NCBI GenBank assembly: GCA_038496445.1
Contig: JALMLS010000237.1
Span: forward strand, 39,304-103,303
DNA: 64,000 bases
Reading direction: 5' to 3'
Origin: Trichosphaerium sp. ATCC 40318
Taxonomy: Eukaryota > Protista > Tubulinea
Shown here: positions 1-64,000 of the stretch, piece by piece
How positions within the stretch are numbered: the first letter of the stretch is position 1
Layout: each line of letters opens with the position of its first letter
Notes under the pieces: generated by a model
The model's input: the letters and a program-made list of their open reading frames with translations, nothing else
Database searches by the model: none
Told to the model about the DNA's origin: nothing
Program-made: the position numbers and the translations under genes

Positions 1-439
1 TCTAGGTTGAGGAGCTAATTTACCAACCGAGTCCTAATGATGGAAATGTTATTTCTTAAAAACTCCGCTCAACGCATAGATTACTGAGACCAACGCTGTT
101 GAAAAGCTTACCCTCTGTTTAACATACTGTTTCCTACAATAAAAAAGATCGAGGTGAGTTTTATCACGTGACTATCGAGATAAAGTTGTAAATAAAAACC
201 GTACTTACCTTTGAGCTTTTACTGTATTTATCCATTCAAAAATACGCTTACATACGCCAAAAACCATTATGAGTAATGTAGCTCCTGCGAAAGCGATAAA
301 AATGAAATGGGCTTGTTAACAGTGTTAAAGGTTGTTTGATACTAATGGCGTTCAAACCTATGCGTTCTTCTCTTTCTCTTTCATCTCCTGTTGTGTTGGT
401 TGAGTTGTTGGAAGTGAAATTCGACGCTGGAGCTATCAT
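1..439 (-). CDS. 5' part of a spliced gene of unknown function, running off the window start
   Basis: ATG at 439 (MIAPASNF...NGFW), followed by GT-AG introns and micro-exons reading ..WLKAQ-RKQYVKQR-EITFPSLGL..; divergent from the CTD phosphatase gene. Confidence 0.55.
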
Positions 440-670
440 TTAAGCAAAAAATGGTTTCACATAAGTACTTGATATCGCAGTAATAAGCAAGCACTAAATA
501 GAAAAGAAAATCAGCCGGTACTTTTTTTATGGACCAAAATCGTATTATTATTTCCCGCCTTTGCTGTATACCAGCATACAGCCTTTGTAAATCCATTGGG
601 CCAAACGCAGGTCACTTAATAGTACCGCTTGGTAATAAGCCACTATTTTGTGTTTCTGGGCGCGAAACAG

Positions 671-3126
671 ATGACCAGCCGAAAACGAAAGGCTGACGTA
701 TTGAAGTCACCTGTAAAACGACTGCGACGCGATTCTGCTGCTAAAGACACCACAACAAGTTACCTTGGTTCTCCCATAGCTAGCATTAAAAGCCTACTAG
801 GATGGAAAGCTGACAAGGTAATTATTCTAATAATCTCTCCTACCCGTCGCCTTGTACTTTAGCTTGTTCAGTACATACAATACGACACCATGCGGCGTAT
901 TCTAACCGTTACAGCTTGCTGTTATTCTCAGCTATTTTACAGGCTATTAAATACCCCACAGTGAATTAAATTCGTACTAGGGACAAACAGACGGTAGAGA
1001 CGCAAAAAGGCTAAAAGTCACACCTAATTCACCATCGTTCATTACGAGCTCCCCACATAAAAGTCGTGCAAAACAAAAGTCCAAACCTTCACGCTCAGCG
1101 AGAAATTTAACGGCAGTATTTAACCAAGTGGCTGCTAGCGAGGCTGATGAGGCAATAGGAGAGGAGAATGCGGTACGTTTTAGGCGATTTTAAACGCATT
1201 AGTGGTCGCCTTCTGACAAAAAAAAAACCCATCAAATATTTTTATTGCGTCTATTTTACTCAATTTTTCGCTTCCCTACGCTCATAGATTGCAGTACTAT
1301 ACGTTTTTATTTTTTTCCCCTGATTTGACACAAACCGCTTTATTTTTTTTTTGCTTATGATTTTGCGAGTTTAGATCTCTGACGAAGCGACTGATACATA
1401 CTCAAGTATTATAGAAAGATTGTTTTCTCCTGTGCTAAAAGCATTTCAAGGCCCATCCGAATTATCAGGTACAATTTTTCGCGTGTACGCGCTAATGCTT
1501 ACGCGGATTTTTTGTAGAGACCTCTGAAGATGATAATAATGTATTACGCTCTCTAGAGTGTAAAGAGACCCTTCTTGATGAAGGGGAAGAAGTGATCGAG
1601 CAAGAAGAGGAAGAGGAAGAAGTTGAAGAATTCGATCCGTACGTCATTTGCGAGCTTCCGTACCTGCACTGCGCATGTTTTTTTTTGAATTAAATTAGTC
1701 AGAAACGTCAAAAAAAAGCGTTTGTAAATCAGAAAGTAGCCTGAAACGAGTTACCTTGTACTAACATTACTTGTAGATGGCTGTTTATGTATTCTTTACC
1801 AAAAAACCCTCCAAAACCGATTATTGGACCTGTTTTACCAAGGAAACGATGTAAAAAGAATACTCTAGTGTTAGATTTGGACGAAACCCTTGTACATTGT
1901 AGTTTAGACCCAGCCCGACGAGAGGGTTGTGACTTTGTATTAGATATCTTTATAGAAGAAGAAAAGTGCAACTACACCGTACGTGTTTTAAAAATTTTAG
2001 TTTGAAGAACATAAAACCAATATTTGGTCTAAAAGACTCTCAAACTATTTCGTGATTTTTCGACCAAACCAGTTTCAAAAATCTCGCCTTTACAAATGGA
2101 TACGGCCATACAACCATGAAAACTCCGTGTCTCTTTCCGAACCGCGAAGATAAGCATGGTATGGCCCTGCCAGTACTTGGGTCCGTGAGGACCAGGGAAC
2201 GTAGGGTGCTGTATTCATTTTGCTTCTTTTTTCCTTTTCGATTGTGCATGTGGACGCAGGCAGCGATATCGTCTCTTGTGTTTTTATTATGTAGTGTTAA
2301 TGTTCGATTTTTTAGGTATTTTGTTATGTACGACCGCACTTGTATGAATTTTTAAATGCTGTTGCGAATAAGTTCGAAATAGTTTTATTCACAGCATCCC
2401 AGCAGGTACGCTTTTTTTATCCAAAAAAACCTCATGAGAATCCATTAATATCCACAAAAGGGATACAAAGTTGGAGTGTCTCTTTTTCGTTCTCTGATTA
2501 TTTGTCATAAACCGACTGTTTTTTTTTATTTGTACTTACTTTTTTTAGGTCTATGCTGATGTTCTCCTTGATAAACTTGACCCAGATGGCAAATACTTTC
2601 ATCATAGATTATTCAGAGACTCTTGTGTAGTATGGCAAGGTAATTGTCTGAAGGACTTGCGTGTTCTGGGTCGTGATTTGTCAAAAGTTGTAATTGTAGA
2701 TAATTCACCTTATGTTTTTGGTTTTCAGGTACGCTTCTTCTCTAATCTCATTCAAGTGCTTGGTTGAGGCAAAAATGACCGCTGTGAGCCATGTTTGTAT
2801 ATTATAGATTGTGCAGCTCGCGCCTAGCAGTCCTTACAAACGCGAGGGTTGAATGAACTCTCAGTGCTTTTTTTTTTCTCGTGCTTCTCTTTTTGATAAA
2901 TGAAATTGTACTCATTGTTATGTTGTTTTAGGTTGATAATGGTATTCCTATCGAATCATATTTTGCAGAACCATCTGAAAAAGGAGATAATGAATTAATG
3001 AAGCTTGTACCATTTTTAAACAAAATTCAAAAAAGTAAGGAAGTTAGAGATGATGTACGTTCTACGTTCAAGTCATCTGAACGTATTGAAGAAGCAGGTA
3101 AACGACGAGCACGTATGTCGTCATAA
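671..3126 (+). CDS. CTD small phosphatase-like protein (FCP1/SCP HAD family, CTDSPL2-like), multi-exon
   Basis: Spliced translation has [12 protein letters not shown] (DxDxT), [47 protein letters not shown] and NGIPIESY; basic N-terminus; stop TAA at 3124-3126. Confidence 0.93.
2098..2216 (+). rRNA. 5S rRNA gene nested in intron 1979-2315 of the CTD phosphatase gene
   Basis: 119 nt, GGATACGGCCATAC...GGGTGCTGTATTC. Helix I GGAUACGGC/GCUGUAUUC, helix II ACCAUG/CAUGGU, loop C CCGAAC, box A-like AGATAAGC, loop E AGUA/GAA, helix V CCCUGC/GUAGGG, helix IV closed by a GUGA tetraloop; T-runs follow (Pol III terminator). Confidence 0.93.
2748..2877 (+). ncRNA. Candidate structured intronic RNA element of unknown family
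   Basis: Three hairpins with G-U pairs (favouring the + strand), ending in a T10 run, inside intron 2729-2931. Confidence 0.35.
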
Positions 3127-3239
3127 AAAACAAAGAAAAGAAGAAGAAGAAGCTTGATATCATGTCCACTACACCTTTTACCTTTTGTGTACTTGTAATA
3201 TAAAGAAGTTAACAATTTTTTTTTGGTTGTTTTTTTTAG

Positions 3240-3650
3240 CCGAATGTTTGCCTTGACACCTGCCAATGCCTTGATGCCGTGCTATTAATACAATACAATG
3301 TTTGTAGATAGTGTCTACAGCTCATTGTGAAGTAGGTCAGCTTCTCAGCGTTTGTATTCTCCCCATTTAAGCCGCAAATTGAATGCTTGACTTTTCTTCA
3401 AGAAGACAAAAGTACTGTTCATCGATAAACAAAATCAGATTTCTCACGGGTTTACTATGTGTGATCACAAAGCCATTACAGGTATTGTGTCGTTCGTAGG
3501 AGTATGTTAACATTAATGGTATACACGGGGATCTTATCTAAAGTGGAACTGTGGTTGCAACAGATACGACTGACATACTTTCAGAAAATTATGAGCCAAA
3601 GTAAACCACAACACTAAAACATATTGAAACCTGGAGATCATTGAACCAAC
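3240..3650 (-). pseudogene. Decayed F-box/LRR paralog relic
   Basis: Minus strand encodes GIKALAGVK (about 3255-3280) and VYTINV, matching the repeat unit of the 4380-5951 gene, interrupted by stops and frameshifts. Confidence 0.5.
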
Positions 3651-4379
3651 CGAATAAATACTTGTGAGTCTGTCGTCCTTGTACAATAATCCTAATTAGT
3701 ACAAGGTCCCACTCCGACAGCGATTGTTAATACAGTTTTGTCGTATTGGTTTATAAGATGCTATATCTGTCACGCAAGTGTAGAACAGACATCAGGCGAT
3801 AGATTTTTGTTGTTCGTATTTTCTTCTGTTCTAGTTCCTTTTTGACAAGTAGTTTAGCTATTGCATCATATGTATTTGAGCGAAAAAGAAACAACGCTCG
3901 TGGTAGAGACGGAAACTACCGTAAAACGTACCAGTAAGCGCTGTCTATCTCAATGCAGGTGTACTCCATCAGCATTCATAAGTTCGTTGCATTTCTTTGG
4001 TAGCCTTCCACGCTTCCCCAAGAGTACTAGAGCGTTACTCCAATCCGAGACTGCCTGTTTCATGACAGGTAACCACTTATCACCCTGCCGAAGACTATGA
4101 TGAGATGGCTTGGGCAGTATCCGCTACTGAGGCTATTTCCTATACGCCGCTTGAAGAGACAACACTTATCTGCAAAATAAACAGCTTCAGCAATTGTACA
4201 AACGTTCATTTGGTGCGATTCTGTGATTGTTGAACGTGTTGTGGCGTCGTGAACAGAAGTTTCAGTTTGTTCCCGACTTTTGGTCAAAGGTAGCGAAGCA
4301 TTTTATAAAAATAGGATTGTGTTCTAATTATATCTTAAGGTACCCTTAAGCCAGCCATTATTCTAACAAGTATACAAGA

Positions 4380-5951
4380 ATGAACTCAAACAGCGCTTTC
4401 TTTGATGAGATTCCAGTTGAAATCATTATTCATATTCTACAGTTTGCTTCCGTGCTATCTATTCGTTTAGTAGCGCGTACATCTAAATTACTATCCAGCG
4501 TTACCATACAACACTTGCTGTGTGATAATAGGAAAACTATACCGATAAATACAAGAAAAAAGCTTAGAACTCTATTCAAGACAGCTCCGTACCTTATAAA
4601 GAAACATACTCTTATCCTGAAATACTCTATCAAACAAAAAGACTTAAAGTACCTACAAGGTGTTTACGGTCTTAAATTGAAGGCGGAGTTGACAAACAAA
4701 GTTGATTTTAAACGCTTACAGGTGGTTGATTGTATTGACTTAACATGGTGTAGCAAAGTGACTAATGATCATCTTAAACAACTTGCTGGTATACATAAAA
4801 TTCTATTACGTTCTTCATATGTTACAGATGAAGGTGTGATTGCATTAGCTGGTGTTCATACAATTGCTATACGTGCCGCAAAAGTTACAGATGTTGGTGT
4901 TAAAGCATTAGCACTTGCTGGAGTTCATACGATTGATATTAGCAACTGTTATTTCGTTACAGATGCTGGTGTTAAAGCACTGGCACAAGCAGGTGTTCAT
5001 TCTATTTCTTTAAGGTTTTGTACTGTTACTGACAAAGGTATCAAAGCCTTGGCTGGAGTACATAAACTTAATCTCTCAGGCACAAAAGTTACAGATGATG
5101 GTATTAAATCATTGGCTGGTGTTCATACGATTGTACTAGACAATTGTGGGTCTATAACAGACGAAGGTGTAAAAGCGTTGGCTGGGGTTCATGCCATTGA
5201 TTTACTTGGGTGTAATGTAACAGATGACAGTATTAAGGCTCTTGCTGGTGTACACACAATTTATTTACGTGCTTGTATTCAGGTTACAGGTGATGGCATT
5301 AAAGCACTCGCTGGTGTTCACAAAATTAATCTGCGTGGTACTAAAGTTACAGATGAGGGTGTTGCAGCTTTAGCTGGTGTACATACAATTGATTTAAGTG
5401 GTTGTAGTACTATAACAGATACTGGCATTAAAACATTATGCGGTGTTCATTCCATTAATGTAAGTGGTTGCAATATTACAGACGAAGGCATTAAACCTTT
5501 AGCTGGTGTCCATACAATTAATTTAAATGGCTGCAATGTAACAGATGCTGGAATTAAAGCACTCTCTGGTGTCTATAAAATAGATATTGGTTACTGTGAT
5601 CAAATTACAGATGATGGTATTAAGGCATTAGCTGGTGTTCATGAAATTGGTTTACGTTGTTGTAGAGTTACAGATGACGGGGTTAAAGCATTAGCTGGTG
5701 TTTATTCGATTGACTTAACCAATTGTACAGGGTTAACAGATGAAGGTGTTAAAGCTTTAGCCGGTGTTCATAAAATAGAACTTATAGCATGTAATCAAAT
5801 TACTGATGATGGTGTGGCAGCATTGGCTGGCGTATATTCAATCAATGTACTGTATTGTGAACGTATTACCAAAAAGGGCATCAAAGCTTTAGGTGATGCT
5901 GATATTATAGGTAGAGAAGACTCTGAAAGGATATCATTGTTAAACTCATAA
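4380..5951 (+). CDS. Intronless F-box/leucine-rich repeat protein, 523 aa
   Basis: N-terminal F-box (FDEIPVEIIIHILQF..IRLVARTSK) and about 19 repeats of 21-24 aa, consensus GVHxIxLxxCxxVTDxGIKALA. Confidence 0.92.
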   Translation: MNSNSAFFDEIPVEIIIHILQFASVLSIRLVARTSKLLSSVTIQHLLCDNRKTIPINTRKKLRTLFKTAPYLIKKHTLILKYSIKQKDLKYLQGVYGLKLKAELTNKVDFKRLQVVDCIDLTWCSKVTNDHLKQLAGIHKILLRSSYVTDEGVIALAGVHTIAIRAAKVTDVGVKALALAGVHTIDISNCYFVTDAGVKALAQAGVHSISLRFCTVTDKGIKALAGVHKLNLSGTKVTDDGIKSLAGVHTIVLDNCGSITDEGVKALAGVHAIDLLGCNVTDDSIKALAGVHTIYLRACIQVTGDGIKALAGVHKINLRGTKVTDEGVAALAGVHTIDLSGCSTITDTGIKTLCGVHSINVSGCNITDEGIKPLAGVHTINLNGCNVTDAGIKALSGVYKIDIGYCDQITDDGIKALAGVHEIGLRCCRVTDDGVKALAGVYSIDLTNCTGLTDEGVKALAGVHKIELIACNQITDDGVAALAGVYSINVLYCERITKKGIKALGDADIIGREDSERISLLNS

Positions 5952-6511
5952 TAAATAAATAAGACTGTGAACAAGAAGTTTTACTAAAAATCTCTCATTG
6001 CACTAGAACCATTCTTTTATGGCGTTTGTGTAAAATTAGCCTTTGACATTAGGCCAGAGAAAATGTTTCTCTAGTTTAGTATTTCGTAAGAGGGGCACGT
6101 GATTTTTTAATGAAATACTTTTTTCTGTAGCTTTTATTGTTTGAGCGATAGGTTCTGTTGGTTGCGTACTTCCTTACTTACTAGTATGGACAATGCACTT
6201 TTCAAAACACCCTCAAACCCTTGTAGTAGCTAGTTACATGTACGAGAACGGTATAGGTGATGTTTTGGTTTGTGAAACGTTGTATTAAAATTCTGTTTTC
6301 TGCGTGCTTGTAGATTATTTGAAAAAGTGTCAGTAGGCTAGAATGTCTAACTTCGTTTCTTCTCTGACGTGTGCACCGATAAGAAACAGTTTAAAGGTCT
6401 ACAAGGCAGAAAATTCAGGGAAAAGAGCCAAAACTTTCCTTGTTTGAGAGCAACGTCATCAAAAGTGCCACGCTATTTATTATATTGTAAAACAAATACA
6501 GATCAAGCAAC

Positions 6512-7900
6512 ATGGCTCTACAACCTACAACAGACCTCCCACCCGCTTTGCGTAAAACGCTGTCTAAAACTTCCGGTAGCGTACCGTTTAAGAGCTGGAT
6601 AATGCCTACAAAGCCAGCGTTAACGCTTTATGGCAAATCAAGGTATATTTACTTAAAACTACTTGAAATAGTCATATACGCTTTAGATCTGCTGCTGGTA
6701 CCATATTCTACATACCAGAGTTAAAATGGTACGAGTTAATTAGCAAGTATACTTAAAATAGATAATAACAATCAAACAGGTCTCTAGACGCTGGATTAAG
6801 TGGTAATTGAACGTTGTATTTACTTTTTGTAACGTTTAAAAGGAGTGCCATTCATTTTCCATTCGTTTGTAACTCACTGCCACATGGACCACATGTACGG
6901 CGTATTACTGCTCATAACAACTAATGTTGACTTACTGTATAGTTTGGTACTACCTGGAGTTGCATCAGCGTTCGCTGTGTATCAGAAAAGGCCTAAAATA
7001 TACTGTCCATCAGAAAGCGTAGATTATTTACAGAAGTTCATCATGTCTGGTTTAGAGGCCAACTGGGGAACTCCCTTTGATAAAGAAAAAGGTATCTTGT
7101 GCTATCAAACACATGTGTGTACTAGATATCACGTGTCTTACACTGTTAAGGTAAATTGGGATATGACATTCTCGCAGTTAATGGTAAAGATTCCATGGAT
7201 GTACCTGGATGCAAACCATGGAAGGTTGAAGTTTTCAAGTGCGTATTCATGTACCAGTGCGTTTCTAATGTGTGCGTACTGTAGATGTGATCACACAATG
7301 CCTTGTGTTGGCTATGGATACTTTAAAGAGAAGCAAAAGCTAAAGCAAGAGTATAAAGGTCTTGACAAGAAAGAAATCATAAAACTAAGAAAAGCTGGCA
7401 CAAAAATAACGTCATTAGTAAAGGTACTATTTCGTGAGCACGAACGGCTTGTATGATAGTCTAACTCAGGTTTCGTAGGATCCTGTATTTGCTTTCCTGG
7501 GAGATACAACCGCTAAGGTGTTTGAGTGGCATCCAGAGGTTCTAGAATACCCAATAGTAAGTTTCTTGTTTTTTTCGTTGTTTGTCACGTGACAATAGTA
7601 AAAAACGTGACGCGTTGATTGATTTTAAAAAGGTTATTGTGGAGTGTACTTTTATTGACAATGATCATGTTGATGCTGCAAACGAAAAGAAACATATGCA
7701 TTGGAAGTACTTGCAACCTTATGTCAAAAAGAACCCAGAAGTAATTTTTGTTTTGATTCACTTCAGGTACAAAGAAGAAGGTTCTGCCAACATTAGTACT
7801 AACTTTTTTTTTCACAAGTCTACGCTATACAGCTGATTATATACTTTCTTTCTTTGATAAACCAGAGAACAAAGCTACAAATATAATACCGTGGGTGTAA
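6512..7900 (+). CDS. Short-form RNase Z (tRNase ZS)-like metallo-beta-lactamase, multi-exon
   Basis: Spliced motifs GKSRSAAGTIFYIPEL, LDAG, FVTHCHMDH, HTMPCVGY, KLKQEYKGL..EIIKLRK (exosite), FPGDT, VIVECTF, KHMHW, LIHFS. Confidence 0.88.
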
Positions 7901-7936
7901 AATAAAAAAAAGTTGATTGTTTTGATTTTGTGAGGT

Positions 7937-9111
7937 TTATGAAAGCATAGATTCTTCCTGTACACCCATAGCAATCTTTATTCTCTCAAGATCTGCTTGA
8001 TTCATTTCTTTATAAGCGCTCCAATCGGAATCAAATAAATCCTGTACATTCTCAATGCCATTATCCTGTCAACAACATTAGTATAGCTTTTACTTACTTT
8101 TTAATTAAAAATATGTCAATGACGTCTACGCATTCCATGAGCATGTTCGTCGCAATGAGTAATACCACAAATTGAAGTGATAGTACATGAAATTGCTCAG
8201 ATAGCTGTCTTGAAAGGAATGTCGAAAAATATAAAATAGTTTTGAAGTTTTTAAACTATTATCTTGCCTGGAATAGTTGTAAGTATTCTGTCAATCCGAG
8301 ATTTGATAAAAAAGAGAAAATGTCAACACTGTTGATACATCGAGACGCTGAGAGAAGTTCTTTATCTTGTATTTGTGCAGTAGAAAGCTAAATACATTTG
8401 CAATTAGAACAAAAAATAAACTCTTTATTGCTCACCGCTACTTTAATTTCTGTTGCCACTGTTGGTGACCAAGAAGCTGTTGTATAACAAGCTCCAAAAC
8501 AACAACAAAGAAGGGTAAAAGGCCATAGAGGCACTAAACCTAAGTACATAGTTAAAAAAATACCAACAAGTAACTTTTTCTCAACGACACTTCTTTTTGT
8601 TTGAACGTTTGAGCGACGTACCCCACAAACAGCAATCTGTACCCAACTTTTTACAATGTTTATCCCTTCTCTAAGAGTGAATAATAAAACCAGCGTAGGT
8701 TTTTTCGAAAGAACTTTTCTCTTACCATGTCAAACCATCTTGTGTTTGCCCATCTACAAAAACAAAAGACTGCTGTGGTCTACAACATACACAAGACCAA
8801 TAACTGCCACTAACGATTCGAAATTCACGTCTATCATAAATAAAACGTATAACATGGCCACAGAGTGTAGAACCACGTGGGTTTACTGCTTCTCCGTTAA
8901 TATAATAACCCTAAAAGAGCCGATTACAACAAAATAAAATGAAAAAAAAGGAAAAAAAATCAAAACAAAAGATTTTTTGTACTTGACCACACCCACGTGA
9001 TATTCCTTTTATCGTGTACGATTTACCATTTATTATTGTAGTCGTACTAAAGAATACATTCTTATTCGCTCTTGGGCTTCTCTTATGCTTTCTCTTTGGC
9101 CGTGAGGACAT
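7937..9111 (-). CDS. Protein with a Cys-rich hydrophobic segment and a C-terminal SAM domain
   Basis: Spliced C-terminus DIFSFLSNLGLTEYLQLFQ|DNGIENVQDLFDSDWSAYKEMNQADLERIK is SAM-like; the join needs a GC-AG intron at 8267-8069. Confidence 0.65.
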
Positions 9112-9755
9112 TTTTGGGCGAATGATTATGTGTTTCGATTGATCATGAGAAAACTTGGTCAACGTGTTTTAAAAGTCACATTTGACACTTCAACACGTGC
9201 CACAAAGAGTTAAGTACATACAAACACTCCTCTGTGTATTGAAATGGTGACAACAGTAACAGAAACAAAGAAAACGAAGGCACAAAGTGCGAGAAAGCCA
9301 AACAACCGATTTTAATACAATTGCAGCTGTTTTTACGCTACGTACGTTTGACTGACGCTGTTCTGGTGACTTACTCCATCGTTAATACAGAGCAATAATT
9401 TACACCTCCAAAAAAAAAGATACGAAAAGTACACGTGTTTTTTGCAGATAAAATTCTATTTCAGAGGTTGCTTTAAACTAGTGTTGCACGTGATAAAACA
9501 TCGTTTTCACGTGTACAGAATCCCTAGTGCTCTTTGGTTGTAAACCCTCTTTAGGAAAAAGCCATGACAAGGCGCTAAGGTATTTAATACAAGAATCACT
9601 AAATTATGGAACCGGGCTAACGTATTCCGTAGGTTATTTTTCAGATGCAGCGTATAGTCTTAAACGACAAAGCTTGGTCACAAAGGTGCTTACGCACTGC
9701 GTCAACTGAATTCTCATTTTTTTGAGCCTGTTACCAAACTCACTCACCTCACGTA

Positions 9756-10150
9756 ATGCAGGACGCAAAAGAATTCGTATCGAAATGGCTTGAATCATGG
9801 AATAGTCATGACATGGAAAGTATTTTAAACCATTACACTGAAGATATTGTGGTAACTACACCAATGATCAAAATAGCTACAGGTTTGACTTCTAACCACT
9901 GCCTCAATAGCTAACTGTTGCTTTAGGTGACGAAACTGGTACACTGAAGGGTAAGAAAGCAGTTTCAGAGTACTGGGCGAAAGCGTTGAAGAAAATGCCT
10001 GACTTGAAGTTTAACCTTATTGACATCACTGTTGGTGTTGATTCTGTTGCTATATACTATCATACTGTACTTGATAAGAAATGTGTTGAGGTCATGTTTC
10101 GTAACAAGGAAGGTCTTGTTTATAGAATGTACTCACACTATACTGAATAA
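9756..10150 (+). CDS. SnoaL-like / NTF2-fold protein of bacterial type, one 44-nt intron (9883-9926)
   Basis: MQDAKEFVSKWLESWNSHDMESILNHYTEDIVVTTPMI..G|DETGTLKGKKAVSEYWAKALKKMPDLKF..VGVDSVAIYY; not in the ORF track. Confidence 0.88.
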
Positions 10151-10577
10151 ACAAGAGCCTGCATTGAGTAGATCAAACTCGTTGTGGCCTTGTTTTGTAC
10201 CAATTATCAACGCATTGTATATTTCTTTGCACACGTATACAGGAGCACTGTTAAGTCTTAGTGGGTGCTATAGCTTAGGGGTGGACGTAAATAATGCTGT
10301 GTTGTTAGCGCTAAGGCTAGATTGTCCAGATGGTTTGTGAGCACAGTTATCCCTCTCAAGTACGCAAGGTAGCTTATGTATCCTTAGAGAGTACTTTGTA
10401 ATGATAGAGTCACGTGCTTGCTACTAATCAGGATTACCTTTGAAAAGTAGCTTAACGTTAACTGTACAACAGCGCTATTTCAGGCCAACTCCGTGAAAAA
10501 AAAGTACAAGCGTTGTAGATTTAGTTGCATGACGGAGCAGTTAAAAGTATGGACAGTGATACTGTAATCATATCACT

Positions 10578-11851
10578 TTATTGTAAGAATAGTGAAAGGG
10601 CATATTGTAGAAGTAATTCAGGTATCTTTCCCCTTTGAGGTTTGCATGCTGTTTGAGTTGCTAGTTCATAGCTCCCCATAATTGCCTTGATATGTAAGTA
10701 AAAACAGAATAAAATACTTTCGCCACATGTTGTACCTGTTTTTGAACATTTTCTCTTCTTCAGACACCTCATCGCTTGCAACATTCTTTGATGGTTTGGT
10801 TGGTATTTTAACTGTAATTACGTATTTTGCATTTGCTTGGAAATCTAACATAGTAAGTTAGTGCATTGCAATTCAGCTTTTTTTTGAATACCTTGGTGCA
10901 CAACCAACTCATCACGTACAGCCTCATTGACTTTGTCTTTTGATACCACAATCCCGTGTTTGTCTACCAAGGCGTAGTGACTCTGGTACCCTGCTTTTAC
11001 CGGCTCACCATTACTAAAGTTACCATCAGCAGTTGGCTTTTCTGTAACCTATTGAAATCACAAATGAATACAAAAGCTAGAAGATATTGGCGTACAGGAT
11101 ATGCATTACCCGGTGTGACTTGCGCCAAAACAAGAGTTTTCTCTTCATGGCCTGATGTATCATATGAGCAAGCATATTCAATGTTTCTCTAAATAAACAA
11201 TATGAGAAAGAAATAGGTGGGTTCATGTACCGTAAAGTAGATGCCTGTGCCATAGTACCCAGCAACTCTTACAAACCCTTCTAATACAATATCCTTAGCT
11301 CGTATTAGAGGTGTACCATGAACCATCAGTAAGACTGGTAGCTGAACAAATGATAAGATGATTCTATGGTGCTAGTATATGTTACCTCTTCCAAAGTGTT
11401 TGTACTTATGTTGTTATCCTTGATGAGAGCGTCAAACCTAGCCCTTATTTCTTTTCTAGGACTAATTGTGTCTTTCTTCCAATCATCCTTACAAAATAGC
11501 TTAGGGGTATTTCTAAAAGAGTAAGTTCTTGTTGATTGAGAATGATGTTAAATGTACTGGTTTTTGCGTTTTTGTACTATATTAAAGTTCTTAAAGGGTC
11601 CATTAAAGACATCATTGTGTACACGAAAAGCTTTCAAAACAGTGACTTGACTGTATCCAGGCATTTTTGACAACTGTTGATGAAGCAACTCAAGTTCTTT
11701 TTTGGCCTCTGTGGTGTCATCTAGTAAGTTCAAAACTGAGCACTCTCCTGTTGGAAGCTTCGCTAATTCGCCTACAATGGAAGAGGTAAATTACTCACAG
11801 GAAGATATCACGTTCTTGCTACTAACCTTCTAATGTTAGAGTTTCAGACAT
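10578..11851 (-). CDS. Stand-alone PARP-like (ARTD) ADP-ribosyltransferase, multi-exon
   Basis: Spliced LLMVHGT...GF...GYYGTGIYFT|RNIEYACSY...VLAQVTPGNAYP|V...GYQSHY...RDELVV gives an H-Y-E triad. Confidence 0.82.
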
Positions 11852-13192
11852 TGTAACGTTTGTTTGATGGTAGATGAAATGGCTAAAACTTAAAGACGCT
11901 CAATCAGAGAACACATGTTGAAGAATACTGTTCAATAATTGGTCTTACCAGTGCGATTGGTATATAGTACTTACCTACTAGCTAATCCCGTCTGATAAAC
12001 AAGCGTAGTAAAGCTAACTTAACTTAGATCCTTGTTACATTCAGAGAATACGGATTGAAGATTACTGTTCAGTTATTGCGATTTGCCATTGTGTAGTCGA
12101 ACTTGGTTGCTAGTGCTTGGGCCAAACAACACCTGGAATACAAATTTTTTCATTAAAGGGCGAGTAGAAAGTGTAGTGGGATATTTCATATGAAACCAAC
12201 AAAAATTTTGTCGGAAAACCTCTTTTCTCTCCTCCTCAACCCATAGTTAGTTCCTCATGTTGTCCATTCTCATACCATACTTTACTTACGCTGTGTTGTT
12301 TATCATTTTGTACCATTGAATCCTCATTCCTTTATGTTGCAATGTTTCATTAAAATGTTAAAAGGGAAAATCTGCAAGTGTTTTTTTCTCAATAAATACT
12401 GCATAATCTTCCCCGGTTGGAATATCCAGAGAATAACCCAATTTAACATATTTGTTTCGGCTTCGTAACATCAGACTGAAGTAAAATATGGTAGAACTGT
12501 ATTTTATCGAAGAAATCCTGGTATCTATTGACAAAACTGGCATTGGATTGTAAGTTTTCGAAATTAAACAATAAAGGGCATTGTTATTGAAGCAAAATGA
12601 TGCGTAGAAAACTATGAAACAGTAGGTTTATCTTGATACAAGAGATACTTCGTGCCTTGAGTTGAGCAAACTTTGTGAACGCTACCTGGTTGGTTCTTGT
12701 AATGGGTCGTTTTTTTGTTACCGTAACTCCTTTTTAGATTTGTATGACATGTGCATTGTTCAGCCAGTCGTGCCTTTAAATTATGCTTTCTAATGGGGCC
12801 GTCATCGACAAACTTTCAAGTAACAATTCTGACATTGACACAGAATCTTTTTAAGCGCTTTTTCTCACTGCATTATCTGTGTAAGTTTCCATTGGTGATT
12901 GTACAATGTATCTATGATACTATACTTGTAGTTGCAACAACATTTTGGAAGTTGTTACACTTGTGCTAACTTAAGTTATTTCAATAAAATTTATTTAAAA
13001 AGATGAAGTTGAGTTTATGCTTGCATCAAAGTTCGACAAAACTGTTGACCCAAAAAAGTGGTATTTCCATAACCTTAAAATAAGTCATTTAGTTCTATTT
13101 AGGTGGGTACAACAACAATTAGATGCCCTAAGGTATGTATTTGGTTATCCTTAGCGATTAAAAAATGATAGAGACTATGAGGACGATTTTGC

Positions 13193-13750
13193 CTACCTCC
13201 ACCTAACTGGACGTTCTACACATTTAATACCCAATGACTCAATACCTTCACGTGTTATATCACAATACTCACCAATTTCAACAACCTTGAGCGACTTCAT
13301 ATACAATTCAAACGTTCATATACTAAACATAACAATATAATGTGATACTTCCAATTCTTCAAGGTTTACTAGTTTCTTCATACCTTCATCTGTAATGTCG
13401 AATAAACGAGCAAGTACTAGCTTTTTGACATTTTTCAACTCGACGATACCTGCATCTGTTATATCTCCGCTTAACTGAACCGTATGGACATTTGCGAGGT
13501 GTTTAAGCCATGAATCTTTTGCGTCCCACACTGTAATCTTATGTACACCCTTGAGTGCTTCTATACCTTTAACAGTGCAGCCAAATCTTGACTTATTCTT
13601 GTTGGACGTTCGAACTTTCCACGAAGAATACATGTACGCGTAGTAGTATCTCCGGATAAACCATTGCAAATTAGGCAACATGCCAGTTTTGACTTGCAGA
13701 CATTAATGGGGACGTACTCTAATTTTATTAGTTAGGCTATGCACATGCTC
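13193..13750 (-). pseudogene. LRR gene relic or interrupted gene of the same GVH-type repeat family
   Basis: GIEALKGVHKI, LKHLANVHTVQL, ITDAGI, ITDEGM; in-frame TGA at 13316-13318, then the frame continues EYCDITREGIESL; no intact N-terminus found. Confidence 0.6.
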
Positions 13751-14170
13751 TAATTTTCTGATTTTAGACCATTATTGGCAGTACTTTTCATAGTCACGTG
13801 TTTAGAAAAGTACCATTCTGTTAACAGTAATTTAAACGCAAAACAGCCATTGGTAACTTGTGAAACAAGAAAAAGAAAGTGGTAGCTCGATCACATGTTG
13901 ACACCGAAACTGCCTAAACCCCTTCACATCAGAATTGCCCACTAAACTTACAATGCTGGCTTTGTATTTCTTATCAATGTTGTTACCTCTGATGTCAACT
14001 GCCAAAGGGATTAGGTTCAAAGACAATCCTTATGCCAATTCTGTCACGAGGATAGGTGCGTGCAAGTTGTAGTTAATTATGTTTATTGAACTAAGTTACA
14101 TGATAGATGTCGTTACGTATGAAGATTGCAGTGTTTGCGTGGAGGTGCGAAACTGTGAATACAATGATTT

Positions 14171-15209
14171 TTACATGGTTTTTATGTTCTTCCTTGCTTT
14201 TCTTTTGCCCATAAAGGTATAGTATACACTTGAGGGAGTTGGTATCATTGCTGGGACCTCTTTTCTGTAAGTTTTATAAGATTCACCCCATACAGCAATG
14301 AGTTTTTCTTCTTCGTGAGGGATTGCGAAATAAAGATAAACTACAATCAATGATACAAATAATAGCTTGTCACCAGTCATTATGGGAGAGACCATAATGC
14401 TTGTTACCAGGCTAAAGTACATTGGATGACGAACAAGACCATAATAGCCTGTTGTGAGTAGTGTGCCAATAGCACGATCAGAGCATGTATCATCAAATTC
14501 CTTATGTGTGGCACTAAGCTGAGAGAGACCAAAAAATACCTAAAAATCGTATTAGAATTTGGTGGGGAAAACGTGTTTGTTGCATACCATTAAGTCAAAT
14601 CCGAAAAGAGATGTTCCAAAAATGATAAATCCAAGCACCAAAGTATAAATTTCTCTAAAAGCGCTTGTTAGCCACTAATCTACTATATTAAAATTTTACA
14701 TACGTGTTTGAATCTGTACCATCGATGATCCAAATGTCAATTCCAATTCTTTGCCAAAGTACCATAACAAGGAAAGCTGACCAAACTGCGAATACTGAAA
14801 ATATCATACGTGTTAGTTGCTTGTAAAGTATCTAAGAACAAAAATGTCAGTCATGAAGATCAAGAAAGCATGGAAAAAGAAAGGTATATCTAGCAATTGA
14901 ATTTACAAGCTAATTAAATCTTTATAGAAGTACCTTGCTGATAACTGCTTGAATACTTTGCTTGGCTAGTAATGAATGTAGAAGACCCCACGTGAGATAC
15001 AGAGTTGTATTGAACAGAATTTTTTGAAGTACAGATGTTAATCCAAGATCAATGTTGATCGCTATTGGGATGAAGCTAGGCAAGTTCATACCCAGAAAAA
15101 ACCAGGCAAAGAACGATAAAAACGTAGGCGCTGATAATGCCATGAGGATGTATCCTGTAATCTGACATAACAATGGCATTCGCTTTGTTTCGAGGAGACT
15201 TGTTTCCAT
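14171..15209 (-). CDS. Nurim/MddA-like isoprenylcysteine methyltransferase-family membrane protein
   Basis: WGLLHSLLA, GFDLM|VFFGLSQ, LLTTGYYGLVRHPMY, EEEKLIAVWGESYKTYRKEVP. Confidence 0.82.
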
Positions 15210-16139
15210 GTGGTTTGTTGTTAGTAGATTTGTTATTTATGTCCTTGGTTGCTCAAAGTCTATTAGCATAATGGTTGCATACTTACTTCGCGAAGATCCA
15301 CGTGCTTCTCTGGACAGCACGATATTTCGGAGTTGAAAGCCAAAATTAGCTTAATGAACACATAATAAAATTGTTCACGTTTTTTGAGAATGTACTTAAA
15401 CTGTTGCTTATAGCTCGTGCAAGCAAAATTACTTGTAGAACTAACTCTGCTACCTGAAAACCATGTCAGGATGTACTAAACGGACGAAACAGTAATGTTC
15501 AATGAATATTCTCTGAGTCACATTTTTTCACGCACGTGCGGTTTCTAAAAAGCTTTCCCAAAATTAGTGTACGGCAAATCAATTGCTTTCTCCAAAATGT
15601 TGGTCGAGTTTTAGCGATGTAGACGTTCGCTAGGCACGTGCTTTTGAAAAATATAAAAACACCTTGTATTTGTACGCTACAGATTCAATGCTACCCAGCA
15701 CGTCATGAATACTTGTAGGGTTGTATGATATTTAACCGTACGAAAACGTTACATTAATCTTTTATTAGACCACTGGACTTTTGCCACTCGTAGTAGTTTC
15801 CACGATTCAACTTATTACCAGAGCGGTTGACAAAATCACGTCAAAAATTGTTAAATGCACTTTGTATTGCGTTTGTACAAGTGCACGACTGGTTACTTCA
15901 ACATAGACCTTAATTACAAACGGACAAACATGTAAAAAAGAAAGATCTCAGGCATGGTTTGTCCGATGACTGATTTCTTCATTCGTTATTGTGACCATTC
16001 ATTTTCTACAGATTTTATTGATACAACAGTTTCAAGATTTGCAATGTTTTTTAGTATAGTTGTTTAGTGATCATAAGTCTATCTAGATGCTCGTTTACAT
16101 TTTTTTGTTACACGGTTTTTTTTATCTTCTTGCGTCTTT

Positions 16140-17628
16140 TTAATCAGAATCAACAGACTCAGGACCATCAGAAGAAGGCTCAGAATCTTGCCCAGAACAA
16201 GAATAATCAGAGCTTTGGCTATCACCTTTACACTCTAATGGGGAAAAGATGAGAAAACACAAACCAGCTCATTGAATAAAACTTGAGATTGAAATTGTTT
16301 TTTCTTGATTTCTCTTTTGTATTATAATTTATTCCAAAAAAGAACGTACCAGGACATGCATCACCATGCGCACAATTAAGACAAACCAACTCTCCGCACT
16401 TCTCGCAATTTTTACCACATTTTGGAACACAAACATTAAAATCACAGAAATTACACAAATCAGCGTCTGCACCACCACATGTTTCGCATTTTACCATAAA
16501 ATCTCGACCACCACATGTAGGACATTCAGCGCACCTTGCACATTCATGACATGCATTTGTACCACATTTCTTGCAGTCTTCAATACAACTATTGCATATC
16601 TTCCTGTCAACTTCTTCACATAATGCTATAGCACATGTCTTTATACAAACACGACATATTCTATCACTACAACGTGTGCATCCTTCTATACATACTGCGC
16701 AAGTTACTTTATCACATGCAGCACATACTTGATGACAACCTAGAGTATAATAAGTGAGATTTGTGCAACAACAGGCCAAGAAAAAAAAAACAAAACAGAA
16801 AAAATAAAAAACGAGGTTAGAAAACCACTTTAGTTCCATTTGTTAGTTTGTGGCAATTCTACACGCGTGTGTGAATACATTAAAAGCGATTTAATAAATA
16901 AAGGTTAAGCTGTAGGCGTAAAGATATTTTTTCATAAAAATCCGTAAAACAGCGTTTTGTTGTTTGTGGTAATTCTATACGCGTGTGTGTATACATTGTA
17001 CGCTTTTTTAAAGCTGATAGTTACGCTGTAGCGTTATAAAAACCTTTTTTCAGAAAATAAATGCGAGATTGACACTACACCTTTGCATGCGAATCCAATT
17101 GCTTCTGCTTCGTCATGTATGGCACAAAATGATCCAGCTGCCACACAATTTGTGCAAAAGTATTTTTTACATCCTCTACAACGGTCCCAAAGCAGTTTGT
17201 TTTCTGTACATTGAGTACAAGCCCTACCAATTTGGTTACGTCCTTTCAATACTCGTGAGGGCTTTTATCAACTTCGAGCACCATAAAACGGTGGTTATGA
17301 TCTAGATATGATGAACGTACTCTCCATAGAGAACGCAAATGCGTTTTGTTGGGATTTTGTCCGCACTATCGTATTTCAAGTCCAATCGTGCCGTTTCTTT
17401 AATAGATTGTAGTGTTACGCCCTTGGGTAGAGTTTTGGATGAAAATAAATGCAGCCATAGTTTTTCATCATCGCAAACGCTGTACAAGTGTTTTGATACC
17501 AATGCAGTGTGACACAGATCATTTGGAGCAACACGCATAAGCACCTGTACTAAAACGTTGTCTGGGAGCTCGACAAGCGTTTTAGGGCTAAAAGTGACAT
17601 CTGTAGCAGGTCGCTTTGTCTCCTGCAT
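16140..17628 (-). CDS. F-box protein with a long Cys-rich (CxxC repeat) C-terminal region, multi-exon
   Basis: LVELPDNVLVQVLMRV...ALVSKHL...DEKLW F-box; downstream exons with many CxxC pairs; acidic Ser-rich tail. Confidence 0.8.
16846..17056. repeat. Diverged tandem duplication (period about 116 bp) inside an intron of the Cys-rich F-box gene
   Basis: GTTTGTGGYAATTCTAYACGCGTGTGTG.ATACATT at 16846 and 16962, each followed by GCTGTAG(G)CGT and TTTTTTCA. Confidence 0.8.
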
Positions 17629-18659
17629 TGACGTGAAACCAACAACAAAGAAAAAACTTAGCTATAACTGCACTCTAACTTAACTAGCCTCAAAAATACC
17701 ACTGGAGCGATTTTACTAGCTCTTGCGCGACTTCACAAAGTGTTTTTATGAGAAACGCAACTCTTTGGCATTTGGATATGTCGACGTTATCAACTCGACA
17801 TTCTGTGAAATATCTAACGCCATAGTGCAGAGACGTCTTTCAACTTAGCGAAAAGTACAGGCTAATTTACTCGTGCTGTTTGAAGGGTACTTCTGTTTAG
17901 ATGTAGTCAGCAGACGTAATGGAAAATAATGAGAAGAGATGAATTACAATTTTTCTGAGATACTGGATGTCTAGATATAATATTGTACGAAAGTATAGTA
18001 GTAAATTGCCGAGTAAATATTTGCCTCTTCTCCTTCAAGTTTTTGTTGCTGGATTGCTGAATTAGATAACATTAAAGCCTAGGTATCCACTTGTTTTTTT
18101 TTGTATTGCGAAGAGCAAGCTTTGTGTTTGTAGAAGGGAAAAAGCTAATTCAGCTTGCCGGTCGCCAACACGTGGCCTTTTATTATAAATAATTGTTTTA
18201 GGGCTCGATTGTTCTCTACTGTTGACGCTATTGGTAGCTAGAAGCGCTTATTCATACAACTTTTTCCCTGACAACTGAGCGAAACGGCATGAGTAGACTC
18301 CGTGAGGAACTTGCTCAAAAAAGAATAGAATTAAAAATGACACAGTTTTTGTATCGGGTAAATAGTTTACTAGCGGACAAACTGTAAAAAAAACGTGCAC
18401 AGGAGGGGAGTTTTATGATTGACGGTTTGGGGCACTTATAGAGGTTGGGGGGTAGTCAGAGCCGCGGTTGAGTTTCCACAACCAGCGCTAGGCTTTTTTT
18501 TCAAAGCGTCCTGCATTCTGTATTGTATTTGTTGTCACTACAGTTGATATCCGACAACCCAAAACCGGCCGAAGTGCCGTAAAACACGCAGTTTTCTCGA
18601 AGTTTCTACAAACAAAAAATACCAAAATATCAACCTACATACAACATCAGCAACACATC

Positions 18660-19381
18660 ATGAAAATAGCTCTATTATTGCTCCTTATTCTCGTTCCTTC
18701 TATCTATTGCGTATGCAGCAGTGGAAAGTTCGGTATAAAAACAAGAGACTCAGGAACAAGGTGCTCTATAACTATGTGCTACTCTGGTAAATGCTGCTCT
18801 TTCACTCCGGAATTCACACACACGCCCTATTGCTGTACTCCAGTTTCTACAGGGTACACCGGTAACAGATACATTGGATTCACGGACGAGCAGTGTACAG
18901 ACGACGGCGTTCAAATCCAGGAGATGAGATGGTACCTATTATTCTATTCTTTGAGTTTTAAAGTAGCAAACACCATTGGCTAACAATGACGTACAGGTAT
19001 GGTGATGACCGTGACTTGTTCTACGATAACGAAGATGAGTGCCAAATTGGTAACAGAGGTTATCCAAGCGCCACAGGAACTAGGTTCTGGATTGACGGTG
19101 ATGGTAACGGTGACTGTACTGGTGCTAGATTTAAAAAAAAGACATCATGGGGCAAAGCAGCTTGGAACATTTCAGCCAAATTGACCAGCGCTTATAGCGA
19201 TTCAACATGCTCTCAAGGCCTACTCAATCCTGCTAATGGCGTATGCTGTGCATCAACATGCGGCTCATGTGGAGGTACCGGCTGTAGCCAGCGCCCTGGA
19301 GGTTCCAGCGACTGTTGTATTAATGCCATTATAAACGCTGGCAATAATTGTACATCCAATCATGCTCCATGTGTACTCTAA
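18660..19381 (+). CDS. Small secreted Cys-rich protein, one intron (18932-18996)
   Basis: Signal peptide [17 protein letters not shown]; splicing joins the two ORFs (MRW|YGDDRD); C-terminal CCxxxCGxCGGxGCxxRPGGxxxCC module. Confidence 0.85.
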
Positions 19382-19723
19382 TGTAAATATATATTACTCT
19401 TGAGTCTAGATTCATTTTCGAACCAAAAAAAAGGTGTTGTTTTAGTAGGAGACAACCAATGCGCAACAGATGGAGGGTGAAATTGAGTTGAGTGTATCAT
19501 ACTTTTTACACGAGTGCAAAAATACAACTAACGATTATTTCTAATTTGTTTTTGACTTATTGTCAGAAAGGTGTGCTACACTTGTACTTTTATTTGGTCA
19601 TATTGCTATGCTGAAACATACTTTCTATTTGAATAAAATCGAATATTGTTGGTATATTTGTAATTTGATTACAGTTTTTTATTATTTCACAAAGTAATAT
19701 TTTACAGCAATTTTTGATGATCT

Positions 19724-22700
19724 CTACTTCAAAGATTTTCGTCTTTTCTTAATCCTTATGACCTTTCTCTTTGGTTTTTTAGATATTACCTTCTTAGGGC
19801 TTTTCTCAGAAGCTCCTTTCTTTGTTTTGCTCTGCTTACTAGGTGTTTTCTTTTCACTTCCAGACTTTCTTCTCTTCTTGATTCTAATCACTTTTTTCTT
19901 TCTTTTTGGCTTTTGTACAGCCTCTACAGGCTTAGGATTAACTTCTGGTACAATCTCTTGCATTATAGAAGCGTCTTCATCATCATCTTCGTCATCAGAA
20001 TCAAAAGACACTTCAGAACCAGAGTCCTCATCATCGCTATCCTCAAGCACGCGTCTATTCCTTACAGGCATTTCAAGAGGTGGAGTGTTCTCCTTGTCGC
20101 CTAAAAACAACAAAAGGTGAGAAGGAAAATCGTCTCAAAAAGCTCGGAGGGAAAAGAACCAAGAAGCTTACCGTGATCATCGAGCATGGCATCCAAATCA
20201 CCTAGCATATCTTCATCATCAGAGTCATCATTCCCAGCGTTTGATTCATCTATGCTCTTACGCAGCAACCTACGTTTCTTTCTCTGTGGCTCAGAAGAAC
20301 CATCATTTCGTTTGCGTTTCGTTCTAGTATTTACTTTAATTTTTTGGTTTTTTGGCATTTGTATCGTACCCTGATGACTCAACTTCTGTAGGTTGAACAA
20401 TAACTGGTCCACGCTCTTTATTTTGATGTGTTTTACGAAGTTTATCAAAGATTGCTTTTCGTGCTTCTCCTTCAGATTCCTGAAACAAAAAAGTTAAGTC
20501 ACATGCTAAAAGACAAGCTTGAAGAAATACTACATACCTCATCTTCCATATCAATATCTCCGCGTGTATCAAGCACCGACTCTCTGCTACGTTTCTTACT
20601 ACTAGTCGATTTTCTTGATCGTCGTGATGAGGATGCCTAGCAGTATACGTAAGGGTTGGAACTAAACAAAAAACCAGACAACAATTTTTATCATACCTCT
20701 TGAGATTCCATAGCCTTTCGAACTTTCCTCTCTTGTGCGTCAATATATTCTAGCTGGTCTCTAACACTATCAGGAATATCTGCATCCTAAAAAATCGTAA
20801 GGAGAAGCCTCTAACACTAACAAAAACCCTGAACTTACCTTTGGTATTTTACCCAATTCTTGAAGTTTCCTGAAGACATGACCTTCACTAATATTAGGAA
20901 GTCGCTCCAAGAATGATGCAGCAATAATCATATACAAGGTATCCTCTTCATTGTCAACCTTTGAGCTAAAACAGCCAATGAGATGAAACAGCTTCAAAAA
21001 AGAAAAAAAAAAGAACGCACTCTTTCCATTCTGCTATTAGTTGTCTTTCGAGTTCTGGTGTCCAGTTAACGCCAGACAGCTTATTCAGCCTTGTCTTTAA
21101 TGTCTCGGCCTGTCTTTTCTTCTCGTTATTGTACTCTTCAAGTTCTTTTTCGAGGTCAAGGTCATCGTAGTTATCTAGAGGCTCTTCTTCGCCTTCTGGT
21201 ATCGCTTCGTATTTTGATCCATCCGCACTAATTTTTTCACGTGAGTTGTTTTTCTTTGCATGCTTTTGTTGTTACATAGCACATAGAGCGCCTACGTACT
21301 TCATAACCTCAAGAACATCTCTACGAGTAAGTGGGTATGCCACACGAGCAATAACAGCTGGGTTCAAGGACAAGATGTCGAGAAAATTGTGGACAACCTA
21401 CAAATGTTTTAATCTAAAACGTTCAAAAGGAATATGTTCGTACGGTTCTAACTGCTTTCTGTAGTCCAATGAGCACTTTAGATGGCTTCTCAGCGAGTAT
21501 TCTATTGAACACGTACATAAAAGGTAACTACAGAAGAAATAAGGCATAAACAAGAACAACATATGTTAAGTGTAGAAAAAAAAAAACAGAAAAACTCACA
21601 TGGTACAAAACACCTTCCAACCCAATCATCGAAAAGTTCTCCACCATTGTTGCAATATGGTGGTTAGTATAAGGGTTGTTGGTGAGATACGTTTCAGCCA
21701 AAATCATATAGTTTGTAGCAATTCGATGAGTGCAATATCTTCGGACATAACTCTTTTCTTATGTGTCAGAACGTTTAGAAGCAGAATTACAAAAACTAAC
21801 CCTGTAGTCGAATAGTTTATCGTTTGCGAATGTCTCAGCGCGATCTCTCCGCTCATCAGCTGCAGCATCATATTCAGCATTTTCTTCCCTTTGTAGATCT
21901 GCTATGTCTTGAAGCTCAGTAGCTCTAGTTCCTAAACAAGAATTACAAAACGTGATTAGACTTCATTATTAACTTACCGCCTGTAGCATCACCTCTGCTC
22001 TTTTTCTTAACAATGAGGCTACTCTGATGGGTACCGTGTTGCTTTAAGAGTCTATGTAACCGGTGTACTAACTCTATCAAGGTCACCAAATACCTAAAAG
22101 GAAATCAGCGTGCGCCAATAGAAAAAACAAACAAACGTACTCTTTAGAGTTTTGGTTCGGCTTGTAAACACTCATCAAGTGTTGTACAGGCGCAAGTACT
22201 GTTTCTACCTCGTAGAATATATTGGCTTGTATTGTTTGTGATATTCTATAACTTTCAGTATCATTCATTAGCGTCAAGGCACCGAGCTAAGTAAGAGCGT
22301 TAAACTTTCACTAAAGAAGAAAAATCTTTTCAAAAATGATGCCGTTCTGGCGTAGCACGTGGTTTTTTAAAAAATAGTTACCATTGCATTAAGCGCAGAT
22401 ACAGCTGCTTCAAGTTTCTTTGAATCACGACTCTCAGGTGAGACATATGTATTTATGTTTGAAGAAATAATACTGAATACATTCATGCCCATAGTAGATC
22501 TACAAAAAAACATCAGCACTAGTACAACTCTCTACATTCAATTCTCGTCGCAACAACGTACCTAATTATTGATACGTCATATGTAGGTTCAAGCATAGCT
22601 TTGCCTATTTGAATCAAAGAGCGTCAGTAACCAACAAAAGCACTCAAAAAAAAAGTGTTGTATTCATTACCCTTTTTTTTACGCAACATATCTGCTGCTA

Positions 22701-24670
22701 AATTAAGCTTATGCTCCCAGTTATGTAACCCAGTAAAAAATTGAATACACCACATATAATTATCTACATCCATAGGGTGTACATGACCAGGCTAGAAGAT
22801 AAATCCAGTAAGAACATAAAGTTGAAGGTAGCTAAAACTAAAAAGTGAACGCACTCTTGCAGAAACAAACAAATCTTGAGTTGCAGTTTTCATCATGCCT
22901 TAAAACTTTAAGTAAGTTTTCCAGTTATCAGTTAACCATTCATTACGTACTATCATATGTTGTCTGTAGTATTTGTGTAGCAAAACCCTTGAGTATGACT
23001 TGTACGTCATGTGCACTGCCGTATGTTTTTGATGGAGGCGGTTTTCTACCTGTCATTTTTTGTTAGCCGTATGATTACAACATTTTCTTCTTTTTTTCTG
23101 ACGTACCTCTCCTGACTTTTGTAGTTTCTTCTTTTACAGTATTATTGAGAATTTCTGATGCAGAAGAGTTGCTCTTAGCCTTAGCTTCGGATACAGAACC
23201 AGTCTATCGAGAGTCAAAAAGGGTTCCAACAAAATTAATAAACAACGTACAGCTGTGTTTACTTTCCAGAAGCATCCACCAAACCTGTTGTGTCTGGCAA
23301 ATGACATTGGATCAAATTGACGTTCTTGCTCTTGTTTCTCTTTGATAAGGTGTTGCTTAACAAGGCGTCCAGTAGAGGTCCCTTTCTTGTTCTACAAAAC
23401 AGTTTTAGCCACAAGTTGTACGGTAGACGAAAAAAGTAGTCGCTCAGCGACTCATTAACAGTTGAGCGCTTGGTACTATTATCAAATATGTTACGTACTT
23501 TGTGAAGTCTATAGGCGTCTACTAGACCTTTTGGAGTATCTTTACGGAGCATAAGATAAACAATTTCAAGCAACAACAAATTCCATTTTACATTGTGTTT
23601 ATCCTACAATTTGTGAGCTTTTACCAAAACTAGAGGAGAACTTATTGATCTGATCTGTTTACGTACATGTATAGAAGCGCCTACTAGCGAGAAAAAATCG
23701 ATTATATTTTGTTCATGAATAGCAATGATGAAGTGATCCTAAAGAAGGCTGTATTAATAAAAACCGTTTCAATGTGGAAAAAAGTTCTCGCATGAGATAA
23801 TAACCGCAGTAATCAACGTGTTGTAGTTGTTGTACTATACACACGATTGTGGTGTTTAATATGCGTACTTGTAGACGATGCATGTGCTCTTCACTAGAAG
23901 TACTGGAAGGTGGATCTGGGATGAACAACAAGTTACGGAATAAGTACAAAATATACTCTATTAAGCGTGTATCACGCGCATCGCGCTCCCTTTATCGTGT
24001 AAGTCATTTTCGATTTTTTTTTTGAAATTTAAACGTACTTTGGTTCCTTGCTTACAGGCTCGCTCAATATTTGCATGAGTACATTAAGCGCTTTACCTCT
24101 AATAAACTCACGCTTGTATTGTTGTAAATACTTGATTTGGAGAGGAGTATTTCTGTCTTTTTTTTTTTCGAAATTTGTGATCATGTACAACAATTTCACT
24201 GCGAGAGATACGTTAGAAGTAGAAGTTATACGCGAAAATCTTATTTTAAAGCAGCATACGTGTTTGTTCAATCAGTTTTGGGTCAGGGTTTTCAGATTCT
24301 TGCTCTAGAATCAATAACGGCAATAAATGTTTACTAACGACCTGTATTCGTAATGAGATACATGTTTGATTACGTTTCTGAGATTATGTACTTGCCTGCC
24401 ACTTTCCTAGCTGAATATTAAATTCGCGCCCCTCGTTATCTCTTCTTAGTGCTCTTTGTACGTCTAGAATACACTCTACGATGTTTTAATACCCTTCGTT
24501 TTAAATAATTCAAAAACAAGTAACCGCTAAATTACAAATGCCGTACCAAGCGATTCTTCGCTCTTCTCATACTTAGTAATGATGGTATCTGTCTGAACAT
24601 CGTATTCTTCAACATCGCTACCAATACCCTTTACTTTAAACAGTAGATCCGTAACGTGGCGATTTAGCAT
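19724..24670 (-). CDS. TIMELESS: Timeless/Tof1 replication-fork protection protein, many exons
   Basis: ECILDVQRALRRD, VKLLYMIT, YLQQYKREF, RLIEYILYLFRNLLFIPD in the Timeless N-terminal domain; acidic/basic low-complexity C-terminus. Confidence 0.8.
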
Positions 24671-24930
24671 GGTGTAACACGCTCTGTAGTCGTTGGCGCC
24701 AACTTTTTTTGCACTCGAGTCAAGCTTTTTATTCTGTCGTTTATTTTGCGCTTAGCACACTACATTGTCATCAATTGCGCATTGACACTGTAGAATAAAT
24801 CGCTACGGCAGTTTTTTGACGAGTATACAACAAACAGTGTTTTTTTCACGTATTACATCAAAAGTACATTACACAGCGTCACTATTTCATCGTGTTGCTA
24901 CAATGCTTTATTCTTGCTGATGAAAGCAAG

Positions 24931-25566
24931 TTAACTATTATTCTCCGTGCTTTTATTAACGTCCAGGTCCACTGTAATAATCGCATCCTCTTTACCCTGT
25001 GCGAGAGTAGATATACACAAACTATCATCCATTTCAACATAAGTTTTCAAGAGGATTTGCTTGGTCGTTGGCAAGTTTAGTTTGTTTTCGATGATTTCTT
25101 TAATGTCGCCAAAAGTTTTGCTACCTTCAACCTCAATGGTTAGTTCCTGTCCGTTTAAAAACGCTCCCACTATATCACCATTACGTGGTACACTTACAAC
25201 CACTTGGACGCGCTCTACAATATCCTCTTTGGCAGTGACAGATGTATCAAATGGCTTTGCCTCTTCATCAGAATTTTTTTTTGTGATAACTGGTGATCTT
25301 TCTCCTTGCGTTGCTCTGTAATCTCTATACCATTTCGTTATTTCTGTAGTTGTATGTCCTTGTGGTTTGTAGTAGTCTATCCATCCTCTTAGCTCTTCTT
25401 TATTGTGGTGTACAGGTATGGTTTCTTCTTTTTTTTGCCGTTTGGTTTCAGTTGGTTGCGTGTAGGTGCTTCGTTTACGTTTTTTCTTGGTTGACAGAGG
25501 ATATAATGGTTTATCCATTAACGCCCAGTTCACTCCCGACCATTGCGGTCTTGGTATAGATGTCAT
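24931..25566 (-). CDS. Intronless protein with an NLS-like basic patch and a C-terminal ubiquitin-like domain
   Basis: KKKRKR; LTIEVEGSKTFGDIKEIIENKLNLPTTKQILL..MDD is Ubl-like. Confidence 0.7.
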   Translation of the reverse strand: MTSIPRPQWSGVNWALMDKPLYPLSTKKKRKRSTYTQPTETKRQKKEETIPVHHNKEELRGWIDYYKPQGHTTTEITKWYRDYRATQGERSPVITKKNSDEEAKPFDTSVTAKEDIVERVQVVVSVPRNGDIVGAFLNGQELTIEVEGSKTFGDIKEIIENKLNLPTTKQILLKTYVEMDDSLCISTLAQGKEDAIITVDLDVNKSTENNS

Positions 25567-25814
25567 GTTAAGCAAAAAGGCAAAGAAACCGCTATAGAAA
25601 ACTCAACATTTTTCAACAATTCTACCAGGATGACCATACAGAGTACTGTTATTAAGTGAGGTGCCGTAAGTTTCGTGGCAGATGTCCAAAATCTCAGGTA
25701 AATCTTTGGATTACCGGTCACCTGCCACGAAATTCACGGGTGTAACTTTACCATCTGGATAGAAATACACCAAAACAATACAGTTAGTACTTTGTTTATT
25801 TTCATTGTAGTCCA

Positions 25815-27264
25815 CTATTCACTGAGTAACAACGCTACACAAGAAGGCAATATATCAATTAGCCTAAATTTAATTGTCTGCCATTCTAGTGCAGTGACAA
25901 ACGCGAATGCCTCCCTTCTAGATTTGAATACAATTTTTAAATCTAAGTTAAAAATACTGACAACCGTTGATTTTACTTTTGGTATCGTTATCCCATTCAC
26001 CTTTCTCAAATTAACTTTCATGAATGGAACACAATTGTTGGCCTAAAGAATATCATAAGCATACCGGACACGTTAATGTACATTGGTTCAAAAGACTATA
26101 CTTTTGTAATGGTCAAGAAACCGCCTTGAACAGAAATACCTAAGTTGTAGTTAGATCAATTGTTCTATTTTACAGTAACTTGCGTAAGGGAGAGTGCCAA
26201 TGAAGTATAGATCTCCAAACGCATTTTGTTCTTGCAAGTCCGTTATACGTGAAATGAGGAGAATAAAGGAGCAAAGGGTGCGCAACAGCGGATTGAAATT
26301 GACATTTTAAATAGTCTCTATATAGCACTTAACACAATTTGATAAAGCAGTTGCTACAACGTACTCTGAGAAACCTTTGGCTAGCGCTGATGTTGTATAA
26401 GCAAAACGGTCGTGGGTCATAGAAGCAGTCCTGAAATTGAAATTATGCACTTACACTGTAAGAACGTAATGAGGCGTACCCACTTTGAACAATTAGGCGG
26501 TAGCAAAAAGACATTATATCCTTAGCGTTTCTAGTTATATTCTTATTTTGTTTCAGGTATTCTTCAGCAAATTCTCGGAGCATCCTCATGTCTATATTGA
26601 TATATTTACCAGGTAGTTTAACAAAACATAACACAGCCCAACTATCGATTAATAAAACAAAATTAAGTCACTGACGAGCCTCAAGCAATGTGGTATTGTG
26701 TGGTTTCCAAACTTAAAGTGCTTCAAGAACATACGGAAAAGTTCAATCTTGTAAGAAAAGAATTCACCTAAACAATCAGAATGTCAAAAAAGATGCAAAG
26801 AATACACTACGCGAAAGAAACAACAGATCACGTGCCTAAAAGTCTGCAATTTAAAGAAACCAAATTATGTACAATACATGATGCTATGCTTTCATTCGTA
26901 TCAACGACGCCTTCATCAACGAACAGGCTGTCAAAAAAAAAGTCAAACGACATTGAAAAAACGATTGTCACAACAAACACGTGCTAACTTACTTCATTGC
27001 ACTGAACGGTGAAGTAGCAAATAGTCTATTGAACGATGACATCCTCTTGAACTTTATTTTCCACGTGTCTTTGGAAGAGAGTGACGGCGTTTTTGATATT
27101 TTGAAATGACGGATTGCTAAGTTCTTCCAAAGACAATCACAGCTCAATAACGATTGTATTCTTCTGTTTGTTGCTGAAAGTGATAATAGAGTGAAAGCAC
27201 TAAGGTATTGAGCTAATTCATACAGTATATCATCAGGAAGATGAGCTGTTGCGTCTGTTTGCAT
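25815..27264 (-). CDS. F-box + divergent Sec7 + PH-like domain protein, multi-exon
   Basis: F-box LPDDILYELAQYL..LSATNRR..DCLWK; Sec7-like FATSPFSAM.LFVDEGVVDTNESIASC..LLG|EFF..FLKHFKF..IPHCLR..VKLPGKYINIDMRMLREFAEEYLKQN; PH-like KVNLRKV..FKSRREAFAFVTALEW. Confidence 0.72.
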
Positions 27265-27359
27265 TGTATTGGAGATTATTGCCTATTTATTTGAAATACG
27301 GTAATAAACGCGTCAAGATGACTTAAGCATACAATAAGACTTGGACTTAAAATGAGGAT

Positions 27360-28863
27360 TTATTTGTTTTCCTCGCTGTACTTCTTTGTCATGAGTTCAT
27401 CAAGCAATTTAAAGTACTGTTTTCGATACACTTGCATAGGTCTATACCGCACAATGTACTGATTTATAGCGGTGTCCCAAGCATCAATATCCTTCAACAT
27501 TTCTTTTTCTGTTGGAAGCTCACACTCTCCTGCTAGTAATGAAGCGAACCACTCACTCTGTTTCTCAGCTACAGGATGCAAAGAACCATCTGTAGTAGGT
27601 AGTGCTATAAAAGCAATGTTTCTTAAGTTTGGAGGGAACACAAACTTATACAACGAAACTCTGCTTGGTTCTTCTCTAATTTCTACAGTTCCATCTTCAA
27701 GAAAAGGAAAATTATACTAAAAATGTTGTCAGTTGTTAGGTACAAATGTCATTAATTAAACCTCGTTACCTTAAAGCCCCAACACCATATGATTGCATCT
27801 ATTTTAGCATTTGTTCCATCTTCAAAGAAGACGGTGCCAGAACTTAACTTTGTAATTTTTCCTTTTCGATTGTCATCATTACTTTTATCTTCAGGCTTTA
27901 CTCTCCCTAGTAGCTGTGCTATAACACTAGGCTTTTCTACTTTCTTAGACACGTGGCTATAAAACTTATGTTTAGTTGACTTAGTACTAAGCTAGTTTAC
28001 ATACCGTCTTGAAGAACCAACTGTAAAAGATGCTACTTTGCTCACCTCGGAAAACATTTCAGATCCGCTTATTCCTAAACCAGATACAAGAACACGTTTT
28101 CCTTTAAATAATTTAGGGTATCTGTATTTATGACTGTGTATCTGTAATCCTGTTTTATAGAGCTTTAGTAAAACGCACAATGAACGTGAAGTACCTTTAA
28201 AGCTTGACAAGCCAGGAATTTGTTTTTCAGTCGGCCATATCTCATCCCAATGGTGACCTAATATGTTAACCCTGACACCACTTTAAGTGATCTGTACCAT
28301 TACAAACTGCTACAGCATGAACTGTATGAGTTTTAGAAACGCCATTCGAAACTGTAGTAACCGCCCAAGTGTCACTAAACAAGTAAGACTCTATATTACA
28401 TTATTTCTTTTGTTTTTCCAGTAGTTTTCGTACTTTGTGTTGTGCTTGCACGTGACAACCTCGTGTTTAAACTTTATATATTGTAGCAGATTAAACGTTT
28501 TACAATAGTCTTCGAGATATGTTAACACTTGTTGATGACTAAATACGAGTAAGATAACGTATGCGAAAATGTAAGATTGAAAAGGATTCTGGTGGCTCGT
28601 GAGTACCTCGGAAAGTCGTAATAACTCTCTGGCATAGGTAAATCACTATATTGCGTGTTATTGCGATAGGTGTTAGTCGTTAATGACGCATAGCACGAGT
28701 GTACAGAAGTATCACTGTTAAAACGCCATAAACCGCCTATATTATCCGTTTTCTCAAAGACAAGAGGCTCTAGGCATTTGTCCGCCAGCTTCTTAGCACA
28801 TACAATTCCAGCAGGTCCAGCACCAATGACAGCTATAATTCTCTTGCTTTTAGGCTCCGCCAT
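27360..28863 (-). CDS. Flavin-containing monooxygenase (class B FMO), multi-exon
   Basis: IAVIGAGPAG (FAD), GGLWRF, FKG.QIHSHKY (FMO motif), RVLVSGLGISG (NADPH), DAIIWCWGF. Confidence 0.92.
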
Positions 28864-28988
28864 TTGAACCGCAATTGTCAAAACAAGTTACGTTTTACTT
28901 TTTACGACTTAGCGTGTATTTAGTCAATATCACCCTTACACACGTTCCGGAACCACTCTTACATCACTACTCACACGAAAGTTGCATT

Positions 28989-30319
28989 ATGATGCCTTTA
29001 CGCTCTATTATAAAAAGTATTGCGTTACTTGTGTTATTTATCACTTCTGCTTATGCACATGCTGTACGCTACGCTCAAACATGAATAAAAACGCATTAGT
29101 ATTAACTTGCGCTAGCGATTTGTGTGCCCACCACCTAGAAGCTCTGATGCTGGTATTAAAAACGTAAGCGTCGCGTACAGAACCTTTTTACGTTGTAACG
29201 ATTTAAACGCTACTGTCATATCTCAAACTTCGCTAACACTAACTAATAGGGCCCTTGCGGAGCTCAGACAAATATGCTCAACATTGGACCAAAAACAACG
29301 ATCGCACCAGGACCCTTTACTATTTACTGGGAAGAAACCATCAGTCATGGTGGCTCTCCTTTCCGTATAAGCCTCAGCATAAACGATGACTCAAAATACG
29401 AACAATACGGTACGCAACTTTCCAAAAACGATTTTTTTCTTTTTTTTTTCGTTTCCTTTTTTGGGAAAGGCATAAAAATGTTAATAATATGCGTAGTGCT
29501 CTTGGATCATATCCCACATAACGACGGAAGTAAGTTAAAAGGACTTTCATATGTTTCAACGAAACATAGCAAATAGCTGGTTTTATTAATACCAACTTAG
29601 TGGAAAATAGCTATGCTGTCACTGTTAATATTCCAGATATCGACTGCGAAAACTGTGGTTTACAACTAATCAATTTTATGACTGTACGTTAGAACATTTC
29701 TCAAAAAAAGAAAAAAAAACGAAAATAACAAAAGAAGCCCTTCAAAGTGCCCTTCTAAACTCTGCTTTTTATCTTTCTAGCACATCAATTTTTTTAAATT
29801 ACTTAGTATTCTATTATAGGATAAACTCAGATGTACGTCTTTCAGGTGGTTTCCAACAAATCATCTACGAGAATTCTCGCTGTATTTTTTGTTTTGTTAA
29901 CTCAAGATTGTATTTAGTCAAAGACGGAGACTGGTCTGACACATCTCAATGTGATTATGACCCACAATGTCATCATTTTGGTTGCCCTGAACCTATTTGT
30001 TTCAGCCTTTACCACTCTTGCTCTAATATAAAAATTGCAGGGTAACGTTAAATTTTTTGGAACTTTTATCCTAATTTTTTCTGTTTTTAGGTCTCAACCA
30101 ACATCTGAGTATATGTACTCCTATAATCCACCACAAGGATGGCCTTTTGGTAATATAACTTTGTTTCTATCGTTGTAAATCCCTTACCTTTTGATAGCAC
30201 TTGGTAACCCATATCTCGTTGGTGAATCAAGTCAATATGATGGTATATGGGTTCAAGGATTCAATGGACCAGAAGTAGGCTTTTGCGCACCCCCAGGTAC
30301 ATTTACAATGCAAAAGTAG
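28989..30319 (+). CDS. Secreted His-brace LPMO-like copper protein, multi-exon
   Basis: Signal peptide ending AYA, mature start HA|RFVCPPPRSSDAGIKN|GPCG; WEETISHGGSPFRI; VNIPDIDCENCGLQL; YHSCSNI. Confidence 0.78.
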
Positions 30320-30385
30320 TAGAGTAGTAGAGTAGTAGTAGTAGAATATAGTTAGTAGTAGAGTAGTTATAGAGTTAATAGTTAG
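30315..30385. repeat. Imperfect (AGTAG/AGT)n simple repeat just after the LPMO-like stop codon
   Basis: agtagtagagtagtagagtagtagtagtag...gttagtagtagagtagt. Confidence 0.8.
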
Positions 30386-30795
30386 TTACGACTATGTCAA
30401 AAAGTAGATGGTACGTTTAGTTGCAATAGTAAGGTTTTGAAGTAGAACAACAAAGATCAACGTTACAGGGTGTTTTATAATTATAAAATGGCCTTGCGGA
30501 ATGAAATAATATAGCATTATTGCATGTGATATAGCATCGAGGAATCGAGTCAAGCGCTTATAGGCGCTTTGTGAACTGTACAAAAAATAAAACGAGATAG
30601 ATTTGGATAAATTGTGTATTGTAGTGACGTCACCAAAACCATTAAACGAGCAACCAGCGATTAAGGGTTTGATGATTGTTTGAGGAGTACGTTAAAACTA
30701 TGTTGATCACTTGTGTCAAAGACTTGAAACGACTTTTTAAGCGCTAGTTTTTTTGATATCCGTATCAAATAAAAGAACCGCCAAACCAAAGCACT

Positions 30796-33218
30796 ATGGC
30801 TTTTTTTCATCCCTCAAGCCGTGCTTTTCGGTATATTATGCTAGGCATCATATCTATGATTTGCTTCGGTACATACTTTTCATACGATGAGATACAGTCT
30901 ATATCGAGCAAATACATGAATCCTGCACGTGATATTTTTTTGTAGTTATTTTCGCTTCCCGTTTGTTTTTTCTGGCTTTTCTTTACGTCCTTTTTAGTTA
31001 TTATACGTTATTGTTGTGGCTAAAACATGTTTAGGATTTAAACATCAATGATGGCCAATTTTTGATATTATACTCTGTGTACTCGATACCTAACACTGTA
31101 TTGGTCTTTTTTGGTGGCATGTTTGGCGATTACTTTGGTTTGCGTCTTGCTGGCATTATTTTTGTTTCTCTTTCACTCACAGGTGCGTTTGTAGTCGTTT
31201 TTTTGATGTTTTAGAAATCTCTCACGTGATTTCCAACACGAACAGAAAAACGTGGTTGTAACGTCACTAAACCTTTGTATACAGGCACTACAATCGTTGC
31301 GCTTGCCCCGTTTACTAAAAAATATCGTGCGCATAATGTTCCTTTCTACGTAATGGCTGTTGGACGTTTTATATTTGGTATGGGCGCTGAGTCGCTCAAT
31401 GGTAGGCTGGTTGTTGTAGTTTTTTTTTATTGTATTACTCTTTTGTTAACCTTTTTTGGGAAGTCACGCAGAGTTCTATGATATCTAAGTGGTTCAGCGA
31501 TGGCACAGAGTTGGCTACGGCGTTTGGATTAACCCTTGCACTGTCAAGATTAGTATGGAGCCAATTTAGAAACCTTTTTTAATAAGTTGTGTGACACGCT
31601 TACTTGTATGTTTTTTTTGAAATAGGGTGATTATCTGGCTATCGTAACAGGAGATAAAATAGCAAAGGTTGCTGGTGGTAGATACGAATGGACACTATGG
31701 GTAGGTACGTTCAAAATAATCTTAAATATTTAAGACATTTTGTTCCTGACAAAATACGAACCCCAAGGTGTAATTGCTGTCGGTTTATCTTTAACAGCAG
31801 TCCTCTTGTATTGTTTTCTTGATATATTCGCTGGAAAGTAAGTATCAAATACCTTTAAAAACAATTTTGAAACGAAAAAGAACTCAAGCATCTGGCTTCC
31901 ACAAGTGCTGGAGGCTGCCGCTTGTTGTCAAGTACTTACTCTTTGTGGCATTTACCATAGTCTTTATATCTAAATTATGGTTGAGAGGTTTATTTATAGG
32001 TACTAATAAGCTTATTTGTAGGGCGTTACCAAAAAAACCGATGAAAAAGGAAGAAATAAGATTTAGTGCAGTACTTCACTTTGATAAGAGATTTTTCCTT
32101 ATCGCTTTTATAACGATGACTTATTACGCTGGAGTATTACCTTTCACTTCACTTGCCACGTGAGTTACACGTGATAGACATTTCTTCCTTTACAGAAATG
32201 CTCATTCAAGTTTTTTTTCATTTTCGCAAAGCCAAGATTGTTGTTTCCTTTTTTGCTCAAACTGTTGAACGCTTGATATTCCCACTCGGATTAAATCTTA
32301 CTTTGGACACTTAGGAACTTTATCGAAGCTAAATGGGGTCCTTACACAGTAGATAACAAGTTTGTTTACAAAAATGCGTCAACAATATCTGGTATTGTTG
32401 TACTTGCTTCAATAGTATTATCTCCACTGCTAGGTACGTCAATTGTGAATTAATCTTTTATCAGGATAACACTGTACGTGACTTTGACTTATTATCTTGA
32501 AAGGCAAGCTTGTTGATGTTGTTGGATATCGTCCATATTTCAGTAAGTAGCGTCATAAATAGTTTTTAGTTAAATGTTATGTTAGTACTTTTGGGCTCGT
32601 TTATAATGATCCCTGCTCACTGTCTTCTTGGTGCTCTTAATTTAAATCCAATATACTCTTTTGTTGCTATTGGCCTTTCGTTCGCTCTGGTTCCTTCAGC
32701 GCTATGGCCTTGTATTCCTTTAATTATCAAAGAAGAAAATACTGCAACTGCTTTTGGTCTTATGGTACTTTTCAATTTGAACTATGTATCAAATCCCCAC
32801 CCATTTCTAATCTACATTCTAGACAAGTATCCAAAACGCTGGATTAGCCATTGTAGGAGTTGTTGTAGGACAAATTGTGAATGCATACGTAAGTGCTACA
32901 GACGACAAAAAGGAGCAAGTCAAAGGTAATTATTTGGATTTTTCTTATTGGATTTTTTTTTCAACAATTGTTTAAACCGTTTGTAGGTTATAATTATGCT
33001 ATGGCTTTCTTTGTGTGTATGGATTGTATTGGATTTTTACTTACAGAATGGCTTATAATCGTTGATCATTACTCTGGGAAGACTTTATGCAAAAAGTCAC
33101 AGGCAAAAGTGAGACCTGTTTTTATCCGAGAACTGACCCTTTTTTTTCAAACTAGAAACAAGAGGTCGATGACGACGCTAATGATCCCCTACTATCAAGT
33201 GATCAAAATATTAACTGA
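30796..33218 (+). CDS. MFS transporter, MFSD1-like (lysosomal type), many exons
   Basis: FGTYFSYD, LYSVYSIPNTVLVFFGG..GDYFGLR, GRFIFGMGAESL, ALVPSALWPCIPLII; C-terminal acidic dileucine. Confidence 0.88.
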
Positions 33219-33695
33219 TACACGTATAAAGATGCTAAACAAGGACGCAAAATTTTTTGTGTGTTACCACTTTCCAACACGTGGGGCGAATATAAATAAA
33301 AAAGAATTTAAATTTCAGCATTAAGTGTAACATCAGCTAATAGCAAGTAAGTCACTGTTTGAGTACTGGTAGCCTGTTCAACGATTACAGGTAATGGCAT
33401 GTAGTACCTACTTTATGTCTAGTCATTAACACTTGGATAACTTGCAAAATAACCGTCTTGTTTCTGTCAAACAATTTATGTTTTGTGACAACAAAAAATT
33501 TAGAGTCAACACGCTCGCATTGCTTCCAGATTTGACATGATCGCTAGTCTCAAATGTCAGATGCCGGTGGTTACATAACGCTAGGTCCAAGAAGCGAAAA
33601 AATTTTCAAGTGACTTCCTTCTCCTGTTTTGAAATGTCTTGACATGTTCTGACCGTCGCACTTCATATATGACATCAATACATTCTATTTAGTAT

Positions 33696-35735
33696 ATGCA
33701 CCGCATACATAGGCGAAAGAGCCGTAACAGCTCTTCAGTAGATCAAGCAAGTTGTCATTAAACTTGTAATTGTTCTAACACCTTTTCTAGCATGGCCCGG
33801 TTGCTCCAAGATACCGCCAGATATGGGCTATAACAACTCTTATCCTTTTTACTGCTTATTCAGCGTTTTTCGGGTATTACTTCGTTTTTAAGCTTTCTTT
33901 GGGTTTAATGGGTTATATTATCATTTCATTCGATATAATAGTCTTATTAGTCATTGCTTCATCAATGTTAACGCGTATACCCATTCACGTGTTATCTTTA
34001 AGCTTTTTTTTGGCGTTTTCTCTTATTATCAAGCTCACTACAATGTACATTAAAAAAAACAATATCAGAGGCGTCACCGCTATTGTTAGCGAACAAGATA
34101 TTTTTGGCAAAGAAAATATTTTGACTGTTTTGAAGTTCTCAACACTTCTTCTTTATAGTATTCATAAGATACTACGGCCTAGTATATTTGATCAGTTCTT
34201 TCTCGTAGCAGAGCTTGAGGTTGTTACTATAACGATGGATATACTGGATGGAGTGACACTCTTTGCTGCTTCTATAAGCGACGAGGTTAAAGGCTTTGAT
34301 CAGTTAGTAGCTCTTATTCTTTCTGGATTATGGCTTTTTAATGCGGCATCACGTGTTATTATTTGTCAGAGTGTTCATGTCGGGAATGCTGTAAAGTGGT
34401 GTTCCAGAAGAGGAACAGCTTCCATTGGCTTCAAGTACGTTTAGTTGATTTTATATGTATGATGGATTGTTTCTCATTTTTTTCTTGTTTAGTATACGGC
34501 TATCAGCAAGTTCATTGTCGTTACCTTTAGATATTATTAGTCTTGTATTTAGAGGTTATTTGTACTATAGTAGAGGCGTGAGAGATCCTAGTCTAGCTGT
34601 TTCAGAGTACGCATTTAAGAATATTGGGCATATTGTAACAACAGGTATATACTTTTGTTTGCAGTTTTTCTTGCTTGATTACTGATTTAATCGCAGGATT
34701 TTTATGGATATCAAGGTTTTCTAAGAGTGAACATGTATCAATTACAAGTTTCTTCTCTCTGATCAAACTATGGGCTGTAATCTCTTTTTCATTTTGCACT
34801 ACAATTGTTCCAACTTTTATTTTGTATCATGCGAAACAAAATTACTTTTACTTGCTTCTCTTGGTACCTGATATTCTTTTGCTCTCCTGTGGTGTTACAT
34901 GGATATTCAAGATTCCTGGTGGAGATGACAAAGGCTTGGATAAGTCTAACAGAGGGAGATGGATGACTTTTTATTTAGGTCAACATTTTGTGTTATTATC
35001 TTGGCTTATAGCAAAACTTGCTCTGACCTTTTTTGATATTCAACAAGATACACTTCATCTAACTATTCTCGTCATACAGAGTGTAAGTTTTTTTGAACTT
35101 GCTGCAATATTTCTACTTGATGTGGCATCAAGAGATGGAAAGAAAAGACTTTACAGCCAAAAAACGGAATCAGGAAACCGAGTGAAAATGGTTGAAAGTG
35201 CACTATACAACGAGTTTGTGTACGATATTTCGAGCGCAGCAGTGTTCTATGGTATTTCTAATACTAGCCATACACCTGGCATACCACAATGGGTATTTCT
35301 TATATTTTGTTTCCTTGAGATCATCAACGCTTTCATTGGAATTCTTTATATTTCTAGTGTCTTCAGAAGAACATCATATGAAGGTGTTGGTATAAGGTGC
35401 GTACTTACTTAATTTTGAAGAATATCACGTGATAAAATTAACACTTGGTAAATAGGCTTGCCACTATTAGAAGTATTAGAGCTCCTTTGGAGCTTGCTGC
35501 GTTTGTATTCAGAGTTGTTTTATGGCTTCATTTTAACTCTTTACCTTCTGTTTTTCTGATAAAAAATGTTTACCAGTTGTTCCAATCAATTACTTGGATG
35601 TGGTGGTTGTATCAAGAAGAACATGGTAGAACTTTTGATGCTCTTTTACATGAAATACTTAAACCTACAGAATGCAATGTAAGTCCCTCACATTATATGC
35701 ATAATGAGGTTGGAGCTCAATATCAACAGATTTAA
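33696..35735 (+). CDS. Multi-pass membrane protein with two tandem TMEM121/CECR6-like domains
   Basis: First half MDILDGVTLF...LDIISLVFRGYL...FKNI; second half YDISSAAVF...LELAAFVFRVVLW...FLIKNV; halves joined in frame by an intron near 34644-34695; start is approximate. Confidence 0.6.
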
Positions 35736-35882
35736 GCATCAATTGCTTCCTGTTATTATCTTGTTGTACTGGTGTTGTAATTATACGTTTTGCTCACGCA
35801 TTGCTATGTGTTTTTTTGACTTTTTCAAGTGCTGTTGATTACTCTAGTGTGAATGTGAAGGCATAGTCCCTTTGAGACAAAC

Positions 35883-36150
35883 ATGAAACCTTCTTTGCAT
35901 TTGAAGCTCGATAAGCTGTTGAACTTTGAGGGTTTTTTTGACTTTTTATTGTACTAGGTACTCAGGGCTTGTAAAATACAAGAGCTTGCGACGGTTGGAC
36001 AAGGTAGTTGGACATTACCTGAGGTTCACTCCACAGCTGCTTGTCGTAACTCTGATGATAACCGATGGTATCATTTTGATGATTCTAGAGTATCTAAAAT
36101 AGAAGCATCTGAACTAGTTACAGACCGAGCATGTTGTTCTACGAATAAAA
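35883..36150 (+). pseudogene. Fragment of a ubiquitin-specific protease (USP) His-box
   Basis: WTLPEV|HSTAACRNSDDNRWYHFDDSRVSKIEASELVTDRA matches the USP C-terminal box; no Cys-box; reading frame lost in the final VLFY motif. Confidence 0.65.
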
Positions 36151-36243
36151 TTGTTTACAATTCGAGTAACTTTTTTGCAGAGGAAAACAATGTGGAAAAA
36201 GGTCAACCATGTTCTATAAACTCAGTTTAACAAAGTCAGTCTG

Positions 36244-37107
36244 ATGAACAACGCAATACGCGCCCAGCTTTTAAAAAAAGCTATTTCCAAATCTCGACCT
36301 TTTACTATTTACGCATGCGCTAGTGGCATAAGCATGGCCGCTATACTTTGCTACTTTAACTACGATGCACCTGATACGGAAACAGAGGTCGTACCTAAAG
36401 AATCTGACACTATACTATTTAAAGATGACGTATACACAGTAGCTAAAAGACAAGAAGAGAAATACCTAAAAATATACGCAATAAGTACAAACAATGTAGG
36501 ATGGTGGCAAGGATATGTACCAGAATGGTACAATGCCGATACAACAAGTGTTATTTTACCTAGAGGTTTGAATGACATTGATTTGTATGATAATTCAGGA
36601 AGCGAGCCGAAAAGCATGCGATTGAGGCATTACATGCCTAGCTGGGAGTACAATCTTTATATGGGTGCATGTGTATTAGGCGTAGCTGGTATAAGCGGTT
36701 GTATTGGGAAACAATATTGGTCACGTGTTACTCTATCTCAGTTTAGAAATTCATCATTCAACTTTGGATGTACTATTGGTTTTAAGGTTGCTATGCATTC
36801 TATCATACCGGCAACTTTCTTCTTGTTTAGTCTAATGAATGTTGAGCATGCTTCAAGAATATTCTACAAATCAGAGAGGACCTGGCCAGATGGGGAGACA
36901 AGATGGCCTAGGTATGACACAATAGGATTAATCAGACATCATGCTGGGTTATTAGCAGTTGTAGTATTAGTTAGTTTCTTCGGATTAGCCATTCCCGGGA
37001 TACTAGTAGGACCTGCTGGGTATATTACTGGAGGTAGGCATACTAAATTAGTATTATCACAATACAGAAAATTGTACAGGCTACACAAAAAGAAGGCTGT
37101 AGTTTAA
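36244..37107 (+). CDS. Intronless 287-aa hypothetical membrane protein
   Basis: Long ORF with about four hydrophobic segments and a basic N-terminus resembling a mitochondrial presequence. Confidence 0.65.
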   Translation: MNNAIRAQLLKKAISKSRPFTIYACASGISMAAILCYFNYDAPDTETEVVPKESDTILFKDDVYTVAKRQEEKYLKIYAISTNNVGWWQGYVPEWYNADTTSVILPRGLNDIDLYDNSGSEPKSMRLRHYMPSWEYNLYMGACVLGVAGISGCIGKQYWSRVTLSQFRNSSFNFGCTIGFKVAMHSIIPATFFLFSLMNVEHASRIFYKSERTWPDGETRWPRYDTIGLIRHHAGLLAVVVLVSFFGLAIPGILVGPAGYITGGRHTKLVLSQYRKLYRLHKKKAVV

Positions 37108-37858
37108 CAGCTCATGCGTCCACTTCAATAGAACATACCATGTAACAAATACTAAGCGGTTTCCATAGGCCATGTTTGCGATAAATCGTAATAGTTTGAT
37201 ATGTAAAGGTCCTGTTGTTCAAATAAACTAGCGTTTCAAAGTACAAAAGGACATGTTCATCTACACTGTAACAACAATATGCTTCAAGATGGTAAATGGT
37301 CTAGCAGATAGTACATGATGTTAGGAGGAAGATAAAATGCCATATGGCTCTAGCGCAGCGCCAAGCATTTGTTATCTACTATACAAGAAACACTTGGATA
37401 ATAAAAGAAAGTTTTACAGTATTGTAAAACAAATTGAAAAGCAAATTTTTGGGTGGGATGTGGGTGATTGCTGCTCGCCATGTTGTTCATTCGCTTTGTA
37501 GGCTGTTTGCACTGAGTGATTTATGTGAGTCGTACTAAGTCTTACCCAAACGTCTGTAACGGAGAAAACACGTGTCAGCCATAGTTATGGAATTCCAATC
37601 AATATCAAATTAACAAATCACGCGTAACGGTGGACTACAGGATCTACCACTCTATTTTTCGCAAGTTTTTGAGCGTCACACCAAGACTTGCTCAACTGCA
37701 TTGACTTAAAACAAAAGCTTAAGCCGTACTTGCCGTGAAATCTTTTCTTTCACATAAAACCACTTACGACGTTTGCTCCTCAATTCGCTTACGCTGTGCG
37801 CATTAGGGTAAATTGGTTAATTTTTACGCCGTTTACATAGTTTTTCATTGGAACAACC

Positions 37859-38551
37859 ATGCAGCTCACAGATCTACCGCGAGAAGTACTTTTTATTGTG
37901 TTTAGCTTCCTTGAACGATCAAATCGCTTAGATATAGCTTTAACATCATGGTACTTATCTAGAATGATATACCATAGCGTTGGAGTACAATATCTAAAGC
38001 TTAAAAACGCAACAGACATTTTTAAAATCATTAAAGACAAATACGCTGGAATCCTCACTTACACCTTACTACATTGCTATAAAACAATCAAAGATGCTGC
38101 TATCATAAGACTAGGAGAAGCAGGAGCATCAAGGATATGTCTATGGCATTGTGACAATATCACAGATAGAGGTATTTGTTCTCTTTACGGAGCACATACG
38201 CTGGATATCAACAATTGCTTTCGAGTAAGTGAAAATGGTATAAAGTCACTCTCTGGTGCACATACGATAAGCCTTTGTTGTAAAAAATTATCGTATGAAT
38301 CAATACGCCCTTTGGTAGTTAGAGCACACGTGATTAATATTTGTGAATGTGGTCAAATGACAATCAGTATGTTGACTAAGTTGAGATCAATAAATACTAA
38401 ATGTATCATACGAATTAAACAACATAAGCTCAACCCAAAGAAACCGAAAAAGAATGAACCTTGGTGGTTACAACAACGTAGAATTGGAGGAATAAGAATA
38501 CGAGCTGGGCATAATGTACCTGTAAACGAAATAAAAGAACAGCGAAATTAA
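37859..38551 (+). CDS. Intronless F-box/LRR protein, 230 aa
   Basis: LTDLPREVLFIVFSFL F-box; CDNITDRGICSLYGAHTLDINNC repeats of the same family as 4380-5951. Confidence 0.85.
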   Translation: MQLTDLPREVLFIVFSFLERSNRLDIALTSWYLSRMIYHSVGVQYLKLKNATDIFKIIKDKYAGILTYTLLHCYKTIKDAAIIRLGEAGASRICLWHCDNITDRGICSLYGAHTLDINNCFRVSENGIKSLSGAHTISLCCKKLSYESIRPLVVRAHVINICECGQMTISMLTKLRSINTKCIIRIKQHKLNPKKPKKNEPWWLQQRRIGGIRIRAGHNVPVNEIKEQRN

Positions 38552-38661
38552 ATAAAATTGCCAGAACTTTGTTAATTCATACGAAGGGTCGCTTTGGCTG
38601 AGCTTTATTTTACTTTATTCTGAAACACTGAATATTTTATGAGCCTTGTTGAGATGCAGTA

Positions 38662-40106
38662 TTATTGAGGTTTCACCACAGAGAATTCTAGATGATGGTT
38701 AAAAAAGGTAACTTTCAATTTTTTAGGACGTGCTTTCAAGTTTAGTATTCGATCTGTTGACCAACCTCCTGGTTTTTGTGTAGATGTTACTGTGACTGTT
38801 GGAGGGATCCTGCTTTCAAGAAATTCTCTTACTTGACGTAAAAACCCATCGATTGCATCTTGTACAGCACTCCCTAGTCGAGTTAAAAATAAATAAAAAA
38901 CAAAACCTAATATCAAGCACTTACTATCTGTTGCATCTAACACAACGCTTACAGGAATACCATTTTTGCTAGTAACCTTCTTAATTGATTCACTAGAGAC
39001 TTGAAACTCTCTTTTAATATCACCAAAAGTACCAATAAGCATCTAAACTTCAAAGTGAGCTCACAGCCCAAAAAAAGAGAATTACCATTGGTCTATGTAA
39101 GTTTGTTGCCTTCAGCTTAGCTATATAGCAAGCTGCATCATAGAAACTCTTGCGACAAGTTATCTTATACACAAATATGAGAGCATTGCTCTCTAAAACA
39201 ACTTTCCTAGCTTCCAGCCATTGCCAATAGGTCTTTTCTTTCCGAAGTTTAAGCATACACTAATACAAAATTAAGAAGCAATAAAAGGGTACAAGTTGTG
39301 TATCGCAAACACCAAGATAGTGAACATTTACGAACCCTATTTCCTCCAACAACTTTGTTAGTAATATTACTACCATGATCCAAGAAATAATCTGTAGAAA
39401 GTGTATAGCGCGTGATAATTGTAGACTTTAAAAAAAGTCAGAAAAATAGAAAAAAAAACAGGATCAAGAATAGAAAACAGCTTTACCTTTCCAACAGCAT
39501 GGCTACCAAAAATAGAAACAGTAATCTATTGACGCAGTGTCAAAGAAAAAAAACCAAAGTGACGATATCACGAAAAAAAAAAAAACTGTCACGTGACATA
39601 GGGATACGATTTCTTTCCCATCTAACTGTTCTCTAATAGTTCTGCGAACCTCATCAATGTGCAAGTATCCATAGTATCGATGAAAGTTATTTGCATCGTC
39701 AGTACCAACACCAAGCACTTTGACCCTGCCAAAGCGCTTTTGTTCTTTGTGAGCACATGATAAATCTGTCTTGTAGATATGGTACCTCAGTACAAAGATA
39801 TCGCCAGAACCTGTTGTCTAGAGCGAGAATCGTCCACCTTCTACATTTTTTTTTGTAAACGTGGGTTGTATTGTACCATACGCACTTGCATACGCGTGAA
39901 CACGTTATGATATCACCAACAGAGCTTATCTGGCTGGTTTTCAAGAAAATATCCATCAACAGCTCATCTGGAAGTAGAGTGGCGGGTGAAGCACCTCTCA
40001 ATGGAGGAGAGGCCCATACAAACCCTGTTGTAAACGCTGGAGGTGATGATGCTGTTTCTGCAGGTGCAATTGGCTGAAACGCCTTCAAAAGCGAAGCGAA
40101 GGCCAT
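38662..40106 (-). CDS. F-box + degenerate Ras-like small GTPase domain protein, multi-exon
   Basis: LLPDELLMDIF..SRVCK|RW..LALDNRFW; ITVSIFGSHAVGK (G1); ALIFVYKITCRKSF; LIGTFGD in place of NKxD; RQVRE. Confidence 0.75.
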
Positions 40107-40934
40107 ACAAGAACGCGAAAGTAAGAATTTCAAATAAAACGCGTAAAAAATGACTTAGTGAAAAACCATTGCTTATTGCGCTCTGTTCCTGTACTTTGCG
40201 CTGATACGTGACATATGAACAGGGTCTCATTTAACCAAACGTTGATTGTCGCAGTGAGCGTTATTGTTGGCGTCAAAAACTTTGTTAAGTCGGTATGAAA
40301 TCGTTTGAGGACTAGCCTACAGTTCTGCGACGCTTATACAAACGCGTGTCATTGCTCTCGTCATGTAACATACGTTACACGAAAATAATCGCATTAACCT
40401 GATGAACGCTTTTAACTAAGCGCAGCGGCCATCATAAAAGAACCATAAGGCGAAATCATCATATTTTAACTTTCGGGAGATTCTAGGCTTATTCTATTGC
40501 TTATGCTAAGCTTCTATTCGTACTTTGAAATAATATACACGACGTAAGGCATTTTGGAAGTATTTTAAAACGTTTTGGTGTTCTAATCTATAAAAAGAGT
40601 TTTAATGCGGAGAAAAAACGTCGCAGTATAAATACTGTTAACAAAAACACCAAAGAAGCACCTTTAGGAATACCAACTTGGCGTCTTATTTGAATACCAC
40701 GCAACTCAACGGCGTTTCGCAACACGCGACCTCGAACAGTTTTTTCCTTTTTTTTGGTTTCTAGCAAGCGCTTTTAACAAAAAAAATACGCCATAGTGAG
40801 GGAAGTATAGTATACTACTCGCACCCAAGAAGAGATAAACTAAGAGTTCCAAGTAAGAAATCATTTTCGTCAAAAACACACCGAACAAAAAAAGTAACAA
40901 AAATAACAGCACAACAGAAAAACGATCCTCAACA

Positions 40935-42288
40935 ATGGGTAACTTAGCTGTAATAGCAGCTACATCAACAACACCTACGCTTACGACTGCCGATGATAAA
41001 GTGAAACTAAATAGAGACGAGAACGAAGCAGGCGGCGAAGAAACAGATGATGTGATGGTTGCAGAAAATCCACAAGGAGGCTGTGGATATCTTTTCTCAT
41101 TGTCTATATACGACGTTATGAACGTTGCAATAGGTTTTATGACTTGCACACCGGGACCTATACACAACGGACCTTACAATACTATAAAGCGCGGGAGAGC
41201 TGGTTCTCTGCTACAAGCTCCTAATTATGGAGGCATTTCTTTACTTAATATGTCGTTTGATGATATCACCGGTATTTTTTTGCAACAACCTATTCATAAA
41301 CGTGTCGAGCTACGTCTAGTATGTAAAACATTTAGAACTGTTCTGGATCAACACGTTACAATAAGAGTACGTCTTACACTTCCTTCTTTGAACGCCGTTT
41401 TAAAGCCAAGTACTAACTTCTAATTTTAGGAAAAGCTATGCGTGATTAAACCAACAAGAGTGCTCTTTGCGAAATTCAGTTCCATTGACGACATCGCCAC
41501 AACGTCTGACGGAAGAGTACGTCACTGTTGTTTTGCTGGACCTACTTACTCGTGATTAGCTTGTCGCGCTTGATGGTAAAGGATTACACATTCTGAACCG
41601 TAAAAAAAAGCGTATTTTTCGCGTTCTAAAAAGAAACAAGGACGGATATTGGTCTACGGAAAATAAGCTCGCTATGGATTCCAAGAACATGGCTTATATT
41701 CTACCGAAACAACAGCGTACAATTACTCAAGTTGATATACTGTTACGTAAGTCTCAGATACAGCATATTTCATCAAAAGACTTTACAGCTGTTGGCGTCA
41801 ACGCTAACAATGACATTCTGCTTGGAGGCAAAGAAATACGAAAAATGACCAAAGACAGTTTGATAGACGAGTCTTTTTTGAACGCTACAAGTGTATCTGC
41901 TATGGCGTTTAATAGGAATACTGGCGATATAATCTATGCTACAAGCGTAGAGAAAAAAACAATTGAAGTGACAGGTCACACAAAGAGCACGTGGAAGAAT
42001 GACGTTCACATTCTTCATGACGGGAATACAACCGATATTGAAATCAGTAACGGTGGTGACGTATCTTCTAAAATAGCTGCTTTAACATGCGATAAAAAAG
42101 GGAACCTTTTTATAGGGTTCTCTAACGGTGATATTGAAAAAGTTTACAGGTCATCTAATTTAAAAGATGAGATAAAGATGAGAATCAAAAATGGTAAAGG
42201 AAAAGAGATAAATGGAATGGTCCATTTAGATGGTCACTTGTATGTAGGTAGAAAGAGGTATTTGGTGAAGATACCTGATTGTAAATAA
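40935..42288 (+). CDS. Divergent F-box + beta-propeller-like protein, two introns
   Basis: SLLNMSFDDITGIF..RVELRLVCKTFR is F-box-like; NHL/WD-like strands AMAFNRNTGDIIYA and LTCDKKGNLFIG; N-terminal MG. Confidence 0.65.
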
Positions 42289-42532
42289 AAGGATTCAGAA
42301 CGTTTTTTACGCGGTTTTCTTCTCTTTTTTTTTCCTTTTTTTGCTGATTGCTATCACTCAAAACAACGAGTTGCGCGGATTTACACAACCCTCAACTGTT
42401 CAAGCCTCATTCTCACTTATTCTATAAAAGCCGCACAATGTGCAACACGAGAAGAGGTGACATGTTCCCAGTTTCTTGAAGGGCTGAAAAGTCTTCAACT
42501 GTCAGTTGTTTTTTTGGTTGAAAATACACGCA

Positions 42533-44196
42533 ATGCTTCGGGAAGTCGCTGTACAAGGCTTCTTACGCGCCCTTAGCGCTGTGAAGCCATCACACTTGGT
42601 TCAAAAGCGCGTTTCTATCGACAAAGATCATATCGTGTTTAACAAGCGCGTTTCTTCCAAATTATCGTCTCTTAAACAAATTACAGTCATTGGAGCTGGA
42701 AAGGCAACAGCTGAGATGTGTGCAGGACTAGAGCAACTGATTGGTGATAAAATACCCATCAAAGGCGCAATTAGTGTTCCTCATGGCCTAGAAATCCCTG
42801 ATCTAACCCCACAAATAAACGGTACGTTTAAACAATAAAAGCATGTCATGACGCTCATCTACACTAGTAACAAGAGCGTCGCACCCTATTCCAGATCAAA
42901 ACGGTGTTGAGGGCGTTAATAAAATGATATCATGTATAACAACGTCTCCAGAAGATTCCCTGGTACGCCTTTAATCATACAGGAAACCAATGACATTTCT
43001 GACACTTGTCACAAGATTGTTGCTCTAATTTCAGGCGGTGGAAGCGCTCTAATGGCTGATCCTGCTCCACCACTAACGCTGGAAGATATACAAAGTGTTA
43101 ATAAAGCTCTTATATCATGTGGAGCCGATATAAAGGAGATCAACTGCGTGAGGAAGCATATTTGCTCGTTGAAAGGTACAAGCAATCTATTAAACGCCAC
43201 GTGTATAAACAAGCTCACAACAACACAGGAGGCAAACTTGCAAAGATGACAACAGAAAAAAAGTTGTCTCTCGTTTCTCTTATCATATCCGACGTTGTAG
43301 GAGACGATCTAGCAACAATCGCATCAGGACCAACCGTGCCAGATGATACAACGTACCAAGAAGTAAGCTAGAACTCGGATTTTAAAGAAACAATTCAACC
43401 CTTACTTAATGCAGTTAGGCCTGGTCTATACTTAACAAGTATACCCTCACAAAAAATCTACCTGATGCAGTTAAAAGTTATCTTGAATCAGGCCTTGCTG
43501 GAACAATACCAGAGACTCCAAAGTCATCTGATGAAAAAAAACTTAATGTTGAAAATATTATCATTGGTAGCTCCGAGACATCGATTTCTGGTGTCACAGA
43601 ATACTTAAAAGAACAAAATGTACCCGTTAGTGTATTTTCTAGATCATTAGAAGGGGAAGCAAGCACATACGGAAAGAATCTTGTTGACGAATTGGAAAAA
43701 TTTGCAAAACATACAAAAGAAGCAGGTGTCAGATCTGCGTTTGTTGGAGCAGGTACATGACCTGCTTTTACTTTAGTCATTCCATGTGGTCTGTAAAGCA
43801 TGACGCTTATGCTTTTTGTGTTTAGGAGAGTTCACAGTTACAATTAAAGGCAGTGGTAAAGGTGGACGTAACCAAGAAATGTTATTATCTTTCTTAGACC
43901 AACTTGAGAAACGTCAGGTATCAGAGCCTACTTTCTTAAGTGACATGAAGTTTGCTATTGTTAGTGCTGCATTTGATGGTATTGAGGGTAATTCTCCTGC
44001 TACTGGAGCTTTTGTTGATGATACAACATTGGCATCGATGCAAAAGTTAAACTTGGATGCAAAATCAGCACTTGAAAACAATGATTCGTACAGTGTATTC
44101 AAAGCTCTAGATCAAGCTATTATCACAGGACAGAGTGGTACTAATATAAATGATATGACTATTATTATAATGGAACAACGTGATTATTCCAAATAA
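42533..44196 (+). CDS. GLYCTK: Glycerate 2-kinase (MOFRL family), multi-exon
   Basis: IGAGKA, ASHPIPD, LISGGGSAL, SDVVGDDLATIASGPT, GKGGRNQE, TGQSGTNIND. Confidence 0.93.
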
Positions 44197-44491
44197 AAAA
44201 ATTATTAATTTGGACGTTTTCTATTTAATTTAAGAAAAGCAGCGACGCAGCCTCTTCTCTGGTCATTAGCAATCCAAAATGGTGCTTACTTAATTACTAG
44301 CGTACTTTTCAAAACACGCTAACAGAATTTCGCTAAGAAGCAATGTCATTAAGACGGAGGTTCGACGGCCTTAACACTATTGTCTAATTTTTTATTACTC
44401 GATATTGTGATTGTGCTTCAACCTTTACGTTAGTCTTTGAATTTTCTATCGCCATTGAACACTCCGATAGATCACACAGGCGCGCTTGTAA

Positions 44492-46808
44492 ATGATATTT
44501 GGGTTAAATCAGCGCGTCCACGTGTTCTTTTTATTTATAGTATTGCTTTATGGCTTTTCGCAAGCTCAATACAACTGCCAGCCATATATACACAACTATG
44601 GGGGTAGGCCGCGTTTATGCGATACTATAATTGCAAACGGCACTATTATCGCTCTCCGAAATAACACTATGGATGATCTATACACGTAAGTGAGCGAAAT
44701 ATCGAATGCTAGAAAAAAAGAACAATACTTTCGTATTAATTTGCCAATAAGGCAACCTACTCGGCTTGAACCTTTTGTATCATTAGCTTCTGATGAGTGC
44801 CTTGACATTGGAGTGCCATACTTCTGTTTAGCCACTTTTAATCCTTGCACAGCATTTGCAGGTACGTCACAACTGTTCGAATAGCTACGAGAATAGCTAC
44901 TTAACAAGCAATTAGAGCCAATTAAACAGTGCTCAGATGACTGCTACAACTTTACAAGTACCTGTGAGACAGAACTAAGGCTTGTTGGCATACAACCAGA
45001 CTGTACCGACACGTTATTAGTCTCTCCTGTTTGTGAAAGTAATAACCAAACCTTCAGTACGCGCAGTTGTTTCACAAAAAAACAAAAAAGATCCGGACGG
45101 CCACTGTTAACTCCTTTGTCTTTATTTTTGATTTAATTTAGATATTTCACGTTCCACTGAATGCCCAGAACCTCTGATTTACGATTCCGAAGCATCAGAT
45201 GACTTCATTAAATGCTTCAAGTGTCCACCTCCTTTTTTCAGTCAAAAAGTATGGAGCAGTCTTTATACACTCACATTGGTCGTATGCTGTTTTGGATTTG
45301 CTCTCCAGCTGTTCTCTCTTATTGTAGTTTGCAGCGACAAAACGTGCGTACCGGTTTTTTGAGAATTACCTTTATGGATGGTTAACTTTCTTATTCTATT
45401 TTTAGGTACTTTACTTTTTCGTCTCATTTTTGGATTATTTATATCATTGATTCTATGGTTGCATCATTTCTTGGAGCTCTTTCGTCTGTTGTACCTCAAA
45501 AAATAATTTGTGAGAATGAAGGTCGAGGCGCCGAAGCGTTAACTCACTGGCCTTGTGCTGTTCAAGGTAACTGTACAAGATGTTAAACCAAAAAAAACTA
45601 ACAACGAATGGAAGGTTTCTTATTGACATATGTGACTATACAACTATTTATATGTTGGGCAGTACATTCGGTAACTCTCGTATTTAATCTACAGCGTAGT
45701 AAGAAGGCTCTCAGACAAAATTCTTTGCCATTAGGATTCCGTATTGTACGTATAAAGAGTAGTAACTAGGGGAGTTTTTTGTAATTTGACTCATGGATTT
45801 AGATAAGCCATTGTTGTATTTGGTTATTACCATTACTTAATACAACTATAAGTTTAATACTTGGTAATATTAAATCTGTATTTTTCAGCTGCTATGGTGC
45901 GTATACAATTCAGTACTTAGCATCTTTTTTTTGCTGACTTTTTTATTTAGCATTGGGTAAGCACCGTTGGTACCTATTTTTGGGATTTCCACTTGTTCCT
46001 GCACTAATTATTACAACATTCTGCTTCGGTTACATAGTTTATGAAAGCTGTGTTGTACGATTCAAACCAATTCTAGTTAGCACAAATCTAAAACAGTTTT
46101 AGCTTGGTTCACAAAGAAAACAAGAATTTAAAAACAAGGCAACTAAAATAACGTTGGCAGTTTTCTCTGTGTTAGTAACTTTATGGATTTTACTGGCATT
46201 GATGATAATATTAAGAGCTTGGGTAGATATGGACGGCACAGATAGAGTATCAGATTTGACCGTCGAGTATATAAAATGCATTTTCACCAAACCAATCCAA
46301 GAATGTGAGCTTATTCAAAAAAAATCAGAAAGTTACTTGATTGTACTGATACTGTCAATCACGTGCGCTTTTGGCAGTGGAGTAATATTCTTTCCTTTAT
46401 GGATAGCACAGCCGTACGTGTCAGCAACAAAATGAACTCAAAAATTACCTCTGAAACAGAGTAAGTATGTTTTTTTTCTTATTCTATGTTTTTTCTAGAA
46501 AGTTCAGAAAGTCTCTTCGTATTTTAGTAGGACTTCAGCAACCAGATAGAAAAAGACGTGCTACTATTGGAACAATGTCAGGGAGAACAACAAGCAGAAT
46601 AAGAAGTAATACTATACAATCTACACCTGAGAAACTTGACGAAAGCAGTGTAATGGAACGTATTAAAAAAACAAATGCAAGTATTATTGAATATATTAAA
46701 GAAGACGAAGCACAGAAAAAGAGTGTACCTCTGAAAACAGAAAATATGATTAATTCAAAGAGTGACTTGTCGCTGGATTCCAGTATTAGTAAGGACAGCT
46801 GCGCGTAG
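44492..46808 (+). CDS. Frizzled/Smoothened-like GPCR (CRD + 7TM), multi-exon
   Basis: Signal peptide; Cys-rich domain (C..FCLATFNPC..CSDDC..FTSTC); seven hydrophobic segments, including CAVQG and WAVHS. Confidence 0.8.
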
Positions 46809-46872
46809 CTAAAACATTTGTAAATAAAAGACATCAACTTGTATAGGGCTTGGACACGTGTATGAACTACTT

Positions 46873-49800
46873 TTAACGCAATTTAGAGTGTACCTCCAAC
46901 AGCGAATCCTAGGAATTAGCAAGTTTTACTTAGCCATAGTAGCTCCATGGAGTTTTACCATGCCCCATTATTGTATTTAAACCTGCAACTAAAATACTAT
47001 GTATGCCTAGACAATATAGAAGCGTAAAGAAGCTAATGTAATGCGATTGTTGAGGAACAACTTTTGTCCGTGAAAGGTTTATGTGATACAGTTTTTTAAT
47101 GCATAGACACGTGATGCTATTTTCCACTATTTAAGTGAATAAGTGTCCTTACACACTAGTTTACGGTATCACTGTCTTTAATCTCAGTGTACTACAGAAA
47201 TTATGTAAGCACTCTTATGAAATACAAATAGAAAAAAATATACAACTGAGAACTAAATCGTACTAGTAATCGTTTTTTTCTGTAATTTATGCAAGAAGCA
47301 GTTTTGATTTTTTTCTGAAGCATATTAGCTACATTAGCAATATTTAGTACGATAGTTAGCATGACCAGTATAGCACCGATCATCCCTGCTTTTGTAAAAT
47401 ATGGACCATCAAACTCTTCAAAATACTCTGGGTTTGCAGGTAATTTGATTGTAATACTTAATAAAAAAAACGTGTTAATAGTGGTTTGTAACTAATCATC
47501 ATACACTGGGTATCTGTCTCCATAGACAGATGTGTTATTACAACATATGGACGCTGTGCCTATTTTTTGAGGGGGTGTTTTCGTGAGACCCACATATCCT
47601 TGACCGGCGTTAGACAATAATGGAATGAGAAAACAATAAAAAGATACCATCAATCGTCTGTTTGCCAGATAACTCCTCGATTTCTCGGACAACAACAGTT
47701 GTCACAACACTAACCTCATAATCAACTGAAGGCATGTAAACATCATTTTCAGATGTTATACTTAATGATACTGAAGTATCTACACTATAATTAAATTAAC
47801 TGGTATGGCAAATGTGTTCTTGTATCGCAATGATATCAATTTGCACAGACGTATAAAATACAAAACAAGCCCCAATCGTTACTTTATAGTCAATAGAGTC
47901 CAGTGTGGCATTAAATGAGATACTAATGAACCATTTAGTGGTTCAAATGGAAATAATACTATGAACAAAATTGTTCCAGAAACTCAATTGAGTTTAGTAA
48001 CAACTTACCTATTTCCTCCATTGAGACTAATATATTTAGAACTGGTATGCTCCACATAGACGATAGGTCCAAAAGTATTATCAAATACAAAAAGGTCATT
48101 CCTGGTTCAGAGAAGAACAGATTAAACACAAGAAAAAAAAGGAAGAAAAAAACAGAATTGATTGAGATGTACCACGTAATTGTTACAAGTACTTCTACAT
48201 TGCTATTATATGCTTAGTAATTGATATACAAGAGTAAGCGTACCTCATTAATTCTTTATATTTAGCGATAGTTGGTGTAGTAGAAAAGTGTGCTTGTGAA
48301 TTTCTAAGCACACTTGTTCGTCTAGCATTTCCAAAACTGGACTTGTTTGCAATTCCAGTTGATTCTACACCATAAGGTGTCGGTTGGAAGTTATAGTACA
48401 CACTTACCTCAACAATAATAATCAAAATACAAGTGACAATCATTATAATAGTAATAAGTCCACCTATAACATCGCCTTCCCATGATAACGTCTGTGTGCT
48501 AATGTCATATCTTTGAAACTGTTTATTTATATCAAATACTTTGATAACCTTCATAAACCAGCCATCACTGCAACCGCAATACTTAAGAATAAAGACGATA
48601 ATACAAAAAACTAATAATAATCCAAAAGTACCAGCAGTAGCCCCAAAAATGATTGGTATGTGTGGATTGAATATCATAACAACAAATTGTTGTCTTGCCG
48701 AAGTTTCTTTTGTTAAAGAAAACGGATAAAAAGATACACCATCATGCTTAGGTTCTTCTTTTGGAATGTATGTTCTTGTGCCACCTAAACATGTCTGATT
48801 CTTGTTGCACTTGATACATGACGTTGACCCTTCATTTGGTTGCCATGTGCCAGGTTCACAAAGCTTACATATATCAATACCTTGATAACTTTTGTATGTA
48901 CCTGCTGGACACTGTACAAGGTCATCATTTCTATACATATACCCTGGTGGTATTGTTAGATTCCACGATCTTTCTTTCAATTCATCATTGTAGCCATACA
49001 ATACACCCGCTGATAAAAATATCGTTTCTAAGTTCATATCAACTGTATAAACATTTGGAAAAATCAGATCAACATCAACAATAACAGCAGGTAATTCTGT
49101 TATAGACAGCCTAATTATTCCTTGGCCTGACTCTGGTCCTAGTTTAACAAGAGCATAAAAACACTCAACATACTCTGTTGATTTACCACAATCGCCAAGA
49201 CCATAAAAATTATTTTGACTATTGAATTGTTGTGTTTGGTGAAACTGATAACCAACATTAAATGATAGTTGTTGCTCTGGGAAGAAAATACTATCTCCTG
49301 CTGCATTTTCCCGTATCAAAGCTACCCTATCATATCCAAATAAAGCAAGGCCTCCAATGATACCAGGAAATTGTGGTGCAGCATGAAGAAAGGATGTACT
49401 TGAATGGGAGTTAACTCGACAAAAGCGTAAGTCTTTGGGAATGACACCTAGACAAACAACAAACATGAGTGAAAATAAGTGAAAAACTACTTATAAAATA
49501 AGAACAAGCCAAAAGTTGAGTGAATAGAACAGCACACTCAACCTTGAAGTTACATAAATAATTGTAACACAATGCTTGTTGTAGTACATAGGAATCAAGA
49601 CGTACAACAACACGTAATAACCAACTTTCTTTTAACATGTGTTTTCTAACAGATATTGACACAGCATTAGGTGTATCATTATCTGTGATAATCCTTGTAG
49701 CTATAGTGACATTTGGTGTTGTTATATTATAAACAACAATAGCATGTATGGTATGAGCAACCAAGAAGTTGTCAGTACTAGCTATCAAACTAGTTACTAA

Positions 49801-50305
49801 CAGTGAACTCTATATAATCTATTAGCCAAGCAGCTTGATAACTAGTAACAAGTTACATTGGCACCATACCTCTATACTGGTAAACAGTTTCAAAGCACCA
49901 GTTTCTGCTATTTCGAATACATGTATAGTACGCGGGTCAACTGCTATTGAAGCCTTACTATTACCTGCTGCTGCATAAATAGGTCCAAATGACGACGGTC
50001 CCACGCTCACATAGTGCGAGTAACAAGATTTATTTCGTAAATTGCTACTAGTCGTTAGATTCAAAACAACTAGCGTCAATAGACGTTAACCGGTTTGTAA
50101 AAGCGAAAAGTAGTTACCCAGCGTAAAAGTTGTAAGAACTACTATCGTATGCTGCGTAAAAGCCATTTGGTGAGGCTGAGAATGCCTTGTCAACGTTTTG
50201 TGCGAGCACCGGCCATCTAGTAGGTAACGTGCAGTCACATAATACCACGCAGCCACTGTACAATAAAACCAGCACGAAAACACGCACTAAACTGTTGGCT
50301 TGCAT
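46873..50305 (-). CDS. Large membrane protein: signal peptide, beta-rich ectodomain, ephrin-receptor-like (GCC2/GCC3) Cys repeat, three TM segments
   Basis: CPAGTYKSYQGIDICKLCEPGTWQPNEGSTSCIKC; TM segments near 48570-48680, 48410-48470 and 47330-47385; 3' end is approximate. Confidence 0.7.
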
Positions 50306-50594
50306 TCGTAGTTTGCGCCTTTAATACAAACGACTCGCTTAACTTAGTGTTGTCATTCAGGCTCAAAATAACAGATACCCTCTAAAGCTAATTGATATTG
50401 CTATAATAAACTGCACCAGAACCATTAACTTCTCGTTTTGGTGCGCCTTTTAGTAATGCAATCCCGTTCAAAATGAAAATACGATAATGGCAGAAAGTTC
50501 GCAAGGGAAACCCAAATATGTAGAACTTTGTCAAAAAAAAGTCGAAAATTCGGCACACTAATTATCCTATATTATACCATAGGAACTATTTAGA

Positions 50595-50650
50595 AAGCCC
50601 CCCTGAAAGGGGGGGTTTGGGGGGGCAGAGCCTAGCGGCGACTGAGCGCC
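50595..50650. other. GC-rich hairpin / G-tract island in an AT-rich intergenic region
   Basis: CCCCCC-TGAAA-GGGGGG stem, G7-TTT-G7, CAGAGCC, then a GGCG-ACTGAG-CGCC stem. Confidence 0.6.
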
Positions 50651-50876
50651 ATAACCCAGTTGTCTCCCTTTGTGGCGAACAGTTCAATATCACTTTGACA
50701 TTTTTTCTACTTTTTTTTCGACATTTTAGTACACACCGTTCGCAACATTTCGTTTTAGTTTAATTTAGCCAAGACCCTTCTAAAGTAGCAAAAAACGGTG
50801 TTATCACCATAAACCCCGATATAACTGGTACGCGAAAATTCGAACGTCAATTGACTCGTTGGGAGAATACGTTTTA

Positions 50877-53041
50877 TTACTCACTAGGTTTCTTTTCTAT
50901 CAACTTTGCATAAAATTGTGGTTCAGTGTTGTACTTATTCACTGTTGCAAAGTGACTATCTTCACAATTTGGAGTTTCAGTCTCAATCCACTCATAATTG
51001 GAGACAAGCGCAGACAATACTCTACGAAATAACACTATCAATGATCTTGTCACAAAATAAAAACACGTGCCTCCTCAGCATCATCATCGCAATCTTCTTG
51101 CCAGGACATATTCTCGGGCCCATACTGAAAGGGCTTAAGTCAAAGTCAGATGCTTCCCAACGCTCAGGGCGAAAGTTTTGTGGATCTACCCATTTTTCTT
51201 TAGAAGATGTAACACTTTGATGTAGTGGGACAACCATGGCCTTGAAACAAGTTAACCGAATGATATTGTTGTGTATGCTTACGCCTTTTGGTATAAAGTA
51301 GCCTTCAAATAAAATGTCTTCAGTACACACGTGAGGTATATAAACCGGAGCTGTAGGGCGATATCTACATGTGTTGAGATATTGTTCAAGTAGTACACAA
51401 GTACCTGAATGTCTCTTTAAGTACCCAATCCAAATAGGTCACCTCTCGCAGTACCTTAAAACAGTTAGCACATAGACTATATACTAGCACAGTAGTACCG
51501 TTGATTCACACGTGAGTGTATCAATCCCTTCTAGTGCCTTACGTAACTTTTCTTGGACGTCCTTATTCTTGGCTAGAACAACCAAAGCTCTACAAAAAGA
51601 AGTTAACAAAACGCCTTTTTCGGCAAAGATTGACGTACGTCTGTAGTGTATGTGCCGAAGTATCGAATCCAGCACCTAGTGCTTCTATCATAATACCTTT
51701 CTTTTGTTCTGTAGTTAACACACTATCCATGATACCGTCTAACATTACCGCACGCTTAAAAATACACGTCAAAAAAAGTTGGATTTGTCCAACAACGGCA
51801 ACAGTGCTACGTACACCTTTTTTATATTCTGCAATAATTTCGTCTGCAATAACATTCCTTCTCGCACATACTTTCTTCAGTTTATTGAGCTAACCGATGT
51901 AAGAAAGAACTAACTATTACGGTCGTTTAAACACTCCTACCCGTGCTTTTTCTAGAAATGCCAGGGAAGGCAACGAGTCCTGAACATAAGGGAGAGTGAA
52001 ATCTTCCATAATGGTTGTTTGAGTATCGTAGAGTTCTGAAAACTTGTTTCCCTTCTTGAATGCTCTTACATAATACAATAAGAACAAAATAGAACGCATT
52101 GACATACTTCTCTCCAAATAGGAGTAACGTCATTACATCAAACGTCATGCCATGAGTGACAGATGTGGCTCCTAAACAAATCTATTAAAAAAGGTACTAT
52201 TGCATAAATATCTATCACGTACCTATAGCTGTTTTATTTTTAGCACAAACCTTCAACATTTCCATCAAGTTTACAGTCTCCGCTTGTTGTATTTTGTCAG
52301 CTTGCTAAAAAAGAAACAAAACCTAAGCATCACAACATTATTCTGAAAAAACTGCTGTACCAACACAACATTGTGACCAAGGATTTTAGTCTTCCATGCC
52401 TTTCTCACGTTCTTATGAGAATCACCAATCGACATTACCGTCACTGAACGAAAAAATCAACCGGTTTAATGTACAAAGGACAAGAACGTACAGCCTTCCG
52501 GATCCATAGTGAAAAATGTTTCAATGTTCGCTACCATACCTTGAGCACTGAAGAATTGTTGAGAAGGTACGCTAGTTAAATCAAATGTACCGTCCAGAAA
52601 AAGCTTTTTTGTTCTTGACAAAAGCCTTCGTAATCATATCTTGGGTTGTAAGGAAAACTGCCTAAAAACTTGTAAATAAAAATGCATAATGCAGAATTAT
52701 TTATTTCATACCACCTGATTTCCAAGGTCAAGGCTGAAGATTCCTTGAAAATTGTCACCAATCTTAGCAACTGTGCTGCACAATAGTGAATTAAACCAGG
52801 TTTAACATACAATTGTAGAAAAGCTGTACAACCAAACACCACGCAAAAAAAAGGTGTAATTATGTTCTGTCGAAGAGTACCTTGGAAATTGTGTAGGATC
52901 AGGTAGTAAGTGTAAGTGACCAATAAGAGGAAGTGATAGAGGTCCTGGAGGTAATCCCTTGCGCTTTCTAGACAGATTTTTCCATAAAATCGACGCTATT
53001 ACGACAACAGCGAGGGCAATAACAACTTGTAATATTAGCAT
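50877..53041 (-). CDS. Cytochrome P450, many exons
   Basis: Signal anchor, LPPGPLSLPLIGHL, AGFDTS, KETFR, FRPERW, PFSMGPRICPG heme motif. Confidence 0.95.
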
Positions 53042-54357
53042 GTCGAGCAATTCAGGAAAGGATGCCTTATACTGCGTGTGAGATTTTACAGTTTTTCTCG
53101 AGTTTTTGCTAAGTAAAAACCAACTCAAACAATCTTAAGGAAAGGTACTATTAACGGTCGTATTGGCGAATCAAGATAGTTCCCAAACCAACACAACAAG
53201 ACCTTATCAACTTGTTGAAAAACACGTGTTGTAGCTTTTTATGGACGTTACTTTTTACTCTCGAAAATTATACTTAAATTCTGCGGTGAGTGCGATTGCT
53301 CATAAATGCGGCAACTCCAAATGCGGACAGGAACCGAGGAGTATGGCAAAAGCAAAAGTATTTTCCTAAAGACGTCAAAACTGAAATTTAAACCACAAAA
53401 GCTTACAACCCACAACGCCGCTAGTGTCGCGTGCTGGTACTTCAATCTAATAGTACACAAAATACCTGAAAGCAAAGGAACCGTTTCGAAAGACGTTTAT
53501 TTGAATGGAAACGAACACTTTATCAGACATCGCCTGAAACTCCTGCACTCATAAACGCACAAGGAAAAAAATCCATCAACAGCAGAAAATTCAACAAAAC
53601 AACTTCACGCTAGCTTACGCGCTATCACTTCGCGGAGTAATACCCACGAACTGAACGAAATGTTGATAACTTATTTGATTCACTGCACAATAACACAACC
53701 GCAAAACAACGATTAAACGCGTTTTCAGAGCAAATGGAGATGAGTCTATAGCAAGGGAGAAAGAAAAGTTCCGAATTTTCTTCGACAAGTAGAATACTTT
53801 TCCCCTACGACCTCGGCCACTCGTCACACGTAGCAGGGCCATCGAGAATACGTTAGGGTAAATACCTCATTAGCTTACGAGAAGATAAAAACACCCTCAA
53901 AGTCTAAACTGTACTTTTTTTTGTTGTTGAGCGTCGCAAATTTATAAATTCAGCCAAGAGATTGTGTTTGGGTTGTTTTTTGAGAAGTTGAACTGCGCCA
54001 GTTCGATCTCTAAACGCCCCGCAATCGTACCATTATTTGAGGTACCACGCAAGCTTTTGTTGGGCTGCGTTTCTTGGCTTGAATTCTAAAACAGCAGACG
54101 TACTTTTGCATCTCTTTTCACAACGGATTTTGACCGAAAGGGGATTAGCCCTTCAAAGCCCTTCAAAGTTTTACCGAGACTTAACTTCTTTCCAGAACTG
54201 ATTTAAGCGACTTGTTAGATTTGAGGGAAGGTTTGGACTGTAGCTAGGTGTATTGTTAGTGTCAAATTATACTACAAGCAGCAGGTACACTTGATCTCTT
54301 AACTGCGACCAAAAATCGCCGTTTCATACCAATTCTTGTTCTAACGCTACGAAGACC

Positions 54358-61696
<7,339 letters not shown>

Positions 61697-61980
61697 AAAG
61701 AAAAAAAAAATCAAAAGAGATGAAGTAATTTCTTTTGTCTTTTCTTTTTTTTTTTTACCTCATGTAACCTTGCTACAATGTAAAATAAACAACACGTTCT
61801 TGGCGTTCCAAAATAGAATTATTTCGTATCGAACAAGAACGTACAACAGCCTTTTTGAGGTAGTATCAGGCGAATCTTTGGCAAACGAAAGAGTAAAACC
61901 TTGAAGTCAAGCCTAGTCCAAGCTTGTCAAGTCAGCGGCTGTTGTAATACGTATCCATATCTCTAGGAGCGATTTTATTC

Positions 61981-64000
61981 ATGGTCATTATCTCTTTTGG
62001 AATCAACATAACGTCTTTTGCGTTGGCGGTTTTGTTCATTGTAGTACTGCACGTGGACTGCGTAGTATCGAGCAAAGGCATGATTTCGTAGTAGTTTCCT
62101 TTATTAAACTAAAAGCCTATACTAGCGTGCCAATTCGCTCAAAACTACAGCGCCAAAGAACTCATAGAGAACGAAGCGACACTCAACAGGTTTTTTTGTT
62201 ATATTCACGCACGTGATTATGTGTAAACATATTTTTTTCTGAAAACTAGATTTCTTGGCGAAGTGTTCACATGGGAGCATAATTTTTGGAAAGCAGCGAT
62301 CAATCCGCTAAACGGAATGACGTACACTCCCTGAGAAAATCGTGTTCATGTCAGTAATTGCGTTGTAGATACGATGGGCATGCTCTGGATGAAACTACTG
62401 GATTGTTAGCTCCTCCTTTGCATGATTTTTCTGCAGCTTCTAAAGAAGCTATTCCTTTAATGATTTGCACACGTGTATTCCTTGGAGACGACCTTGCAAA
62501 GGTATTAGTTTGTCTTTCATGTTGCTTTCTTTGGCATTAACATATTTTTACAGGTTGTTGTTGCTGGGACTGATCCTACTGGTGCTGAAAAAGCATGCTT
62601 TAACATGCTGACATTAAAAATAAAGACATTGAATGAGTTTAATACAATGTTCCCTAAATTCCAGTTACGCTTTTAAAGTTGAAGCGGTCATTGTATCCTT
62701 TGGTTCTTACTAGCAATAGAGGGTACCTACCATGGTTCAAGCACAATGGAACAAAAATAGGGCTACTACAAGGATGGACAGATCGGTATAGTGTACAACT
62801 CAACATGTTAGCTGATCGTTGATATTGCAGTGTACCAGCGCTGGACAATGGTGAGATGATATGGGGCATGTATGCGCTGTACAATGTCCTTCAAGATTCG
62901 GAAAACGGAGAATATAAGAACTTAGGCGCAGCCTATAAGAAGTATTTTGATTACATGGCGCAGGTATCATTTTGGAGTTCTCGGAACTTTCTGTATTTAA
63001 TATCAGTTTCAAGACAGCAAAGCCTTTGTTCTACAAAGGTGATGGACACGTTGCATCTGTTGCTCAAGTAGGTTCCACCCAACAAGCTGAGAGTAATTTA
63101 AAGGTAATTGGAACACTATCAAGTTAACGTGCTCACTATGTTTTATAGGACCTTGATGATCCGTATGAGGTGCATCATAGGTGTTTGTTGTTGGCTTAAA
63201 CAAGAATAGGGTGAGATGTTCACTTTTTTTATGGATCTGTTTTCTCCTTGGAAGAATGAATCAGAACGTGAGTTATTATGGATAGTTAAACGCCCACTTT
63301 TAGTTTCTGTTGATTATCAAACACCAAGGGGAATATAACGGTACAAAAAGGATGGTGGTTTTCTTCTCACGAGCAATGGAAATACATGGTAGCTAAAATT
63401 ATTTCTTCTTATTTATCACACCTACTAGGAGCTTCCTTACTTCTCTGTTGGTATTAATAAGAGAATATTCATGAACGGGGAACGTGCGAGAACGCAGAAT
63501 TCATGTTTAAAGGGATTACCTGGACTTAAAGCCTCTGTACAACAAGCATTTCATAGCTATAACTTAACATGAAATGAAGGTTACTGATGTCAGTGATGGA
63601 AACACCAAACGTACCATGCAATTAGGTGACTACCTCAGTGATAACGGAATCCCAGAAATTGCCTTCCAACCCTCATCAGATAAAGAGGTACAAATGCGCT
63701 GCTCCTGAGTTATAACACGTGCCTATAGGTGTTCACTCCGTATGCTTCGTTTCCAACTATTCTCGCAAACAAGTCTATTGGTGCTTCATGGTATTTGTCT
63801 ATGATTAAAGGTAGTAAGATGCAAGGCCATTATGGCTCTACTTGTAGTGTATCTGGTGACGGAACAAAAATTGCTCCTCTTGTCACATGGGACTCAAAAA
63901 TGACAACTGTTATCGCTATGGTTAGTCTTTTTAACAACGAAAAACAACTTTTGTTCTTACTTTTTTCTCCTAAAGCTTGGTGGAGTACAAGATGTTGTAG
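61981..64000 (+). CDS. Endo-beta-1,2-glucanase-like protein (GH162), 3' end beyond the window
   Basis: Signal peptide; CQFAQNY, WEHNF, NGMT|YDG, FSAASKE, PALDNGE, DDPYE|GE, TVQKGWWFSSHEQWK, GERART, TPYASFP, VTWDSK; apparent 1-nt deletion near 63328. Confidence 0.82.

What the first reader, a model, noticed from the sequence alone, without database searches (positions are those of the whole stretch)
1979..2315. Intact 5S rRNA gene nested, in sense, within an intron of a Pol II CTD-phosphatase gene
Seen: a 337-nt GT-AG intron interrupts the catalytic domain (NYT|VFCYVRPH) and holds a 119-nt 5S sequence (2098-2216). Its helices pair, internal control elements are recognisable and oligo-T follows, so it looks functional rather than decayed. 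Established: 5S genes are usually in tandem arrays, linked to rDNA or other repeats, or dispersed in intergenic DNA. Inference: an intron-hosted Pol III gene sharing a template with Pol II, or a 5S processed from the intron. The ends resemble Acanthamoeba and Dictyostelium 5S as I recall them.
Basis: partly seen in the sequence, partly recalled or inferred. Interest (0 to 1): 0.85.

Follow-up and report, generated by a model that had tools for sequence, protein, structure and literature searches.

The report
5S rRNA gene inside a spliced intron
A complete, normal-looking 5S ribosomal RNA gene sits, in the same direction as its host, inside a genuinely spliced intron of a phosphatase gene in an amoeba-like protist, and unchecked scan notes say the same layout recurs across this genome, which I did not find reported for 5S genes.

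Summary
Observation confirmed. Rfam's 5S_rRNA model matches window 2098-2217 (+) end to end (93.7 bits, gathering score 38, E 5.6e-19). It is the only Rfam match in 64 kb and folds into the canonical three-way junction.

It lies in a 337-nt phase-0 GT-AG intron (1979-2315) of an 8-exon, 407-codon SCP/NIF-type phosphatase gene. Contigs of transcriptome-like public runs join 1978 to 2316, and they splice the six other introns too. One run also holds contigs that run exon-intron-5S-intron-exon, and this is the only intron of the gene covered by RNA contigs.

T4 follows the 5S end directly and T6 follows nine bases later. There is no poly(A) tail or target-site duplication.

Most likely (about 0.6) this is an autonomous Pol III 5S gene nested co-directionally in a Pol II gene. 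Maturation from the host intron (about 0.2) is not excluded.

The scan found this before on other DNA of the same genome. At least eleven first-reader notes, not checked by me, describe sense-nested intronic 5S genes (UPF2, eIF4G, SMG7, SIN1, ABCE1, NMD3 and others), and none describes an antisense copy. I found no paper describing intron-hosted 5S genes. The closest parallels are intronic tRNA genes of C. elegans (only 56% sense) and the Yarrowia tRNA-5S fusions.

The parts
671..3126 (+). Host gene coding span: 8 exons (671-817, 981-1172, 1375-1468, 1518-1638, 1777-1978, 2316-2405, 2549-2728, 2932-3126), 1221 coding bases, 407 codons; SCP/NIF-type (FCP1-homology) phosphatase
   Evidence: Splice joints in contigs of four runs. 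All exons are open in the running phase. Pfam NIF is tiled by the last four exons. PDB matches to CTDSPL and SCP1.
1874..1888 (+). DLDET, the DxDx(T/V) catalytic motif of the phosphatase, in the exon just upstream of the 5S intron
   Evidence: Translation and alignment to CTDSPL chain 2hhl_A.
1979..2315 (+). Phase-0 GT-AG spliceosomal intron, 337 nt, the longest of the gene (217 nt without the 5S, like the other introns of 49-203 nt); if retained, a stop follows after 8 codons
   Evidence: Joint 1978->2316 in X1 and X4. Boundaries and phase. Stop on read-through. Unspliced contigs 1952-2225 and 2196-2345 in X4.
2098..2217 (+). 5S rRNA gene, complete, on the same strand as the host; 119 nt after the 5' splice site and 98 nt before the 3' splice site
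   Evidence: RF00001 at 93.7 bits, model 1-120 of 120. Canonical fold, z -3.6. X2 contig 2116-2225 and X4 contig 1952-2225 show no differences inside the 5S.
2218..2221 (+). T4 run directly after the 5S 3' end: candidate Pol III terminator
   Evidence: Sequence and T-run list. Inferred function only. Contigs run through it to 2225.
2227..2232 (+). T6 run: candidate back-up Pol III terminator
   Evidence: Another X4 contig follows the window to 2230 and then diverges, which suggests that the 3' flank up to about here is shared with another 5S locus (table 7; inference).
2072..2082 (+). GTTTCAAAAAT, an A/T-rich stretch at -26 to -16 from the 5S start; the only TATA-like candidate upstream, and not a canonical TATA box
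   Evidence: Sequence. A near-copy lies at 1985-1995. The strain differences in X4 (2042, 2085, 2092) fall outside it. Its function is a guess.
2094..2097 (+). AAAU, which can pair with AUUU (2217-2220) and lengthen helix I from 9 to 13 pairs in the intron or precursor context
   Evidence: Fold of the whole intron. This could be chance, because both sides are simple A/T sequence.

Best explanation
Window 2098-2217 is an intact member of this organism's dispersed 5S rRNA gene family. It is lodged, co-directionally, in a pre-existing intron of about 220 nt in an SCP/NIF-type phosphatase gene. Most likely it is an autonomous RNA polymerase III unit: it would use the type-1 internal control region inside the 5S sequence and terminate at the T4 or T6 runs just downstream. 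Meanwhile Pol II reads through the same DNA and the spliceosome removes the whole 337-nt intron from the host mRNA. Shown here: the 5S is complete and folds canonically; the intron is real and spliced; pre-mRNA-like RNA that carries the sense 5S joined to both flanking exons exists. Inferred: Pol III transcription; use of the T-runs as terminators; and the reason for the sense orientation. I take that reason to be selection against head-on Pol II/Pol III interference and against host pre-mRNAs carrying anti-5S sequence, in a genome whose intergenic spacers are very short and whose introns hold much of the non-coding DNA.
For: The 5S is full length at 93.7 bits, with a canonical fold, z -3.6. 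T4 begins at the first base after the 3' end and T6 lies nine bases on. There is no poly(A) tail or flanking direct repeat, so it does not look like a retro-copy. No differences from run contigs fall inside the 5S, while four fall in the intron flanks. The intron is spliced in X1 and X4, and all seven introns are GT-AG. Host contigs have modest depth and the host is a regulatory enzyme. Established knowledge says 5S is needed in equal numbers with the large rRNAs, a demand that introns of weakly expressed genes could hardly meet. In every eukaryote studied 5S is a Pol III product, including the Yarrowia tRNA-5S fusions (PMC2566860). An intronic Pol III unit lowered host expression when antisense but not when sense (PMC5358760), which gives a tested basis for a sense preference. 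A neighbour's transcript contigs end near 514 and the host ATG is at 671, so the spacer is only about 150 bp.
Against: No raw reads were available, so no 5' end, 5' triphosphate or Pol III occupancy could be seen. There is no canonical TATA box near -30, and only one copy was available, so conservation of flanks could not be tested. T-runs occur about once per 41 nt in this gene's introns, so the terminator could be chance (roughly 3-10%). Contigs in X2 and X4 run past T4 to 2225. By the scan's unchecked notes all reported copies are sense, which is the hallmark of intron-processed RNAs. Intronic tRNA genes of C. elegans, which are independent Pol III genes, are only 56% sense (PMC4999229).
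Confidence: 0.6

Rival explanations
1. The 5S is made, wholly or partly, from the host's Pol II transcript. The sense 5S folds within the intron, binds its proteins (the L5/uL18 type), and is released from the pre-mRNA or the excised intron by nucleases, as intronic snoRNAs are.
For: Sense orientation here and in every other 5S note of the scan for this genome (unchecked). One RNA per intron. No canonical TATA box upstream. The flanks can lengthen helix I by four pairs. RNA contigs link exon, intron and 5S at both intron ends, and only for this intron of the gene. Yarrowia shows that a 5S can be matured from a longer precursor (PMC2566860).
Against: T4 and T6 lie exactly where a Pol III terminator should be. 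The hosts named in the notes (phosphatase, UPF2, SMG7, SIN1 and others) are not the highly expressed kind of gene that hosts snoRNAs, and 5S demand is very large (established knowledge). No eukaryote is known to make 5S by Pol II. Unspliced contigs are what any retained intron would give.
Confidence: 0.2
2. This copy is a silent or recently disabled duplicate (a young pseudogene). It looks intact only because it is recent or is homogenised by gene conversion, and the working 5S genes lie elsewhere.
For: Expression of this particular copy cannot be told from that of its identical siblings. The X4 contig 1952-2225 is continuous with the exon, so it is pre-mRNA and not mature 5S. X1 and X3 have no 5S contigs. 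Mammalian genomes carry many dispersed 5S pseudogenes, some in or near genes (PMC3261910).
Against: No decay at all: 93.7 bits, full length, all helices formed. Mouse pseudogenes, by contrast, lose the fold. No difference inside the 5S against four in the intron flanks between strains (not significant alone, p about 0.17). The scan notes describe only intact intronic copies and no array in this genome (unchecked).
Confidence: 0.13
3. The intron was created by a mobile 5S-bearing element (an introner or a 5S-derived SINE carrying its own splice sites). That would force the sense orientation.
For: A strict sense orientation is what a splice-site-carrying element would give. 5S-derived SINEs exist in other eukaryotes (own knowledge).
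Against: No terminal direct or inverted repeats, target-site duplication or A-tail around the 5S or at the intron ends. Another 5S locus seen in X4 shares the window's 3' flank only to about 2230 and then diverges. The intronic 5S stretches in the scan notes vary in length (228-452 letters). Without the 5S this intron has the usual length for the gene.
Confidence: 0.05

Closest known systems
Intronic tRNA genes of Caenorhabditis elegans (Sagi et al. 2016, PMC4999229)
   Same: Complete Pol III genes with internal promoters sit inside introns of Pol II genes. In C. elegans 44% of 609 tRNA genes are intronic, and the host promoter affects their expression.
   Different: Those are tRNA genes, not 5S. 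Only 56% are in sense, and the intronic share matches chance. Here the gene is a 5S, and by the scan's unchecked notes all reported copies in this genome are in sense.
[quoted passage not shown] 2008, PMC2566860)
   Same: A dispersed 5S family in an unusual linkage. The 5S is matured from a longer transcript and does not need its own promoter factor TFIIIA.
   Different: The carrier transcript there is a Pol III tRNA transcript, not a Pol II pre-mRNA intron. No tRNA lies next to this 5S.
MIR element in the first intron of mammalian Polr3e (Yeganeh et al. 2017, PMC5358760)
   Same: An active Pol III unit nested in a Pol II intron. The two polymerases share a template, and orientation decides the effect on the host.
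   Different: That is an antisense SINE relic acting as a roadblock, not a functional rRNA gene. The 5S here is in sense, the orientation that had no measurable effect in that study.
Mammalian dispersed 5S pseudogenes and 5S transgenes (Fedoriw et al. 2012, PMC3261910)
   Same: 5S sequences located away from the array, including in an intron, can tether a locus to the nucleolus and dampen nearby Pol II genes.
   Different: Those copies are decayed and do not fold like 5S. This one is intact.
Intron-hosted box C/D and H/ACA snoRNAs
   Same: One small structured RNA per intron, always in sense, released after splicing. A scan note reports such snoRNAs in this genome (unchecked).
   Different: snoRNAs have no promoter or terminator of their own and usually sit in highly expressed hosts. 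This 5S is followed at once by T4 and T6.

Membership tests
5S ribosomal RNA (Rfam RF00001) | Covariance-model score at or above the curated gathering score, over the full model | tested here: met
   93.7 bits against 38, model 1-120 of 120, E 5.6e-19.
5S ribosomal RNA (Rfam RF00001) | Three-way junction with helix I closing the ends and the two arms (helices II-III and IV-V) | tested here: met
   The minimum-energy and centroid folds give this structure: -45.7 kcal/mol, z -3.6, 0 of 200 shuffles as good. The CM alignment flags only two non-canonical pairs.
5S ribosomal RNA (Rfam RF00001) | The RNA is made and is part of the large ribosomal subunit | tested here: inconclusive
   Contigs identical to the 5S occur in X2 (2116-2225) and X4 (1952-2225). 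Contigs cannot show ends, abundance or which copy was transcribed, and no ribosome-derived data were available.
Autonomous Pol III type-1 (5S) gene | Run of four or more T directly downstream as terminator | tested here: met
   T4 at 2218-2221 and T6 at 2227-2232. The weight is limited because T-runs occur about once per 41 nt in the introns of this gene.
Autonomous Pol III type-1 (5S) gene | Internal control region (A box, intermediate element, C box) bound by TFIIIA; Pol III occupancy; 5'-triphosphate transcript | not testable with these tools
   The region matches the Rfam consensus, but the same bases are constrained by RNA structure. No ChIP data or 5'-end chemistry were available.
Intron-processed small RNA (snoRNA-like biogenesis) | Sense orientation in an intron that is spliced from the host transcript | tested here: met
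   Same strand. Joint 1978->2316 in X1 and X4.
Intron-processed small RNA (snoRNA-like biogenesis) | No transcription signals of its own | tested here: inconclusive
   There is no canonical TATA box upstream, but T4 and T6 lie exactly at the 3' end, and a 5S promoter would be internal.
5S pseudogene or 5S-derived retroposon (SINE) | Decay or truncation of the 5S, an A-rich tail, target-site duplication | tested here: not met
   Full-length intact 5S. The 3' flank is T-rich, with no flanking direct repeats.
SCP/FCP1-homology (NIF) phosphatase (host gene) | NIF domain above Pfam's cut-off and the DxDx(T/V) catalytic motif | tested here: met
   Four exons hit PF03031 at 24.9, 28.8, 72.9 and 25.6 bits (cut-off 21.8), collinear over positions 2-160. 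DLDET aligns with CTDSPL. Best PDB matches are CTDSPL and SCP1.
SCP/FCP1-homology (NIF) phosphatase (host gene) | The substrate is the Pol II C-terminal domain | not testable with these tools
   The family also holds TIM50 and CTDNEP1, which score lower. The substrate needs an assay.

The most novel reading that the evidence does not exclude
In this amoeba-like protist the whole 5S rRNA gene family, and many tRNA genes, may have moved into spliceosomal introns, always in the host's direction. The 5S supply may then be coupled to Pol II transcription of the hosts. In the extreme case, 5S would be cut out of Pol II pre-mRNA introns as snoRNAs are. Many hosts named in the scan's notes act in translation, mRNA surveillance and growth control.
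Probability: 0.2. Interest if true: 0.9.

Novelty: new variant of a known kind. Interest (0 to 1): 0.62.

Why it matters
5S rRNA is the one ribosomal RNA made by Pol III. Its genes are known as tandem arrays, as parts of rDNA, spliced-leader, snRNA or histone repeats, or as dispersed intergenic copies. I found no paper describing functional 5S genes hosted in introns: a full-text search for 'intronic 5S' returned nothing.

If the genome-wide, sense-only pattern in the scan's notes holds, this organism is a natural test case for three questions. The first is how a very busy Pol III gene and a Pol II gene share one template. The second is whether orientation is set by polymerase collisions. The third is whether a eukaryote can draw 5S from Pol II introns.

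The pattern also offers a possible link between ribosome production and the expression of host genes in translation and mRNA surveillance. At this locus, the 5S-bearing intron is the only one of the gene seen unspliced in RNA contigs, and retaining it truncates the phosphatase after eight codons.

Tried and rejected
- **Metagenome search for further copies of this 5S.** Two exact-pattern scans of metagenome contigs were run. The first found nothing. The second gave one chance hit in a contig of about 60% G+C with no 5S.
- **Orthologous intron in relatives.** A representatives search with the exon upstream of the intron found no relative above 58% identity. The two best full-span hits sit on short, intronless metagenome contigs, so the test could not be made.
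- **Naming the organism.** A look-up of the 523-aa ORF at 4380-5948 found no record, and the run names are coded.
- **Retro-copy or introner origin.** No target-site duplication, terminal repeats or A-tail were found.
- **Bacterial-type promoter and terminator scan.** It found nothing and does not apply to a eukaryote.
- **Other small RNAs in the gene.** There are no tRNAs in the window. The only other Rfam match in 1-4000 is a sub-threshold SNORD24-like hit outside the gene.
- **Ranking spliced against unspliced forms by contig depth.** The tool warns against this. I report where the contigs lie and give depths only as a rough hint.
- None occurred, and I took no contig for human.

Full report
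**The observation**

The window holds exactly one match to any Rfam family at gathering threshold. It is 5S_rRNA at 2098-2217 on the + strand: 93.7 bits against a gathering score of 38, E 5.6e-19, model positions 1-120 of 120, with only two non-canonical pairs flagged. A more permissive scan of 1-4000 gives the same hit.

Folded alone, the 120 nt adopt the canonical three-way junction. Helix I has nine pairs closing the ends, and the two arms form as expected. The energy is -45.7 kcal/mol, z = -3.6, and none of 200 shuffles folds as well. This is not a chance resemblance or a decayed copy.

**The host gene**

Translations of the flanking stretches read ...[13 protein letters not shown]...EEEKCNYT before position 1979 and [12 protein letters not shown]... 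after 2315. The last four exons hit Pfam NIF (PF03031) at profile positions 2-29, 36-64, 66-124 and 126-160. They are collinear and each is above the curated cut-off.

The best solved relatives are CTDSPL and SCP1. TIM50 and CTDNEP1 score lower. The DLDET catalytic motif (1874-1888) aligns with that of CTDSPL. The host is therefore an SCP/FCP1-homology phosphatase. That its substrate is the Pol II CTD is a family-level inference.

With the splice joints, the gene has 8 exons: an ATG at 671, a stop at 3124-3126, and 1221 coding bases (407 codons). Every exon is open in the running phase, and there are seven GT-AG introns, six beginning GTAC and one GTAA.

**Is the intron real?**

Contigs of four public runs were laid on 300-3500. 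All seven introns appear as GT..AG skips. The 5S intron appears as 'from 1978 to 2316, skips 337' in X1 (88 letters on the shorter side) and X4 (27 letters).

The runs hold spliced contigs, so they contain cDNA, although their records do not state the library kind.

The intron is phase 0 and is the longest in the gene. Without the 5S it would be 217 nt, like its neighbours at 138-203 nt. That fits insertion of a 5S gene into an existing intron.

**RNA that carries the intron**

X4 also holds a contig lying on 1952-2225 (exon, 5' splice site, upstream intron and the whole 5S) and another on 2196-2345 (5S 3' part, downstream intron and next exon) (table 8).

No contig of any of the four runs lies in any other intron of the gene (tables 2 and 8). 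DNA contamination is therefore an unlikely source. This intron is present in RNA joined to both exons.

The contig depths are about 22 and 12 for the unspliced pieces, 17 for the spliced joint and 28-33 for the exons. They hint that a sizeable share of X4 transcripts retain the intron, but the tool warns that contig depths cannot rank parts of a gene. X1 shows only the spliced form. Retention would stop translation after eight codons.

The two X4 contigs overlap by exactly 30 bases (2196-2225), as neighbouring pieces of an assembly graph do at a branch. A further X4 contig follows the window to 2230 and then continues for 176 letters that differ (table 7). I infer that at least one other 5S locus shares the 5S and about 8-13 bases of trailer (TTTTGCTT...) and then differs.

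Inside the 5S no run shows any difference from the window. The intron flanks show four differences: 2042, 2085, 2092 and 2263 (table 3).

**Signals around the 5S**

T4 starts at the first base after the 3' end (2218-2221), T6 follows at 2227-2232, and another T4 lies at 2235. This is where a Pol III terminator belongs. However, this gene's introns carry 30 runs of T4 or longer in 1235 bases, so chance is not negligible.

Upstream there is no canonical TATA box. The only A/T-rich candidate is GTTTCAAAAAT at -26 to -16.

In the context of the intron, AAAU before the 5S can pair with AUUU after it, which lengthens helix I to 13 pairs. This may be chance.

There is no A-tail, target-site duplication or terminal repeat. 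A LINE-mediated retro-copy or a splice-site-bearing mobile element is therefore not supported.

**The wider genome**

The scan's index lists at least eleven first-reader notes on other pieces of the same genome that describe an intact 5S gene nested in sense in an intron. The hosts named are UPF2, eIF4G, SMG7/EST1-like, SIN1, ABCE1, NMD3, a kinase and three unnamed genes. Several notes also report sense-nested tRNA genes. No note of an antisense, intergenic or arrayed 5S surfaced.

These are unchecked AI notes with an obvious reporting bias, and I could not read those windows. I treat the pattern as a strong lead and not as evidence. My own attempts to get more copies or relatives failed.

**How it most likely works**

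I favour an autonomous Pol III gene (about 0.6), for four reasons:

- The terminator-like T-runs sit exactly at the 3' end.
- The copy is fully intact.
- The cell needs as many 5S molecules as large rRNAs, which introns of modestly expressed regulatory genes could hardly supply.
- All eukaryotes studied make 5S by Pol III, even Yarrowia, where 48 of 108 copies are read as tRNA-5S fusions without TFIIIA (PMC2566860).

A sense preference has a tested precedent. A Pol III unit placed in an intron lowered host expression when antisense but not when sense (PMC5358760). An antisense copy would also put anti-5S sequence into the host pre-mRNA.

Nesting as such may be close to chance in this compact genome. 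Here about 150 bp separate a neighbour's transcript contigs from the host ATG, and introns make up half of the gene. In C. elegans, 44% of tRNA genes are intronic, which equals chance expectation (PMC4999229).

The main rival (about 0.2) is maturation of 5S from the host's Pol II transcript, in the manner of a snoRNA. An all-sense pattern is its hallmark, whereas only 56% of intronic tRNAs are sense in C. elegans. The exon-intron-5S contigs are compatible with it but are not specific to it.

A silent young duplicate (about 0.13) and an introner-like origin (about 0.05) are less likely.

**Comparison and novelty**

Nested Pol III genes in Pol II introns are known: tRNA genes in nematodes and mammals, and SINEs. 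Decayed 5S pseudogenes in mammals can tether loci to the nucleolus (PMC3261910).

I found no report of intact 5S genes hosted in introns. 'Intronic 5S' returned no paper, and six other full-text searches returned none that describes it. A review of protist 5S arrangements (Drouin and Tsang 2012, listed in the references of PMC10161547) is outside the searchable library. To my recollection it lists linkage to rDNA, spliced-leader, snRNA and histone genes, not introns.

I rate this a new variant of a known kind. The locus itself is solid. Its importance depends on the genome-wide census and on 5'-end chemistry, neither of which I could run.

Noticed in passing
window 1-64000: The palindrome CACGTG occurs 52 times against 9.9 expected from shuffles (largest shuffle value 16). 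This agrees with other agents' notes of a genome-wide excess. None of the copies lies in the 5S intron.
   Followed up: partly
window 3788-3874 (-): Sub-threshold match to the box C/D snoRNA family SNORD24 (27.3 bits against a gathering score of 41, E 0.16), downstream of the phosphatase gene on the other strand.
   Followed up: no
window 60265-61659 (+): A 464-codon open frame with a weak Pfam hit to the Rpb1 C-terminal heptad repeat (PF05001, E 1.7e-4). It is possibly the tail of the Pol II largest subunit, in the same window as an SCP-type phosphatase gene.
   Followed up: no
window 1371-1408: In X1 and X4 a deeper contig (word depth up to 77) shares only about 38 bases with the start of exon 3, carries one extra A after 1384, and continues with unrelated sequence on both sides. 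It is probably another transcript that shares a short stretch.
   Followed up: no
window 300-514: Contigs of X1 and X2 cover a neighbouring transcript that ends about 150 bp before the phosphatase ATG at 671, so the spacer between the two genes is very short.
   Followed up: no
window 2296-2302 and the other intron 3' ends: Six introns of the gene carry a CTNAY-like branch-site candidate (for example TACTAAC at 1759-1765) shortly before the AG. The 5S intron has only GTTAATG. A weaker branch site could contribute to its retention in X4.
   Followed up: no
window 4380-5951 (+): An intron-free 523-codon open frame made of leucine-rich repeats (Pfam LRR_6, E 3e-43). No identical product is on record in the contig collection.
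   Followed up: partly

Follow-up and report, generated by a model that had tools for sequence, protein, structure and literature searches.

The window analysed here, a stretch of 64,000 nucleotides from Trichosphaerium sp. ATCC 40318, carries on its minus strand, between positions 27264 and 25815, a locus in which an F-box seems to have been joined to a Sec7 domain whose catalytic glutamate is replaced by lysine. This raises the question whether the locus represents an intact gene and, if so, what a Sec7 domain of this kind could contribute to an F-box protein. Sec7 domains are recognized by motif 1 (F-R-L-P-G-E), which holds the invariant glutamic finger, and by motif 2 (I-M-L-N-T-D-x-H-N) in helix H. 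The invariance of the glutamate is documented, and reversal of its charge renders the domain inactive (PMC6724607).

The host genome (70 Mb, 642 contigs) is compact and intron-rich, with introns of 40–110 nt, and the window has a G+C content of about 37%. The gene is bounded by an ATG at 27264 and a stop codon that ends at 25815, and all coordinates given for it below refer to the minus strand. Downstream of the first exon, the sequence consists of short open segments in shifting frames, separated by gaps of 38–68 nt that start with GT or GC and end with AG. Joining these segments by hand, and then by script, yielded a model with eight exons and seven introns of 38–68 nt that encodes 359 amino acids and contains no internal stop, instead of the three joined fragments that had been proposed in a preliminary description of this DNA. 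A variant genetic code was rejected, since all stops are accounted for by ordinary short introns. Family scans, homology searches, and fold and complex predictions were all run exon by exon, and the spliced 359-residue model was used for the frame check and for alignment to the model of a paralog. Regarding the surroundings of the gene, exons of an FMO-like flavin monooxygenase were found on the same strand at 27360–28210 (PF00743, 42.6 and 36.9 bits). The stop codon of this FMO-like gene is located about 95 nt upstream of the ATG of the F-box gene, which leaves scant space for a 3' end and a promoter. On the other side, about 240 nt downstream of the stop codon of the F-box gene, a minus-strand frame of 214 residues (24931–25575) has a weak match to the ubiquitin family (PF00240, 20.8 bits, below the cut-off).

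The eight-exon model rests on sequence comparison with the paralog. This second copy came to light on contig C55 when exon 1 served as the query in a six-frame search of the host genome (43% identity, E = 4e-15), and a Sec7 match of 52 bits lies immediately downstream of it. We modelled the paralog at C55:181180–179775 on the minus strand, with six exons that all have GT donors and together encode 367 residues. It has the same order of F-box, Sec7 domain and C-terminal domain as the window gene, and five intron positions, including their phases, are common to the two genes. Exons 1, 2 and 4 are equal in length in both paralogs (272, 92 and 162 nt, respectively). When aligned end to end with a local script, the two protein models are 33.7% identical over 362 residues (E = 5e-53). 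Because exon lengths and phases have stayed intact at an identity of only 34%, the duplication must be old. The closest Sec7 relative of paralog exon 4 in the genome (48% identity) is an ankyrin-repeat/Sec7/PH gene of the ARCC/SecG type, which is located on the minus strand of this contig at a distance of about 50 kb (C55:127097–130615). Of the two genes that make up this family in the genome, the window gene evolves faster.

The splice donors of the window gene stand out, as the presence of three GC donors among seven introns is unusual. Four introns have GT donors, namely intron 1 (GTAAGT), intron 4 (GTACGC at 26479, homologous to a donor position of the paralog), intron 5 (GTACGT; 47 nt, absent from the paralog) and intron 7 (GTATAG). 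The preliminary description had counted two GC-AG introns, to which one has to be added: intron 2 (26768–26835, 68 nt, donor GCACGTG), intron 3 (26642–26679, 38 nt, weak donor GCTCGT) and intron 6 (26140–26183, 44 nt, donor GCAAGT). In position and phase, introns 2 and 6 equal the paralog introns with the donors GTAACG and GTACGA, respectively, and intron 3, in phase 2, appears to be homologous to the paralog intron with the donor GTACGT. Every GT or GC donor and AG acceptor located at most 45 nt from each junction was enumerated. For intron 2 the GT alternatives lose 14–19 residues, the sole in-frame GT alternative for intron 3 costs 11 residues, and for intron 6 no GT alternative was found among the donors enumerated within 45 nt. 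If intron 3 were retained, a stop would be encountered after exon 3. Splice models with only GT donors were rejected, since none of them retains the residues that are homologous to the paralog, and since introns 3 and 6 have no suitable GT donor. Also rejected was an earlier reading that placed the donor of intron 4 at a GTAAGT near 26456, as the frame closes only with GTACGC at 26479. Each of the three GC donors coincides with a GT donor in the paralog, which fits T-to-C changes at position +2 of the donor and not arbitrary decay. A T-to-C change at this position is the one change known to stay spliceable.

Exon 1 (26993–27264, 272 nt), which is open from the ATG onwards, encodes the start of the protein, the F-box, and a DTWK-containing linker to the first Sec7 helices. 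It is 43–44% identical to its equally long counterpart in the paralog. The F-box motif (residues 7–51; 27112–27246) is matched by the Pfam models PF12937 (E = 1.4e-8, 34.8 bits, cut-off 24.3) and PF00646 (25.3 bits, cut-off 20.5), so that the F-box named in the preliminary description scores over the Pfam cut-off with both. Its score is higher in the window gene than in the paralog (34.8 versus 27.1 bits). A complex prediction that combined F-box residues 1–62 with only the C-terminal exon of the genome's Skp1 gave a value of 0.24 against a mark of 0.34, and counts neither for nor against an interaction. In the genome, two Skp1-like loci with identical scores (C88:17040–17308 and C430:17197–17465) probably represent a duplicated or allelic segment, and further Skp1 genes are present on C137 and C57. 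The DTWK linker found in both F-box/Sec7 genes was also encountered in a single-exon F-box protein of 249 residues (C22:481054–481803, plus strand), which has a Cys-rich, zinc-finger-like C-terminal part in place of Sec7. This gene suggests that different domains have been attached to the F-box module in this genome.

Exon 2 (26836–26927, 92 nt) of the window gene encodes the N-terminal portion of Sec7 (LFVDEGVVDT...) and has the length and phase of paralog exon 2, with which it aligns. Exon 3 (26680–26767, 88 nt) encodes the middle helices and aligns, with equal phases, with the 91-nt exon 3 of the paralog. It is followed by exon 4 (26480–26641, 162 nt, as in the paralog), which comprises motif 1 (LPGK...), helix H and a truncated motif 2, and by exon 5 (26365–26430, 66 nt), of which the product (SMTHDRF...) represents the C-terminal part of Sec7 and is aligned to the beginning of exon 5 in the paralog (SMTLDQF). 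Within exon 4 the motif VKLPGKYINIDMR is present, which reads LPGK where Sec7 domains read LPGE. A codon check placed the lysine codon, AAA, at 26607–26605, exactly where it had been reported previously, and this codon is one transition away from GAA. The lysine is located opposite the glutamate of LPGE in the PDB alignments with RalF and BIG2, and opposite that of FPGE in the pairwise alignment with the paralog; the proposal that it occupies the position of the glutamic finger thus stands. Taken alone, exon 4 is a borderline Pfam Sec7 match (21.6 bits, profile positions 91–134, just below the 22-bit cut-off), and Sec7 domains account for 11 of the 12 PDB matches that it has at E<=10. Exon 5 of the window gene has no Pfam Sec7 match at E<=10. 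In the paralog, the Sec7 domain is clear: exon 4 scores 45 bits (E = 1.2e-11), reads FPGE in motif 1 and has Gea2, RalF, Sec7p and ARNO as PDB matches (best E = 1.6e-7), and exon 5 adds 14.5 bits at profile positions 140–182, colinear with the exon 4 match. Colinearity with this paralog, together with the F-box and the exon 4 matches, upholds the combination of F-box and Sec7 that had been described for the window gene.

The lysine is not the only deviation from a canonical Sec7 domain. In motif 1 of the window gene, one extra residue is present between PG and ID, and motif 2 shows a gap of seven residues where the paralog reads LIMLNVDKH. The paralog retains both the glutamic finger (FPGE) and motif 2 (IMLNVDKH). 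PGE was found in all nine other Sec7 motif-1 exons that were read in the genome (the loci are on C76, C55 (two), C262, C35, C10, C23, C36, C78 and C54), the window gene being the sole exception found. In comparisons with three canonical Sec7 exons from this genome, scores of 45, 53 and 31 were obtained for the window exon, and of 99, 70 and 68 for the paralog exon. The fact that the F-box score has been kept while the Sec7 core scores about half as high as that of the paralog looks like a domain-selective change rather than uniform decay. The picture suggested by these comparisons is that the window gene has selectively lost the catalytic signature and retained the part for SCF docking. Considering the lost glutamate together with the extra residue in motif 1 and the deletion in motif 2, the encoded protein most likely does not function as an exchange factor. 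In the course of this survey we also observed three near-identical frames of 44 residues (C247:20390–20500, C247:2595–2699 and C434:5375–5482) with weak Sec7 matches (profile positions 101–137, 17–19 bits). These frames end in HLPS where canonical Sec7 domains have MLNTD, similar exons are present on C36 and C78, and the frames may belong to a diverged Sec7 subfamily that is repeated in the genome, or to a segment that was duplicated.

The remaining exons encode the C-terminal part of the protein. Exon 6 (26184–26317, 134 nt), aligned with the paralog, covers the end of Sec7 and the start of the C-terminal domain; exon 7 (26102–26139, 38 nt) maintains the reading frame from exon 6 to exon 8 and can be aligned with the stretch VIVTHKRVQIT of the paralog; and exon 8, including the stop codon, extends over 25815–26042. 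In both paralogs about 105 residues follow the Sec7 domain, and these end in the common motif ALEWQ..K..L.DILPSC (E = 1.3e-4 for the last exon alone). The preliminary description regarded this part as a PH domain, which our analyses did not confirm. At E<=10, the Pfam PH models matched none of the C-terminal exons of either paralog, and these exons were not assigned to any Pfam family. As a control, the three PH exon pieces of the ankyrin-Sec7-PH gene on C55 did match PF00169, with 27.8, 17.1 and 15.5 bits. In a protein-language-model Atlas, the last exon of the paralog was nearest to PH-family clusters at 0.82, a sub-threshold value rated as a lead only, and nothing was retrieved for the last exon of the window gene. 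The AF2 model of the paralog's last exon has four strands and then a long helix, an arrangement that would fit the second half of a PH fold, yet with a pLDDT of 43.7 the model is unreliable; a Foldseek search with it produced no match at E<=0.001 and is meaningless as a test. The C-terminal part of the two proteins is therefore best described as a conserved domain that is possibly PH-like.

Relatives of this family were also sought outside the genome. An HMMER profile of both exon-1 sequences found no match at E<=1e-10 among 1.84 billion representative proteins, including no self-hit; as this representative library does not contain the organism's own proteins, the absence is weak evidence with respect to close relatives. 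The 15 matches of the profile at E<=1e-3 that were inspected were generic F-box proteins (LRR, ApaG) or low-complexity proteins, none of them with a Sec7 domain. Two metagenome scans, with the exon-1 and the last-exon alignments, returned no match, so that per-exon queries of the representative proteins and metagenomes yielded no ortholog outside this genome. In a survey of Arf GEFs across eukaryotes, the combination of F-box and Sec7 was found in animals only, and no other mixed architectures were reported (PMC6727740). The tables of Sec7 proteins in Dictyostelia likewise list no member with an F-box (PMC2826412).

The animal protein in question, FBX8 or FBXO8, resembles the window gene product in that its F-box is N-terminal to Sec7. 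It is reported to be specific to metazoa, derived from IQSEC7, present as a single copy and devoid of a C-terminal domain (PMC6727740). The family described here differs from it by its presence in a protist genome, by its two paralogs, and by the approximately 105 conserved residues that follow Sec7 in both of them, where members of the FBX8 subfamily have no domain. In vitro, no exchange of nucleotides by FBX8 is reported to occur (PMC6724607), and FBXO8 has been linked to ubiquitination of ARF6 (PMC6724607, PMC6727740). With the cytohesin/ARCC class, of which Dictyostelium SecG is an example, the family shares a C-terminal domain after Sec7 at the position of PH. Members of that class have a coiled coil or ankyrin repeats where the window family has the F-box; moreover, the C-terminal domain of the window family has no match to PH models and, unlike the members of this class, the window copy has neither the glutamic finger nor motif 2. 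The residue change itself is identical, and at the same aligned position, to that in the E156K variant of ARNO (cytohesin-2), a protein in wide use as an inactive or dominant-negative variant. ARNO E156K is catalytically inactive (PMC6724607). It was engineered in a domain that is otherwise intact, whereas the change in the window gene is natural and accompanied by the insertion in motif 1 and the deletion in motif 2. The kinship with a local ankyrin-Sec7-PH gene, the reuse of the DTWK F-box, the restriction of FBX8 to metazoa and the lack of F-box/Sec7 matches elsewhere together favour the view that an F-box module was fused locally to a cytohesin-class Sec7 gene, independently of FBXO8. An origin separate from FBXO8, as put forward in the preliminary description, is thus plausible, since FBX8 is a metazoan derivative of IQSEC7 and the paralog's Sec7 is nearest to the local gene. 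The architecture is probably a convergent variant of the FBXO8-type layout.

We consider it best to read the locus as an apparently intact gene of eight exons that combines an F-box with a cytohesin-class Sec7 domain without the catalytic signature, and that serves as an SCF receptor convergent with FBXO8, although we would put the chances of this reading at about even. Such a protein would dock to Skp1 and SCF via its well-kept F-box. It would not catalyse the release of GDP, as Sec7 domains become inactive when the charge of this glutamate is reversed, and the Sec7-derived module would act as a binding surface and nothing more, in analogy to FBXO8 most likely for a GTPase of the Arf family. 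The outcome would be a ligase receptor analogous to animal FBXO8 that was reached by convergence. The end-to-end homology with the paralog, the F-box score well over the cut-off and the lysine aligned to the catalytic glutamate speak for this explanation; the three GC donors among seven, the weak donor of intron 3, the Sec7 exon score just under the Pfam cut-off and the lack of orthologs in the searches speak against it. The same splice donors lend weight to the main rival, namely that the locus is a decaying or poorly expressed duplicate, either a young unprocessed pseudogene or a gene with weak donors, in which the lysine is just one of many changes under relaxed constraint. The presence of three GC donors in one gene, with GCTCGT being weak, the degenerate catalytic motifs and the missing self-hit in the protein library would all fit with this. 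Nevertheless, we regard such decay as unlikely in view of 359 codons in eight exons without a stop or frameshift, the preserved exon lengths and phases relative to a paralog of only 34% identity, which imply an old duplication, an F-box that outscores that of the paralog, and GC donors that all differ by T-to-C at +2 only.

If the gene is intact, the lysine could do more than abolish exchange. It could stabilize an abortive complex of Sec7 with Arf-GDP at membranes, and the F-box could pass the Arf thus trapped to SCF for ubiquitination, so that the protein would be an evolved Arf-GDP trap. The change is the classic charge reversal of ARNO E156K (PMC6724607), the F-box is intact, and FBXO8 and ARF6 provide a precedent (PMC6727740). 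However, such a trap requires a preserved Arf groove, a PH domain for membrane targeting, and expression. The altered motif 2 and motif 1 spacing and the strongly diverged core make it doubtful that the Arf-binding groove has survived, and the PH domain needed at the membrane is unconfirmed, for which reasons we find this proposal improbable. We are somewhat more hesitant still about its extended form, in which a dedicated Arf-GDP trap feeds SCF beside an exchange-capable sister with the glutamate, and the pair shows the FBXO8 principle invented independently for a second time, outside animals. For the trap, the losses beyond the glutamate (motif 1, motif 2 and about half of the Sec7 score) mean that retained binding of Arf has to be assumed. 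Alternatively, the Sec7 fold may have been repurposed and no longer bind Arf, the protein having another substrate or acting as a regulator or decoy of the glutamate-bearing paralog. The F-box and the C-terminal motif evolve more slowly than the Sec7 core, and the C22 F-box gene with the DTWK linker has a Cys-rich domain instead of Sec7, so that more than one kind of substrate domain has been attached to this F-box module. Since nothing positive points to another ligand, and the overall helix pattern is still colinear with that of the paralog, we deem repurposing the least probable of these possibilities, and quite unlikely.

Returning to the F-box/Sec7 protein as a ligase receptor, a second independent family of this kind in a protist would show that linking a module for Arf recognition to SCF is a solution that recurs, and would also back the contested view that FBXO8-type proteins are ligase receptors and not exchange factors. 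Should the window protein indeed be an Arf-GDP trap, evolution would have fixed the very charge reversal by which Sec7/Arf-GDP complexes are frozen in biochemical work, and would have coupled it to an F-box. The paralog pair, with the glutamic finger in one member and lysine in the other, constitutes a natural experiment, and a comparison of the two proteins could distinguish the binding of Arf from its activation in vivo.
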